Source of the DNA: Podarcis tiliguerta
Taxonomy: Eukaryota
NCBI GenBank assembly: GCA_965153285.1
Contig: OZ229111.1
Reading direction: 5' to 3' (one strand)
Length of the DNA: 64,000 bases
This document shows, in pieces, positions 1 through 64,000 of the stretch (its first letter is position 1; each line of letters opens with the position of its first letter). Position numbers and translations under genes: made by a program. Under the pieces are notes generated by a model that was given only the letters and a program-made list of their open reading frames with translations, was not told the origin of the DNA and ran no database searches.

Positions 1-1589
1 AATATGTACAGCATATGGTTGCATTAATATACTGAAACCTGAGTGGGGATTTTAATGCAATCTTTCATGCTTTTTACATGAATTACTTTTCTAATATCTG
101 CTACATTTCATTATTGCCTTCTGTGAATATTTGGGTAGCTTTAGAAAAAGTTGCTGCAATGACATGAGTCAAAGACTTTCTGAGAGCTTGCAAGACTCCC
201 ACTGTAAACTGCTTGCTTTTACTCTAATGGCCATCCTTCAAGGGGGGAACTCCTAGCCAGTCTATCCATCACAAAACGATTGTCTGCAGTCATTTCTTGG
301 CAAGTATCCATGTACGCAAACTTGCAGAAGCGGCTTGGCAGATGGAGGTGGAGCCGCTATGGTAGTTTCCTGGCAGGCCGGCCACTGTTGCTTACCCAGA
401 GAGAAAGGGAAGGGGTGAGACCACAGGAAGGTCAGTGCTGTGCAAACTCGTAAGCAGGAGCAATGGAATGGCAACACTAGCACCATGCCTACCTCCCCAC
501 CACCTTGCCTCTCTCCCTCCCGGCAAGTAATAGCTACCCACCTGCCAGGAAGCTAGCACGGTCACTCTGCCCCACCCAATGAGTCACTTCTGCACACTTG
601 TGATGCGATGCATCAGCCTCTGCTGTTCCTGCCAGCTTCTCAGTCATTGGAGGCTCTGCAGAGCACAGAGCTGAGTACCGCCAGTAAACAAAGAGTAGTT
701 TGGGGAGGGCCTGATATTCCTCAGGTGTTCATGACTGCACTCAGCATTCCCATCCAGGAACACAGGGAATCTGCCACCCCACACAAAAATACCCATGACA
801 CTAAAACTCAAGGTTGATTAATGAAACTGATCAGCGGTTAAGGAGTATAAAAGGGAAGTGTAGACCTGTATAGAAAAACAGGCTCAGTCACAACTAAGTC
901 TGTAAGTTGAAACATTGCTGAGCCGAATGCTAAACACAGAGGTTTGCTAACCTTTGCAGTAAAGATCCCTTCCTGCGATCCCCTTTGGTAGAAGTCACCC
1001 CCTTTGGTGTAAGTCCTTCCTGCCTGAAACTACTACTAGGATGAGAGGTTTGCAAGCCACACTTGTAGCTGGGATCTTGCTTACACTTCCTCTTGGCTAA
1101 AGTGGCAGAGACCAAAAGGATCTACAGCAGCCTTTTTGCTGCCACCTGTTGGTTAAAAGAATTTGTAAGAACATAAACTGGTGGACAGTTTATGTTGCAA
1201 CCTATTACATTTTTGCATCTTGATGTAGCACAAAAGGAACACCACCTTACCGGCTGCATCTTCAAATTAACTATAAGTACAGCCAAATGATTTTCATTAA
1301 CACATCTAGACCTTGGGAGGAATTTGGGTTTTGTTTGCTACCAGTCTCTTGTTGCTGTTGCTCTTTAGCTTAAATAGATGCTGTTGTTTGGCCATATCCG
1401 AGGGTCGGGGGAGTCTTTGAAGGGTGCTACCTAAAGATTGCTGCCTAGACATCCAAACTGGGTCACCAGGTTTTCCTTGGGATAAAAATGCAGAGCTAAA
1501 GTTCCCAATGTTTGTAGAAGAACTGACTATTAAACCACTCTGAGAATTGTTGCTCTGTTAGGGAAATAGGGGTCTCCTAACAACTCTCA

Positions 1590-3048
1590 AATCAAACGCA
1601 TCCATTCTTAAGGAAATTAGCCCTGAGTGCTCACTGGAAGGACATATCCTGAAGCTGAGGCTCCAATACTTTGGCCGCCTCATGAGAAGAGAAGACTCCC
1701 TGGAAAATAGCTTGATGTTGGGAAAGATGGAGGGCACAAGGAGAAGGGGACGACAGAGGACGAGATGGTTGGACAGTGTTCTTCACATCACATTGTTCAA
1801 ATCACATTAATTCCAAATTATACAGCCAAATTTTAAAATTTTGGGGGGTACCCATACATCAAGCTCCGCACGAGTCCAAAATTCCAGATGACTCCAGACA
1901 TCACTTATTTGCTGCTTTTATTAAACAGTTCCATCCAGTTCGATTCGGATAGATCTTTATTACTTTCTTTCTCTTCTTGTTGTTATCATTTATTCCTTTC
2001 TTTGCGATCTCTGATGATTTTCACAAACAGATTGAAGATTTGGCGTCTCTGTGTGGGTTTTGTGCTCTTCCAAGCTCATATTATTCAGGAACGACCTCTG
2101 TTAATCTTTGGTCGGTCCATTATTTTTCCTCAGGCTAGCCCAATAAATCAGACATTATCAGGGGCTCTGTCAGGTCAAACTTGCATTCCAACCTTCTTTC
2201 TTTTTCAAATAGTCCTGAATCTCCTCCCCCTCCTGTCTGTTCTCCTGCCAGCCTGTCTTGGCGAGACGCCATGTTTTTTTAACTGCGTCATAGGAATTTT
2301 CCTTCTTCTCGCCTTTCGATCTTCTCGTATTGTAATCATTTCCCCCACACAGTTTTAAAGTTCTGTTTATGTTTTTTTAAAACGCGACGATCTTATTTCT
2401 TTCTAGGGTGGAGGATTATTATAGTCATATCATGTAAAGGAAATAAAGAGAGTTTTTTTCCTCCACCCCCCCCCTTCGTTCCAGCCTTACATTCTCATGG
2501 TGGTAATTCATCAAGAGATTTACTTATCCATCCGTCACTCCCGATCACAGAGATGCATTAATCAGCAGTCCTTATCGTCGAGCCTCACTTGATATATGTG
2601 CTTCAGCCTTCTTCCGATCCGTTATTTCCAATTAGTTCCAATTATAATTCCAGGCTGAAGCAACCAGCACGCGCTGATTGGAATCGGCGTCGGGAAGATC
2701 TGATTCCATCGAGGGCTTTTGCCAAGTGTTCCACACCCCCGTCTCTCGGATCAGGGGGTGCATTATGAACACCGCTGGCAGGGCAGCCCCCCCCATACCC
2801 TTGGGGGGGGGGGTAGGAAGGCTGCCTACTTCCCATAGCAGCCCCTTAATACCTCGTATGGGTCAGAGAGATGTTATTGTCGGCCATCTTCCAACGCGCC
2901 ACCTAGTGGCCCCCAGGTTGGACAGTGTTCTCGAAGCTACCAGCATGAGTTTGACCAAAGTGCGGGAGGCAGTGGAAGACAGGAGTGCCTGGCGTGCTCT
3001 GGTCCATGGGGTCACGAAGAGTCGGACACGACTAAATGACTAAACAAC
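1590..3048 (+). mobile_element. BovB (RTE) LINE 3' fragment, split by a later 1.13-kb insertion
   Basis: BovB 3' sequence (ctgaagctgaggctccaatactttggcc...ggggtcacgaagagtcggacacgactaa-(CAA)n) at 1590-1782 and 2916-3048. TSD AACAACTCTCA at 1579-1589 and 3049-3059. Confidence 0.88.
1783..2915 (-). mobile_element. Unclassified 1.13-kb retroposed insertion with an L1-like CpG-rich 5' end
   Basis: 16-bp TSD GGTTGGACAGTGTTCT at 1767-1782 and 2916-2931. The minus-strand 5' end reads GGGGGCCACTAGGTGGCGCGTTGGAAGATGGCCG. No long sense-strand ORF and no poly(A). Confidence 0.7.
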
Positions 3049-4126
3049 AACAACTCTCAGCACCTTTAACAAACTACAGTTTCCAGGATACTTTGGGTAA
3101 AGCCCAGAACCCCTTAAAGTGGTCTTCTACTATCGTATATGTATAGTGCAGCTAGGATGTATGGCTTTCCAGGATTGTGCAAATGTGCAGGACCTCAGAG
3201 GCAGGCTCACAGCTGCTTTGCTCTTCCCATCCTCTATATTCCAACTGCACAGTGAGCTAAAACAAAGTTTGGCTTAGTGTGTTGTCCAAACCTACGTTCA
3301 CTCCTCACCACAAGTTGTGACCAAGGAGTGGGAATAAAAAATGCTGGAGAGAAGCTTACTGTGTTGTGTGAACTAGGGCAGTTTTGTGGTAAACATGAAA
3401 CTTTTGGGAGAGAGAAAAATGCAGTTCTTATTCATGGAACAACACAGAAGAGGTGTCTCTATGCTGCATTAATAGACAGTGACTTTTACAGCATGTCTGA
3501 CTATCAGGAATTCTGGAAACCCACTTAGGAATGCAGCTGGAATTTCAATCTTTCATTATTTAACTACAGGAAATTCAAGAGACAATATTCTTCTTAAGTG
3601 ATCCATTTTGGAACCAGAGAAGATGGCTCCCTTACTGGTAAGTTTACACATACTGATGTTATTAACAACTTCAGACATTAGAAATGCATAATTTGCAGAC
3701 ATTAAGTTCAAAATCGTTTATATTTCCCCCCAAAATAGTTCAAGACGGAGCACGAAAGCAGTTGAGCTGGCCAAGGATTCTTTATGGTTCTTTCGAGGGA
3801 CAGCAACTCAATAAATTAGAAACCATCCTATATCTGTGGTTTTCCCTGCCTCCTTAAAAAGTCAAGAAAATGTTAATAATGGCAAATGAGTACTCCGTGT
3901 ACCACACGTACAGCAAAGTCAAATGCAAAGACAGGAAACACGTGCATATGGAATATGTGTCAGAAACAACATTTATCTAGAACCATTTGTGCTGCAGTAT
4001 AGCTCAGACAAAACTTAACCAGGAGGGGCATGTCTCGTTGTGAAAGAACAGCCGCCTTTTGGTATGTGTTAAAAGTGTATGCATTACATCTCACACTAGT
4101 AAGGAATATTGGCATCAGTTACAACC

Positions 4127-4255
4127 AGTGCTATTTTTATATATAAAAAAGAGGTGCCAGAACTCACCATGAACGCCTATTATAATGGTATTATAATGGT
4201 AATGGCGCCCACCTTAGAGGTGTCGTAACTGAGTTCTGGCTGGAAAAAAGCTCTG
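4127..4255. mobile_element. hAT-type MITE
   Basis: Imperfect terminal inverted repeats (cagtgctattttt/aaaaagctctg). 8-bp TSD gttacaac/gtttcaac with one mismatch. Confidence 0.55.
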
Positions 4256-4848
4256 GTTTCAACTGTGTTCAAATGTAGGCTTGGAGTGGAACCAGCTGAG
4301 GGTAACGGGGAATTTTCAGGATGCTATCAAAGTGGCATAAAGGACAGCAACGCAGCCCAGGTTTGGCAAATCCTTCCACTGGCTCACTGGCCCACCATGG
4401 ACCATGCAGCTCCATGGCTTCCTATTAGGGATGGGTAAAATATAACCATTTCAGTTCCTCCCAGTTCCTTCTTCTCTCCCCACAGTCCTTCCTGGATGCA
4501 CTGTCTTTCACTGTGGTCATGAGACAAATACATGAAGCTGATATAAGAAGACAAAAGCCACAGATGTTATGATGGTTCATACAAAGGTAGGTGATTGAAA
4601 TGGTCACCTCTCCTCTACCAGAATGGAGCCATCACAGCTATGGATGTTTAGGACTATATAGAGATTTTGCTTGGGCAAAAGCCACGCAACAGAAAATGGA
4701 CAATGTTAAACACAATCCAGATAACAGGACATGCCTTTTCGTAGACTTAAATACAGAGAGGGAAGGGGGGATTATAGCACCCAAGATATGAAGCTGAGCA
4801 CATTGCGTAGCATGAAGAATTATGGTGCCACCTATCATATCCTCTTAC

Positions 4849-4989
4849 CAACACATTTTCTATGCATGTTGAGTACAAAGCCCTCTGCACAGATAACACT
4901 GTGGTTGACACAGTAGAATGATCCCCATGTGTTCACACATAATTGTCTTCTGGAGCAACTGTGAATACCTGTAAGGCACTCATCCAGGT
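4849..4989 (-). CDS. FBLN2: Fibulin-2 coding exon (exon 9 equivalent, the alternatively spliced cbEGF cassette)
   Basis: Manual translation (D)LDECLTGIHSCSRRQLCVNTWGSFYCVNHSVICAEGFVLNMHRKCV. Acceptor gataaag|AC, donor G|gtaaga, 141 bp, phase 1-1. Not in the ORF track. Confidence 0.95.
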
Positions 4990-5214
4990 CTTTATCAACA
5001 CATTGCAGTCAAAAGGGAGGGGAAAAACAAAATTGTATTAGAATTACTCCGGGGAGGAAATAACATTTGTTCCACACTGAAACTATCTAATTAACAATGT
5101 GCCTGAGTTATGGTGCTATAATTTCCTTGTGCTAAATTTTCAAGTCGTTGAACTCGTTCAAGAATTGAAGGTCTCTGGATCTTCAGCTGGGCCCTTTTGC
5201 GCTGTTGACTTCAA

Positions 5215-5248
<34 letters not shown>

Positions 5249-5540
5249 ACTTTATTTTTTTCATTGCAAAATCATGACAAAAATTACGAACTTTGAATCC
5301 AAAAAAATACTATACAAACAAACAAAACGGAACATACAAAAAAAAACCAGAAAAAAGGGGAACAAAACAAAACCAAACAAAAACGAAAAAGCACACATTT
5401 ACAAGAAAAAAAAAAAACATATCATTACATACATTTACACATATTGACTTCCTTTCTTTGTTCTAAAACCTCAGTAAATTTACTCTTACTGTATTGTTGT
5501 GTCTGGTTAAATTACTGTCATCTTTATACTATACATATAC

Positions 5541-5577
<37 letters not shown>

Positions 5578-5657
5578 CTTTCGTAGATTTTCACGGGTAC
5601 AGGAATGCAGGTTTTGGTGTCCTCGGGTGTCTTCCCGTGTAAAAGTTGGGGTGTCTA

Positions 5658-5696
5658 GGCGACGTTTCGACGAGGTCTCACTCGTCATCTTCAGGC
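5658..5696 (-). ncRNA. Second, identical hammerhead motif on the L1/FBLN2 sense strand
   Basis: Exact reverse complement of 6242-6280. Confidence 0.75.
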
Positions 5697-5930
5697 TGGT
5701 GCTTTCGGCTTCTTGTTACTGGAACAGAGCAGGATCTCAGTGTTTGAGTTCCTATAAATACTGTTGAGGAGGTGTGGTGTATAGCCTCCAATGTTCTGGG
5801 CAGAGAGGAGGTTCCCAGGCTAGTGTGCCTTTTCTTCTTTTGTTCCTTAATTACTTGAGGGATATCTTGAGTGATTTCTTGAGTGATTTCCTGAATCCCA
5901 CTTAGGTGGGTCATTAGGTGTGGATTAGTT

Positions 5931-5990
5931 TATATTAGTTTATATTAGTTTATATTAGTTTATATTAGTTTATATTAGTTTATATTAGTT
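5931..5990. repeat. Perfect tandem 10-mer (TATATTAGTT)x6 at the PLE inversion junction
   Basis: Read directly from the sequence. Confidence 0.95.
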
Positions 5991-6241
5991 GTGGATAAGG
6001 CTTTAGCAACTAATCCACACCTAATGACCCACCTAAGTGGGATTCAGGAAATCACTCAAGAAATCACTCAAGATATCCCTCAAGTAATTAAGGAACAAAA
6101 GAAGAAAAGGCACACTAGCCTGGGAACCTCCTCTCTGCCCAGAACATTGGAGGCTATACACCACACCTCCTCAACAGTATTTATAGGAACTCAAACACTG
6201 AGATCCTGCTCTGTTCCAGTAACAAGAAGCCGAAAGCACCA

Positions 6242-6280
6242 GCCTGAAGATGACGAGTGAGACCTCGTCGAAACGTCGCC
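6242..6280 (+). ncRNA. Minimal type I hammerhead ribozyme motif (PLE-type)
   Basis: CTGAAGA (6244-6250), T, stem II GACGAG/CTCGTC with a 6-nt loop, GAAA (6270-6273), then CGTC with the palindromic ACGT and a GTC cleavage triplet. Stem I is only about 2 bp. Confidence 0.75.
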
Positions 6281-6390
6281 TAGACACCCCAACTTTTACA
6301 CGGGAAGACACCCGAGGACACCAAAACCTGCATATATATATATATGTATATATATACACCATTTTTTTTTCCCTTTAACCCTGTAAAGCA

Positions 6391-9300
6391 TCATTCATTA
6401 CATACCAATACACTTACTCCAGAACAATGTTTTTTCATATACTCTTTTGCACAACCCCATTCTTTTAATAATTTCTGGTCCGATTGTCCCCTTATAAATG
6501 CTGTGAGTCTTGCCAGATTTATGTATTCACAAAATTTAATTTGCCAATCTTTCACTGATGGAATTTTCCTCCCTTTCCAGTTTTTTGCTATAAGCATCCT
6601 GGCAGCTGTTGTTGCATAAAGGAATACTTTCCTTTGATTTTCGGGAATATCGTTTGTAATTAATCCTAAAAGGAATGCCTCTGGTTTTTTACTGAAAGAT
6701 ATTTTAAACATCTTTTTGAGTTCTTCGTAAATTTCGTTCCAGAATTGTTTAATAGGTCGGCATTCCCACCACATGTGAAACATTGTTCCTGTTTCGTTTT
6801 TGCATCTCCAACAGGTATTCGAATTTAGTTTATAAATTTTAGCCAGTTTTACCGGAGTTAAGTACCATTGGTACACCATTTTCATAAAGTTTTCTCTTAT
6901 TGTGTAACATGCTGTGAACTTAATATCATATTTCCATAATTTCTCCCACTGTTCTAGCCGAATCGCATATCCTATATCCCATGCCCATTTGATCATAACT
7001 TCTTTTACTTCTTCATCCTTTAATTCCCATTCTAATAAAAAATTATACATTTTGGATATATTTTTTTTGGAGTTTTGTAATAATACTTTTTGTAAATTTG
7101 ATTCATCTTTCTCAAATCCTATTATTTTATCCTGATTGAATATTTGTGCAATTTGGTGATATTGAAACCATGTAGTACAGTATTGGGTCACCTCTTCATA
7201 TGGTCTTAATTTTATTTGACCCTGTTCTTCCTTTAGGAGTTGCTGGTATGTCGCCATTTTCCCTATAGTATTTTTCTTTTTAACAGATGTTACTTCTAAT
7301 GGTGAGACCCACCATGGGGTTTTCGGTTCTAACAACCTTTTATATCTCACCCAGACCTTGTACAATGCATTTCTAATTACGTGGTTTAGGAAATCTTTAT
7401 GTACTGCCACTTTGTTATAAATTAGATATGCATGCCAACCATATCTATTGTTCCATCCCTCCAAATCCAAAATGTCACTGTTATCCAATTTGATCCAATC
7501 CTTGATCCAAGTAAAGCATGCCGCATCGTGATATAGTCTCAGGTCTGGGAGTCCAAAACCTCCCCTATCTTTTATGTCGGTTAGTAATTTGTATTTGATC
7601 CGTGGCTTTTTGCCTTGCCATATAAACTTTGTTAGGTCCGTTTTCCATTTTTTGAAACAATCATCTTTACCTATTATGGGAATCATTTGAAAAAGGAACA
7701 AGAACTTTGGTAAAATATTCATTTTAATAGCCGAAATTCTACCCCAGAGTGTTAAATTCAATCTTGTCCAAGTTTCCATTTCTCTTTTTGTTTCTTCCCA
7801 GTTTTTTTTATAATTATCTTCAAACAAATTTATATTTTTCATTGTTATTTGTATCCCTAGATATTTCACTTTTTTTACAATTTGTAATCCAAATTTTTCT
7901 ACCAGTTCCTTTTTCTCTTGATCTCCCATGTTTTTTACCATTAGTTTCGTTTTTTCTTTATTCAAAGCAAAACCTGAGACCCTTCCAAAGTTTCCCATTT
8001 TTTCTAGAGCTTTTGCTATGCTTTCCTTTGGGTTTTCCACCATTAAGACTAAATCATCTGCAAATGCCCTTATTTTGTATATTTTCTCTCCTAGGGATAT
8101 TCCATTTATTTCTTGATCCAGTCTGATTTCTTGATTTAATATTTCCAAAACCAAAATGAATAATAACGGTGAGAGTGGGCACCCTTGTCTGGTGCCCTTC
8201 TGTATTTTAAAATAATCAGTTGTGTCATTATTTATTATTATATTTGCTTCTTGTTGTTCATAAATTGCTTTTAGCCCTCTTGTAATTTGGTCCCCCATGT
8301 CCATCTGGTCTAATAATATTTTTAGAAATTTCCATGATACTTTATCAAACGCCTTTTCCGCGTCCACAAAGACAAAGGCTACCTTCTTACTCGGTTTCAT
8401 GTCTAAATACTCGATCATATCAATCACTGTTCTTATATTATCACTCATTTTCCTGCCTGGCAAGAACCCTGCCTGCTCTTTATTTATGCAATCCTGCAAA
8501 ACTGTCTTTAATCTTGTTGCCAATATTTGTGCATAGATCTTATAATCATTATTTAGTAATGATATTGGTCTATAATTGGTTATAAACTCTTTATTTCGTC
8601 CTTGTTTTGGGATTACTACTATGTGAGCCTGTTTCCAGGTGTTGGGAATCTTCCCGTCTTCTAGTATTCTATTTAAGAGTGTCTTCATAGGTGATAATAA
8701 TGGTTCCTCTAGTTTTTTGTAATGTATTGCGGTAAGACCATCTGGACCTGGGGATTTTCCCAGTTTCATCTTAATTATCGCTTGATGAAGCTCTGTCGTG
8801 GTTATTGGGGAGTTTAGATCTTGAATCTTTTCTTTCTTAATTTTAGGTATATCCTTTCCATATAAATACTCTTTTATTTCATCCTCTGTCTCATTTCCTG
8901 CTTTATATAGCTTGTTATAATATTTTATAAAGCACTTTTTGACTTCTTCAGGATTATCTAAAGTTCTCCCTTCTTCCACTATTTTATCAATCAGTTTTTC
9001 CTTTTGTCTTTTTTTCAATTGCCAGGCTAGCATCTTTCCGGGTTTATTTGCAAATTCGAACGACCTTTGTTTCATCCATTTAATATTATCCTCAATTTCA
9101 CTATTTAATATTGCTGAAGCCTGGGTTTGTAATATTTTTAGTTTTTGGTTTATTAGTTCATTTTTTGGTTGTTTTGTTAATAATTTTTCATTTATTCCTA
9201 TTTCTTTCCTTATTTGTTCTAGTTTTTGCTCTCTGATTCTTTTCCTTATTGCACTTTGTTGTATGTAAAAGCCTCTTATGAAAGCTTTACTTGCATCCCA

Positions 9301-10143
9301 TATTGTCCTGATGTCTGTATCCTGTTCTTTATTTAATTCAAAAAATTCTTTCATTAGTTCTTGCGCTTTTTTCACAATCTTTTCATCATTTAATATTCTT
9401 TCATTAAGTCTCCATCTTTTATTAGTTTTCTTGTATTCCTTTAATTCTAATGTGACTGGGTTGTGGTCTGTAATAATTTTGGTCTGTATTTCTGCTTTTT
9501 TAATTTTAGTTGTTAAATTATTTGATACCCATATGCTGTCAATTCTGCCGGCTGATTTTTTAACTTCCGAGAAATGTGTATACTGTCTTTCTCCTGGGTT
9601 TTTATATCTCCATGTGTCAATCAAATTTAAGTTTTCTACCATCTGAAAGAAGGTATCTGGGAGTCTGCCTTTTTTTGATTTTCTTTCCCTCTCTGTCCTA
9701 TCTAATTCTATTGATGTGACACCATTTAGGTCTCCCATCAGAATAATTTCCTCTTCTATAAATTCCAGTAAATTAGCTTCTACTTTCCTGAAGAATTCTG
9801 TTTTGTTACCATTCGGTGCATAAACTCCTACTATAATTAAATGTTCTTTACCCTTTGTTATTTTTACCCCTAATAATCTACCTTCATCATCCTTAAAGAT
9901 TTTTTTTGCGTCTAGTTTAGGGTTCACATAGATCACAATTCCCCTTTTCTTTTTCACATCTGAGGATATAAATTCTTGACCCAATCTCTTGTTTTCTAAA
10001 ACCCTTCTGTGATTTCTAGTCACATGGGTCTCCTGCAAGCATATGATATCCCATTGTTCTTTCCTCAATACATGTCCTATTTTATTTCTCTTCCTCTTAT
10101 CATTTAAACCGTTAACATTCCAAGATATAATTTTTAGGTTCAT
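6391..10143 (-). CDS. L1 ORF2p: APE endonuclease, reverse transcriptase and C-terminal CCHC, 1250 aa
   Basis: APE motifs WNVNGL, LQETH, GVYAPN, GDLN, RIDSIW, TDH. RT motifs GKSPGPDG, YRPISLLN, DAEKAFD, RQGCPLSP, FADD, KYLGI. Cys knuckle CWRC-x8-H-x4-C. No stops or frameshifts. Confidence 0.98.
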   Translation of the reverse strand: MNLKIISWNVNGLNDKRKRNKIGHVLRKEQWDIICLQETHVTRNHRRVLENKRLGQEFISSDVKKKRGIVIYVNPKLDAKKIFKDDEGRLLGVKITKGKEHLIIVGVYAPNGNKTEFFRKVEANLLEFIEEEIILMGDLNGVTSIELDRTERERKSKKGRLPDTFFQMVENLNLIDTWRYKNPGERQYTHFSEVKKSAGRIDSIWVSNNLTTKIKKAEIQTKIITDHNPVTLELKEYKKTNKRWRLNERILNDEKIVKKAQELMKEFFELNKEQDTDIRTIWDASKAFIRGFYIQQSAIRKRIREQKLEQIRKEIGINEKLLTKQPKNELINQKLKILQTQASAILNSEIEDNIKWMKQRSFEFANKPGKMLAWQLKKRQKEKLIDKIVEEGRTLDNPEEVKKCFIKYYNKLYKAGNETEDEIKEYLYGKDIPKIKKEKIQDLNSPITTTELHQAIIKMKLGKSPGPDGLTAIHYKKLEEPLLSPMKTLLNRILEDGKIPNTWKQAHIVVIPKQGRNKEFITNYRPISLLNNDYKIYAQILATRLKTVLQDCINKEQAGFLPGRKMSDNIRTVIDMIEYLDMKPSKKVAFVFVDAEKAFDKVSWKFLKILLDQMDMGDQITRGLKAIYEQQEANIIINNDTTDYFKIQKGTRQGCPLSPLLFILVLEILNQEIRLDQEINGISLGEKIYKIRAFADDLVLMVENPKESIAKALEKMGNFGRVSGFALNKEKTKLMVKNMGDQEKKELVEKFGLQIVKKVKYLGIQITMKNINLFEDNYKKNWEETKREMETWTRLNLTLWGRISAIKMNILPKFLFLFQMIPIIGKDDCFKKWKTDLTKFIWQGKKPRIKYKLLTDIKDRGGFGLPDLRLYHDAACFTWIKDWIKLDNSDILDLEGWNNRYGWHAYLIYNKVAVHKDFLNHVIRNALYKVWVRYKRLLEPKTPWWVSPLEVTSVKKKNTIGKMATYQQLLKEEQGQIKLRPYEEVTQYCTTWFQYHQIAQIFNQDKIIGFEKDESNLQKVLLQNSKKNISKMYNFLLEWELKDEEVKEVMIKWAWDIGYAIRLEQWEKLWKYDIKFTACYTIRENFMKMVYQWYLTPVKLAKIYKLNSNTCWRCKNETGTMFHMWWECRPIKQFWNEIYEELKKMFKISFSKKPEAFLLGLITNDIPENQRKVFLYATTAARMLIAKNWKGRKIPSVKDWQIKFCEYINLARLTAFIRGQSDQKLLKEWGCAKEYMKKHCSGVSVLVCNE

Positions 10144-10291
10144 TAATCTTTATTATCTACAAAGGTTTCATTGAGTAAATAAAAGAAAAGAAAAGAAAAA
10201 GAAAAAGACTCACAAATTTTTAGAATTTTGATATTATGTTTCTTCCAATCTCTCTCCCCCCCCCCGATATCCGCTTGACTCTCTATGCTTC

Positions 10292-11224
10292 TTATGGTGT
10301 CTGCGTTGCCTCCTCTCGGTCCAATGTCGGATCTCCAGTTAGTTCTTTTTTATACTTCCTCCAGAATTTTCCCAGCTCGTCTACTGATCTAAAAGTTTTT
10401 CTTCTGTCCTTGTATGTGAAGGTGATGCCCTCAGGGAATTCCCACCGGAATCTAATCGAATTCTTCTTGAGTGCTTCTGTTACTGTCTTATAATTCTGCC
10501 TTTTCTTCAAAATTCTTTTTGGAATTTCTTTGAATATTTTGATAGGCCTATCTTCTATTATTAACTTTGCTTGTCCTTTTTGATGTAATATTTTGTCCTT
10601 TAAAAGTCTTGAGTTGAAAAAGATTAAGCAATCTCCTGGCCCTTTATAAGTGTCCGATCTTTCTGATTTGATCCTGAAAATTTTATCAATATCCAATAGC
10701 ATCTCTTCTACTTCTACTCCCAACCAGTTTGCAATCTCCTGTGATAGTTTCTCTTGAATTTGTTCATCGTAAGTTTGTGGTACGCCTCGGAAGCGGAGGA
10801 CCATCTCCTTCTGGCGCATCTCCATCAATGATAAATCATCTAACAGCTCTTCATGAGCTCTCTTTAAGTCGTTAATTTCTTCCTTCGTTGATTCTTGTGA
10901 CTTTTTAATGTCCTTATTTTCAATTTGCAATTTCTTCGTCATTTCCTCTTGTTTGGTGGATTTACTCTTAAGTTCTTGTACAGATTTATCCAGTTCTTTA
11001 TTTTTAAGTGAGAGGTCACTTATTTGTGTTGTTAAGTCTATTATTAGCTTTGAGTTTTGTTGGATGTTACCAGCTAATATGTCCAGCTTATCATTCAGGC
11101 TTTTTTCCATCCCCATTATAAGATCTTTTATGTCAGCATTGGGGTCTGTTTCAGCTGTTGATTGTCTTCTCACTTGTAGACCCGACCCAGATGTCAGTAT
11201 AGTTTGGTATTTTTTAGAAGCCAT
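10292..11224 (-). CDS. L1 ORF1p (coiled coil plus RRM/CTD RNA-binding protein), 310 aa
   Basis: Long heptad-rich N-terminal region, then LRFRGVP, IKIFKEIP and FRWEFPEG motifs typical of non-mammalian L1 ORF1. Lies upstream of ORF2 with a 148-bp spacer. Confidence 0.9.
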   Translation of the reverse strand: MASKKYQTILTSGSGLQVRRQSTAETDPNADIKDLIMGMEKSLNDKLDILAGNIQQNSKLIIDLTTQISDLSLKNKELDKSVQELKSKSTKQEEMTKKLQIENKDIKKSQESTKEEINDLKRAHEELLDDLSLMEMRQKEMVLRFRGVPQTYDEQIQEKLSQEIANWLGVEVEEMLLDIDKIFRIKSERSDTYKGPGDCLIFFNSRLLKDKILHQKGQAKLIIEDRPIKIFKEIPKRILKKRQNYKTVTEALKKNSIRFRWEFPEGITFTYKDRRKTFRSVDELGKFWRKYKKELTGDPTLDREEATQTP

Positions 11225-12747
11225 AATTGTCTTCTTCCTTTCGGCTCTGGTCTAGATGTCTTTATTTCAGTCAAGAATATATATATTCCTAAAACTTTGA
11301 AAATGCTCTGTTTATAGTCTATGATTTGGTCCTTTTATTCCATCTGTTGGGATTGAAAGTCAGTTAAGATTCCAGTGGTTTCCACTATATCATTACCAGT
11401 TCATCTCAAATATTTAAAAAAAAATCAAAAAAAAATAAAATATCAAAGTTTTAATATAAATTTAGTTAAATATTTTGTTTTATTTTAATTATTTTGGCAG
11501 TTGACTTCAATCTCTATGGATTGCTTCTGCAAACTTCTCCTTCAGCTTCCTTGGATTTAGTGGTGCTTTCTCTTACTTCTTACATGCCAAAGAGGCAGAA
11601 GGTGAAATACTGAAGTCATCAGGGTGAGGAAGGTCCTTCCCAACAGAAACATATTTGCTTCTGCTATTAGTTCTAGCAGACTAGTCACACAATACACATG
11701 TGAGGTCGCTTTGCACAATACTATCTTTGACATATTGAACTGAATGGCAAAGTCATTGCCCAAGAGGAGCACATATGACAGTCTTTAAGTGACTCTCATT
11801 GGCCCTCAGCCAGAGTGGTTTCCTATTCAGTTTGCCGTGAGAAACAGAACATTTTCTCCTTACTATCAAATCGCTCGCTCGCTCTCTTTTAGTTTGCGGT
11901 GGCATGAAGGAAATGCCCCAATTCCTGTGGTATGCTCTTGCTTAAGCAAGACCTTCTTGCGTACAAGAAGCAACCACAGGAGGCTTTCAATGCAGTTTTC
12001 ACACTGTGGGTCATACACCAGCACTTAAGTAATGGGCAAAAATGAGAGCTTTGGTCTGATCATGAGGAAGGCAATGAAGGAGGTGCTTGACTCTTAATTG
12101 GCACTTAAATTAATTTATTTTCCACCCAGCGATATGTATCTCTAAGACAGAAAATTAACTTAGGTGCATGACAACATCAGTGGGAGTGCAGGCTTCATAG
12201 GGCACTGAAAATAATGAATGGCAGTTTTATACATCAGATTTTAAAGCAGGCCTGTGGCCTCACATATGGGGTTCACCCTAATTTCACAGAGGGGAGAAAA
12301 GGTGGGGAAAAGATGGCACAGAAAGAGAAAACTGGGGAGGGGAAAATACACACACATACACATTGTACTAACGTTTGGCCTTCAGCCCAGTCATGAGAAG
12401 CGTCAGCCCTGTTGACACGTGGCTCTCAACAGAAACCCCAGAAGGGAATGTGACCCTAGACACATTCTCCCTGTTTTTGAGACAGCAAATGCTGTTCAAG
12501 ATCATCCACAACCCTTTACCCGACAGCTATTTAGCATGATGTATAAAACAGGCCATCCATGTTTGCGACTTGCCTCCAACAACATCAATGAACTGAGCAA
12601 CTGGGCTGCCCAACACCTCTTGTGTCATGGCCTGCACCAGTTAGCTAATGTTCTCATGAACCACTCTTGCAAACAAGCTGCTAGGAAGCTTCCCTGATAC
12701 ATTTCCATGTATGAAATGGAGTAAATAGAATTTCAGCATTCACGTAC

Positions 12748-12849
12748 CTTCACACGAAACCCCATCTGACATCAGAGCATATCCAGGTGAGCAAGAGCAC
12801 ACAACTGCCCCTTCCAAAGTATTACATATGTGCTTGCAGGGACCATTAT
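12748..12849 (-). CDS. FBLN2: Fibulin-2 coding exon (exon 8 equivalent), EGF-like module
   Basis: (D)NGPCKHICNTLEGAVVCSCSPGYALMSDGVSCE. Acceptor ttcctag|AT, donor G|gtacgt, 102 bp, phase 1-1. Confidence 0.95.
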
Positions 12850-13308
12850 CTAGGAAACACAGTGTTTGAAAAATGCATGAAATTCCTGTGCAAAACAAAA
12901 TTCCTTCCAAGTTCCAAGAATTCCTTCCTCTAATTATAACCCCTGTCATTGCACCAGGATGTAAAATGTGGAAACAAACAATCTATTCTCGTAACCTTAA
13001 TCACTATGTACAAGCCTTCTTTTATAGGCAAACACACCTGTGTCATTCATTCTCATCTGTGCATTTGAAATTACCATGTACAGCTGTGTTGCCTCAACAG
13101 CCCTAAATAGATAGCATGAAATAACCTTGAATTCAGAAGCTAACCTCGAATTACCTCAGCACGTTACCTTCTGAGATTCTGTCCGTCTCTCGCTCTCTTC
13201 AGGCTAATACTGGAGGCAAGCAATGTGTGGACGTGTGTTGAAATCAAAAAATGTATTGCAGACTTGTAAAAACCATCTCATGTCTCCGCCTTGCCTATTT
13301 AGACATAC

Positions 13309-13419
13309 CTTTACACTTCTCTTCCTCTTCGTTGATGGTTGCGGGCTGGATATTCAAGGCTTCTGGAGCAATAGTGGCTTTGTCCTGTAAGGCAGTATTT
13401 GGTCCATCTTCTTCAAAAT
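13309..13419 (-). CDS. FBLN2: Fibulin-2 coding exon (exon 7 equivalent), linker ending in CK
   Basis: (D)FEEDGPNTALQDKATIAPEALNIQPATINEEEEKCK, open in phase 1-1. Acceptor gtatag|AT, donor G|gtatgt, 111 bp. Supplies the first Cys of the EGF module completed by the next exon. Confidence 0.85.
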
Positions 13420-16208
13420 CTATACATTTATATTATACAAAAATGGAGGAAATCAACTTTAATTTGCTTCATATATCTCAGTAGCCACAGGGACATGAAC
13501 AGTAACTAAACTATTATTTGTGGCTTCTAAGGAAACACAGAATGCTTCCAGACAGAGAGCTGATATCATAAACGGATTGTTTAGGTCCAATTTCGCTTTG
13601 TTTGGTATGTAAAGTCCCACACACTCCTGCTTTTTCAGTAATCATATTCACAGTTGTTCCATTGCTTGCAATCCACACCAGTGGGTGAAGCTTCAGCCGT
13701 TCCTCACCTGCTTATTGAAAATTGGCTAAAGACAACTACAGTCGTATTTGAGAAGAGAGGGATAAACAATTCTCTGTAAGGATACAAAGATAAAATGTAA
13801 GGATACACTTGTGACCGTGTAATGATATTTTGAAGATATTTGTCATTATGGATGCTGACAAATTTGTTTTCTGATCAAATGATGGGTATGGTCCATTCGA
13901 AGGGGAGCACTGGAAAGCCCCATTGAGTTATTTGGAGTTATCCAGGAAGTGTTTAAACCTCTTCCATTTACAACTGTGTTAATCAAGGTTCTTAACTTTG
14001 GGTGGATGCTACCCATGTTTTAGCATCTCAAAAGTGTATTTTTCTTCTATTTGAAAGCATACATATATATTAGACACAGATGAATATGAATGGCTAGTCA
14101 TCACTAAGAGAAGGAAATACAGTGTAAGTCCACAAGAATAACTGATATGATTTTGTATAAATCAAGTTGTCCTATTTGATATTTAAAGGGCAGTTTACAA
14201 GTATGAAAACTGTATTTGATACATTGGATCTCTTGCTGCAATTTAGTTTTGTTTGCAAAACAGTAAGAACAGCATCTGCTTAAAAGATAACAAGAGGTGG
14301 TTGTGGGGCAGGGGTTGGATGAGTTTCATATTTTGATTTAGTTACTTCTGTTTCACTTTAAGTGTGTGTCTGGCTTCATACAGAATACGACTCTGCTCCC
14401 TGCTATAGATTTAAAGCTGTGACTTACTTCCATCCATGGATATGATCTATATGTCTGATTGTGAAAATGTGGGGCTGTCGTTACTATAAGAGGATTTTCA
14501 ATCACGTTTGCCAAGTAGTTAAGAAGTCCCAAAGCTCTAGTGAGGATGAAGCACAATGAAAAGGAAGGATAACATGACTCAGTCCTAGCCAAAGAGAATG
14601 CCCACATCCCACAAGGAGGGAGAGAGGTTCATATAGTCATGGTTTCCTAATTAGGACTGTCTATACAAATTGAACAAATTGAAAGTTAATTGTACATCTC
14701 TGCCCAACCCCATTCTTATTTTTGGTGATGGGTGAGGAAATTACACACCGCAAACATTTGAATGAAAAAATTGTTTCCCAACAGTGGACAGAGTAAGCAC
14801 AAAAATCCGAACCACCATGCTGCAACACATGTTTTTTATGAATGCAGCATCACTGCTGGAGGGACTGCACCTAAATCCTGCTGGTTATACTCCTGAAAAG
14901 CTAATGAAACATGATTTTTTTCTAAGAAAAATCACGACTTTTTTGTAGTGATTCTGTTGGAGTTTTCCAAAGGGAAAATAAGAAAGAGAAAGGGAGGGTG
15001 GAGAGGAAAACATAAAGGTTTTTTGGCAGGAAGAAAATAAATGACTGGAATAACTTTTGAAAAAGAAAATGTAAGGCTGGAAGCCGTACAAGTGAAAAGA
15101 TTTTTGAATCAACCTGAGTTGTAATCAAGAACTGTTGTGGCACCAAGTATTCTAGAACCCTGGATGAGGAAATCTTATTGGCCTCCCATTCCCGCAGAAG
15201 CCCCTGGAGTTATGCTTGCCGAGGAATTTAATCCTCTGGAGCCTGGAGCACCTCCATGCATACTACTGCAGGTAAACAAGCCACCACCATTGCCAAATTC
15301 ACACCGCCAATGAAGAAGCCTCTGATAAGGCCAAATATACCTCCAATGCATATTGGATGTCTCATGAGACCTTAGTCATTTGCCAACGATCCCTCCTCTC
15401 GAGTGATTCTCATGTGCCACCATACCCAAGGAAACCATACTCTCTTCAGCCAGCCCAAGAGCTGTTTGCTGTGCTGGATGAGCACCTTTTCTGTTGGGGT
15501 TGGAAGACACTGGATGTGCAGGGCATCCCCACACACCTTTCATGTGATGACCGGCACATGTGAAAGAGCCATCACATATCAGCCTGCACAGATAAAGGTT
15601 TCATAGTACCTCACACACAAGACTCTTTAATGGACGCATTTCATACATTTGGTTGAAGATCATCAAGTGATTACAGTAGGCCTCTTTCCACCTGCCTTAC
15701 CCCACCCCCTGGCCCTGGGACTCCTCATAAGGAAGCTGTGCCTGGAGGAAGAACTGTGAGGGGAGAGACTTCATCAGGCAAGGCTTTCTTCCACCTGCCT
15801 TGCTCCACCCTCCAGTCTCTGCTTCTCAATTTCTATTGTATTATTTTATGTACTGTGGCTAGCTGTTGTTTTATTGATTATAGTTTAGAAATTATTTATT
15901 GTAACTGTTAAGGGTGAATTTCTGTTTAACTTTTATATGCTGATATTATTACTTTATACTATTCTAATGATTGTTGAATGTTACTTTTTTGATGTACGTT
16001 GCTTATTTTAAAGTTATGTTTTATTATCACATTTTTGTATTGCATTAGATTGTTATAAGATGTACATTTTTTGTTTCTTCAGCTTGCAAACCACCTTGAG
16101 TATTGAAAGATAGAAAGACGGTATATAAATTAAAAATGATGATGTTGTTATTGTTGATGATGATTAAAGTAACAGCTGATGCATATGTACACATGTGCTG
16201 GCAAATTA

Positions 16209-16589
16209 AAAGGTAAAGGACCCCTGGCAGTTAAATCTAATCGCAGACAACTCTGGGGTTGTGGCACTCATCTCACTTTACAGGCCGAGGGAGCCAGTGT
16301 TTGTCCGCAGACAGATTTTCCGAGTCATGTGGCCAGCATGACTAAGCCGCTTCTGGCGCAATGGAACATCGAAACCAGAGCAGCACACGGAAACACTGTT
16401 TACCTTCCTGCCGGAGTGGTACCTATTTATCTACTTGCACTTTTTTGGCGTGCTTTCGAACTGCTAGTTTGGCAGGAGCTGGGACCGAACAACAGGTATC
16501 ACCCCATCATTGGGATTCAAGCCGCCGACCTTCTGACCGGCAAGCCCAAAAGGCTCAGTGGTTTAGACCACAGCACCACCCACATCCCA
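16209..16589 (-). mobile_element. Sauria SINE
   Basis: Characteristic body (gtcatgtggccagcatgact, cctatttatctacttgcac), (ACCTTT)-type tail and tRNA-like head. 12-bp TSD GCTGGCAAATTA at 16197-16208 and 16590-16601. Confidence 0.9.
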
Positions 16590-16675
16590 GCTGGCAAATT
16601 ATGAGAGCTAAATATGAGATCAAACCTATTGTAGTCAGACCCAATACACAATTTCTCAGTGTTTCTTCTTCTCAC

Positions 16676-16882
16676 CTGGATTGCAGCTGAGTCCATCATC
16701 CTGCAGAGTAAATCTTGGGAAACATGAGCACTTGTAGGATCCCACTGTGTTGATGCAAAGGTGTTGGCAGAGCTCTCCAGGATAGGCAAGACACTCGTCC
16801 AGGTCATCTCCAGGTAAACTGTTTGACAATTCAGCTTCATTACTGATCGACAAGGCTTCATGGTGATCCTCAAACTCTGAAA
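16676..16882 (-). CDS. FBLN2: Fibulin-2 coding exon (exon 6 equivalent), first calcium-binding EGF module
   Basis: SEFEDHHEALSISNEAELSNSLPGDDLDECLAYPGELCQHLCINTVGSYKCSCFPRFTLQDDGLSCNP. Acceptor tgacag|TT, donor G|gtgaga, 207 bp, phase 1-1. Confidence 0.95.
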
Positions 16883-17237
16883 CTGTCAACATGCCCAAGC
16901 CATTAGTAAGGAAAAGATGCATGTTCTTTATATGCAGATTACATGACTTTGAGCACTGCTATATATTAGTGAAAAACCCATCAGTCTGACAGGCTGTAAC
17001 TGGGTGAGCAGGAATAGCTTTACTCCCATAGCTTGACTTGTCTCTGAATGACGGTGGTAGCAGTAATTCAACTGACAGGTAGACTTTGGGGGATGCATAC
17101 CTCTTCGCCAGGGTTCCTTTCACTAAGTGCCATGGTGGCAGAAAGGGGACAATTTCTCCTGACAAGAGCCCTGTAGACACATCATAATAGGCTTCCTACG
17201 CTTTGATCACACAGAGCCTTCTAGTTAGCCCTGCAGA

Positions 17238-17713
17238 TGTCAGGGAATGGTCTGAAGACAAGGCCTGGGGAATGCATTCTATGGCAGAACAGCTTCTTTC
17301 AGATGGAGAGCTGAAGGGGGAAGAGTCGCCCGCCTCCTTGTCCACAGCATGTTCAGAAGCAGAGAGAGAGAAGCTGAACAGCTTAGGGAGGAGTTACCCA
17401 GTTTTGAGATAATGACAAGAGAACCAGAAGGGAGGGGGCAGCTAGTTGAGAAGCTGCTTGAGAGTGTGGGGGACCTCCCCTCCCCACGGACTCAGAGGTC
17501 CAAACGTACCAGAGGGAGGAAGGAACTTCCCACTGGTGCCCAATATGCTGTCAGAAGGAAGGCTTAGAGTAGCCAACTGCCCTCCTTGCGGAGAGCTGTG
17601 TACTTGTGCTTGCAACATGATGCTGTAATAAAAAGCCTATAACTCTATCAACCACTCATTAATTCTTATCTGTGAAGTTACTGAAGGGAGGGGAGGACTC
17701 TCCACACCTGACA
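17238..17713 (+). mobile_element. Solo LTR (gypsy-like)
   Basis: TGTCAGG...CCTGACA termini, AATAAA about 85 bp from the 3' end, 5-bp TSD gcaga/gtaga with one mismatch. Confidence 0.7.
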
Positions 17714-20107
17714 GTAGAGGACAGAAGGGTGCAGGCCTCTGGGAAGCCATATTTAAATGTGTAACGCTGCAGAAAAGTGCAAAGAGATGGAACGACACTA
17801 AGAAGAGTGGGGTATGGATGGAAATAAAAGTAATACATTTCCTGAGCTTCAGAGATTTTGTGAATGCACAGTACCGTCTTCAAGATGACAAGAGCGTACA
17901 GAAGCAGCAGATGGTGGCTTACAAAGGCTGAAGAAGGACATGTGCCCTGAACGAGGCAAATCCAGAGGATTTCCCTCATTCACAGTGCATGCATGCAAAG
18001 TCCACAGAATGAAGATGAGGAACATATTAAAACCCAGGAGAGGGGATCTGTTTTTAATGGTGAACATCTTGTTTCAAGTTCTATCTAGAGCCTTGCCTCT
18101 GGGCAAGCTCTAAGCATACTTCCACATTAGCATATTGGACAACTTAGCCCTCCTCCGCTCTGCTCTCCCTGCCACGAGGAGGAGGGGAGGAGGCTGGGCA
18201 GAAAGGAAGCCTAAAGGTTAAATGCAATTGATCACAAACCTGGGAGGAGGGAGAGCTCTGAGAGAGGGAGAATTGAACTTTAAAATGGCCATTGATTAAA
18301 AGGAATTGCTTTAGCTCTTAGTGCACAGCTCATTTGGTCAGCAAATGTGGAGGGCAAACAGAGGAAATAAAGGAAAACCTATTTGCCGGAGGTCATGCAG
18401 AATAGGCAGTGGCTGGTGTAAACTTTAGTTGTCTAGAGACAGATGCCATTGAGCTGTGCCATTTATCAAGAAATGGACTTTATAATGCATAACAGATGAT
18501 GATGCAAAATGCAACCATTTCCAGAGGGTTAGCCATGTTGGTCTCTTGCAGCAAAAACAACAAAGAACCTTGTGGCACCTTAAAAACTAAAAAATCAATT
18601 TTGGCATGAGTTTGGATGAAATACGGTCCCCTTCGTCAGATGCCTGTGATTAACATATATTTATTCCACAGAGATCGTCAGCTTCTAGTACTACTAGTAG
18701 CATTGGGGAAGGAGGGGTGCTTTTTCCTTATGCTTCTGTATTGTTAGTGACTATGATCTAAGAGAATAATCCTGGAGCATGATGGATGTAGCCAGAGCTG
18801 ATTAAATTCTGACCTGGTTCTTTGATCATTAAATAGGAAACGCCAAGTGAAAACGGATGACCAAAAAAGAATCACGATCATTCTACTGGTGTTCAAAAGT
18901 CATTCTTTTAGATTCATGACTAAAGTTTATATATCTATATCTATACAGTGCTTTTTTATGGGGGGACGCAGGGGTACGCAAACCCCTAAACATTTTGTGA
19001 ATCTTTGTACTTTTGTCCATTTACTGTATTTATTTTCCCCGATTTGAACTATAAAATGGTGATTTTCTGGAGTCAAAATGAGAGTACCCCTAAGTTTAAG
19101 GGAGAGATAAGCAGAATACAAGATAATATAAAACTAACTTGGCACCCAGCTCACCTACTACCTTTGAGCAAGGTACAAAGTTCAACTGTTATGCTTGGCA
19201 TATAAATAAATCTTCAAGATGCTCTAATAAAAACTTGTAAAAACCACCATCCCTATATTTGAGGTGGCAGATGAGTGGATGGAGGAGGCCCAACCAAAGG
19301 GGAGAGGACCTGGGGGAACATGAGGCCGGTCACCTGTGCAGGTAACCTTCAAAGATGGGTGCTTTGGGGGAGTGATTACTTTGCCCAGAAAGGGGGACGG
19401 GGTACAGTCTGGAAAGCTCTCCTCTTGGGATGCTGCTATCAAAACACAAGTCACTCCGTTCACATTTTAATCAGAAGCACAGGGTGGGCAAATATTTCCT
19501 TTGCACCACTTCTGCTGAAGTGCACAGCATCTGATCTCATTGTTCCTCTCCCCCTCTTCTTTCCCTTCTCTCCTTTGTCTAAATTTAGATTAGTTCCCCA
19601 GGCAGGGAATTGCCTTTCTTGCGTCATTCAGGGGAAGTGCCATGTACGCTGATGTTCCTTTATACACAAGAAATAAAACAACAACAACAGAGCTGGACTC
19701 ACATCTGCCGTTCTATAAATCAGTGGTTTCTCTGGACCACACTTTCAGAATAAAAAATTACTCGCACCACACCATATATTTTTATGGATAAGAAATACAT
19801 TGGAAAACACTCCTAGCAGTGATTGATTCATAACAGAGAACAAAACTACTTCATAATATGATCATGGGACACCCAGAAAATATAAAACAATGCAGCACCA
19901 CAGGAACATGAACCATTCCCAAAATGTAATGTTGGGTGTCCTTTAATCTGCCTACAACACTTGCCATCCTCTCCTGCCACAGCCTTTGAGAACTACTGCT
20001 ATAAATGGAAGGGCTCCTCCCATTCATGGAAGGGAGCTGGATCCAGCAGAGGTTCCTGCTCCACAAACTGGATGTTCTCATAGGTGGAACTTGCCAACTC
20101 TGCTTCT

Positions 20108-20362
20108 GGGGAGCCAGTGTGGTGTAGTGGTTAAGAGCGGTAGTCTCGTAATCTGGGGAACCGGGTTCGCGTCTCCGCTCCTCCACATGCAGCTGCTGGG
20201 TGACCTTGGGCCAGTCATACTTCTTTGAAGTCTCTCAGCCCCACTCACCTCACAGAGTGTTTGTTGTGGGGGAGGAAGGGAAAGGAGAATGTTAGCCGCT
20301 TTGAGACTCCTTAAAGGGAGTGAAAGGCGGGATATCAAATCCAAACTCTTCTTCTTCTTCTT
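20108..20362 (+). mobile_element. tRNA-derived SINE (Squam3-like) with (CTT)n tail
   Basis: A-box tggtgtagtgg, B-box ggttcgcgtct, CORE-like gggtgaccttgggccagtca, (TTC)n tail. CpGs retained. Confidence 0.75.
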
Positions 20363-21849
20363 CCCTAAAACCCCCAGCAATTCCTCCCTTGCTATTCCAG
20401 ATGGCCCTTCAACTCCTGGAGAAGGCTTTCATGGACACGGGGTTAAGGAGGAGGAGGGATTGGAGAAAACTGCATCCCCGCTTCTACCAGTAGAAGCCTC
20501 CATTTCATGGAGTGCCACTGCACACAACTGAGGAGCCAAGCAATAATCTTCAACTTTACACTGCAATCTAAACCTCCCCAATGCTGGCTAAACTAGCCTC
20601 CCACCAGCCGTTACCATTAGAGCAATGCAAGTGCTACTCTATTGGCACTGCACTCCCCCTTTGGCCCACCATATGTGCAGTTGGGGTGGTGGTGGTGAGT
20701 TCCACTGGCAGGTTCCCTGCTGATGGGAGCCAACACAAAGCCCTGAAACAGGGCGGAGCTGAGCCAGCTCACGTCAGTCTCACTGCCTTCTCGTGTCAGC
20801 ATCAGGCCTGATCATCCTGCACCCCACCTTCCACCACTTGGGTAGCAGGGTTACAGATGTCGTGATGTTCTCATTTCTTACCAAGTTTCCACTTGTGGTG
20901 GCACTGAGATTACGACTGCCCATTAGCTATTGAACACTAGTGAGAAGACTTTGACGTTCCCTAACATTTTACTGCATTTCCCATAAATATTTCAATGCAT
21001 TTCTACGTGACTGGAGAGCCTTTCCTTTGCCACTGGTCCAGCAAAGAAGCACAGTAGCTCTTTCAAGCGTGAGTCACCTTCATGGTTTTGTTTTCAGTGC
21101 AATGTTTGAAAATCCATTAATATTTCTAAGTTTTTGAAAATGGCTTTTTAAAGGAAACAGACAGAAACAAGAAGCTAAGAACATGTTAATAAAGGAAAAA
21201 ATGGGGGAGCAGTAACAACAGACATTGTACAAGTTGCTAATAATAAATAAATAAATATCAGCCTCTGAAGGGTAATGATATATTAGGCAGAAATTGTTCG
21301 CATTTCCCCAAAGCAGCTACAATCCAGGAGGGAGGAATGTGTTTGCTTCTGATAAGCTCAGCATTGCCAGTGTAAGTGGCTAATCAGTGTTTTGTTACCT
21401 TTTTCCTATTCAATTCTTTTTTGTGGCTTACCAGCGGTTTGAAGTTGAGCAGAGAAATAGCAAGAATAAAGAGGCAGGTATCAATTTACATTTTGACCTG
21501 GAGAGTTAAGGCAGGTCTCAGCTGATTTGAGATTTCTTTTATTCCTGTGGACTCTGCCTGAGTACAATGGACAAAAATGTTGTATTATAATAAAAGATGG
21601 GTCAGGCTGTGCAGCTGCACAAGAAGCATCTCTTTTAGAAAAAGCACGTAGCTCCATAACACACGGAAGTGTGTGAACATTAGCAAATAAAAAATATTGT
21701 TATCTGCTCAGGAAATGCCATCAGCTTACCAAATATCAGCTCTGCATTCACCTGCACCATCATTCATATAAATATAACCCACCCCAAAAAAGGTTTTAAA
21801 AATGCTTCCTTCTCTTCTCTTCCTACTCACAGTCTTTGTCTATAATTTT

Positions 21850-22445
21850 TTTGAGAATTTCTGGAGAACAGGTGAGGTCCCTGTAGACTAGAGGTGGGCA
21901 AATGTTGTCCCCATCTTCAACAAGGAGAAAAAAAGAATACCCAAGTAACTAACAGCTGGTGAACTTGACTCTAGGAAAGGTTCCAGAACAGATAATTAAA
22001 GTCAGTCTGTGAGCACTTGGGAAATGATGCTGTGATTCCAAAAACCAGCATGGGTTTTTCCACAAACAAGTCATGCCAGATGAATCTCTTTTCTTATTTT
22101 GATAAAGTTGAAAAGTTGGTAGATCAGGGGAATGCCGTGGACATAGTATATCAGTAATGTTGTTGACAAAGTTCCTTGTTCAGACCACACCTGAAATACT
22201 GTTTCCAGTTCTGGGCACCACAGTTTAAGAAAATTATTGATAAGCTGGAACATGTGCAGAGGAACATGCCACATGGAGGATGGAACAAGCATGTTTTGTC
22301 CTGTGGACCTCAACCAATGGATTCAAGTTACAAGAAATGAGTTTCTGGCTAAACACCAGGAAGAACTTTCTGATGGTAAAAGCTGATTGACAATAGAACA
22401 GATTCCCGCAAGAGATGGTAGACGCTCCTTCCTTGGAGGTTTTTA
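21850..22445 (+). mobile_element. Degenerate CR1 LINE fragment (RT region and 3' part, internally deleted)
   Basis: CR1-typical segments gcaaatgttgtccccatcttcaa, ccagcatgggttt, cagttctgggcaccacagtttaag, ccttccttggaggttttta. Many stops. Confidence 0.7.
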
Positions 22446-22449
22446 CGCC

Positions 22450-22940
22450 ATTACTTATATTATATCTTTTACCACCACATATCCAATTCAAATCTATTAG
22501 CTGGTTATCCTTTATATTCTATTTAGGTTATTCTCATTGTGCACTTTTATGTCAGTCCTGCTAATGATTTAAGGTGTTTACAAAAATTCTTCATATAATC
22601 TAAAAAATTTCCCTGTTCTACATTAAAACATCTCTCTTCTTGGTCTCTTAATCTTCTGGTAAGTTTCACCTTTTCTGCACACACCATCAGTTTTTGTTGC
22701 CAATCTTCCTTGATTGGAACTGTTTCTTCTTTCCATCTCTGTGAGTGGTCGTATTCTTGATAATCTCCCACTGCCAGCTTCTGGGATCATTTTTAAGATA
22801 TCTGTTGATGCCCCTATGTATTGTTTCATATGGTTGTGGAAAATATTCCACAGACTTAAGCATTAGGAAGTTATTTGCTGCTATGATAGTTTTGAGTTCA
22901 GCATCGAAAAAGACCTGCATCTGCTTTGGTCAAAGAATGT
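22450..22940 (-). mobile_element. Old 5'-truncated L1 fragment (ORF2 C-terminus and 3' UTR)
   Basis: Frame 22547..22771 (RWKEETVPIKEDWQQKL...KLTRRLRDQ) resembles the C-terminus of the intact ORF2 (NWKGRKIPSVKDWQIKF...RLTAFIRGQ). Confidence 0.65.
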
Positions 22941-23611
22941 GTGATTAAAATTCTGGGGGTTGCTGAAATGGAGAGCCGCAATTCACGGAAGAATTGGATT
23001 GATGCCATCAGGCAACTTCATTCCAATGGACTCCATTCATTTGTTATTGGCACCCACAAAGGAATTATAAGATGTTATAAAAGAATCTATTTTTGTAACT
23101 TTGACAGTATTTTTTCCAGAAAATTAAAAGAAGCAAGTAGCTTGTTTATCTCTTTTTTTGTATGTGTATACAATATAGCAGAAGACCCAATAATTGATGT
23201 CTCAAAGGCTATGTACAGCCCTCTAAAATCTTGATCTACATCACCTTATGGTGAAGCTATAAACCCTCAGTGGTGACCATAGAGGCACAACATCTCACTG
23301 AGAGTCAAGCAAAGCAACTGGCAAGAAATATTATTTTACATACAAATATTCATTCCACCCTCTAAAAGGTCCTATGAAAAACTTCACAGTTAAATGCAAA
23401 TCAGATGCTTTTACTCCTGGCCAGTTAACTTAATCTCCATGGCCACTGAGATGAGGAATTGAGATTGACTGACTGGCGGTTAAAGGGCAAAAAGTCATTA
23501 GTTGCGGAAAATAATCAAGTATCCTGTTGCCCAACTCAGACCAATATACCAGCTGTGCACATTCCTGGTATGGTCAGTCCTGGCCATGATCTGACATGTA
23601 TTATTTAGATC

Positions 23612-23790
23612 TCATAAAATCATAGAATTGTAGAGTCGGAAGGGACCCTGAGGGTAGTCCAAGACCCTGCAATGCAGGAATCTCAGCTAAAGCATCCATG
23701 GCAGATGGCCATCCAACCTCTGCTTAAAAACCTCCAAGGAAGGACAGTCCACAACCTCCCGAGGGAGTCCATTCCACTCTCGAACAGCTG
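23612..23790 (-). mobile_element. CR1 3' end fragment (similar copies at ~52500-52625 minus and ~50925-51085 plus)
   Basis: ccttccaactct plus (ATTCTATG)n-type tail and a CR1 3' UTR body. Confidence 0.7.
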
Positions 23791-26700
23791 AACTATTATC
23801 TTCGCTGGACTATTATCCTATGCTCTATAAGGGGTTGCTTTTGAAAACTTCAATCGGTGCCGATTACTGCTGCTAGACTCTTGATTAGGACCATGTGTTG
23901 GGATCATGTGACCCCTTTATTTTATCAGCTGACTGGCTGCTGGTTCATTTCTATGTGCAATTCAAGGTGCTGGCTGTATCCTTTGAAGCCCCAAATAGCT
24001 TAGGACCAAGTTTCCCAAAGAATGACCTCTTTCCATGTGAATCTGCTGGTCCTTTAAGATCAGTTGATGTGGCCCTCTTAAGCATGCCATTGGCTTCTGG
24101 TGGCAATTTGTGAGAGGGCTTTCTATGGAGCACCACTCCACATATGGAACTCCCTGAACCAGGAAGTCAGGCCAACCTTCATCTTTATCTGTGTCCTGTG
24201 GGCATCTGAAGACTCCCATCATCCCCAGCGAACATGAGCAATGGTAAGGGATCATGAGAGTTGTAGTTCTCCAGCATATGGAGGGCCACAGGTTCCCCAC
24301 GCCCATTCTGTAAACCCATGTTTCCAAAATTGGGTCTCCAGCTGTATTGGACTACAGTTCCCATTATCTATGACCACTGGTCCTGCAACTAGGGATGGTG
24401 GGAGTTGTAGTCCCAAAATAACTGGCGACCCAAGTTTGGGAAACACTGTAGACTAATCTGCTTTTATTGAAGACTTATTTTCCCTAATAGGTGTGACTGC
24501 AATAAAACTGCATTACACACTTAAGAAAGGTTTTATTATGAATCTATGTGAGTTCCAATCTGCTAACCTCCCTCTCTTACAAAAAAAAAAAAGGTTCATT
24601 AAATATTATTCTCTCTTTACTGCATTCCTCCCTGACATGAATTTTGCTGTAATATATTACTGTGCTCTGTTTTATGTAAAACCTAATTAAACATCAAAAA
24701 TAATAGTGTGCTGCATTAATTACTTTATGGTCTCCAAAAACATAATTTATGAAACATTAAAGCAAAATAATTCAGTTACACCCATAAAGTAACTGAATTT
24801 ACACCCTGAAGGTAAAAAGAGCAGGAAAGGGAAAGGGTACAGAATCTCCATAGTGACAGCTGGAAAAATGGCATCTGCAAATGACTGGAGGAGACATAAT
24901 TTCACCTGGGATGAAGAAACCTTTCAGCTCATCAACCCCAGGTTTTAACAAGGCCCAACCTACTCATAAGGCAAATCTCCTCTTGCCCTCCCGCCCTCCC
25001 CCCCACCCCAGGCACTGGGCACTTGGAAGGACCCATGCCACCAGCTGCCTTGTGCAAATGCTTCTGTTTCTCAGCTAGCTCTCTTGCTACTTCCAGCCAA
25101 GAATGAAATTGCTTACAATTACTAGCAATTACAGGGAGCACTCTCAACAGAAGTTGGAGAAGAAGAAAGGGGGTGCGTGCACACAGTCCAGGAGGATCTG
25201 CTCGAAATGATTGTTTGGGCAGATCAATGGACTAATTTCTTTTATAATAGCTTTTATGCTGTAACCAAGTAGCAAATGTTATTGATTTTGTGGAGTGCCT
25301 GTCATTTAGGCAGGCAGAGGATGGGAGCAAAGAGGGATTGCGGATCACAGAGTCCCTAAAAAAGGGCAGAAAGGAATAATGCAATTCTATGTGGGTGGTA
25401 CACAGAGATGCAAATCCACCCCGCTCCCTGCGTCCACACAATAGGATCATTGTCCACAGAGGATGGGCTGTGTCCCAGAAGCATCCATCTTTCCCCTCTA
25501 TCTGTGCCAAGGAGAGAATTGGAAAAACAACAACAATGAAAACTAGTGTTTATATGAATTCCTACATTTCACCAAGCCTTTTTTTGAGCTGTGAGATTAT
25601 TTGGATTCAGGGTATTCTCCAGATACCTCTGAATTCCCCGGACACCCCCTTCCCTGACACCAGCTTGTTAGATGGAGCACTGTCACTTCATTAGTTCATG
25701 AAGCTCCATTTCTCTCCGCTCTTGATACTTCTTTTCTGGAATGAACAAGGCAAGAGTTCCAAATCCAACAGCTGCAATTCAGGTTCCCTCCCTACAATAA
25801 TTCTGTTTGTGTTCCGAATGAAGTTGCCTTCCACCCGATCATGTGAAAAATTAATAAATATATCAGTTGAAGGACCGGAACTGCAGGACACATGAGAAGT
25901 AACTGGAGATGAATGAATTACACCCAAGAAGTTGATTAAATGAGTTGTGCAAAATTAACAATGAGAAAACAGGATGGATGTGATGCAGCTGATTTTAAAG
26001 CTTGATCTAATTATTATTATTTTCTTATTAAGTTTTATTTCTTATAATCGCCCCTTTCTCATACAGAGCCCAGGGTGGCTTACATCATCCAAAAAACCAT
26101 AGGCTTAAACAACATAATTAAAACTATAACCTAAAAAAAAAAAAAAAAAAAGTAATCGAAGTGTAGAACAACCAGTGATACAGTTACAGCAAATGGGTCT
26201 CTCTTACTATGTCACAAAGGCCTGCAAAAATAAATAGATCTGGAAGTGATTCCTGAATGAAAATAGCAGGGAGACAACAGGAAGTTCCACAGAGGATGCC
26301 ACCACTGAAAAGGCCTTGCGTTACATTCACCAGGGGATCCACATCCAGCACCAGCACCCCCACTATGGAACTCAAAACTTTGTTTGGCTGGTACTAGGGC
26401 AAGCTTGTTCAGGACTGTGCATGTTAGTACTAACAACTTGAAATGATCTAATAAAATGGTATTATCATGAAACATATTTTAGTTTCTGCATGTAGCCTGA
26501 ATCCACATTTGCCAGGCGTGAAGCATCTCACCTCTCAGTCTTTACCTCCCAGGAAATTCGAATAAATCCCAATTTGAGCTCATTGCTAAGATTTTTGTCC
26601 AAGGGGTTGTTTTGTGTCCTTTCATCTGCTGCAGGAAGTAAGATTCCTTGGATGTGAATTTTGTATTTTGTCTAGAGGTTCCCTTGGCAACTCTTGCAAC

Positions 26701-26964
26701 AATTTATTTTATCTTATTTCAACATTCATAGACCTCTGATTATCCACTTCTTCTGGGCATTTATCAAGCAACAGGGTTATCACTTGGTAACATTATTTCT
26801 CATGTATATGTGTAGTAATTGCATTGTAAGAAACATCTGTTGATATTAGCTAATCTTTGATAGCCATTTCCCACTCAAACAATGTAGTTTGATAACTGAA
26901 ATTCCCATACCATATCATAAGTATGGTTGCATGATTGGTGCAGATTCTCTTACATCTGAGTATA

Positions 26965-27206
26965 CAGTGGTACCTCGGGTTACATACGCTTCAGGTTACA
27001 TACGCTTCAGGTTACATACACTGCTAACCCAGAAATAATACTTCAGGTTAAGAACTTTGCTTCAGGATGAGAACCGAAATCGTGCTCCGGCAGTGCAGCG
27101 GTAGCAGGAGGCCCCATTAGCTAAAGTGGTGCTTCAGGTTAAGAACAGTTTCAGTTTAAGAACAAACCTCCGGAACGAATTAAGTACTTAACCTGAGGTA
27201 CCACTG
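26965..27206 (+). mobile_element. Tc1/mariner-type MITE (~242 bp family)
   Basis: CAGTGGTACCTC...GAGGTACCACTG TIRs after a TA. Other copies at 51220-51461, 51877-52117 and 57533-57773. Confidence 0.85.
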
Positions 27207-27905
27207 GATTGGGGATAAATTTCATAGTGTCTTGTTTCATAATGGTAGCTTAATGTATCTTGTTCCAATATGTGTTTATTTTGTTGATGGTGTTTGTTTA
27301 ATATTAAAGGCTGCTGATCGAGAAAGCAAGGGGAGGCAGACAGACAACAGACAGATCCTCAGCTATGCTTTTGAAGAACATAGACTCAAGGGATGGGAAA
27401 ATACCAGGAAATACATATTATGTTATTGAAGCACACATTCCAAATGCCTCTCTAGTAGTTGTAAAATTATGTCCCATAGCACCTATATATTGATATGGTT
27501 TATGAAAACTTTGATTCCAGAAATGTACTACTGCAGCAAGGAGATTTCATGTCCTTCAATATGTGTGGATCGCATAAACTCTATGCTAATAACCTCCATC
27601 TCTGTAAGCTGGAAAAACAGGTATACATACATTCTCCTTAACAACCCCTTATAAAACCTGCTAGGCCTCATGGTAAAATGTGGCACTTCTCACAAATACT
27701 GCAACAAGCAATAAACAGAAGAGAGAGGAGCAGAACCAAGCATTGTGCAGAGGCAAGTAATTGCTATTACAGTTGAGAGTCACCTAAATTTCTTGGAAAT
27801 GGTTTGCCAAGAGAATGCAAGTTACCTCCAGCTTGATGGTTTTTACGGAGTGTGAAGAAGATGCCTCACATATCTGCTTCCTGTAGCTAACAATGCAGCA
27901 CTTAC

Positions 27906-28092
27906 GTTTCTCTGGTGTCACTGTTGGCAGTGGTTCAGGGTGCCTCTTTAGCTCTGGAGGGATGAGGTGGTCTTCTCCTTCGCAGCAGGAAAGCATTACA
28001 TGGCTGCAAGGGTAGCCAAGATTGGGGTTGGACTCGCAGCTTTGACCTTCACTTTTCACTCGTAGGCCCAACGCACAGCAATCGCAGCATTG
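27906..28092 (-). CDS. FBLN2: Fibulin-2 coding exon (exon 5 equivalent), anaphylatoxin-like module 3
   Basis: QCCDCCALGLRVKSEGQSCESNPNLGYPCSHVMLSCCEGEDHLIPPELKRHPEPLPTVTPEK. Acceptor cttctcttgcag|CAA, donor C|gtaagt, 187 bp, phase 0 to 1. Confidence 0.95.
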
Positions 28093-28691
28093 CTGCAAGA
28101 GAAGGGGACCGTTAGCACGGCAACTGTGGCAGTGTCACCAAATAACTACTATATATTATTCTTATTTACTAATTTATATATCACTTCTATGCCAAAATGG
28201 CTTCTAGCATGATGATCGTCACTGGTGGGCAGAAATGTGAGAGGAATTCAGTTCAATTCATATTGAAAGTGAACTTACTAACTTCCCCCAATAATACATG
28301 AACTGAAGCATGGCCATCCTAAGAAATGTGTACTTCCTAGTGCTTTTTTTCCGGTCGGAGTGTGCCAGAGTGCAGTCCCAGCACCTCTCTGGTGGGCACC
28401 ATTGCTGGTTGGCACTCCCCCCACACACACACACTTCTTGCCTTTATGTACTTCTGAGAAGCCCAAAACAAACAATGCATGTCAAAATGGAAGCTGCCCA
28501 GCGTGCGTGAGTCTACACTTTTTAAAGATCTATGACTCCACCCACCTTCTAGCTGCAGTTGGTCTAGCTAAGGGGTGGGGTAGTTCACATTTTCTTCAAT
28601 CTGTCTCCCCTGTAGTGGCAGCAGGCTTTAAGCTTTCCAGCTAGGCCTCTACCATTGCACACACACACACTTGCACGAGGGCCCTTCTGAG

Positions 28692-28881
28692 CATAGCTGT
28701 CAACTTTCAGATTTGAAAATAAGGGATCAGCAGCCTTGAAAATAAGGGGTCAGCAGCCTCATCTATCCCAGGGACAGTCTACAGTATATCTAACAATCCG
28801 GGATAGCAGCAGGAAGCAGCAGAAACGGTGCCAAAATAAGGGAATTTTTTCCCGCAAAAAAAGGGAAGGTTGACAGCTATG
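28692..28881 (+). mobile_element. hAT MITE
   Basis: TIR CATAGCTGTCAAC/GTTGACAGCTATG, perfect 8-bp TSD CTTCTGAG. Confidence 0.88.
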
Positions 28882-31582
28882 CTTCTGAGCTGCCCTAGCC
28901 ATCAGCCCGAATCTAAGAAAATTAGGGAGGCAGGGGTGCATTTGTTTCACCTGCACCAGAATCAGGGGCACTGGAATCTGTGCAGGGCTGCCCTGAGTCA
29001 CCCAGTGACTAACTGTAACAAATTCATGTCATATTTAATATATCAGGCTCACGTGTGAACCAGCTTTTCAATATAGCTGCACAAGACCTATTGTGCTTGG
29101 GCTTCAGCAGCTAAAATGGCATCTTTATGGTGGACTTCATCATTCTGCAAATCCCTGTTTTCAGCACAAAGGTTTCAGGATCATATATCAGATTTTCCCC
29201 CCCAATATGTTTCTTTATGATTTGTGACAAAATTCACATTAACGAACACAACAGTCGATCCGTACCTACTAGTAAATGTTGCAATCACCCACAACAAGAA
29301 GTTTCAAAGCTGAAAATTCAAGTATAATAGACCTGTTCTTTCTTACTGAGAAACTTAATTTATCGCAGCAGGTAATTATAATTACCCCTACGGCATCCAA
29401 TTTATGATTCCATTTTCAAACTGTTAAATCAAGCCACAACAAACAATAAAACTGCACATAATTTTCCAACAAACAAAAACAACTAAAAAGAGCTGGGTTT
29501 TCCACCCCACAGCTCTTTCTTTCCTAGGTGCAATACAGAGAAGACAACTGAAAGAGACATTTTAATGTGTTTTTATGTTAATTTAATGCTGTAACAAAGT
29601 GCTCATGTGTATTTTGAGCTGATGCCAAAATACCTCCCCCTATTCCTTCATTGGCAGGCTGGCTGATTGACAGTATAAGCAGCCAGTCACAAGAAATGTA
29701 TTATTTTAATCTCAGGCCCATTTCTCTCTGGGCCTCATAATGTCTGCAGCAAAATTGGCCCCATAGCATATGAGGGAAGTGGTGAAGGGGATAGTGCTCC
29801 TGAGTTCAAAGAGGAAATAGCACCAAAGGCTAGGCATCTTCACAACTGCCCTGCAGAGTTCATACCCATTTTCTGAAAATTTCACTGGTTGCTGTTTTGA
29901 TTACAGGCTGCTTTCAAGGTATCGATTTTTAACTTTAAAGCTGCAACCCTATAAGAATTTGCCTGGGAATAAATAAATCAGGTGCAAACTAAAAATAATC
30001 TATTTTCCAGGTAAAGTAACCCCCTCTGATTACAAGCCTGGCTTGTCAAGCACAATGGACCTTTTGCATTGCTTTCTCCCCACTGTGGTGTTTAGAGACA
30101 GTATTTTTGCTTTTAATAGATGCCTGTCTGAAGCATTTTTTAAAAATCTGGATTGCCTTGGAGCCATGAAGCACTTCAGAGGTGCTTCAACACACACTGC
30201 CTTGAAGATCTCTCAGTTCACCTTTGGCAAGCTCTAAACCTTTCAAAAGCAGTCTTCTTCAGCTTGGGATTTAGAATTTATCTGAATCTGATGCACACCT
30301 CTAATATATATGTCTCCGTGGAGCAAAGGTGATGTTTTATCAAACTTCTGAGATAAAATTAGCCTCTACCTGAAACATAGCAGGACCTGCACTGTGAGTT
30401 TGCTCCCTAAAGGTACTGACCAGACCCTTCCCACTGCGGTTTTTGTGAGATCTGTCAGGATGGCTTTATTCCACTGAGGCGTCTAAGAAGTAGGGCTACT
30501 TACTTTGACTTCTTAAGAAGAGAGGATTGGTTCATTTGTGTTTAAGAAGATGGAATATTGTTAACATCTTGCATCTGTGTTGTTCTTATGAACTGATTTT
30601 ATAATGTTTTGCATTGTTGATGTTTTATTTTTCTTATAATCTGCTACTTTGAGGACCCTAGTCGTCAAAATGTAGTAAACAAATTCAAATGTACATAAAT
30701 ACATTTTATATTCCTCCTAGAGTCTTCCGTAGACTAGAGTGTCATTATGGACTAAACTTGGAATCTTTAATGAGCAGAGTGTCCTGCAGCATTTTTATGT
30801 TTTCCACGCCTGCTTTTATTCTTTTCTTCTAACTTCCTTCTTCTCTTACAGATGTCATCTTTATTGTACTTCCCTCCATCTGGGCTTGAGGTTTTATCTT
30901 TTCAGTGTGTCGGATGCTTTCATATTCATATCTCTGTAGCCTGCCACAGAATACTAAATGATGTTTAAGAGCACGCATGCTTTTAAACCAACATTAATTG
31001 GCTCAATAAAAGGAATCTGTTATTTTATTTCTTTTTTTATAGGTACACTACCCTTAATCAAAGGAATGAGAAGCAGAATTACAGAATTGTACGAAGCTTA
31101 TCAAGCACAATTAAGGCTGTAAGGCTGATTGGGTTGTCTCAGAAAAAAACAGAATGCCCTCAGGACTAAGTGTTACACCAGTCTTAGTGACATTCACCAC
31201 AACCCAATCCAGTAATACAGATATGATAATATGCTTCCCTTTCCCATTCATCTTGTTTGCTCATTCTTGCCAATACCCCACAGTGCACATTTGTAGTTGG
31301 GAAACCCAATCCCATTTTCTCTATGCCTCAAAAATACTCTTTGAAGTCTTATTATTAAATGTTCTTTTGAAGGCATCTTCCTTGAACCATCAGCCAGTGA
31401 AGGCTGGCCCATTAGGGCAAATTAAGCCCTGGACTGCCAACATCAGCCTGCCCCCCAGCTGGCCCCCAGGTGCCTGCCTTCTTAGTGACAACCAGCCCCA
31501 GTGCTGGCCCTGGCCCTCAACTTCCTCCTTCTCCTTAGTCTGACAGAGTTGTAGAGTTGGAAGGGACCACAAGAACCATCTA

Positions 31583-31909
31583 CCTGAAGGAGCGTCTCCA
31601 CCCCCATCGTTCAGTCCAGACACTGAGGTCCAGCACCGAGAGCCTTCTGGTGGTTCCCTCCATGCGAGAAGTGAGGTTACAGGGAACCAGGCAGAGGGCC
31701 TTCTCAGTAGTGGCACCCGCCCTGTGGAACGCCCTCCCATCAGATGTCAAGAAAATTAAAAACTATCTGACTTTTAGAAGACATCTGAAGGCAGCCCTGC
31801 TTAGGGAAGTTTTTAATGTTTAATGTTTTATCTTGTTTTTAATATTCTGTTGGGAGCCGCCCAGAGTGGCTGAGGAAACCCAGCCAGGTGGGCAGGGTAT
31901 AAATATTAA

Positions 31910-31978
<69 letters not shown>
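31583..31978 (+). mobile_element. L2 LINE 3' fragment with (TTA)n(CTA)n tail, inserted into a tRNA-Lys-like/CR1-tail SINE
   Basis: Encodes RAFSVVAPALWNALP...FRRHLKAAL (L2 ORF C-terminus). The SINE 3' part is at ~31545-31582 and the tRNA head at ~31979-32065, both on the minus strand. Confidence 0.75.
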
Positions 31979-33543
31979 GCAGTACAGGAATCTTTTGCTC
32001 AATGTGTGGCTAGAACCTACAACCCTGGAATTAAGAATCTCATGCTCTACTGATTGAGCTATCATCTCAATGCCACACTTGTTGAACAAAGCAAGCAGGA
32101 GGATGGGGACAAGTGATGTCATTGGCTTTACCTGCCATTGGCTCTGGCTCCACCTCCTCCACCCCCAGTCCCAATGGGCACTAGCCACCACTGCCAAGAG
32201 CAGGAGGCTGAATGCTAGCAAACACAGCATGCATTTCCTATTTCAAACAGCTCACCATTCAACATTATTTAATAGGTGACCAGGTGTAGTTGCACCAGTA
32301 ACACCACCCTGACTTACAATGCTGCTTACAATGCAATTGGGTGCATCTCTTCTCATAAGCAAGTCCCATCAAACCTTTTTATGGGACTTGCTCCCAGGTA
32401 AGCATGCATGAAATCACAACCCCGTTCTCTGAAATAATGAGCATGGAACAAGACTTCACTGCACAAAGAAGTAATTCCCGAAATTTTGAGGCGTCCTTGA
32501 CAAGCAGTTCTGCCTGTTCCCTCACTAGGAATTTTATGGCAACTGGGCTGTACAGTTTATATCATAGCAACATCCTTTGCAGATAAATGATCCATAACAC
32601 AAATCTCAGCATAGCATTTTTACTCATTTTCAGAAATAATCAAATACTGTAATAATGTCCTGAAAATTAGATTATTCAGTAGGAATAATAAGCCTCACCA
32701 ACCAATTAACCCCTGTGTTGCACCAAGAATGACCTTACATTTTTCATACTAACAGAAGTTATTCATAAGACACTTTGATATTACAAGACTTGGCAGGATT
32801 AATGCATTTCCTGCTGAGGCAATGGAAAATTACACTCGGGAGTATCAAACAACTTTGTAAATGGTGATCAATGTTTAATGAATTCTGAAACCTTCAGTTT
32901 GGCTACAATCTGGAAGAAAGGACATAATAAATAAGGAGTCAGATCCTAAGCAGGCAGAAACTGGCAAGGCTCCATTGTATGGGAATCAATGAGGTGAATG
33001 AAGCTGTGCAATATTTTTTTTTGCCAGGGCAAATCCCCCTCCCCCTCCCCCTAATTTAGCATCTGCATCAATCTTTATTTATGAGCTAAAGTTTCTGGAG
33101 TCAAACATTTCTTCCTCTAAGTCAAGTGTTCTGTTCAACTGCTCAGTTCAGCTTCAATCCAATAAGTGGTTAAGGGCTGATGTAATCTACTTCCCTATCT
33201 ATAATATGATTTTTAAAAAGCAAGTAACATGCTGTTAAGTATAATACTGGAGATAGACTTCTTAAGCTATGCACTAATGAAATTCTTATCTATTAGATAT
33301 ATGGAAAAGCAAATTAAAATGAAGGCCCTGAAATTCAAGATTGTGCATCTGCTTGAAGCAGAGAAATAAATATGAGCAGTCAAAATGCTTAGCTAAGTGA
33401 AATTTTCATTCTTGGTCCATGATGCTTTGCAATTAAGGAGAGAGAGAGAGAGAGAGAACAAATGCCAAACCCTTAAAAGTGCCAAAGCTTAACCTGATTT
33501 GAATTAGTAATGGTACCACAAAGGTTTCAGCATTGTGCCTTGC

Positions 33544-33673
33544 CTTATAAAACGATCCTCCGCAGGTCTCACTTTCATCCGGGCCACACAATTCACCTTC
33601 TCTGGCAGCAATCATGCCAGCAATGCAGCTGTTTTCCTTTAAATACGAGACACAACACTGCTTCTGAGCAATT
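33544..33673 (-). CDS. FBLN2: Fibulin-2 coding exon (exon 4 equivalent), anaphylatoxin-like module
   Basis: (R)IAQKQCCVSYLKENSCIAGMIAAREGELCGPDESETCGGSFYK, within ORF 33433..33732. Acceptor ttgtag|A, donor AAG|gcaagg (GC), 130 bp, phase 2 to 0. Confidence 0.93.
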
Positions 33674-33827
33674 CTACAACAAATAAAACACATGTTGCTC
33701 ACAAAAGGCAGGTTTCTACTTGCAAATGCCATTATTCAGTAAGAACTGACACCACTGGACACGCCAAAGAGATTGGCAGCACTATTTTGCAACTCAAAAT
33801 GCTGAATCAAGAGGTCAGCAGGGGCAA

Positions 33828-33829
<2 letters not shown>

Positions 33830-33868
<39 letters not shown>
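33830..33868. repeat. (TG)n microsatellite (others: (ATT)n ~52378-52414, (CA)n ~54242-54264, (GTT)n ~59387-59420)
   Basis: Read directly from the sequence. Confidence 0.95.
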
Positions 33869-33871
<3 letters not shown>

Positions 33872-36178
33872 GCAGGACTGTGTTTGCCGCAACAGGAAGG
33901 TTGTGGAATGATGTTAGTGGAGCTCTAGGTTCATGGCACTGTTGCCCTGCAGGGATCAATCCTGCAGGCTTCTTTGCCAGCATGTTTCCCACAGGATTGC
34001 ACTTCTCCACTCAATCCTGCTGGCTGCAGGGGGCTGCTTTGTGCTGGCAAAGCAGCACCCAGCAGGTTTAAACCATCTGCTTGCCAGCTGGTTCAGTGCT
34101 GACGACTTTAGTGGTTTGCTTCACCACACCCAGCAGCACCAAACCCGGAGATTCCCCCCGTCCCTCCAGCACTTTACATTTGGCTTGGGAATGCATTGGC
34201 AACTAGCGCAACTGATGCAATCTTGGTCTTGCATGATCCAACTGCCTAGAGTTGACCGTGATTTTAGCAACCGTGATTCAGAAGGATCTAGGGGCCAAGT
34301 GGTGGGTCTCAAATTAGTTTCTCCATGTCCTTAAAATGCATCCATAACAACATGACTATTAGCACTGTCCATCTCGGGGGGGGGGTCTGCAAGATGCCCA
34401 GCAATCCACTGGATGCTTACTTGTGAGTAAGTCTCTGTTCTGAAATCCTGGAAAGTTCTGTTCTAGATGGACCAACAAGTCTGATTTAATATAAGGCACT
34501 TTCCTATGGTCCCTATGCAGGAACATACATTCCAGGTCTTGATCAACATAGAAATATTATATATTGCGGGGTGCCAACTTGAATAAAATATTGGGGGGCA
34601 GGTAAGCCATGCCCCAATGTAATAGATCACATGACACAGTGCGCACACACTCTTTGAATGGCAATGCTCATCAACCTTGGGAAGGACCAGCCCCCTCAAA
34701 TATTTTATTCAGGGAGCCAAAGGGAACTTGGCCCCTAGAGGTTGGCTCCTATGTTATATTATCCTGCCAGAGACAAGCATTACCATTCCATCCATGGCAA
34801 ACATGGATTCAGTTATTCTCATTCTTTATTTATTGGCTCAGTATGCATATATCCAGTCCACACCTTCCATTAGCTCAGGCCATGAGAAGAGGCGGAATTG
34901 TGCAGTTGCTATAAAAGCATAAAATGAGGTGGTTTGACAAGCTCCTCTTTGTATAAATACATACCAAATATCATGCTTCTATCACCAAGTGCACTTTTTT
35001 CTCCTCGCTAAGCTCCTGTACTCCACCAATATCAGATCTACTTTGGTTATTTGTAAACTTGCTATAGAAAGTTGCAGTGAAATGAGTATAATCTTTTGAG
35101 CAGGAGTTCAGTCTGATATTTACATATGGAATGAGAAGAAAGACCCATTAATTAAATTCTAAATCCCTTTGTAAGGAGCTCATTTACTTAAAATTTGATC
35201 TTTTTTATTTAGTTTCCATTTGTGCTAGACATTTCCCCCCACAAATGAGAGAGAAACTGACTCACATTTTCTTAATTGCAGTATTCCTGCTATTTTAGAC
35301 CAAGAGTCTTGATTCCTTTATGTAACTATAATAGTGCACTTCTTAGCAAATGGGTCATATCCAATTCTGTGAGATTACGCTGGGGAAACAGACTTTGTAA
35401 AGGCCGAGATTCAGGTGGCAGTGACGGAAAGTAAGCATCCCATTAACTCAGTTCCATATGCACAGTCCTTTGCATAGTGCACTTTATGTGTGCCGTTTAT
35501 GAGAAACAGACTTTTGCACTTAGCACAGATTCTCAGCAGGGAGCTTGATTTTTATCAGGCAAAATTAAAGGCCTTATCTTATTCATCTATAGCATTAAAA
35601 AAATCATCGTATGATCTGCGATAAGCCAAAATAATTGTTCTCCTGTAATTGGAGGAATGTGCATATTAAAAGGTTCAAGTTCATTAAGGCTCTATATTTT
35701 GGGAGAGAAATGTTCCTTATATATATGTCAGGCCGTCTTGCCACACTTCAGTAAGTTTATGCAGCATGTGCGCAGATGGGCTTATCCATATCTTTCTTCT
35801 GCACTTTCCATGCATGTTCCACAATTTAAAGCTCTGTGACTGGGTGCATCCCTCCTCCCACCCCTCCAGAGCTTTCCTGGTGAAAACTAGCTCTTTATAG
35901 CTCAATCAGAACAAACGTCAGTCTGCAGAAAACCTGAATTGATGTTTGGTCTGATTTAAGTTTTAAAGAACAGGTTTTTGTGAGAAAAGCTTGGGGCCAA
36001 AAAAGAGAGAAAAGGCACGCTTGGACATGGAGTGTTAAAGCATGGAGCTCTGGGTGGAAAGAGCAGGGCAAATGGTAAGTGTGGATAATCCCTGTATGTG
36101 TGTAACATGGATCATATGTCAGATTATAAAATGCAGGCTGTTTGTCATTTTTCAGCTTCTTAACTTTAGTTTACATAC

Positions 36179-36290
36179 CTGCAAATATCGCCATCAGCTC
36201 CACTTACAGGGATTTCTGTGCATTCATTGTTGTCAATAGCCCACTGTTGTCCAGCAGCACAGCAAGTTTCAATTAAATCTTTTGTTGAAC
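36179..36290 (-). CDS. FBLN2: Fibulin-2 coding exon (human exon 3 equivalent), anaphylatoxin-like module 1
   Basis: Manual translation (G)STKDLIETCCAAGQQWAIDNNECTEIPVSGADGDIC(R) closely matches fibulin-2 as I recall it. Acceptor ttttcag|GT, donor AG|gtatgt, 112 bp, phase 1 to 2. Not shown in frame in the ORF track. Confidence 0.95.
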
Positions 36291-36452
36291 CTGAAAAATA
36301 GCAGATATACAACTATATAAAATACGCTTTGGGAAAACAGATTTTTGTATGCTAGGATGAGTTCTGCAACCTGGTCTCCTGATTTTGTACAAAGGGACAC
36401 ACCTGGGTATATCTGTGAAAATTCCATTGTGCAGAAGCTTACAATTACAGCA

Positions 36453-36673
36453 CAGTCGTACCTTGGAAGTCGAATGGAATCCGTTCTGGAAGTCTGTCCG
36501 ATTTCCAAAACATTCAGAAACCAAAGTACAGCTTCTGATTGTCTTCAGGAAGCCCCGTTGGACGTTCGGCTTACAAAAATAGTTCGCAAACCAGAACAGT
36601 TACTTCTGGGTTTGCAGCATTCAGGAGCCAAAATGTTCGAGAACTAAGCTGTTTGAAAACCAAGGTACAACTG
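36453..36673. mobile_element. Tc1/mariner-type MITE (related copy ~50355-50595)
   Basis: cagtcgtaccttgg...ccaaggtacaactg-TA termini. Confidence 0.7.
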
Positions 36674-38411
36674 TACTGCTTCTTACACTTCTGTCTACTT
36701 AGAAGTAAGCCCAACTGAGTCCAATGGGAGTTACTGCCAGGTAAGTGTACATGGGATTGCAGCCTTCAAGCTTCTCTTGGACAGATGCTTCAGCTGAGGG
36801 ATACAGATCCTGTCCGAATATTTACTACTAACAACATATAAACCTATGAATAGCTTCACCCACCTTGTCTTCCATCCTATAAAGTGAGCTCATTGTCTTC
36901 ATAATTGATCCTTATATAGCCAAATGACACCTTCCACAGACAAGGTGGATGTATCAGCAGGCTTAGGGGAATACCAAGGTTTTCAGAAGTACCAAAACGT
37001 TAAGGGGATTTTTAAAAAATATGCCCAAAATAGCCCTATGGGGACTGAGCATACTCCGTGGCCACAGAATGCTGGCTGATTATTGGAAGGGAGAGCAATG
37101 GAAAGCAAGGAAGGGGTGGGGGTGGGGTGGAATGGAGTATCCTGTAAAAGGGCATGGATGTCTGCCACACCTTACTGCAACATTTTTTATACAGGGACCA
37201 CTTGCATTTTCAGTACTGCAATGCATTTTTCTTCAAGGTGGTTTCACAACACATCCCAGCAAGTGTTAGTTAAGATCAGTTAACCAGATTTTACTTCTCG
37301 AAAACGAGCCTGCTTCCCAAGAGCCCCTTCCAGCTTTTGAGGGCACAGGAACCCGTGCAACGCCATTGCTTCGAATACTACTTGGTATAATTGGAGAGCC
37401 AAGGTTGTATAGAAGGAGCTTTCTCTGCGGCTCCTACCACACCAGAGCAGAAGCAACACAATCATGGAAATGAGCTGTGGTGTGACTTCAACTCTCCAAG
37501 ATGACAGAATGATGAGGAACAGCTTCCATACCACTAAAACCAATGCCAGAAGGTACCAAAACTCAGATATGCATTGGAAACTTAAATTCCAGAATTTGGT
37601 ATTTTATCTTTCCTAGCAGCCATATGGATTATTTTCTTTTTGTTGTGTCACTCACAAAATACATGTTTGATTGTGGTGTTTCTACATAAAACCAATTTTG
37701 ATTAATCTTCTATATTGCTGATGGCAGAAGCAACAATGTAGCATACAAGAGGAATAACTATCTAGCAAGGAGTTAACAAATGTTACTGGTTTTGATCAAT
37801 ATTCATGTGAGTAATATTGCATTAAAAGGCCATGTCTTTTATTGAATTATCATTAGTCAAGTATTGACCATATTCAGTGAAGAACAGACTCCTCAGGGCC
37901 TTAAGGCCTCCAAGAAAAAGAAGCTGAACTTTGCTTGTCGAGAGACCCTCAGTGCTCAGGTTCAGTACAGAAGGTCAATGGGATGACTCCAAAATGAGTG
38001 GTTTGTGGCCAGTAGCTTTAGGCATACTCAATTACCAGCCCAATTTACAAGACAGATGCAGCTGGCAAACCATTTAAGAATCCAGTGCTGTCAGCAAACA
38101 AGGCATATGACAGACAGGCTGAACACTATCCGCTTTCATTGGTCATGTATTTTTAAACTCTCACAGGTAATAGCTTGTTCCGCAAGCTAAAAGAAAGAAA
38201 GAAAACCAGTTTCTTCTGTTGTTCACAGTGCAGCTTCTGGAAACAATTGAATGTTACCTCAGGGTTGGGGTTGGAGGCAGAATGATGCTCATAGCCTAGG
38301 CAAGCAGAATAAGCATGCTTCCCATACTGTAGGATTTCAGGAATAGGGTTAGTAAATCCAAGGAATGGTGTCTGTCTAGGCATACACACTGGGGTGAGGA
38401 CAAGCGTCAGT

Positions 38412-38834
38412 TCATCATCATCATCGTCATCATTTATACCCCGCCAATCTGGCTGGGTTTCCCCAGCCACTCTGGGCAGCTCCCAACAGAATATTAAAAA
38501 CATGATAAAACATCAAACATTAAAAACTTCCCTAAACCAGGCTGCCTTCAGATGTCTTCTAAAAGTCAGATAGTTGTTTATTTCCTTGACATCTGGTGGG
38601 AGGGTATTTCACAGGGTGGGCGCTGCTACCATGAAGGCCCTCTGCCTGGTTCCCTGTAACCTAACTTCTCGAGGTGAGGAAACCACCAGAAGGCCCTCGG
38701 AGCTGGACCTCAGTGTCCAGGCTGAACAATGGGGGTAGAGACGCTCCTTCAGGTATACTGGGCCGAGGCCGTTTAGGGCTTTCAGGCTCAGCACCAACAC
38801 TTTAAATTGTGTTCAGAAATGTACTGGGAGCCAA
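38412..38834 (-). mobile_element. L2 LINE 3' fragment
   Basis: VLSLKALNGLGPVYLKERL...RAFMVAAPTL. Same 3' UTR as 31583-31978. Confidence 0.8.
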
Positions 38835-41082
38835 CCCTGATGTCTCCCAGGCTGGGGACTGGGAAGGATAAATGCCCAATGCCTGAGCCAAGGTCTCCCT
38901 ACATCTGAATAAAGTTGTGGCCAATTTTAATCCCATAGCACGTTGTCTTGAGTCATTATTCTGCTTGGGGGTCACCTGGGGTTGGGGGGACTCCGCCTGT
39001 CCACTGTTGCTCTTTGGGGGCAATATGGTATTTTTTCAGCCTCTATCTCAAGTGTAGGTTGCAAGCACATAGGCAATTATAGAAAATGTTTGGTCCTACA
39101 TGCCCTTTGAACTTTTTTTCTGCAGGAATATCCAAAAGGGACTCAAAGATCAGCTATCACAGTGAAAATAATGGAAGAGTAAAAATACTTGCTGATGTTG
39201 GAAATATATATATATATATGGATGGTTTTAACATCTTTGCTTGATTTGGCTGGGCAGTGTTTGCAAATGAAGTAGCCAGATGAATTCTGATTTCACACAA
39301 ATTACAGATAATTTGTGGTAATATGAACTTTTGCAGGAGGGTTTGAAGTTCAGGAGGAATTTTTTTGTAGGAAACTTATAAATCTCAGTGTCAGAAACAG
39401 CATCTAAATTACAGGAAATTTCTCATTTACTAGTACATATTATGAAAATATAAAACTGCAGCCCTTCTACCGCCACAGTGTGTATTTGGTATTGGAATTA
39501 GAGAAAGACCTGTGCTATGGAACATGTATTCTATAAGGTATAATCTAGCGGACACCAGATGACTCAGTCAAATTTGGAGGTGGATTACTGGTCCTTGCCT
39601 CAAGAATCCTACAACTTCAAGCTGGCCTCAGATGCAATCTAAGGAAGAGCACTACGCAGGAGACCAGAGTTAGAGGATTCATCACTTGGCTGTTCCCCAA
39701 ACCCAGGAATTCTGACTTCAATCAAAGAATCAAATTCTCCAGTTTCTCATCATCTTCTTGCCCTCCCTCCTTCGTAAGCTCTAACAAGTAGCAGAGAACA
39801 CGATGATAATGGAAGCTGCCTAGTTACCACGTTAATTGCTCAGTTAAGCTCAGACCCTTACCAAAGCTAATTCCATTGCTCCTGGGAGTTAACACAAAGG
39901 GTCAAGTTGCCTCCAAAATTGAGGGGGCCCTGCATGCAGCTCACATGTGTGACATCACATTTTCTGAAGGCTGAGCCCTCTGGAGCAGCCAGCCACTGAA
40001 ACTGTGCTGCACTGAGCTCCACACTTGGCCTCCTCTGTTCCCTCCACATTGAGGAGGCCCTGCCTGCTTCCAACAAATATTAAGGGGGCCGAAGACACCT
40101 CTCCACCTTAGAGTAGGCACACCTGCTAGGGGCTATCCCAGATCCTGCCCTGCTTGAAGTGGCCTGCATCCTTTTTGGATCAGATTAGTGTCTAGATCAG
40201 TTCTGAGTAGCCTCTCCAGAAATATATGGACTACTAATACAGATCTACTTTTCTATCTAGACAAAAAACTCCAAGGACAGTAAGACAGTTGCATTAGTGA
40301 ACTGAGGCTGTTAGTATCCTTGCCAACTCATAGTTTTTATCTGTATTATGTCTCATGTCAGCCTCCATGCAATCAAATGGAGGTTCTGAAACAGAATCAG
40401 GTAAAGTGGATTTCACCTACATACTGTATACATACACACAGAGAGACACGCACTTTCAGGCATTTGAAACTAAATATTTATATGCAGAACCAAGAAACTA
40501 AAATTATCAGGTTCTGACAATTTATTTGATTATGAACCTATCATAGTCCTGGAATTTTTCTAAATATACTGTACCTATATTTATATACTGTATCTGATTT
40601 CAGTGGATCAACTTTGTGTATCACTTAGTCAAAAATAATTACACCCAGAATAATTACAATGTTTCTAACATGAATTGGAATGACAGTAACACAAATTTGT
40701 TCCTCAGTATTGCATTAGTGCATATATATCCACACACAAACAGACAGACATACATACTGTGGTTGATATGACAAAGATGGTCAAAACACAAGAATAAAAC
40801 AATATTGAAACACTAATAATAATACCATCATTCCATTGAACCCACTGTGAATATGGAATAATTATTTGATTTCAAATAATAATAGATTGAATTGTGAAGG
40901 AAACTATATTGTGTGGAAAGTGTAATAATGGAGATTAGGTGGCTGTTTCTGGGTGGAGTCAAGAGTTTCCCATTACTATCTATTTTTCTTTATTAGTGAC
41001 AAGAAAGTTCTTGTCTAGCTTCTTGCCTTGTGTGTAATCTAAGGCTTGTAAAACAGAGGAAAACAAGTTCATTGCCTTAAAC

Positions 41083-41344
41083 CAGAAGTCAGCAAACTTT
41101 TTCAGCAGGGGGCTGGTTCACTGTCCCTCAGACCTTGTGGGGGGCCCAACTATATTTTTTGTGGGGGGTGGGGGTGGGGGGAGAGTGAATTCCTATGCCC
41201 CACAAATAACCCAGAGATGCATTTTAAATAAAAGCACACATTCTACTCATGTAAAAACACGCTGGTTCCTGGACCGTCCGTGGGCCGGATTTAGAAGGCG
41301 ATTAGGCCAGATCTGGCCCCTGGGCCTTAGTTTGCCTACCCATA
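41083..41344. mobile_element. hAT non-autonomous element
   Basis: 8-bp TSD CCTTAAAC at 41075-41082 and 41345-41352. MER-like termini (gcaaact/agtttgc). Confidence 0.75.
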
Positions 41345-44300
41345 CCTTAAACTGTAAGGACAGCATTGTGAACAGTGTCTCATATTTCTGAATCACATAA
41401 CTTGCATTACTAAGGCAGGCAAGTAATTTCTCTGTCCTGAGAGCACCTCTGCTCACGTATACAAAATTATCTATAAGATATCTTATATAGAGAAATGGTT
41501 TGTTTTTAAATTAATTTTTCCTTCTAAAGCTATTGCCATATCTGCTTCCAAAGTCATGCTTTCATAAATTGCTTGTTCATTTTTAATTTTTTTAAAATTT
41601 GGGTCTTTGATATGATTCCAATAATGCCCTCTTTGTTCATAGCTTACACTTTGCTGCATAAATGTTCTTTGGCTTGATTTCTCAGGTTAAAAATCCAGTT
41701 AGTCTGAAAAAAAGACAACTAGAAAAAGCAGATAAATAGAGCTATCTCCTCACCCCATGAGCATATGCACATAACCATAAGCCTGAATGATTTGGTTGAC
41801 TTTGCTCCTAATGCAAATGAACAGGCAAGTTAATATTCCCTCTGGCCAGAGTGTAGGATAATCCTCCTACTTTGAACTTTGAACCATCTGAGACAGAGGT
41901 CAACTAATTTAGCATGCTTAATCTATAGCGTTTCCATGAAAGCATAATTTATTAGCTCCGGGTTTTCATGGGGAAAAGGTAAAGGCTCTCTTTTGATACT
42001 CTAAGATCCTTTAAACTTGAAAGTTCTATTCAAATAAATTACATCCTGTCTTCAGGATCAGTTCCTCAACTTGGTAGCTTAATATATCCATTACTACTTC
42101 ACACAATACTAACAGTGGTGCCAGGAAAATAAGAGGCCCTTCTCTTGCTTCCACCATCCTCAAAGGCACACTTGATGGGGATGTGGGAGAGGATCTTCTT
42201 GGTGGCTGCTCTCAGACTTTGGAACTCCCTCCCTAGAGACGTTAGATTGGTTCACTCCTTGTTGTCCTTCCACTGCAGATGAATACTTTTTTATTCCAGC
42301 AGGCTTTGGGATCTGACTGTTTTGAATAAGGAGGCTGGCTGCCGAAAAAGTGAAATCTGGAGACAAAAGTTGTTGAGCTTTCTTTGGTCAAAGGTGTGTG
42401 TGTGCATTTGCAAAATCTCAAAAAACAAAGAAACCCCACAACCAATGAAGTTTTTGAGCTATTTTTAAGGATATTCACCAAAATTCACACATCCAACATG
42501 AGTTGCCATATGGTCGGATTTTCCCAAACATTAAAGCGTTTTCTGCCCAGGGTGATGTTTCCAACGGCCGAATCCCAGCTATGTCTGGGAAATTCCGGAT
42601 GTATGGCTGCCCTAATACAGTTGGTCTCTAAGGTGCTACTGGACAATATATCGACTGCATCAGACCAACACAGAGTATATATATGATTGAGCAGTGCTTA
42701 CTGCACACTGTGTAGAGAAAAATGAGGGCAGATGAGGCTCATCAACCTGGGAGAAGGAAACTCTAATCCTAAACCTACACTACCTTGCAGCTATGCTCAT
42801 TCATGAGAAAGACTTCAGGACTAAACCCCAAGGAAAAATCCATACCTGTCCTGCTCTGTGGGACATCTTCTGGAGAAGAAAAGGCTATGGAGTAAATGGC
42901 ACACAAATCTGGAGTGTTGTCCCTAAGAAGGTTGGGTGGCTCCTTGTACACCTCCTTCTGTCAACACCTGCAGCCAAGCTGGTGCCAAATGTATTGCTCT
43001 GCTTTCCTTTGGAACACAACAACGAGACCAAGAGTGGGGTCTTATTGTCTGGGCAACCCAGGACCTCCATAAACCCTACTCAAAAGCTTGTGACTCAGAG
43101 AGGTCACTTCAGTGCAGTTAATGCAGCAAAAACAACATAGGAGGCAGCAGTTATGAGTTAGCTGTCTCTGCAGCCAACAGATGGCATCCATTGGCTGCAG
43201 GCTTCTGTTGTTGGCATCCATCTGTCTCGAGAGATAGTGGAATGTGCCTCAGGGGGTGAAATCAAAATGTTGTATACTTTTGTAATATTTTGTTTTAAGT
43301 TATCTGTTGTTGCTTCTTTTTTGTACACCACTTAGATTTTTTTAATATAATAATAATCATCATCATCATCATCACCTCAAACTTTTTTCTTGGGCAGCAA
43401 AATGTTTGAGGCTGGCCATGCTAGGCAGCACAGTGGAAGAACCCAGGCTAGGAGCCCCCATTTTCCCTTGGCAACTGGACAAGGCTCAGTCACCTACTCC
43501 AGTGGATTGCAACTTCAGAGGCTGCATTACTTAGGACAGCACCAGTACATTGCTTAGATCTGCTCTCCTGCTGCCTCTCAGCATGGTGCTGGAGACTGCT
43601 TTGCATCAAGACAACAGGGCTCAGAGCAGGGCCACCACCAGCAGTCATCATGGCTGCCAAATGCTGGGGCGCATGAGGCCAGGTAGGCTCACCAAGGCTG
43701 ACACCAGTTGTCAACATCCATTTTATCCCCTCTCCTCTGCCTTTAACCTGATTTTAGGTGAGGTGCAGGTACACTGCAAATCACCATCCAAGGCTGCCAC
43801 CTCCTGCCACCTTTATCTGCCCAGAATGCCTTAGGGCATCAATGTAGATGAACAAGCAGAGCATGTGAAGGAATATGGCAGAAAGTGTAGCATCTTTTCT
43901 TGCTGCCTTGAAAATAGCCAAGGTGTGGGCAGGATCTGTGGGTTGCAATTTGGGCGCCCTATCTCAGCTGTCATGATCTGCACTGATGAGAGCCAGAGCC
44001 AAAGGCAAGATAATGTGGTGTTGTGAGTCGAGCATTTGCTTTCAAATCCCAAACACCTCAAAAGCCCAGTTCCTTCTAGATAAGAGAGGTTTTGACAGGG
44101 CGTTTGGCCAGAGGCCACTGGCTATTAATAGGAAGGAAATGCTTCAGATTCTCAATAGACATGAAGATGTCAAAACCTCTTTTTGGGGGTGGGGGGAGGG
44201 ACACATGCTCAAAGGCTTAGGATAGACATCTACCAGTCTGTAGAACCATCTTTACAATTACAGATGATGGTGTATGCTTACTATGTGCTGGGCCAAAAAA

Positions 44301-45051
44301 ACATAACATTTACAAAAGGTCAAGCACCGTTGCTCCTTATGGCTTCCTACCTTTGTCGCTTTATTAGCTGTCATAATCAGAGCTTGCAGAAGAATGTCAG
44401 CAGTTAAGATTGCAGTCCAAGGTATTTCCTGGATTAGGGAAAAAGTTGATAGTCCAAAGCTATGCCTTGATCCATTAAACTTGGCCAGCTCTGAAGTCCC
44501 TAGGAAATGCCTGCACTTGGAGCTATAATTGCTGTTAAAATTCATTGTGAGAGAGGTGGTCGGGAGAGATGGGATTAGTCAACATTCCCCTGCCTCCCAA
44601 TATTGAAATACTTTTGTATGTGTTTGTAGGATGACTGGGAAATATCATCTGAAATGACTCTCTGCTTATGTTATGAGCAAGTCGAGGAAATCACCAGGAA
44701 CTATCAGAACCATAGTCATAAATGTTATCTTTATATTCAGTCATGAACTTTGCATGATTGTGTAAGAAAAGCTGACTTTTCCAGTTTTAATCACCTAAGC
44801 ATGATAGCTTCATGATTTCTGTTTTCCAACCCCCAAATGGTAAAGTCTGTTATTGCAGCAGAACCACTCCACCTATCTTTCAGGCTTCATTCCCACAGGA
44901 GAGACCATAGGAGCCAACTCCTAGGGGCCATGGGGGCTTCACCTCCCCAATAAAGCATTTGTGGGGGCTGAGCCCCCCAAAGTTGATGGGCACTGCCATT
45001 CAAATGGTGTGTGTTTACCGCGTCATGTGATTGATTATGCTGGGTGTGGGA

Positions 45052-45509
45052 TGTCGGAAATCAAGCCTATATCGGGAGTAACTGGCAACACTCCCAGGCA
45101 CCCGGCTTGGTCTCCTGTTGACCTCCCTGGCTGCATTCCCCAGCAAGATCCAGGCTAGGTCTCGATAGGCGATTCTTCTCAGCGTGGGAAGAACACACCC
45201 CTCCCTCCTGCACTCCCGGCAGGGAAAAGGAGATAGACAGAAACGTATTTACATGCTTTTATTCCTGTCTTTGCAGCATTACAGAAAACATGACTGCTCT
45301 CTTCAAGCTCCAGCAGTCAAGAGAAAAACACCTCCTGTACTTCCTGTACAGGAACAAGAAGAAGAGCTCATATTACACTCTGAGCTAATTCCGGTGCGTT
45401 GCCCTGTGAGCTGACTGTCCCTCTGTTTCCCACGGACAGTCACAACATTCCCATCATGTTTACTTTTCAAGCTAGCAGTTTGCAGCTGCATTGCTTCTAT
45501 ATCGTAACA
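45052..45509 (-). mobile_element. Solo LTR inserted into an older DNA-transposon-like repeat
   Basis: Minus strand reads TGTTACG...CCGACA with an internal AATAAA. Flanks ggga/gggc. The host repeat (~44905-45051 and 45510-45555) has uninterrupted relatives at ~63370-63537 and ~34575-34750. Confidence 0.6.
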
Positions 45510-46991
45510 GGGCATACCTCGGCCCCCACAATAATTTATTCAAATTGGCACCCCAGGAAAGACAACCACACCTGCCATCTGCATCTAATTCTAGCAGGTT
45601 TTTTTGTTTTGTTTTTCAGAAGAGAAAAGAGAGCTCAGATTGAACAATTTGAATCAGAATGACACAAAGTGGGTTGCAAACAGAAGGGGCTGCTTCCAAA
45701 TTTTACAAAGGTGCATCTTGTGGTCACTTCCATGCCAGAACTCCTCCCTCCTGATCTCTAGAGCTAAACCGCTAGAGCACCCAGTTTGGGGGCTATCTTC
45801 AACATAAAACCACAGTTACTTTATTTCATGTGAATTGGCTAAGATATTCTTTTAATGCACCAAATCTCTTGTATTATTTTAAAAATTATCTTGAAGTGGT
45901 TTACTCACACAAGAGGGGATGCAGGAATTTTAAAGGGGGAAAGTTTGTTTTTGGACATATTTAAAACATGTGGGATATAGCAAAGATGTCTGGCTAAGTC
46001 ATAAATATGTTTTCTTCCAAAATAACGACTGCTTTCCCTACAGTACACTTTGCAAAAATAAATTGGAATCGCTCCATATATGTAATTTGCAGTTCAAGAA
46101 CACATCCCTAAAAATACCCAGTGTATATGCTGTGATTTCATAACAAAACCCTCCACCGAATGAGGTACTAGACACAGAATCTCAGCTTTTGAAAGTTTTT
46201 TCATACTTATGACTGCAAAGATACAAATTGTGTGGGCAATGCCTGGTAAAATATAATCATCCAGGGGAGCTGTCGGATAAATTGTGCAAAATAGTAACAT
46301 TTCTGGCATGTAACATCTTGCCTCCAAAGCACTGATTCTAACATTGTTTACATTTCGGGAGCAGGGCCACCACAACACACAGTGTGACATGATGCTCAGT
46401 AGTAGACCTTAAGTCATTAAAATAAAATAAATTGGTGCTGCATAAGTATTTCCCCCTACAAAATAGTAATTTCCACATCATTAAAAACTAATGCGTTCTC
46501 AGAATGATCAACTCATGCCCTCTTTAGACACTGCTGGGAGTATTAAAAAGTGGACAGTAAAGGACACAATCAAATCACAATCAAGGACCCATTAAGTCCA
46601 TTTTATTTCAATGGGAGAGAGTGATGGAGATGCTCAGTGCTGCAATTCTATACCCAAGGGATAGCTAAGGTGGCACATTTCAGTTGCTTTGGACTACAAC
46701 TCCCAACATCCCCATTCAGCAAGGCCATTGGTCAGCACTGATGGGAGTTGTAGCTAAGCAACCTTTAGAAGGTGCCATGTTGGTGACCCCTGCTATAACC
46801 AATTACCTGTGAGTTCAATGAGTTCAATGGCAGTTACTTCTGAGTAGATATGGATATGACTGCACTGTTACTATCCATTAGGAAGTATTGGGAATTAAAT
46901 GTTCTCAACTTTGGCTGGGTCATGTCCCAAATATTTGCAGCTGGATTTATGGTCCTTGCCTTCATTTTTTTAGAAAAGGATCGCCCCCAAC

Positions 46992-47179
46992 CATAGCTGT
47001 CAACTTTCAGATTTGAAAATAAGGGATCAGCAGCCTCGAAAATAAGGGATCAGCAGCCTCACCTGTCCCGGGGACAGTCTACGGGATATCTAACAATCCG
47101 GGATAGCAGCTGGAAGCAGTGGGAAATGGTGCTGGAATAAGGGAATTTCCTGCAAAAAAAGGGAAGGTTGGCAGCTATG
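46992..47179 (+). mobile_element. hAT MITE (same family as 28692-28881)
   Basis: Same TIRs and body, perfect 8-bp TSD CCCCCAAC. Confidence 0.88.
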
Positions 47180-47744
47180 CCCCCAACCAGTAAGCGGATT
47201 GTGTCCAAAGGCACGGGGGGGAATTTAAAAGGAACCACACTAAGGAATGCTTATTTATGCTCCAGCTCTACACATCAAGAACTAAAAACATGTGGAGCGA
47301 TAACTGATGGCAACGACTTACATATACTAACGCAAAGAGATTGTGGATGTCATGGTGGCATGCAATGCTAGTCCTACTCAGAACAGTTCATGAATTTCAG
47401 TGGTTCTACTCCAAGTAGGACTTGGCTGAATACTTACAAGTCACTTTAGAAAACACATTTCTCAGTGGTTTCTTTTTCTCATCCCCCAACCCTAGCAAAA
47501 GGAGGCCACTTTTTGTGTTTTCACTAGATATCCACCAACATGTTTTGTGGCGAACTGCTGCTTTCCCCCTACAATGTAGCAGTGCATTGCAAAGATGCAA
47601 AATGGCAGGCTGCCGACACAGTTGCCGCTGTAGCTGCTTGCAACGACAGCAGAAAACAAAACAAAATGAACACTTTAAAAAAGAAAAAGAAAAAGTGGGC
47701 CTCACTCCTGAGAAACCATTTCTCCCAGGGAAATTTGGTGAAGC

Positions 47745-48200
47745 ATCATCATCATCATCATTTAATTATATCCCATCCATCTGGCTGGGTTTCCCCAGCC
47801 ACTCTGGGTGGCTCCCAACAGAATATTAAAAACACGATCAAACATTAAATACTTCCCTAAGCACAGCTGCTTTCAGATGTCTTCTAAAAGTCAGCTAGTT
47901 GTTTATTTCCTTGACATCTGATGGAAAGGTGTTCCACAGGGCGGGCGCCACTACCAAGAAGGCCCTCTGCCTGGTTCCCTGTAACCTCACTTTTCGCAGC
48001 AAGGGAAATGCCAGAAGGCCCTCGGAGCTGTGTCCGGGCTGAATGATGGGGGTGGAGATGTTGTTTAGGGCTTTAAAGGTCAGCACCAACACTTTGAATT
48101 GTGCTTGGAAACGTACTGGGAGCCAATGTAGGTCTTTCTGGACTGGTGTTGTATGGTTTCAGTGGCAACTCCTAGTCTCCAGTCTAGCTGCAATATTTTG
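47745..48200 (-). mobile_element. L2 LINE 3' fragment
   Basis: VLTFKALN...RAFLVVAPALWNTFPSDVKEIN. Same 3' UTR. Confidence 0.8.
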
Positions 48201-51200
48201 TTCTGTATACTCAGTAGTATGCTAGGGCTAATTTGCTGTTCTCGAAAAGTGGTGCCAGGAGAACTCCTTCAACTGGTGCCCTGTTAATTTCTCATTAGGG
48301 AAGTTTTGCCAGACTTTAATAACAGTGGAGCTTTCTTGCAGCAATCTGCTAAAAAGTAAGGATAGATATTATAGACCTTATTCATCCAAAATTTAAGCTC
48401 TTTTAAGCACTAATTATTTACAGCAGGAGAGTTGCTGCTGAACTTTCTCCATTTGAAATCCGTGACACTTCAGGTGTTTATCTTTGGGGAAATTCTGCCC
48501 TTAATTTGCAGAAATGGGTAAAGAAATAACGAACCAGATAGTTATCTAGAGAAACGTGGATCATAGTTGTACATCAAAGCAAGTAAAGAAGGGATAGGAA
48601 ACTGGTGGCTCTTCAGATGTTTTTGGACTCCATCAACAGGGTCAACAGTCGGGGATAATGGAACTGCAGTCTAGGAACATCTGTAGAGCTACAGTTCTGT
48701 ACTAAAGAAATACATCTAAGGCTGCAATTCTATATCCACTTACATAGTAGTAAGCCCTATTGAACTCAGTGGAACTTATTTCTAAGTGGGTGTGTATAAG
48801 ATTGCACTAGTCAATCAAGTTTCTAGGTAAATATTGCAAAGGGAATCTTGGTAGACTCGCAGACCCTTCGTTCCTTGATTGTATGTATAATAAATACCAG
48901 ACATCTGAAGTAATACAATAACCTAATGATTCATTTTTTTGGCCACATGAAGAGGAGGATATTTTAAAATTGTATTCCCCACAAGAGGCAAGCAATTGAT
49001 GGTAACCACTTCAAATGACAAATTAGCCTGAGGATCAGCCATATCAAGAATTCCAAAACCCCAACCATAGTCTGCAAGACATAAAACAACACTTGGGAAC
49101 ATACTTAACATATAAAACACACCTCTGATTTACAGTTTAGTCTCAAATTTACTATTTGTGGAAAAACATAAAGATAATAGAAACACATAAAATTTATTTA
49201 AACAGTTGATGTTTAGCGCAACAGAGTCTGGGATCGAATCTACACACATAAAAAAAAAACATTGTGAAAATGCTTTTTAAAAAAGTTTTGAAAAATATAT
49301 TGAATTTGCCATAGCTCACAACCGCCATCTAGTGCCACATTTGTATAATACACTTTACAGCACACTGAAAATGTTTTATTTGCAGCTCTATAGCTGAGTC
49401 CTCAATGTGTAATGGAAGTTGTGACATTTGGGAGGCACTGTAGCAGTGAGGGAACCTGAGGCACTGCATTCAGAAGCATTGCTGCCTCCTGGGTCCTAAG
49501 CGTATGAGAGAAGAAAAACTTATCCCCATCAGGTTTCATGACACCATGCATGATTTTCTACCCCTTTATTTTGTTCCCTCTTTACTTGCTTTTCTCCTAA
49601 GCTACAAAGCTTCAAACATTACAACCTTTCCTCATGGAAGTAGCTCCTGCCCACCAATTACTTTGGTTGCTCTCTTCTGCCCTTTCCCCATTTCTGAAAT
49701 GCTGTACACATTATTCCAGGTGGAATAAATACAGAGATTTGTATAAAAGCCTTATGACAGTAGCAGTTTTATTTCTGATCCATTTCCTATTGACTAACAT
49801 TTCCATGACTCCCCACCCCCACCCCCAGTTCATTTTCCTGGTCAGTCACTGCCAGTTGAGACCCAATTAGTGTGTATGAGAAGTGACTGTCCTAGGAAAC
49901 CAATAATGTGCTAGATTTCTCTCTCTCTCTCAGAAGCAATTCTAAAGAATGACAGCTCCAAGTGGCTTCAAGTGGAATGACTATGAAGATAATCCTGTCC
50001 ATTTCCCAAGGCTCTTTCATATAATCCTTGCCATCTTCTTCATGCTCCCCCCACCCCGCCTGTACAAATATATCACAGAGTTAGAATATATCACAGAATT
50101 AGAGGAGATCGAAACACCATCCAGCCTTGCCACAATTCTACTGCCACCCATTGATCAGCTTTCCACAAGTCCACCCACTCCAGCCAAACTACAATGCACT
50201 GCGAGCAAGAGAGCAGATGTACAGCGTCAAAGAAAGGGAAAGGAAACAGCTCCAGCTGATCCCAGAAAACAAGATAAAACGATTTTTATTTATTTCAAAA
50301 GTATTTCAAAACTGCTTCAAACGTCTAAGCAGGGTAGAAAAATGTAAATGATAACAGAACCTTGGTTCCTGAATGGCTTAGTTGTTGGACAAATCGGCTC
50401 CCAAACGCCGCAAACCCAGTGTTCCGGTTTGCGAACGTTTTTCAGAAGCTGAATGTCCGACGTGGCTTCCATGGCTTCTGCTTGAGTTCAGGAAGCTCCT
50501 GCAGCCCATTGGAAGCTGCATCTTGGTTTTTGAATGGTTTCGGGAGTCAAACAGACTCCTGGAATGGATTAAGTTTGAGAACCAAGGTACCACTGTACCA
50601 TTAAAAAAACAGATAAAACCAGAAATCTAGTAGTAACAGAATCCAACCTTAAGAACATAAGAAGAGCCTGCTGGATCAATCCACTGGTAACCCATGTATT
50701 CTTAGCATCCTGTTCTCACAGTGGCCCACCAGCTGCCTGTGGGAAACCTGCAATCAGGATTCGAACACAAGAGCACTCTCCCCTCACGTGTTTTCCAGCA
50801 ACTGGTTTTCAACTTCGGTGAGTGCAACAGGACTTCCCCTCCCTCTCTTCCTCCTTGCATGCCACCCTACACCATCCCCAAGTTTGCTGTGGGGAGTTGT
50901 GGGGAAACCTGGAGCAGATGCCAAGGAGTGTGGTGGAGTCTCCTTCCTTGGAGGTCTTTAAGCAGAGGCTTGACAAACATATGTCAGGAGTGCTCTGATG
51001 GTGTTTCCTGCTTGGCAGGGGGTTGGACTCGATGGCCCTTGTGGTCTCTTCCAACTCTATGATTCTATGATTCTATGATTCTATGAGATTGGGAAGGCGG
51101 AGAGAGTAATTATGTTGTGCTTGCCAAAGTCATTCCTCACACAAAATGATTTTGCCCACGTAACGATGGCAGCAATAGCCAATGGTGACAAAAGCAGAGA

Positions 51201-51219
51201 TTGTTTTTTTTAAAAAATA

Positions 51220-51461
51220 CAGTGGTACCTCGGGTTACATACGCTTCAGGTTACATATGCTTCAGGTTACAGACTCCGCTAACCCAGAAATACTGCTTCA
51301 GGTTAAGAACTTTGCTTCAGGATGAGAACAGAAATCGTGCTCCGGTGACGCGGCAGCAGCAGGAGGCCCCATTAGCTAAAGTGGTGCTTCAGGTTAAGGA
51401 CAGTTTCAGGTTAAGTATGGACCTCCAGAATGAATTAAGTACTTAACCCGAGGTACCACTG
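51220..51461 (+). mobile_element. Tc1/mariner-type MITE
   Basis: TIRs CAGTGGTACCTCGGGTTA with TA duplications on both sides. Confidence 0.88.
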
Positions 51462-51876
51462 TATCGTATATGACTTCAGAATGGGAACAAGTTTTGAGGA
51501 GGGAAATTGAAATGCAGGTTAGTTGGTTCTTTGTGATGTAGTCATTGCTGGAAAAGAGATTGGACCAAGTAACTGAAGCAACATGCTTAGCGGCTACTGT
51601 TCCCTTCTCTTCCCCCAAAGTGGGTCTTTTAACTGCTTGTTGAATTGCTTTCTTGCTTTCCTTGTTTGCTTTTGCTTTGAGTTTTTGTATTTGTATTATT
51701 CCTGCTTTCAAAAAAATCAATCAGTGGCAAGAGTTCTAGCCTGCTTTGTCCCCAAAGCCTTGGAATCACTGTGGGTTGTAGCCAATGCTGGTCCTACTCA
51801 GAGTAGACCCCTTGAAGTTATTGGGCATAGCTAACAGGTTTGTTAATCTCAACGGGTCTCCTCTGTGTAGGACAAA

Positions 51877-52117
51877 CAGTGGTGACTCAGGTTAAGAACT
51901 TAATTCGTTCTGGAGGTCCGTTCTTAACCTGAAACTGTTCTTAACCTGAAGCACCACTTTAGCTAATGGGGCCTCCCGCTGCCATCGCACTGCCACCGTG
52001 TGATTTCTGTTCTCAGCCTGAAGCAAAGTTCTTAACCCAAGGTACTATTTCTGGGTTAGTGGAGTCTGTAACCTGAAGCGTCTGTAACCTGAAGAGTCTG
52101 TAAGCCGAAGTACACTG
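51877..52117 (-). mobile_element. Tc1/mariner-type MITE, inverted relative to 51220-51461
   Basis: Reverse-complement body of the same family. Confidence 0.8.
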
Positions 52118-52377
52118 TAGTTGGATAAAACTGAGAATATTTATTATGACACAAATATTCCCACCTTTGCCAGCTTAACATGAGGCACCAAAAGCTAAGC
52201 CAAATAATAATAAAAAAACTTTATTTTGACATGTCTCAAGAAAAAGTCATTGGATCCAATGTAGTTTATGTAAACCAGATGGTTACAAAATGTACATAGT
52301 ACACATTTTTGCCATAAAGGAGTCCCTTTGCTCTGAAATGCTATCCGTGATCCAGAGCAAGTTATTCCTACATCATA

Positions 52378-52414
<37 letters not shown>

Positions 52415-52757
52415 TTACAGATTTCATAGTTAGCTATGATTAGTTTGAGAGTCTACATTTCCCTGGTTTAAGGATGAGGTCTATTTACTTTGTGTAGACT
52501 CATAGAATTGGAAGGGACCTCATTGGTCATCTAGTCCAACCCCAGGAATCTCAGTTAAAGCATCCAGGACAGATGGCCATCCAACCTCTGCTTAAAGACC
52601 TCCAAGGAAGGAGACAACCTCCCAAGATTGTACTGCTGGTTAAACTTAACTACAAGACTTAGCCACAAGCTGTTAGCCAGGCGCTTTGCCCCAGTGACTC
52701 ATCAGACAGAAACAAGTAAGCTGCTCCATCCATATTACTAAGGACTCAGCTTGATTG

Positions 52758-53023
52758 GGAAGGACAGATCGTGAAGCTGAGGCTCCAATACTTTGGCCAC
52801 CTCATGAGAAGAGAAGACTCCCTGGAAAAGACCCTGATGTTGGGAAAGATGGAGGGCACAAGGAGAAGGGGATGACAGAGGATGAGATGGTTGGACAGTG
52901 TTCTCGAAGCTACAAACATGAATCTGACCAAACTGCAGGTGGCAGTGGAAGACAGGAGTGCCTGGCGTGCTCTGGTCCATGGGGTCACGAAGAGTCGGAC
53001 ACGACTGAACGACTAAACAACAA
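52758..53023 (+). mobile_element. BovB 3' fragment
   Basis: Uninterrupted counterpart of 1590-3048. TSD cagcttgattg/cagctagattg. Confidence 0.88.
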
Positions 53024-53067
53024 CAGCTAGATTGACGAAAAAGTTTAATATTTGCATTATAACACTG

Positions 53068-53085
53068 TGACACCAGAGGGCGCTA
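53068..53085 (+). promoter_or_regulatory. Candidate CTCF site TGACACCAGAGGGCGCTA
   Basis: Close match to the CTCF core consensus CCACCAGRKGGCGC. Motif match only. Confidence 0.45.
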
Positions 53086-53279
53086 CGGAGTTCCATTTTT
53101 ACCAACACAATTTCTCATACAAAAACACGTTGAACTGAAATGCTTCTTTGATGTGCCTAGATCCAGCCTAAGTGTACTTGGAGAACCAGGTACAGCATCC
53201 TAAGCTATTCGGAGAAGTAAATTTAAAAAAATTACATAAACATCCAGTCCCCAAATCTGAGAACAGCTGACTTTTTAAC

Positions 53280-53492
53280 TTATTTATTGCATTTAGATCC
53301 CACATTTTTCTCCAAAGAGCTCAGGATGGTATACAGGTTTCTCCCCGTCTTATATAATCTCCACAACAACCCTGTGAGTTAGGTTAGGCTGAGAGAGAAT
53401 GATTGGCCCAGTGAGCTTTAGGACCAAGGGCAGATTGGAGTCCTGGTCTCCTAGGTCCTAGTCTGACACTCTAACCACTATACCACACTGTC
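53280..53492 (-). mobile_element. Degenerate tRNA/CORE-type SINE
   Basis: Minus-strand head cagtgtggtatagtggttagagtgtcagact, followed by a body containing gggttgttgtgg. Confidence 0.55.
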
Positions 53493-54540
53493 TCTGAAAT
53501 GGTCAGGATATACCTTGCCTCTGCGCATCATAGTTTTTCCATTCCTAGCACCCAGGGCAAGCACATGCAGCAATGCACCCCCTGGCTGGCACTGCACACT
53601 AATTGTGGTAAGGAGAGAGCAAGGGAGACCTCTCACAGCTACACGCAGGAAACTGTATCATGTCAAAGATTTTTATTACCATAAAATTAGCAAGATATGC
53701 AGTCAAGTCTATTATTTGGAACGAAATTCCCTTTTTCTCAGTACAGTAGAAAAGATTGCTATCGTCTCATAAATACAAACTGTAATGTGGGCCTATGGAG
53801 ACTCCAAATATATTCAACCACAGAGCACATTCCAGAAAGAGTCTGGTTCAGAAATGTAAACAATGTGAGGGGGTTGGTTGTCATTTGCAGCCTGCAACTA
53901 ATTAAATGCCTATTCCATACCACCTACCAAGGGGCGGAGGGACTGGAAAGGAAATAAAACACAAAAGGCAGACTATACAATCCAAGGACCAGCCTTTTGA
54001 CTTGTGTAAATTGGCAGAGCTACATCCACAGCAGCGAGAGACACTGAAATTCTGTTTTGACTTATGCCAGCTGAGAAACTGGCCACGGATTGTGAATGTG
54101 TGCAAAGATATATAGATTTAAAAATATTTACATCCTGCCTTTCCACTAGAATGTACCCATGATCGCCAACAGCATTATAGCTATGTGTGCTTAGTCAGAA
54201 GCAACACTCCCTGAATACCGTGGTCTCCATTCTGACCAAACCACACACACACACACACACACACAGTTTATCACAAAAGAGCAAACAATTAATGCTGATA
54301 AAGAATGCTGTCAGTCAACACAGATAGGTTCTATCCAACTAAAGAGTTGCCTGCCCAGAATCACTTCTGAGAGTGCGATGGAACTTCCTCTCCTTCTGCA
54401 CTGTGTCCCCAAATCTCCTCTGGGTGCTCCCCCAAACCTCTGGAGCAGATTTGGGGTGTAAATGGGGGACATGACAGGAGAAGAGAAAGGGGAAGTTCCA
54501 CTGTGTCTGCAGATGTCATTCCATCCTTGTAATGATTTAG

Positions 54541-54616
54541 AAGACAGGAGTGCCTGGCGTGCTTTGGTCCATGGGGTCAAGAAGAGTCGGACACGACTAA
54601 ACGACTAAACAACGAC
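54541..54616 (+). mobile_element. Short BovB 3' end
   Basis: aagacaggagtgcctggcgtgc...ggacacgactaaacgactaaacaac. TSD aatgatttag at 54531-54540 and 54617-54626. Confidence 0.85.
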
Positions 54617-55065
54617 AATGATTTAGCTGGATTCAACCCAGTGCCAGGAGAACAAAGAAACATTTGATCTCCTTTCTCCTTCAAAGTGGGTATTTCTTTC
54701 ACTTATCATCTAAACAGGAGGGAGGTGGCCAAGAAGACTTTTCTGTGGAGGACATTCTAGGCCCCCCCATGTCTCTTTTGACAATTTGGTACACAGTACA
54801 AGGTCTCCAGTGATCAGGCAGCATACATGCATGTTGATTTTTTTAAAAAAATGGGGGCAGCACGGAAATCTTCTAAATAAATTTGAGATAAGGCAATTCA
54901 GATATCATGCTCAAAATCAATTTATAGTGTAGGGTTTCAAAGGGCACAGTCAGCAGCCTGAGTTGTGCTTGATGATATAAATCATATACAATCGAAGTTA
55001 CTTAAATGACTGGTCTCAAATGCCTTGTGAGGATCAGAACATCAGCTGCCACACTTGGATGAGAT

Positions 55066-55201
55066 CAGGCATAGGCCAACTCGGCCCTCCAGATGTTTTG
55101 GGACTACAACTCCCATCATCCCTAGCTAACAGGACCAGTGGTCAAGGATGATGGGAGTTGTAGTCCCAAAACATCTGGAGGGCCGAGTTGGCCTATGCCT
55201 G
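55066..55201. mobile_element. Palindromic hAT MITE
   Basis: Near-perfect ~55-bp inverted arms, 8-bp TSD GATGAGAT. Older relatives at ~24316-24448, ~46660-46795, ~48590-48700 and ~61125-61250. Confidence 0.88.
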
Positions 55202-56529
55202 GATGAGATAAAGAAGAGAAACAGAGCTAAGTGCCATCAGCATGTTGATAGCACTTTTGTCTCAAACAAACAGGTGACTAAGTTAAATAGCAGGGGAAAT
55301 CTTTAAGCACTCCATGTCATTGGGATACAGTGAACAAATAAACATAAATCCCAGCATTAGATTCTAGAACGTCCAGTGTGATGTCTCTAAATTCTTCTCC
55401 ATACAGATTGCCAGAAAGAATACTCTCATTCAACAGTGAGGAACCAGCAGATCCTCCCCATTTGACGCATGAGGTCATTTTGGTCAAGCTACACCCACCT
55501 ACTTACAAAGCCTCTTGCTCAGTGCTTTGCAAGCCTTGACAATCAGCTGATCAAAAGCAACCAAGGTGCCCAGAAGAATCAACATAGGCATATTCTCAGT
55601 CTATATAGATGCAAGCCAACATCATACTACATCCTCTGCAACAGACCCAATGCGGAAAAGCCATTACTTTGCTTTTCTCAGGATGAGCCAGAGATCACTG
55701 AGAATGTCATCATACCACAAAAGCATTCACATGTGAACGACTCAAAGCATATAGGGTAACAGTTGAATATTTCCAAGTCCCCAGAGCTAAATTCATTTGT
55801 GGCAACCAAAACTTTTGGAAAAGCTTCCCGCGCACAAAGCCAAACCATTTTCATGTTTTCTTTGCACATTCTGGAAGGGGATGAAGGCAAAGTTGGCATG
55901 ATTTCTAACATTGGAAATATTCTTAAGGAAATAAATTATTTGAGAAGAATGCCTCTTTTCAGCATTAATAATCTAATGCCCTTTGGCTGAAAAAAAACAC
56001 ACCCTTTAAATCTGAGAGTCAGGGCCCCCACCCATTTTTTGTAAGGAAGCAGCACACCACAGGGATACTGGAGCTTGACAGACCTCCTGGGGTAAGAGAC
56101 AAGAAAGCCCTTGAAGTGTGAAGATTATTGTTTTTTCTTTCTTTCCAGAGACTCTGCCAGTGTGAACTCTTTCTGCAGTAGCTGCAGAATGACATCAGCA
56201 AGCCTTATCTACTCTTTCCACAACAAAGCTGAATCCCTGACCGTGATAAAACAGGCTTCAGCATGACTTCATGCCTCCTGAGATGTCAATAATCTGGCTT
56301 GCAATATGTTTGAGAGCCCCATTCAGAATCCTGTTTTCACAATTTCTTTAAGATGGTGCATGTGTAACTCAAACACATAAAAGGTTGTGTGTGCTGCCAT
56401 TAACACCTCTTTTATACTTTGAGCGCTGGGATCACTTTGTACCTTCTCTTCCTAATGGGACAAGGAATGTTGCTTTTTTTTTTGCACCTATATTAAAATA
56501 CAAGGAAAGCTCTGCCTGTATTTAGCCAA

Positions 56530-56672
56530 GGCCTGAATAGTTCAGTTGGTTAGAGCATGGTGCTGATAATGCCAAGGTTGGAGGTTCAGTCTGACAGCTG
56601 CGCATTTCTGCATTGCTAGATGATCCTCAGAGTCCCTTTCAACTCTACAGTTCTATGATTCTATAATTCTAT
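56530..56672 (+). mobile_element. tRNA-derived SINE with CR1-type tail
   Basis: tRNA-Ile-like head (tagttcagttggttagagcatggtgctgataatgccaaggttg) followed by a caactctacagttctatgattct tail. Confidence 0.65.
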
Positions 56673-57532
56673 GAAGTTTTAATCTAGTCCATCCACTTTC
56701 CAACGATGGACCACCAGATGCCTTTGGAAACCCCCTCAGTTGGGGGTCAGAACTCCCCACTGATCTTTGCAACCTTCCAGAAACTTGAATCTGGAGGTTG
56801 CAATGACTTATCATGGCTAAAAACCACTAACTCCCTGGCCAATGATATTAGACTTCATTGGATTATTTTTAGTGCCTGCGAAGACTTTTTTTGTTGTTGT
56901 TGTTCCAGTAAGGCGTGTAATTTTAGTCACATGGTTATAGTATGTTTTAAAATTACTTATTTAATATTAGTAATTTCTTTAGTATTTATTTATTTCATAA
57001 AAGTTATTGTTAAAAAAAAACCAAACACCTCAGAACAGTTTACAGAGGATAAAACAGGAAAGTGACTACCATATAGTCATGCAAAACCTTTGCAGCAGGG
57101 ACTTTACTGTCCTCTTGTAATTTAGAACTCTGCACAGCCAATGACTGCAGCAGACTCCTGTGAGGGTGGGAATTACATGTGAGAGAACAACTGAAAAGGA
57201 CTTCTGTCATGGGATGTGTGAGAAATGCTCTGTTTTCCAAAGCAAAGTTTGGTTCATTAAATTCAGCCCGTGTTCGCACTCTGAAAGAGTGACCACAGGA
57301 TTAATTTCTTGTCATTGCTTTATGCATCTTCATTTAAATTATTTCTGCCCAGAAGACAGAAATTCCCTTATGAAATTTGCAAAGCCAAGGTAAATAGCTA
57401 CAGCAACATTTGAGAATAATTATTGTACATTTCTATGAGGTATGTTTTAAATAAATTAAGTATAAGGACTTGGAAGGCAGAATTTGATTATTTGATTGTG
57501 CTCTGTCTCGGATGTGCATATCTGAAGAAGTA

Positions 57533-57773
57533 CAGTGGTACCTCTAGTTATGAACTTAATTCATTCTGGAGGTCCATTCTTAACCTGAAACTGTTCTTAA
57601 CTAGAGGCATGCTTTCGCTAATGGGGCCTCCCGCTGCTGCCGCGCCACCGGAGCACAATTTCTGTTCTCATCCTGGGGCAAAGTTCTCAACTCAAGGTAA
57701 CTCTTCCAGGTTAGTGGAGTTTGTAACCTGAATCATTTGTAACCTGAGGCGTTTGTAACTTGAGGCACCACTG
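57533..57773 (-). mobile_element. Tc1/mariner-type MITE
   Basis: Same family, TA-flanked. Confidence 0.8.
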
Positions 57774-58125
57774 TAAAAGCAACATCAGCAGCAACAGCAT
57801 GAAATGGATGCTGAAGAGCAGAAGTTGGAGATCTCCTGGCTAGATGTCACACAGGCAGAAAGATGGGGAGCAGATTGTGATCACCAGAGACAAGGCAAGG
57901 GAACCAAGAAGCAAAGAGGTTTCTCTAGCAACAGCTGCAAGACAACTGAAGTATTGCAGCAAGCATTGCAACTATACACTGAGTCCACCATGTGACAAAA
58001 TGCTTGGCACTTCAGGCCCAGGAACCAAATACAGCTCTCTAGGCATCTCTAGCCAGTCCTCAGGGCTTTACCCTCACTGGCTCTGTGCCACACAGCCCTT
58101 CAGTTCTTTTGTCGGGATGGAACTA

Positions 58126-58546
58126 CAGTGGTGCCCCGCAAGACGAATGCCTCGCAAGACAGAAAACCCGCTAGACGAAAGGGTTTTCCGTTTTGGAGGT
58201 GCTTCGCAAAACGAATTTGCTATGGGCTTGCTTCGCAAGACGAAAATGTCTTGCGATTCCTGGGGTTTTTTTCCCCCTCCCCCCCTTTTTCCCAAGCCCC
58301 TAAGCCACTTAACAGCTGTTCGCTAAGCCGCTTAACAGCTGATCTAAGCCGCTTATCAGCTGATCTAAGCCGCTAATAGCCTTTTAGCAGCTAATCCGCT
58401 AATCCCTTAAGCCTTTAATAGCCGCTAATAGCCGCTAAACCGCTAATAGCGCTAATCCGCTAATGGGCTTGCTTCGCAAGATGAAAAAAACCGCAAGACG
58501 AAGAGACTCACGGAATGGATTCTTTTCGTCTTGCAAGGCACCACTG
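58126..58546. mobile_element. Tc1/mariner-type MITE with internal short tandem repeats
   Basis: TA-CAGTGGTGCC...GGCACCACTG-TA. Internal (ctaagccgct/ctaatagccg)-type repeats at ~58300-58465. Confidence 0.8.
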
Positions 58547-59388
58547 TATAATAATGCCTCTTGCTTGCCTAGATTGTAAGATGTACATGGTTTTGTACAG
58601 CTGGATATAGCCTCCTGTCAAAGATACGTCAAAGCCATCACCCTGTGGCCCTCAGAAGGGACTCCACTAGGGAATGCAGCCCTTGGACTCCAGAAGAGTC
58701 TCATTCTCTGTTCTAGACAGTTCACACAGCCATTTCCCCACTACGTAAGAGCAGCTAAGTCTCTCTTTCAGCAGGAACATGTGAGCATGTTCGTGCGACC
58801 CATGCTATGCATTAATATAGCTATTTCCTAAAATGCAGCCATGAGGAGTATAAGAGGGTCTGCAGATCTACTACACCTTCTTGTTTCCTGACATGATCAA
58901 GCTTCCCTGCTTGCATGCAGGGAAATGTAACTGTGGAAATTGCTCTGTTGATTGACCTATCCCACCTACATATCTGCTTATAGAGTAAACATGTCCTCTC
59001 AGAAACTGTTTGCTCTCAGAAACTGTTTGAGCACACCAGGACTTTAAGGCCAGCTTCAGAAACCAATCTCTTTCTGTCACTCACAGGACACGAAGGAACA
59101 AGAGAGAGTGATTTCTCAGTGGTGGTGCTGTGATTTATTTATTTAAATTATTTATATCCCACTTAATCACCAAAAATTTAAGCAGCAAACTCAATCCTGG
59201 TTATGATTCTCTTTCCATCCATAGACAGTTGGTAAAGTCTTTTTAATCCCATCTGGTTTTTAATCTGATCTACAGTACTTGCTTTACAATTTTAATCTTG
59301 TCATTTGGTAGAAGCTTTAGTTCTGCTCTCTTACTGATGTATTAAATTCTTGTTGTTTTACTGTTTCGATGGGTGGGGTATAAATAAG

Positions 59389-59422
<34 letters not shown>

Positions 59423-59504
59423 AATTGCCTTTACTTTATTTTTTAATATTGTAAGCAACTTTTATTATTGTAATAGAGAAAAGGGGACACAAATAATGAA
59501 CTAA

Positions 59505-59857
59505 GTAAAGGTAAAGGGCCCCCTGACCATTAGGTCCAGTCACGGCCGACTCTGGGGTTGCGGTACTCATCTCGCTTTATTGGCCGAGGGAGCTGGCATA
59601 CAGCTTCCGGGTCATGTGGCCAGCATGACTAAGCTGCTTCTGGCAAACCAGAGCAGCACACGGAAACACCGTTTACCTTCCCACCGGAGCAGTACCTATT
59701 TATCTACTTGCACTTTGACGTGCTTTCGAACTGCTAGGTTGGCAGGAGCAGGGACCAAGCAGTGGGAGCTCACCCCGTTGCAGGGATTTGAACCGCCGAC
59801 CTTCTGACCAGCAAGTCCTAGGCTCTGTGGTTTAACCCACAACGCCACCCACGTCCC
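59505..59857 (-). mobile_element. Sauria SINE
   Basis: Same family as 16209-16589. 13-bp TSD AATAATGAACTAA at 59492-59504 and 59858-59870. Confidence 0.9.
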
Positions 59858-62800
59858 AATAATGAACTAAACTGAGTAACTAAAAACAACAACCCGGTCC
59901 TTATAAATGTGGCTTTATTGTGTACTAATAAATTTATTGCACTAAACATACCTTACAGGAGATGTTTGAACTAGCAAGAGATTGATACCTTTAGCCTCTA
60001 CTTGAAGGTATGCTGATGAAATAATGGATCGTATCTCCCTGATTACGGTCCATGATAAATGACTGGATGATGAAGCCTTGATAATGTTGTCTTTAAATGA
60101 AAAATGAGCTTGTGAAACTGTTATTATAGACCAAGTACTGACCTGAACTAATCCACACTGATAACAGCATGTTCACTTGTTACTGTAATTGATGGCTTTA
60201 GAAACTTGGCAGTCTCCCACATCTGTAATGCCTCATTTTTAAAAAATAAAACTACCATAAATTGCATAAAGGGACTATTTCTAGGCTTTGATTCAGAACC
60301 AAGGAAAGAGCAAATGTTGTTATCTGCAGGATCGGGCATTACCTGCCATTCAAGTGATTTCAATGGGAAATCATTCCATATTGGGTACACAGTATCAACA
60401 TTTTACAATAATAATCATCCATGGAGCTTTGATGTTTTTGAAACAGGAGGTGGAAGCCACTAAATATTTGGTCCAAGATGCAGTCTAAATAAGTTGGAAA
60501 TGACTAAAGAACTGACAAAATCTGAAAGGCTCATTAACCTGGCTAAATTCACAGCAATGTGGCGCCTGAACTCTGATTGCAAAATTCAGTAATAAAGCTA
60601 AGTTTCCAATGAGAGAGCATTTGATAATTCACTCCGGTTGAGCAGATAGCCCACCTTACCTGTCACTCAGTATCATGCCTCAGCAAATAAAGATCTCAAT
60701 TTCGATCTAGCATCTTAACCAAATAATGGGTTTAGACAGAGCTCTGTTCTTGATGTATCTGATTTGACTGAGAATCTAGAATTATAAGGAGCTTCTCTGA
60801 TGACATCATTATGCCTTCTCTTAGACAGCATTTGCTTCTTGTTTCAATATTAAATTTAAGTGGATCAGGGTGCTCATACTCTTAATATGCTATATATTTC
60901 AGATTAACAAAGGTTTTCTTCTTCTTCCATTCAAAATTTCCAAAGCTCAATAAAGGTTGCTCTTTTTCTTACAACTTTAGTTCAAGATCTCCCCCAAAAC
61001 AAGGGACAAATGTGGTGTGTTTCTAAATCAGCCCACTGATTCCACACGTGCTTAGCAAGCAAACAATGCTGGTTCACAGACATGGGAAGAATTAAAAATT
61101 ACTTGATATGGAGATTGAAGAATGGAACTCAAGGGGCCCCAATGTGGTGCCTTCCAGATGATATTGGACTCCAACTCCCATCAGTCCAACATCATCCAAC
61201 AGTCAAGAATGGTGGTAATTGGAGGACACAATGTTGACTACCACCACTCTAGTAATTAGACAAACTGAGCTTCAAGGAAACATTGCAGGAGCCCCCAACA
61301 TTTCTATGTATCTCTAATACAATATCTCCTCCCATTTCTCAAACCTAAGAAGCATGCTCACCAACTCTGCAACAAACCCAGCTCTCTTATTCCTTGCCAT
61401 TCCCAGCATCACATCCCAAAGCTGAGAAACTCAGTTCCCATGGTTTACTCACATCTGTTTTCTGCCTCTGTTTCAAAATATGACAGAGATAAAAGAGGAC
61501 ATGGATTCCTGGCTTTCAGAATCCTTGAGGAAATAAGGTTTTCCTACCTAGGGATGGCTCTGACATCTAAGGTTAAGAACATAACTGGATCAGACCAGTC
61601 CAGTGAGTTCAGCATCTGTTTCCCACAGCATACTGCTGGGAAGTCCACAAGCAGGAAATGAAGGCAACAGCCCTCTCCTGCTGCTGCTCCTTTCCAAGCA
61701 AAGACAAACCACTGGTAGCCCTATCCGTGGACTGTCCTATCCATCACACACATCAATACCCTTTTTTGTTATCTGAGATAGTGGGTATTAAGGTTGCCAT
61801 ACGTCTGGAATTTCCCAGACAAGCAGTGTCTGGGTAGAAATCGCTGAAATGTCCAAGAAAATCTGGACGTATGGCAACCCATGTCGGCAGTGTTGATAAA
61901 TCTTGTGATAGCAAATTCCAGAATCTAACCCAGGTGTCTGGGGGGTAAACTTCCACACCACTGCACTTTTTGTTGCAGAATTTGCACAGAGGTAGACTTG
62001 CAACAAACTTTCAATGACATTGTCACCTGCACAGTAGGAAACATTATCTTCAGGGTTCAGCCATTTCCCATTGACAATTTTCTTTCTATACACAAAAAGT
62101 GTCTGGGGCACAAAATATCCCCAACTTAACTTTACAGGTAGGTGTGTTTTGCTTTTGACACCAGCCAAGGTAATGCATTTGGGGCTATTCCCCCTACACC
62201 AAATAAAAATGATCCAGTGATGCAATTTAAGTGATCAGAAAGTCTTTTCTGAAGAAATTTGTTTGTTTGTTGTTGTCTTTACCACTGGAGTGTCTGTTCG
62301 CCCAGCCAAAATATTAATATGATGAGATTTAAAGAATGCCGCAAGGCTTTTTGAGCCAAAAACTGGCCCAAGGAAGCCTACTTCTTCTGACACTACATCC
62401 TTGTGGTTTTACTACCACATTTTACTACCCCAAGAAACATCCAACTGCAGTTTGGTGGTTGCAATATAGCCACACCTGCTTTTCCAGGCCTGGGTTCCAA
62501 GAGGCTAACTCACTGCTGCCTACCCAGGCCCCAGCCTGACCACTAATCAGCTGCCTAGTCATGTGGTCAGGAGCCACTGGAGCACATGACAACCAGGAAG
62601 GGCAGCAGCTGCAACTTCAGTTTGCTCAAGGGATAAATGGTCTCCGGGATAGGGGCCCCACCCTCACTTCCCGGTGGGAGTCATCTTTCATCAATCATCC
62701 ACTCCCTGGGGAGCTCTGCAGTACTCTGTACTGCTCCCCTGTCCACACACACCCTCCCTTCCCTTGTCGCTTGCCTTCGTCTGGCATGCCCAGAAATAGA

Positions 62801-64000
62801 GACAGCTTGCCACTGGAACTGGAAATGCCACTATGCAATGCTCTGACCTGCTGATGGGCTTGCTGCTGTTTTTGTGTGCCGCTTTTATTTGAAGAGACAT
62901 ATTATTGCAACAAGATCAAATGAGATGAGATGGTGATGTTGCTGGGAAATTAAAGGCTGTCTGCGGTGATTTATTAGCAATTTGGGCCAATGGAGAAGTG
63001 GGGAGAGGGTGGAATGTTGCTTGGCATTTTAAAGACTTGGGGGTGGGGAGCAGTGGAATTAATCTTATTGAATTTCTCATCTTTCATCCCCTCTGCACTC
63101 TTAGCAAAAATAATATGTGTCATGAGAAATAAACATTTTAAAGGAAGGGGGCTAGAAAGGAGGAAAGATGGCCTAAATACAGTTTAATATTTTGAGATGT
63201 TTTAACTGGGATCTGTTCAAGTGCATGGGTAAGATTATCCATTCCTCAACCTTTAGCCTTAATTTAGACTACAGCCACTTACCTGGGAGTGAGCCCCATT
63301 GAACTCAATGGGACTTACTTCTGATTTTATGCTAATGTGATACAAAATTGTGCCCTATAAGTTTGTGCCCATAGGAGCCAACTCCTAGAGGCTGACGGCC
63401 CCCCTATAAAATATTTGACATCCCCCAAGTTGATGAGCATTGTCATTCAAATGGTGTGCGTGCACTGCATCATGTGATCAATTATGCGGGAAGGGGCTTA
63501 CCTGCCCCCCCCCTATTTCATTCAACTTGGCAACCCTGTTTTTGCCCCTTAGTATTTTAAGTACCTAGCAACAATCTTGGTGCGGCTTGTCTATACATGT
63601 GGGTGGTGTCTATAGAGGTTTAAATCACCAGTAGGGAATTTCAGATCCAGGGACCTCATATGGTCCTCCAGCCCTCTCAATCTGGCCCTTGGGACTCTCA
63701 ACAGACCATAATAACTCTCAAACCACATCCATCACCAACCGGACCAAAACCCTCTAGGAGGACTTTTGCCTAGCCTAGAGTGTGTCTTAAAACTAAGATA
63801 ATGCCTTTTGCCTGCCTGAATAGAGAGACTGGGATGTTCGTAGAAACCTCTAACATTCACATGGCTGGAATTTAGCCTACTGTGTAGAGGTACAGGCTAC
63901 ATCCATTGCTCTGCAAAACTTTGCCTGTGGCCCTTCCATCAATGGTCTATGGTCTCAGAAGACTATCTGCAAGCAAATGGGGCCCTAGAGATGAAAAAAA

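What the first reader, a model, noticed from the sequence alone, without database searches (positions are those of the whole stretch)
5576..6333. Ribozyme-bearing Penelope hairpin nested in the 3' UTR of an intact L1
Seen: a perfect ~326-bp inverted repeat (5605-5930 / 6008-6333) lies between the L1 ORF2 stop and its poly(A). Each arm has a CTGAAGA-stem II-GAAACGTC hammerhead motif, and both 3' ends abut a (TA)n tract. Established: Penelope-like elements carry minimal hammerheads in their pseudo-LTRs and often insert as inverted, 5'-truncated pairs. Inference: any L1 or FBLN2 transcript through this region contains a long dsRNA and a possible self-cleavage site upstream of the L1 poly(A). The PLE may have disabled the L1 after insertion. 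Alternatively it may ride inside the L1 RNA as a co-mobilised composite element, which would be unusual.
Basis: partly seen in the sequence, partly recalled or inferred. Interest (0 to 1): 0.8.

Follow-up and report, generated by a model that had tools for sequence, protein, structure and literature searches.

The report
Penelope inverted pair inside young L1
A jumping gene of the Penelope type landed as two head-to-head broken copies in a TA-repeat in the tail of a young, intact lizard L1 element; this is the usual way such elements insert, and nothing here shows that the two travel together.

Summary
A 326-nt, 100% inverted repeat (5605-5930 / 6008-6333) lies inside a 6,280-nt minus-strand L1. 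That L1 has intact ORF1 and ORF2, a 25-nt poly(A) and a perfect 16-bp target-site duplication.

The arms are two 5'-truncated, head-to-head copies of a very high-copy Poseidon-type Penelope-like element (PLE).
- Each carries a minimal hammerhead with the ORF start codon at the base of stem II, as in the tested anole element Poseidon_Ac.
- The right copy ends at +82/84 of that ORF. The left copy has a further 30-nt "tail" ending at +114, inside the published reverse-transcription start window (+111-118).
- Other copies in two lizard species end at the same base against (TA)n.

So this is an ordinary double-ended PLE insertion into the (TA)n tract of the L1 3'UTR. This scan has noted many such pairs in the same genome.

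Rfam hammerhead models do not match. In L1 or host-gene RNA the ribozyme is buried in a -687 kcal/mol hairpin, and RNA reads show no pile-up of ends, so self-cleavage is unlikely.

I put it at about 0.15. Interest is low.

The parts
11500..11515 (-). 5' target-site duplication of the L1 (AGAGATTGAAGTCAAC)
   Evidence: Identical to 5219-5204
5220..11499 (-). Full-length L1 unit, 6,280 nt including the nested cassette
   Evidence: Bounded by the 16-bp duplications and the poly(A)
10292..11224 (-). L1 ORF1, 310 aa, open
   Evidence: Only sub-threshold coiled-coil-type Pfam matches
6391..10143 (-). L1 ORF2, 1250 aa, open, with endonuclease and reverse transcriptase
   Evidence: Pfam Exo_endo_phos 2.2e-11 and RVT_1 4.8e-38
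6334..6390 (-). Proximal L1 3'UTR, including the right part of the (TA)n tract (6334-6356)
   Evidence: Contig depth is of L1 scale
5997..6333 (+). Right PLE copy: 5'-truncated at about 5997, 3' end at +82/84 of the PLE ORF, no tail
   Evidence: Loose ends before 5997 show that other copies continue 5'. ATG at 6250
6244..6277 (+). Minimal hammerhead motif of the right copy; predicted cut at 6277|6278
   Evidence: Features as in PMC4209133 and PMC11167929
5931..5996 (.). Spacer: six copies of TATATTAGTT followed by GTGGAT; not part of the repeat family
   Evidence: (family D2). Depth 466/373/3701 against 1e5-6e5 in the arms
5605..5930 (-). Left PLE copy, 5'-truncated at 5930
5661..5694 (-). Minimal hammerhead motif of the left copy, in sense on L1 and host-gene RNA; predicted cut at 5661|5660
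5575..5604 (-). 30-nt PLE 'tail' extending the left copy to +114 of the PLE ORF
   Evidence: The frame stays open through it. It matches the optional 30-40-nt tail and the +111-118 RT start of Poseidon_Ac. Most other copies lack it: 16, 6 and 17 contigs show (TA)n directly before 5605
5530..5574 (.). Left part of the (TA)n/(TACA)n tract, the insertion target
5245..5529 (-). Distal L1 3'UTR with an AATAAA signal
   Evidence: Contig depth is of the same scale as the ORF2 3' end (1e4-5e4 in X1), so it belongs to the L1 family and is not transduced unique DNA
5220..5244 (-). L1 poly(A), 25 nt, pure
5204..5219 (-). 3' target-site duplication of the L1
4849..4989 (-). Host exon encoding a calcium-binding EGF domain, about 215 nt downstream of the L1 on the same strand
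   Evidence: Pfam EGF_CA 1.8e-10. The gene name FBLN2 was not verified

Best explanation
The cassette is a dead-on-arrival insertion of a Poseidon-type Penelope-like element, most likely made after the L1 had arrived at this site. The PLE ribonucleoprotein cut both strands of the AT-rich (TA)n tract in the L1 3'UTR. Both freed 3' ends primed reverse transcription inside the PLE RNA at its two usual start sites, +84 on the right and +114 on the left. Both cDNAs stopped early. They were then joined head-to-head through a 66-nt filler of TATATTAGTT repeats.

Shown here: the anatomy, the termini, the TA target, the family's very high copy number and the L1 boundaries.

Inferred: the double-ended priming mechanism, taken from published in-vitro work on Poseidon_Ac, and the order of events (L1 first, then PLE).

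The hammerhead is the ordinary protein-assisted PLE motif. It has no likely role in L1 or host-gene RNA because the hairpin sequesters it.
For: 1) Hammerhead. [quoted passage not shown] The PAc-style layout with ATG at the base of stem II occurs only at the two arms, 0 expected.
2) Poseidon_Ac comparison. Read in tandem, the consensus has the same layout (CTGAGG-ATG...GGGC-GAAACGTC). Its cut is 26 nt after the start codon; here it is 25 nt. Three helix II pairs and two helix I pairs differ on both sides yet still pair (by eye).
3) Termini. They lie at +82/84 and +114, 30 nt apart. The published tail is 30-40 nt, lies between two RT start sites, and the distal site is at +111-118.
4) Other copies. 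In two species they end at the same base against (TA)n: 16, 6 and 17 contigs and 14 RNA reads. They also continue 5' past 5997: 15 and 46 contigs, 24 reads.
5) Copy number. Arm depth is 1e5-6e5, against 104, 11 and 55 for the single-copy flank.
6) Other pairs. 23 joints between the arms at other positions suggest other head-to-head pairs with different truncation points.
7) Literature. Inverted 5'-truncated pairs, a one-sided tail and a microsatellite bias are described for PLEs (PMC8557442). Dual min-HHRs on opposite strands 100-700 bp apart are reported (PMC4209133). PAc cuts and extends both strands of AT-rich DNA.
8) Order of events. The 173 adenosines of a perfect duplex show no A-to-G mismatch. 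That has a probability of 0.18 at 1% editing per site and 0.03 at 2% if the cassette had passed through L1 RNA.
Against: No copy of this family with an RT/GIY-YIG ORF could be fetched, so the link to a PLE polyprotein rests on homology of layout with Poseidon_Ac. Nucleotide similarity to that consensus is patchy and was judged by eye only. Rfam hammerhead models give no hit. Helix I has only 2 contiguous pairs. The joints have short sides (22-30 nt) and could be graph artefacts. The order of events is not shown. The L1 looks very young, and flank contigs in three runs run 688-866 nt past the L1 boundary without matching it, which suggests an empty site. That leaves little time for a second hit in place.
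Confidence: 0.75

Rival explanations
1. Co-mobilised composite. The PLE pair inserted into the (TA)n tract of a progenitor L1, and L1 machinery then copied the whole RNA, hairpin included, to this site.
For: The cassette lies inside the target-site duplications and upstream of the poly(A). The L1 appears very young, and an empty site probably exists in three runs (table 8; inference). Young full-length L1s in lizards are typically at low frequency (abstracts of PMC3787681 and PMC5389967). So the time window for a second hit at this site was short.
Against: A perfect 326-bp duplex in nuclear RNA should be edited, cut or skipped by the reverse transcriptase, yet the arms have 0 mismatches. In run X1 the letters private to this L1 copy (5288, 5292, 6949) have depth 0-45, below the single-copy depth of 104. 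That gives no sign of sibling copies (table 3), although contigs can drop rare variants. The exact ORF1p and ORF2p are not found elsewhere in the protein collection. The PLE family is far more abundant than the L1 and targets (TA)n, so independent hits on L1 tails are expected.
Confidence: 0.15
2. L1 3' transduction. The L1 read through its own end and carried downstream flanking DNA, including the TA tract, the PLE pair and 285 nt more, from the progenitor locus.
For: A short A9 run lies 20-30 nt after the ORF2 stop (6362-6370), just before the TA tract. It could be read as an older L1 end.
Against: The distal stretch 5261-5528 has contig depth 1e4-5e4 in X1, the same scale as the ORF2 3' end and not the roughly 100 of unique DNA. 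It is also present in the second species.
Confidence: 0.04
3. Assembly artefact: a fold-back read or mis-join created the palindrome.
For: PLE inverted structures are known to trouble assemblies (PMC8557442). No single contig or read spanning the whole cassette was seen.
Against: The two copies are not simple mirror images: the 30-nt tail is on the left only, and there are 11 extra inner nucleotides on the right. The two outer flanks are the two halves of one L1 3'UTR. The same architecture is reported for PLEs in general.
Confidence: 0.03
4. Fold-back DNA transposon or MITE with a TA target duplication.
For: Long terminal inverted repeats flanked by TA.
Against: Other copies continue 5' beyond the inner edge without the inverted partner, and truncation points vary. 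The ends are asymmetric. The hammerhead/ATG layout is homologous to Poseidon_Ac.
Confidence: 0.02

Closest known systems
Poseidon_Ac (PAc), Penelope/Poseidon-clade PLE of Anolis carolinensis (Frangieh et al. 2024, PMC11167929; Arkhipova 2006)
   Same: Minimal hammerhead with the ORF start codon spanning A9-U-G10.1. Identical GAAACGUC box. Cut 25-26 nt after the start codon. A 6-bp helix II and a 2-3-bp helix I. Insertion ends at two internal sites about 30 nt apart, the distal one at +111-118. AT-rich target. Both DNA strands used as primers.
   Different: A different family. Helix II, the pLTR and the first 38 codons differ in sequence (by eye). The host is a lacertid lizard rather than an anole. 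No coding body is present at this locus.
Minimal hammerheads of metazoan PLEs (Cervera and De la Pena 2014, PMC4209133)
   Same: No stable helix III, palindromic positions 15.2-16.2, an extra nucleotide before stem II, a long helix II and a short helix I. Pairs of motifs on opposite strands 100-700 bp apart.
   Different: Helix I is at the short extreme (2 bp), as in the D. virilis variant.
Complex tandem or inverted PLE insertion units with a one-sided tail (Craig et al. 2021, PMC8557442)
   Same: An inverted 5'-truncated copy, a 30-40-bp tail at one end only, a (TA)n target, and no discernible target duplication.
   Different: There is no full-length copy between the inverted parts. Both copies are short (326+30 and 337 nt).
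Animal non-LTR retrozymes (Cervera and De la Pena 2020, PMC7229834; Li et al. 2026 preprint)
   Same: Unit size of about 300 nt with a type-I hammerhead derived from PLE pLTRs.
   Different: Retrozymes are head-to-tail tandem arrays that give circular RNAs. This is a head-to-head pair.

Membership tests
Penelope-like element, Penelope/Poseidon clade | Minimal type-I hammerhead near the 3' end or in the pLTR: CUGANGA, GAAA and UH boxes, an extra nucleotide between 9 and 10.1, G10.1-C11.1, palindromic 15.2-16.2 | tested here: met
   against the criteria
Penelope-like element, Penelope/Poseidon clade | ORF start codon at the base of hammerhead stem II, with the cut about 26 nt downstream (PAc) | tested here: met
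   ATG at 6250-6252, cut after 6277, 25 nt apart. Poseidon_Ac consensus and text
Penelope-like element, Penelope/Poseidon clade | Insertion ends at internal RT start sites, with an optional 30-40-nt tail at one end | tested here: met
   Ends at +82/84 and +114, tail of 30 nt. Published +111-118. Other copies end at 5605
Penelope-like element, Penelope/Poseidon clade | AT-rich or (TA)n target, with frequent inverted 5'-truncated partners | tested here: met
   literature
Penelope-like element, Penelope/Poseidon clade | Family members encode a telomerase-like RT fused to a GIY-YIG endonuclease | not testable with these tools
The only protein matching the arm's open frame is a host TSNAX with an exonised fragment
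Penelope-like element, Penelope/Poseidon clade | Nucleotide similarity to a curated PLE consensus (Dfam or Repbase) | tested here: inconclusive
   Only Poseidon_Ac was available. It was compared by eye: same layout, patchy similarity in +60 to +115. No tool alignment was run because the consensus has no reference id
Rfam hammerhead families (types I-III, HH9, HH10) | Covariance-model match | tested here: not met
   No hammerhead hit at E<=1 over 2 kb or at E<=10 over 151 nt. Motifs without helix III are not modelled
Animal non-LTR retrozyme | Head-to-tail tandem repeats, each with a hammerhead | tested here: not met
   The two copies are inverted and there is no direct repeat of the unit
L1 (LINE-1) full-length element | ORF1 plus ORF2 with APE endonuclease and RT, poly(A) tail, target-site duplication | tested here: met
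Composite element mobilised by L1 | Two or more L1 loci with different target duplications and the same internal cassette junctions | not testable with these tools
   No genome-wide search is available. Read laying masks the TA junctions

The most novel reading that the evidence does not exclude
An active lizard L1 lineage acquired a Penelope hairpin in its 3'UTR and still retrotransposes. That would make an L1-PLE composite in which a 326-bp perfect RNA duplex and a hammerhead pass unedited and uncut through L1 target-primed reverse transcription.
Probability: 0.15. Interest if true: 0.5.

Novelty: already known. Interest (0 to 1): 0.2.

Why it matters
As it stands this is a textbook nested insertion. 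Its use is as a clean natural example of the double-ended, internally primed insertion seen in vitro for Poseidon_Ac. One end uses each of the two RT start sites, and this is in a different lizard family, which suggests those sites are conserved across lizard PLE families. If the cassette proved to be carried by several L1 copies, it would show that L1 can copy through a long perfect hairpin. It would also show that such RNA can escape editing in the germ line, which would be of moderate interest to transposon biologists.

Tried and rejected
- Rfam scans at relaxed thresholds gave only generic long-hairpin miRNA models and no hammerhead.
- BLAST of the arm and of the L1 against the window found no other copies.
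- I treated the 86-codon open frame of the arm as a possible PLE C-terminus and searched it by HMMER against 1.84 billion proteins. The single hit is a Podarcis muralis TSNAX model with the fragment as its last exon. The frame is therefore no evidence of PLE coding sequence.
- The exact ORF1p and ORF2p are not in the protein collection.
- Scan notes gave no other L1 with the cassette.
- Read laying could not show L1 copies lacking the cassette, because the TA tracts on both sides are skipped as repeats.
- No tool alignment with Poseidon_Ac was made, because its sequence exists only as paper text. It was compared by eye.
- The large word-based protein search was not used, as the operators advised.
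- 3' transduction was rejected on depth. MITE and assembly-artefact readings were rejected on the asymmetry of the copies and the behaviour of other copies.

Full report
**Observation**

The inverted repeat is real and exact. The arms are 5605-5930 and 6008-6333, 326 nt, 100% complementary, with 77 nt between them. As RNA the region folds into one hairpin of -687 kcal/mol, z = -52.9 against shuffles. Each arm carries CTGAAGA-T-GACGAG(TGAGAC)CTCGTC-GAAA-CG-TC, at 6244-6277 on the + strand and 5694-5661 on the - strand.

**The L1**

On the minus strand there is an open ORF1 (10292-11224, 310 aa) and an open ORF2 (6391-10143, 1250 aa). ORF2 has Exo_endo_phos and RVT_1 domains.
- A pure 25-nt poly(A) lies at 5244-5220, preceded by AATAAA.
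- Identical 16-bp duplications AGAGATTGAAGTCAAC lie at 11515-11500 and 5219-5204.
- The unit is 6,280 nt, and the cassette starts 57 nt after the ORF2 stop, so it is inside the L1.
- The distal 3'UTR (5245-5529) has contig depth of the same scale as the ORF2 3' end in two species. It is therefore L1 sequence, not transduced unique DNA.
- A calcium-binding EGF exon lies about 215 nt downstream on the same strand. I did not verify the gene name.

**What the arms are**

Rfam finds no hammerhead, even at E<=10 on 151 nt. The motif does, however, meet the features that Cervera and De la Pena (PMC4209133) found in PLE minimal hammerheads without having searched for them:
- a G10.1-C11.1 pair;
- a palindromic 15.2-16.2 (ACGU);
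- a long helix II (6 bp) and a short helix I (2 bp here, as in D. virilis).

They also report pairs of such motifs on opposite strands 100-700 bp apart.

Frangieh et al. (PMC11167929) describe the anole element Poseidon_Ac (PAc):
- Reverse transcription starts inside the RNA at +111-118.
- The optional 30-40-nt tail is the stretch between two start sites.
- The enzyme cuts AT-rich DNA and extends both strands.

Here the ATG is at 6250 (5688 on the other arm) and the cut would fall 25 nt after the start codon. The right copy ends at +82/84, and the left copy plus a 30-nt non-repeated stretch (5575-5604) ends at +114. The frame stays open through that stretch.

The Poseidon_Ac consensus in their File S1, read in tandem, gives CTGAGG-ATG...GGGC-GAAACGTC. 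By eye, three helix II pairs and two helix I pairs differ from ours on both sides and still pair. The shared pattern CTGANGATG-N12-22-CGAAACGTC occurs only at the two arms, with 0.00 expected.

**Evidence from reads**

I laid the contigs of two runs of organism A (the source species, judged by flank identity), the contigs of one run of a sister species B, and raw RNA reads of B.
- Depth: arms 1e5-6e5, single-copy flank 104/11/55, L1 parts 1e3-6e4, spacer only 466/373/3701.
- Loose ends: other copies stop at exactly 5605 against (TA)n (16, 6 and 17 contigs; 14 RNA reads). They continue 5' beyond 5997 with a common sequence (15 and 46 contigs; 24 reads).
- The arms are therefore 3'-terminal fragments of a very abundant, TA-targeting, transcribed family. 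Most copies lack the tail.
- 23 joints between the arms at other positions suggest other head-to-head pairs with other truncation points. Their sides are short (22-30 nt), so this is weak evidence.
- No place in the RNA shows molecules beginning or ending in excess.

**Host**

The arm's open frame (6000-6257) hit one protein among 1.84 billion. It is TSNAX of Podarcis muralis, with a Translin domain at its N-terminus and the PLE fragment as its C-terminal 86 residues at 95% identity. This is an exonised copy, not a PLE protein. It does place the family in lacertid lizards.

**Mechanism**

The most likely course is one insertion event.
1. Both strands of the (TA)n tract were cut.
2. Each 3' end primed on PLE RNA at one of the two usual start sites.
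3. Both cDNAs ended early, at 5930 and 5997.
4. They were joined through a 66-nt filler.

The anatomy is shown here. The steps are inferred from the in-vitro work. The filler, six copies of TATATTAGTT whose last seven bases equal the inner end of the left copy, is unexplained. Repeated template switching is one possibility.

A transcript through the region would indeed carry a long duplex. Self-cleavage is unlikely for three reasons. The motif is fully paired with the other arm. PAc's ribozyme works only with its protein and is not needed for insertion. No read ends pile up.

**Co-mobilisation**

For it: the cassette is inside the L1 unit, and the L1 seems very recent. Flank contigs of 1671, 1731 and 1831 nt run 688-866 nt past 5207 without matching the L1. 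That suggests an empty allele, but this is only an inference.

Against it:
- The arms show no mismatch, although 173 adenosines would sit in a perfect duplex on L1 RNA. The chance of no editing is 0.18 at 1% per site and 0.03 at 2%.
- The private letters of this L1 copy are at or below single-copy depth in X1 (table 3).
- The PLE family is far more abundant than the L1 and targets exactly this kind of tract.

I put co-mobilisation at 0.15.

**Verdict**

This is an ordinary nested Poseidon-type PLE insertion of a known kind. This scan has noted many such inverted pairs in the same genome, and one follow-up on another locus reached the same reading. I used those notes as leads only.

Noticed in passing
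window 5931-5996: The filler between the two PLE copies is six copies of TATATTAGTT followed by GTGGAT. The last seven bases of each unit equal the inner end of the left copy (ATTAGTT), and GTGGAT repeats 5919-5924. This looks like repeated template switching at the 5' junction, but it is unexplained.
   Followed up: partly
window 5605-6333 (RNA run X23 of the sister species): Among places with other letters, the RNA reads show A>G at 29 and T>C at 27, against G>A at 12 and C>T at 8. DNA contigs of the same species show A>G 11, T>C 5, G>A 17, C>T 11. This may reflect A-to-I editing of hairpins of this family. It needs DNA and RNA from one animal.
   Followed up: no
protein P0001 (Podarcis muralis TSNAX, UniRef100_A0A670HLY4), residues 183-268: A host gene model ends in an exon made from this PLE family's pLTR, read in the frame that is open across the arm and stops in hammerhead loop II. 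This is exonisation, or an annotation artefact.
   Followed up: partly
window 5060-5207 and beyond: Flank contigs in three runs (two of the source species, one of a sister species) continue 688-866 nt past the L1 boundary without matching the L1. The L1 insertion may therefore be polymorphic or private to the assembled animal.
   Followed up: partly
window 5697 (RNA run X23): Seven reads join unrelated sequence to the arm directly after an AG in element sense (..CCAG|CCUGAAGA), at the 5' edge of hammerhead helix I. In D. virilis Penelope an intron ends at that same point (PMC4209133). This may be a splice acceptor.
   Followed up: no
window 5661-5730 and 6208-6277: None of the best-supported differences between the two species' copies fall in the hammerhead or ORF-start third of the arm. 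Six fall upstream of it (table 3; 86 rows were not shown).
   Followed up: no
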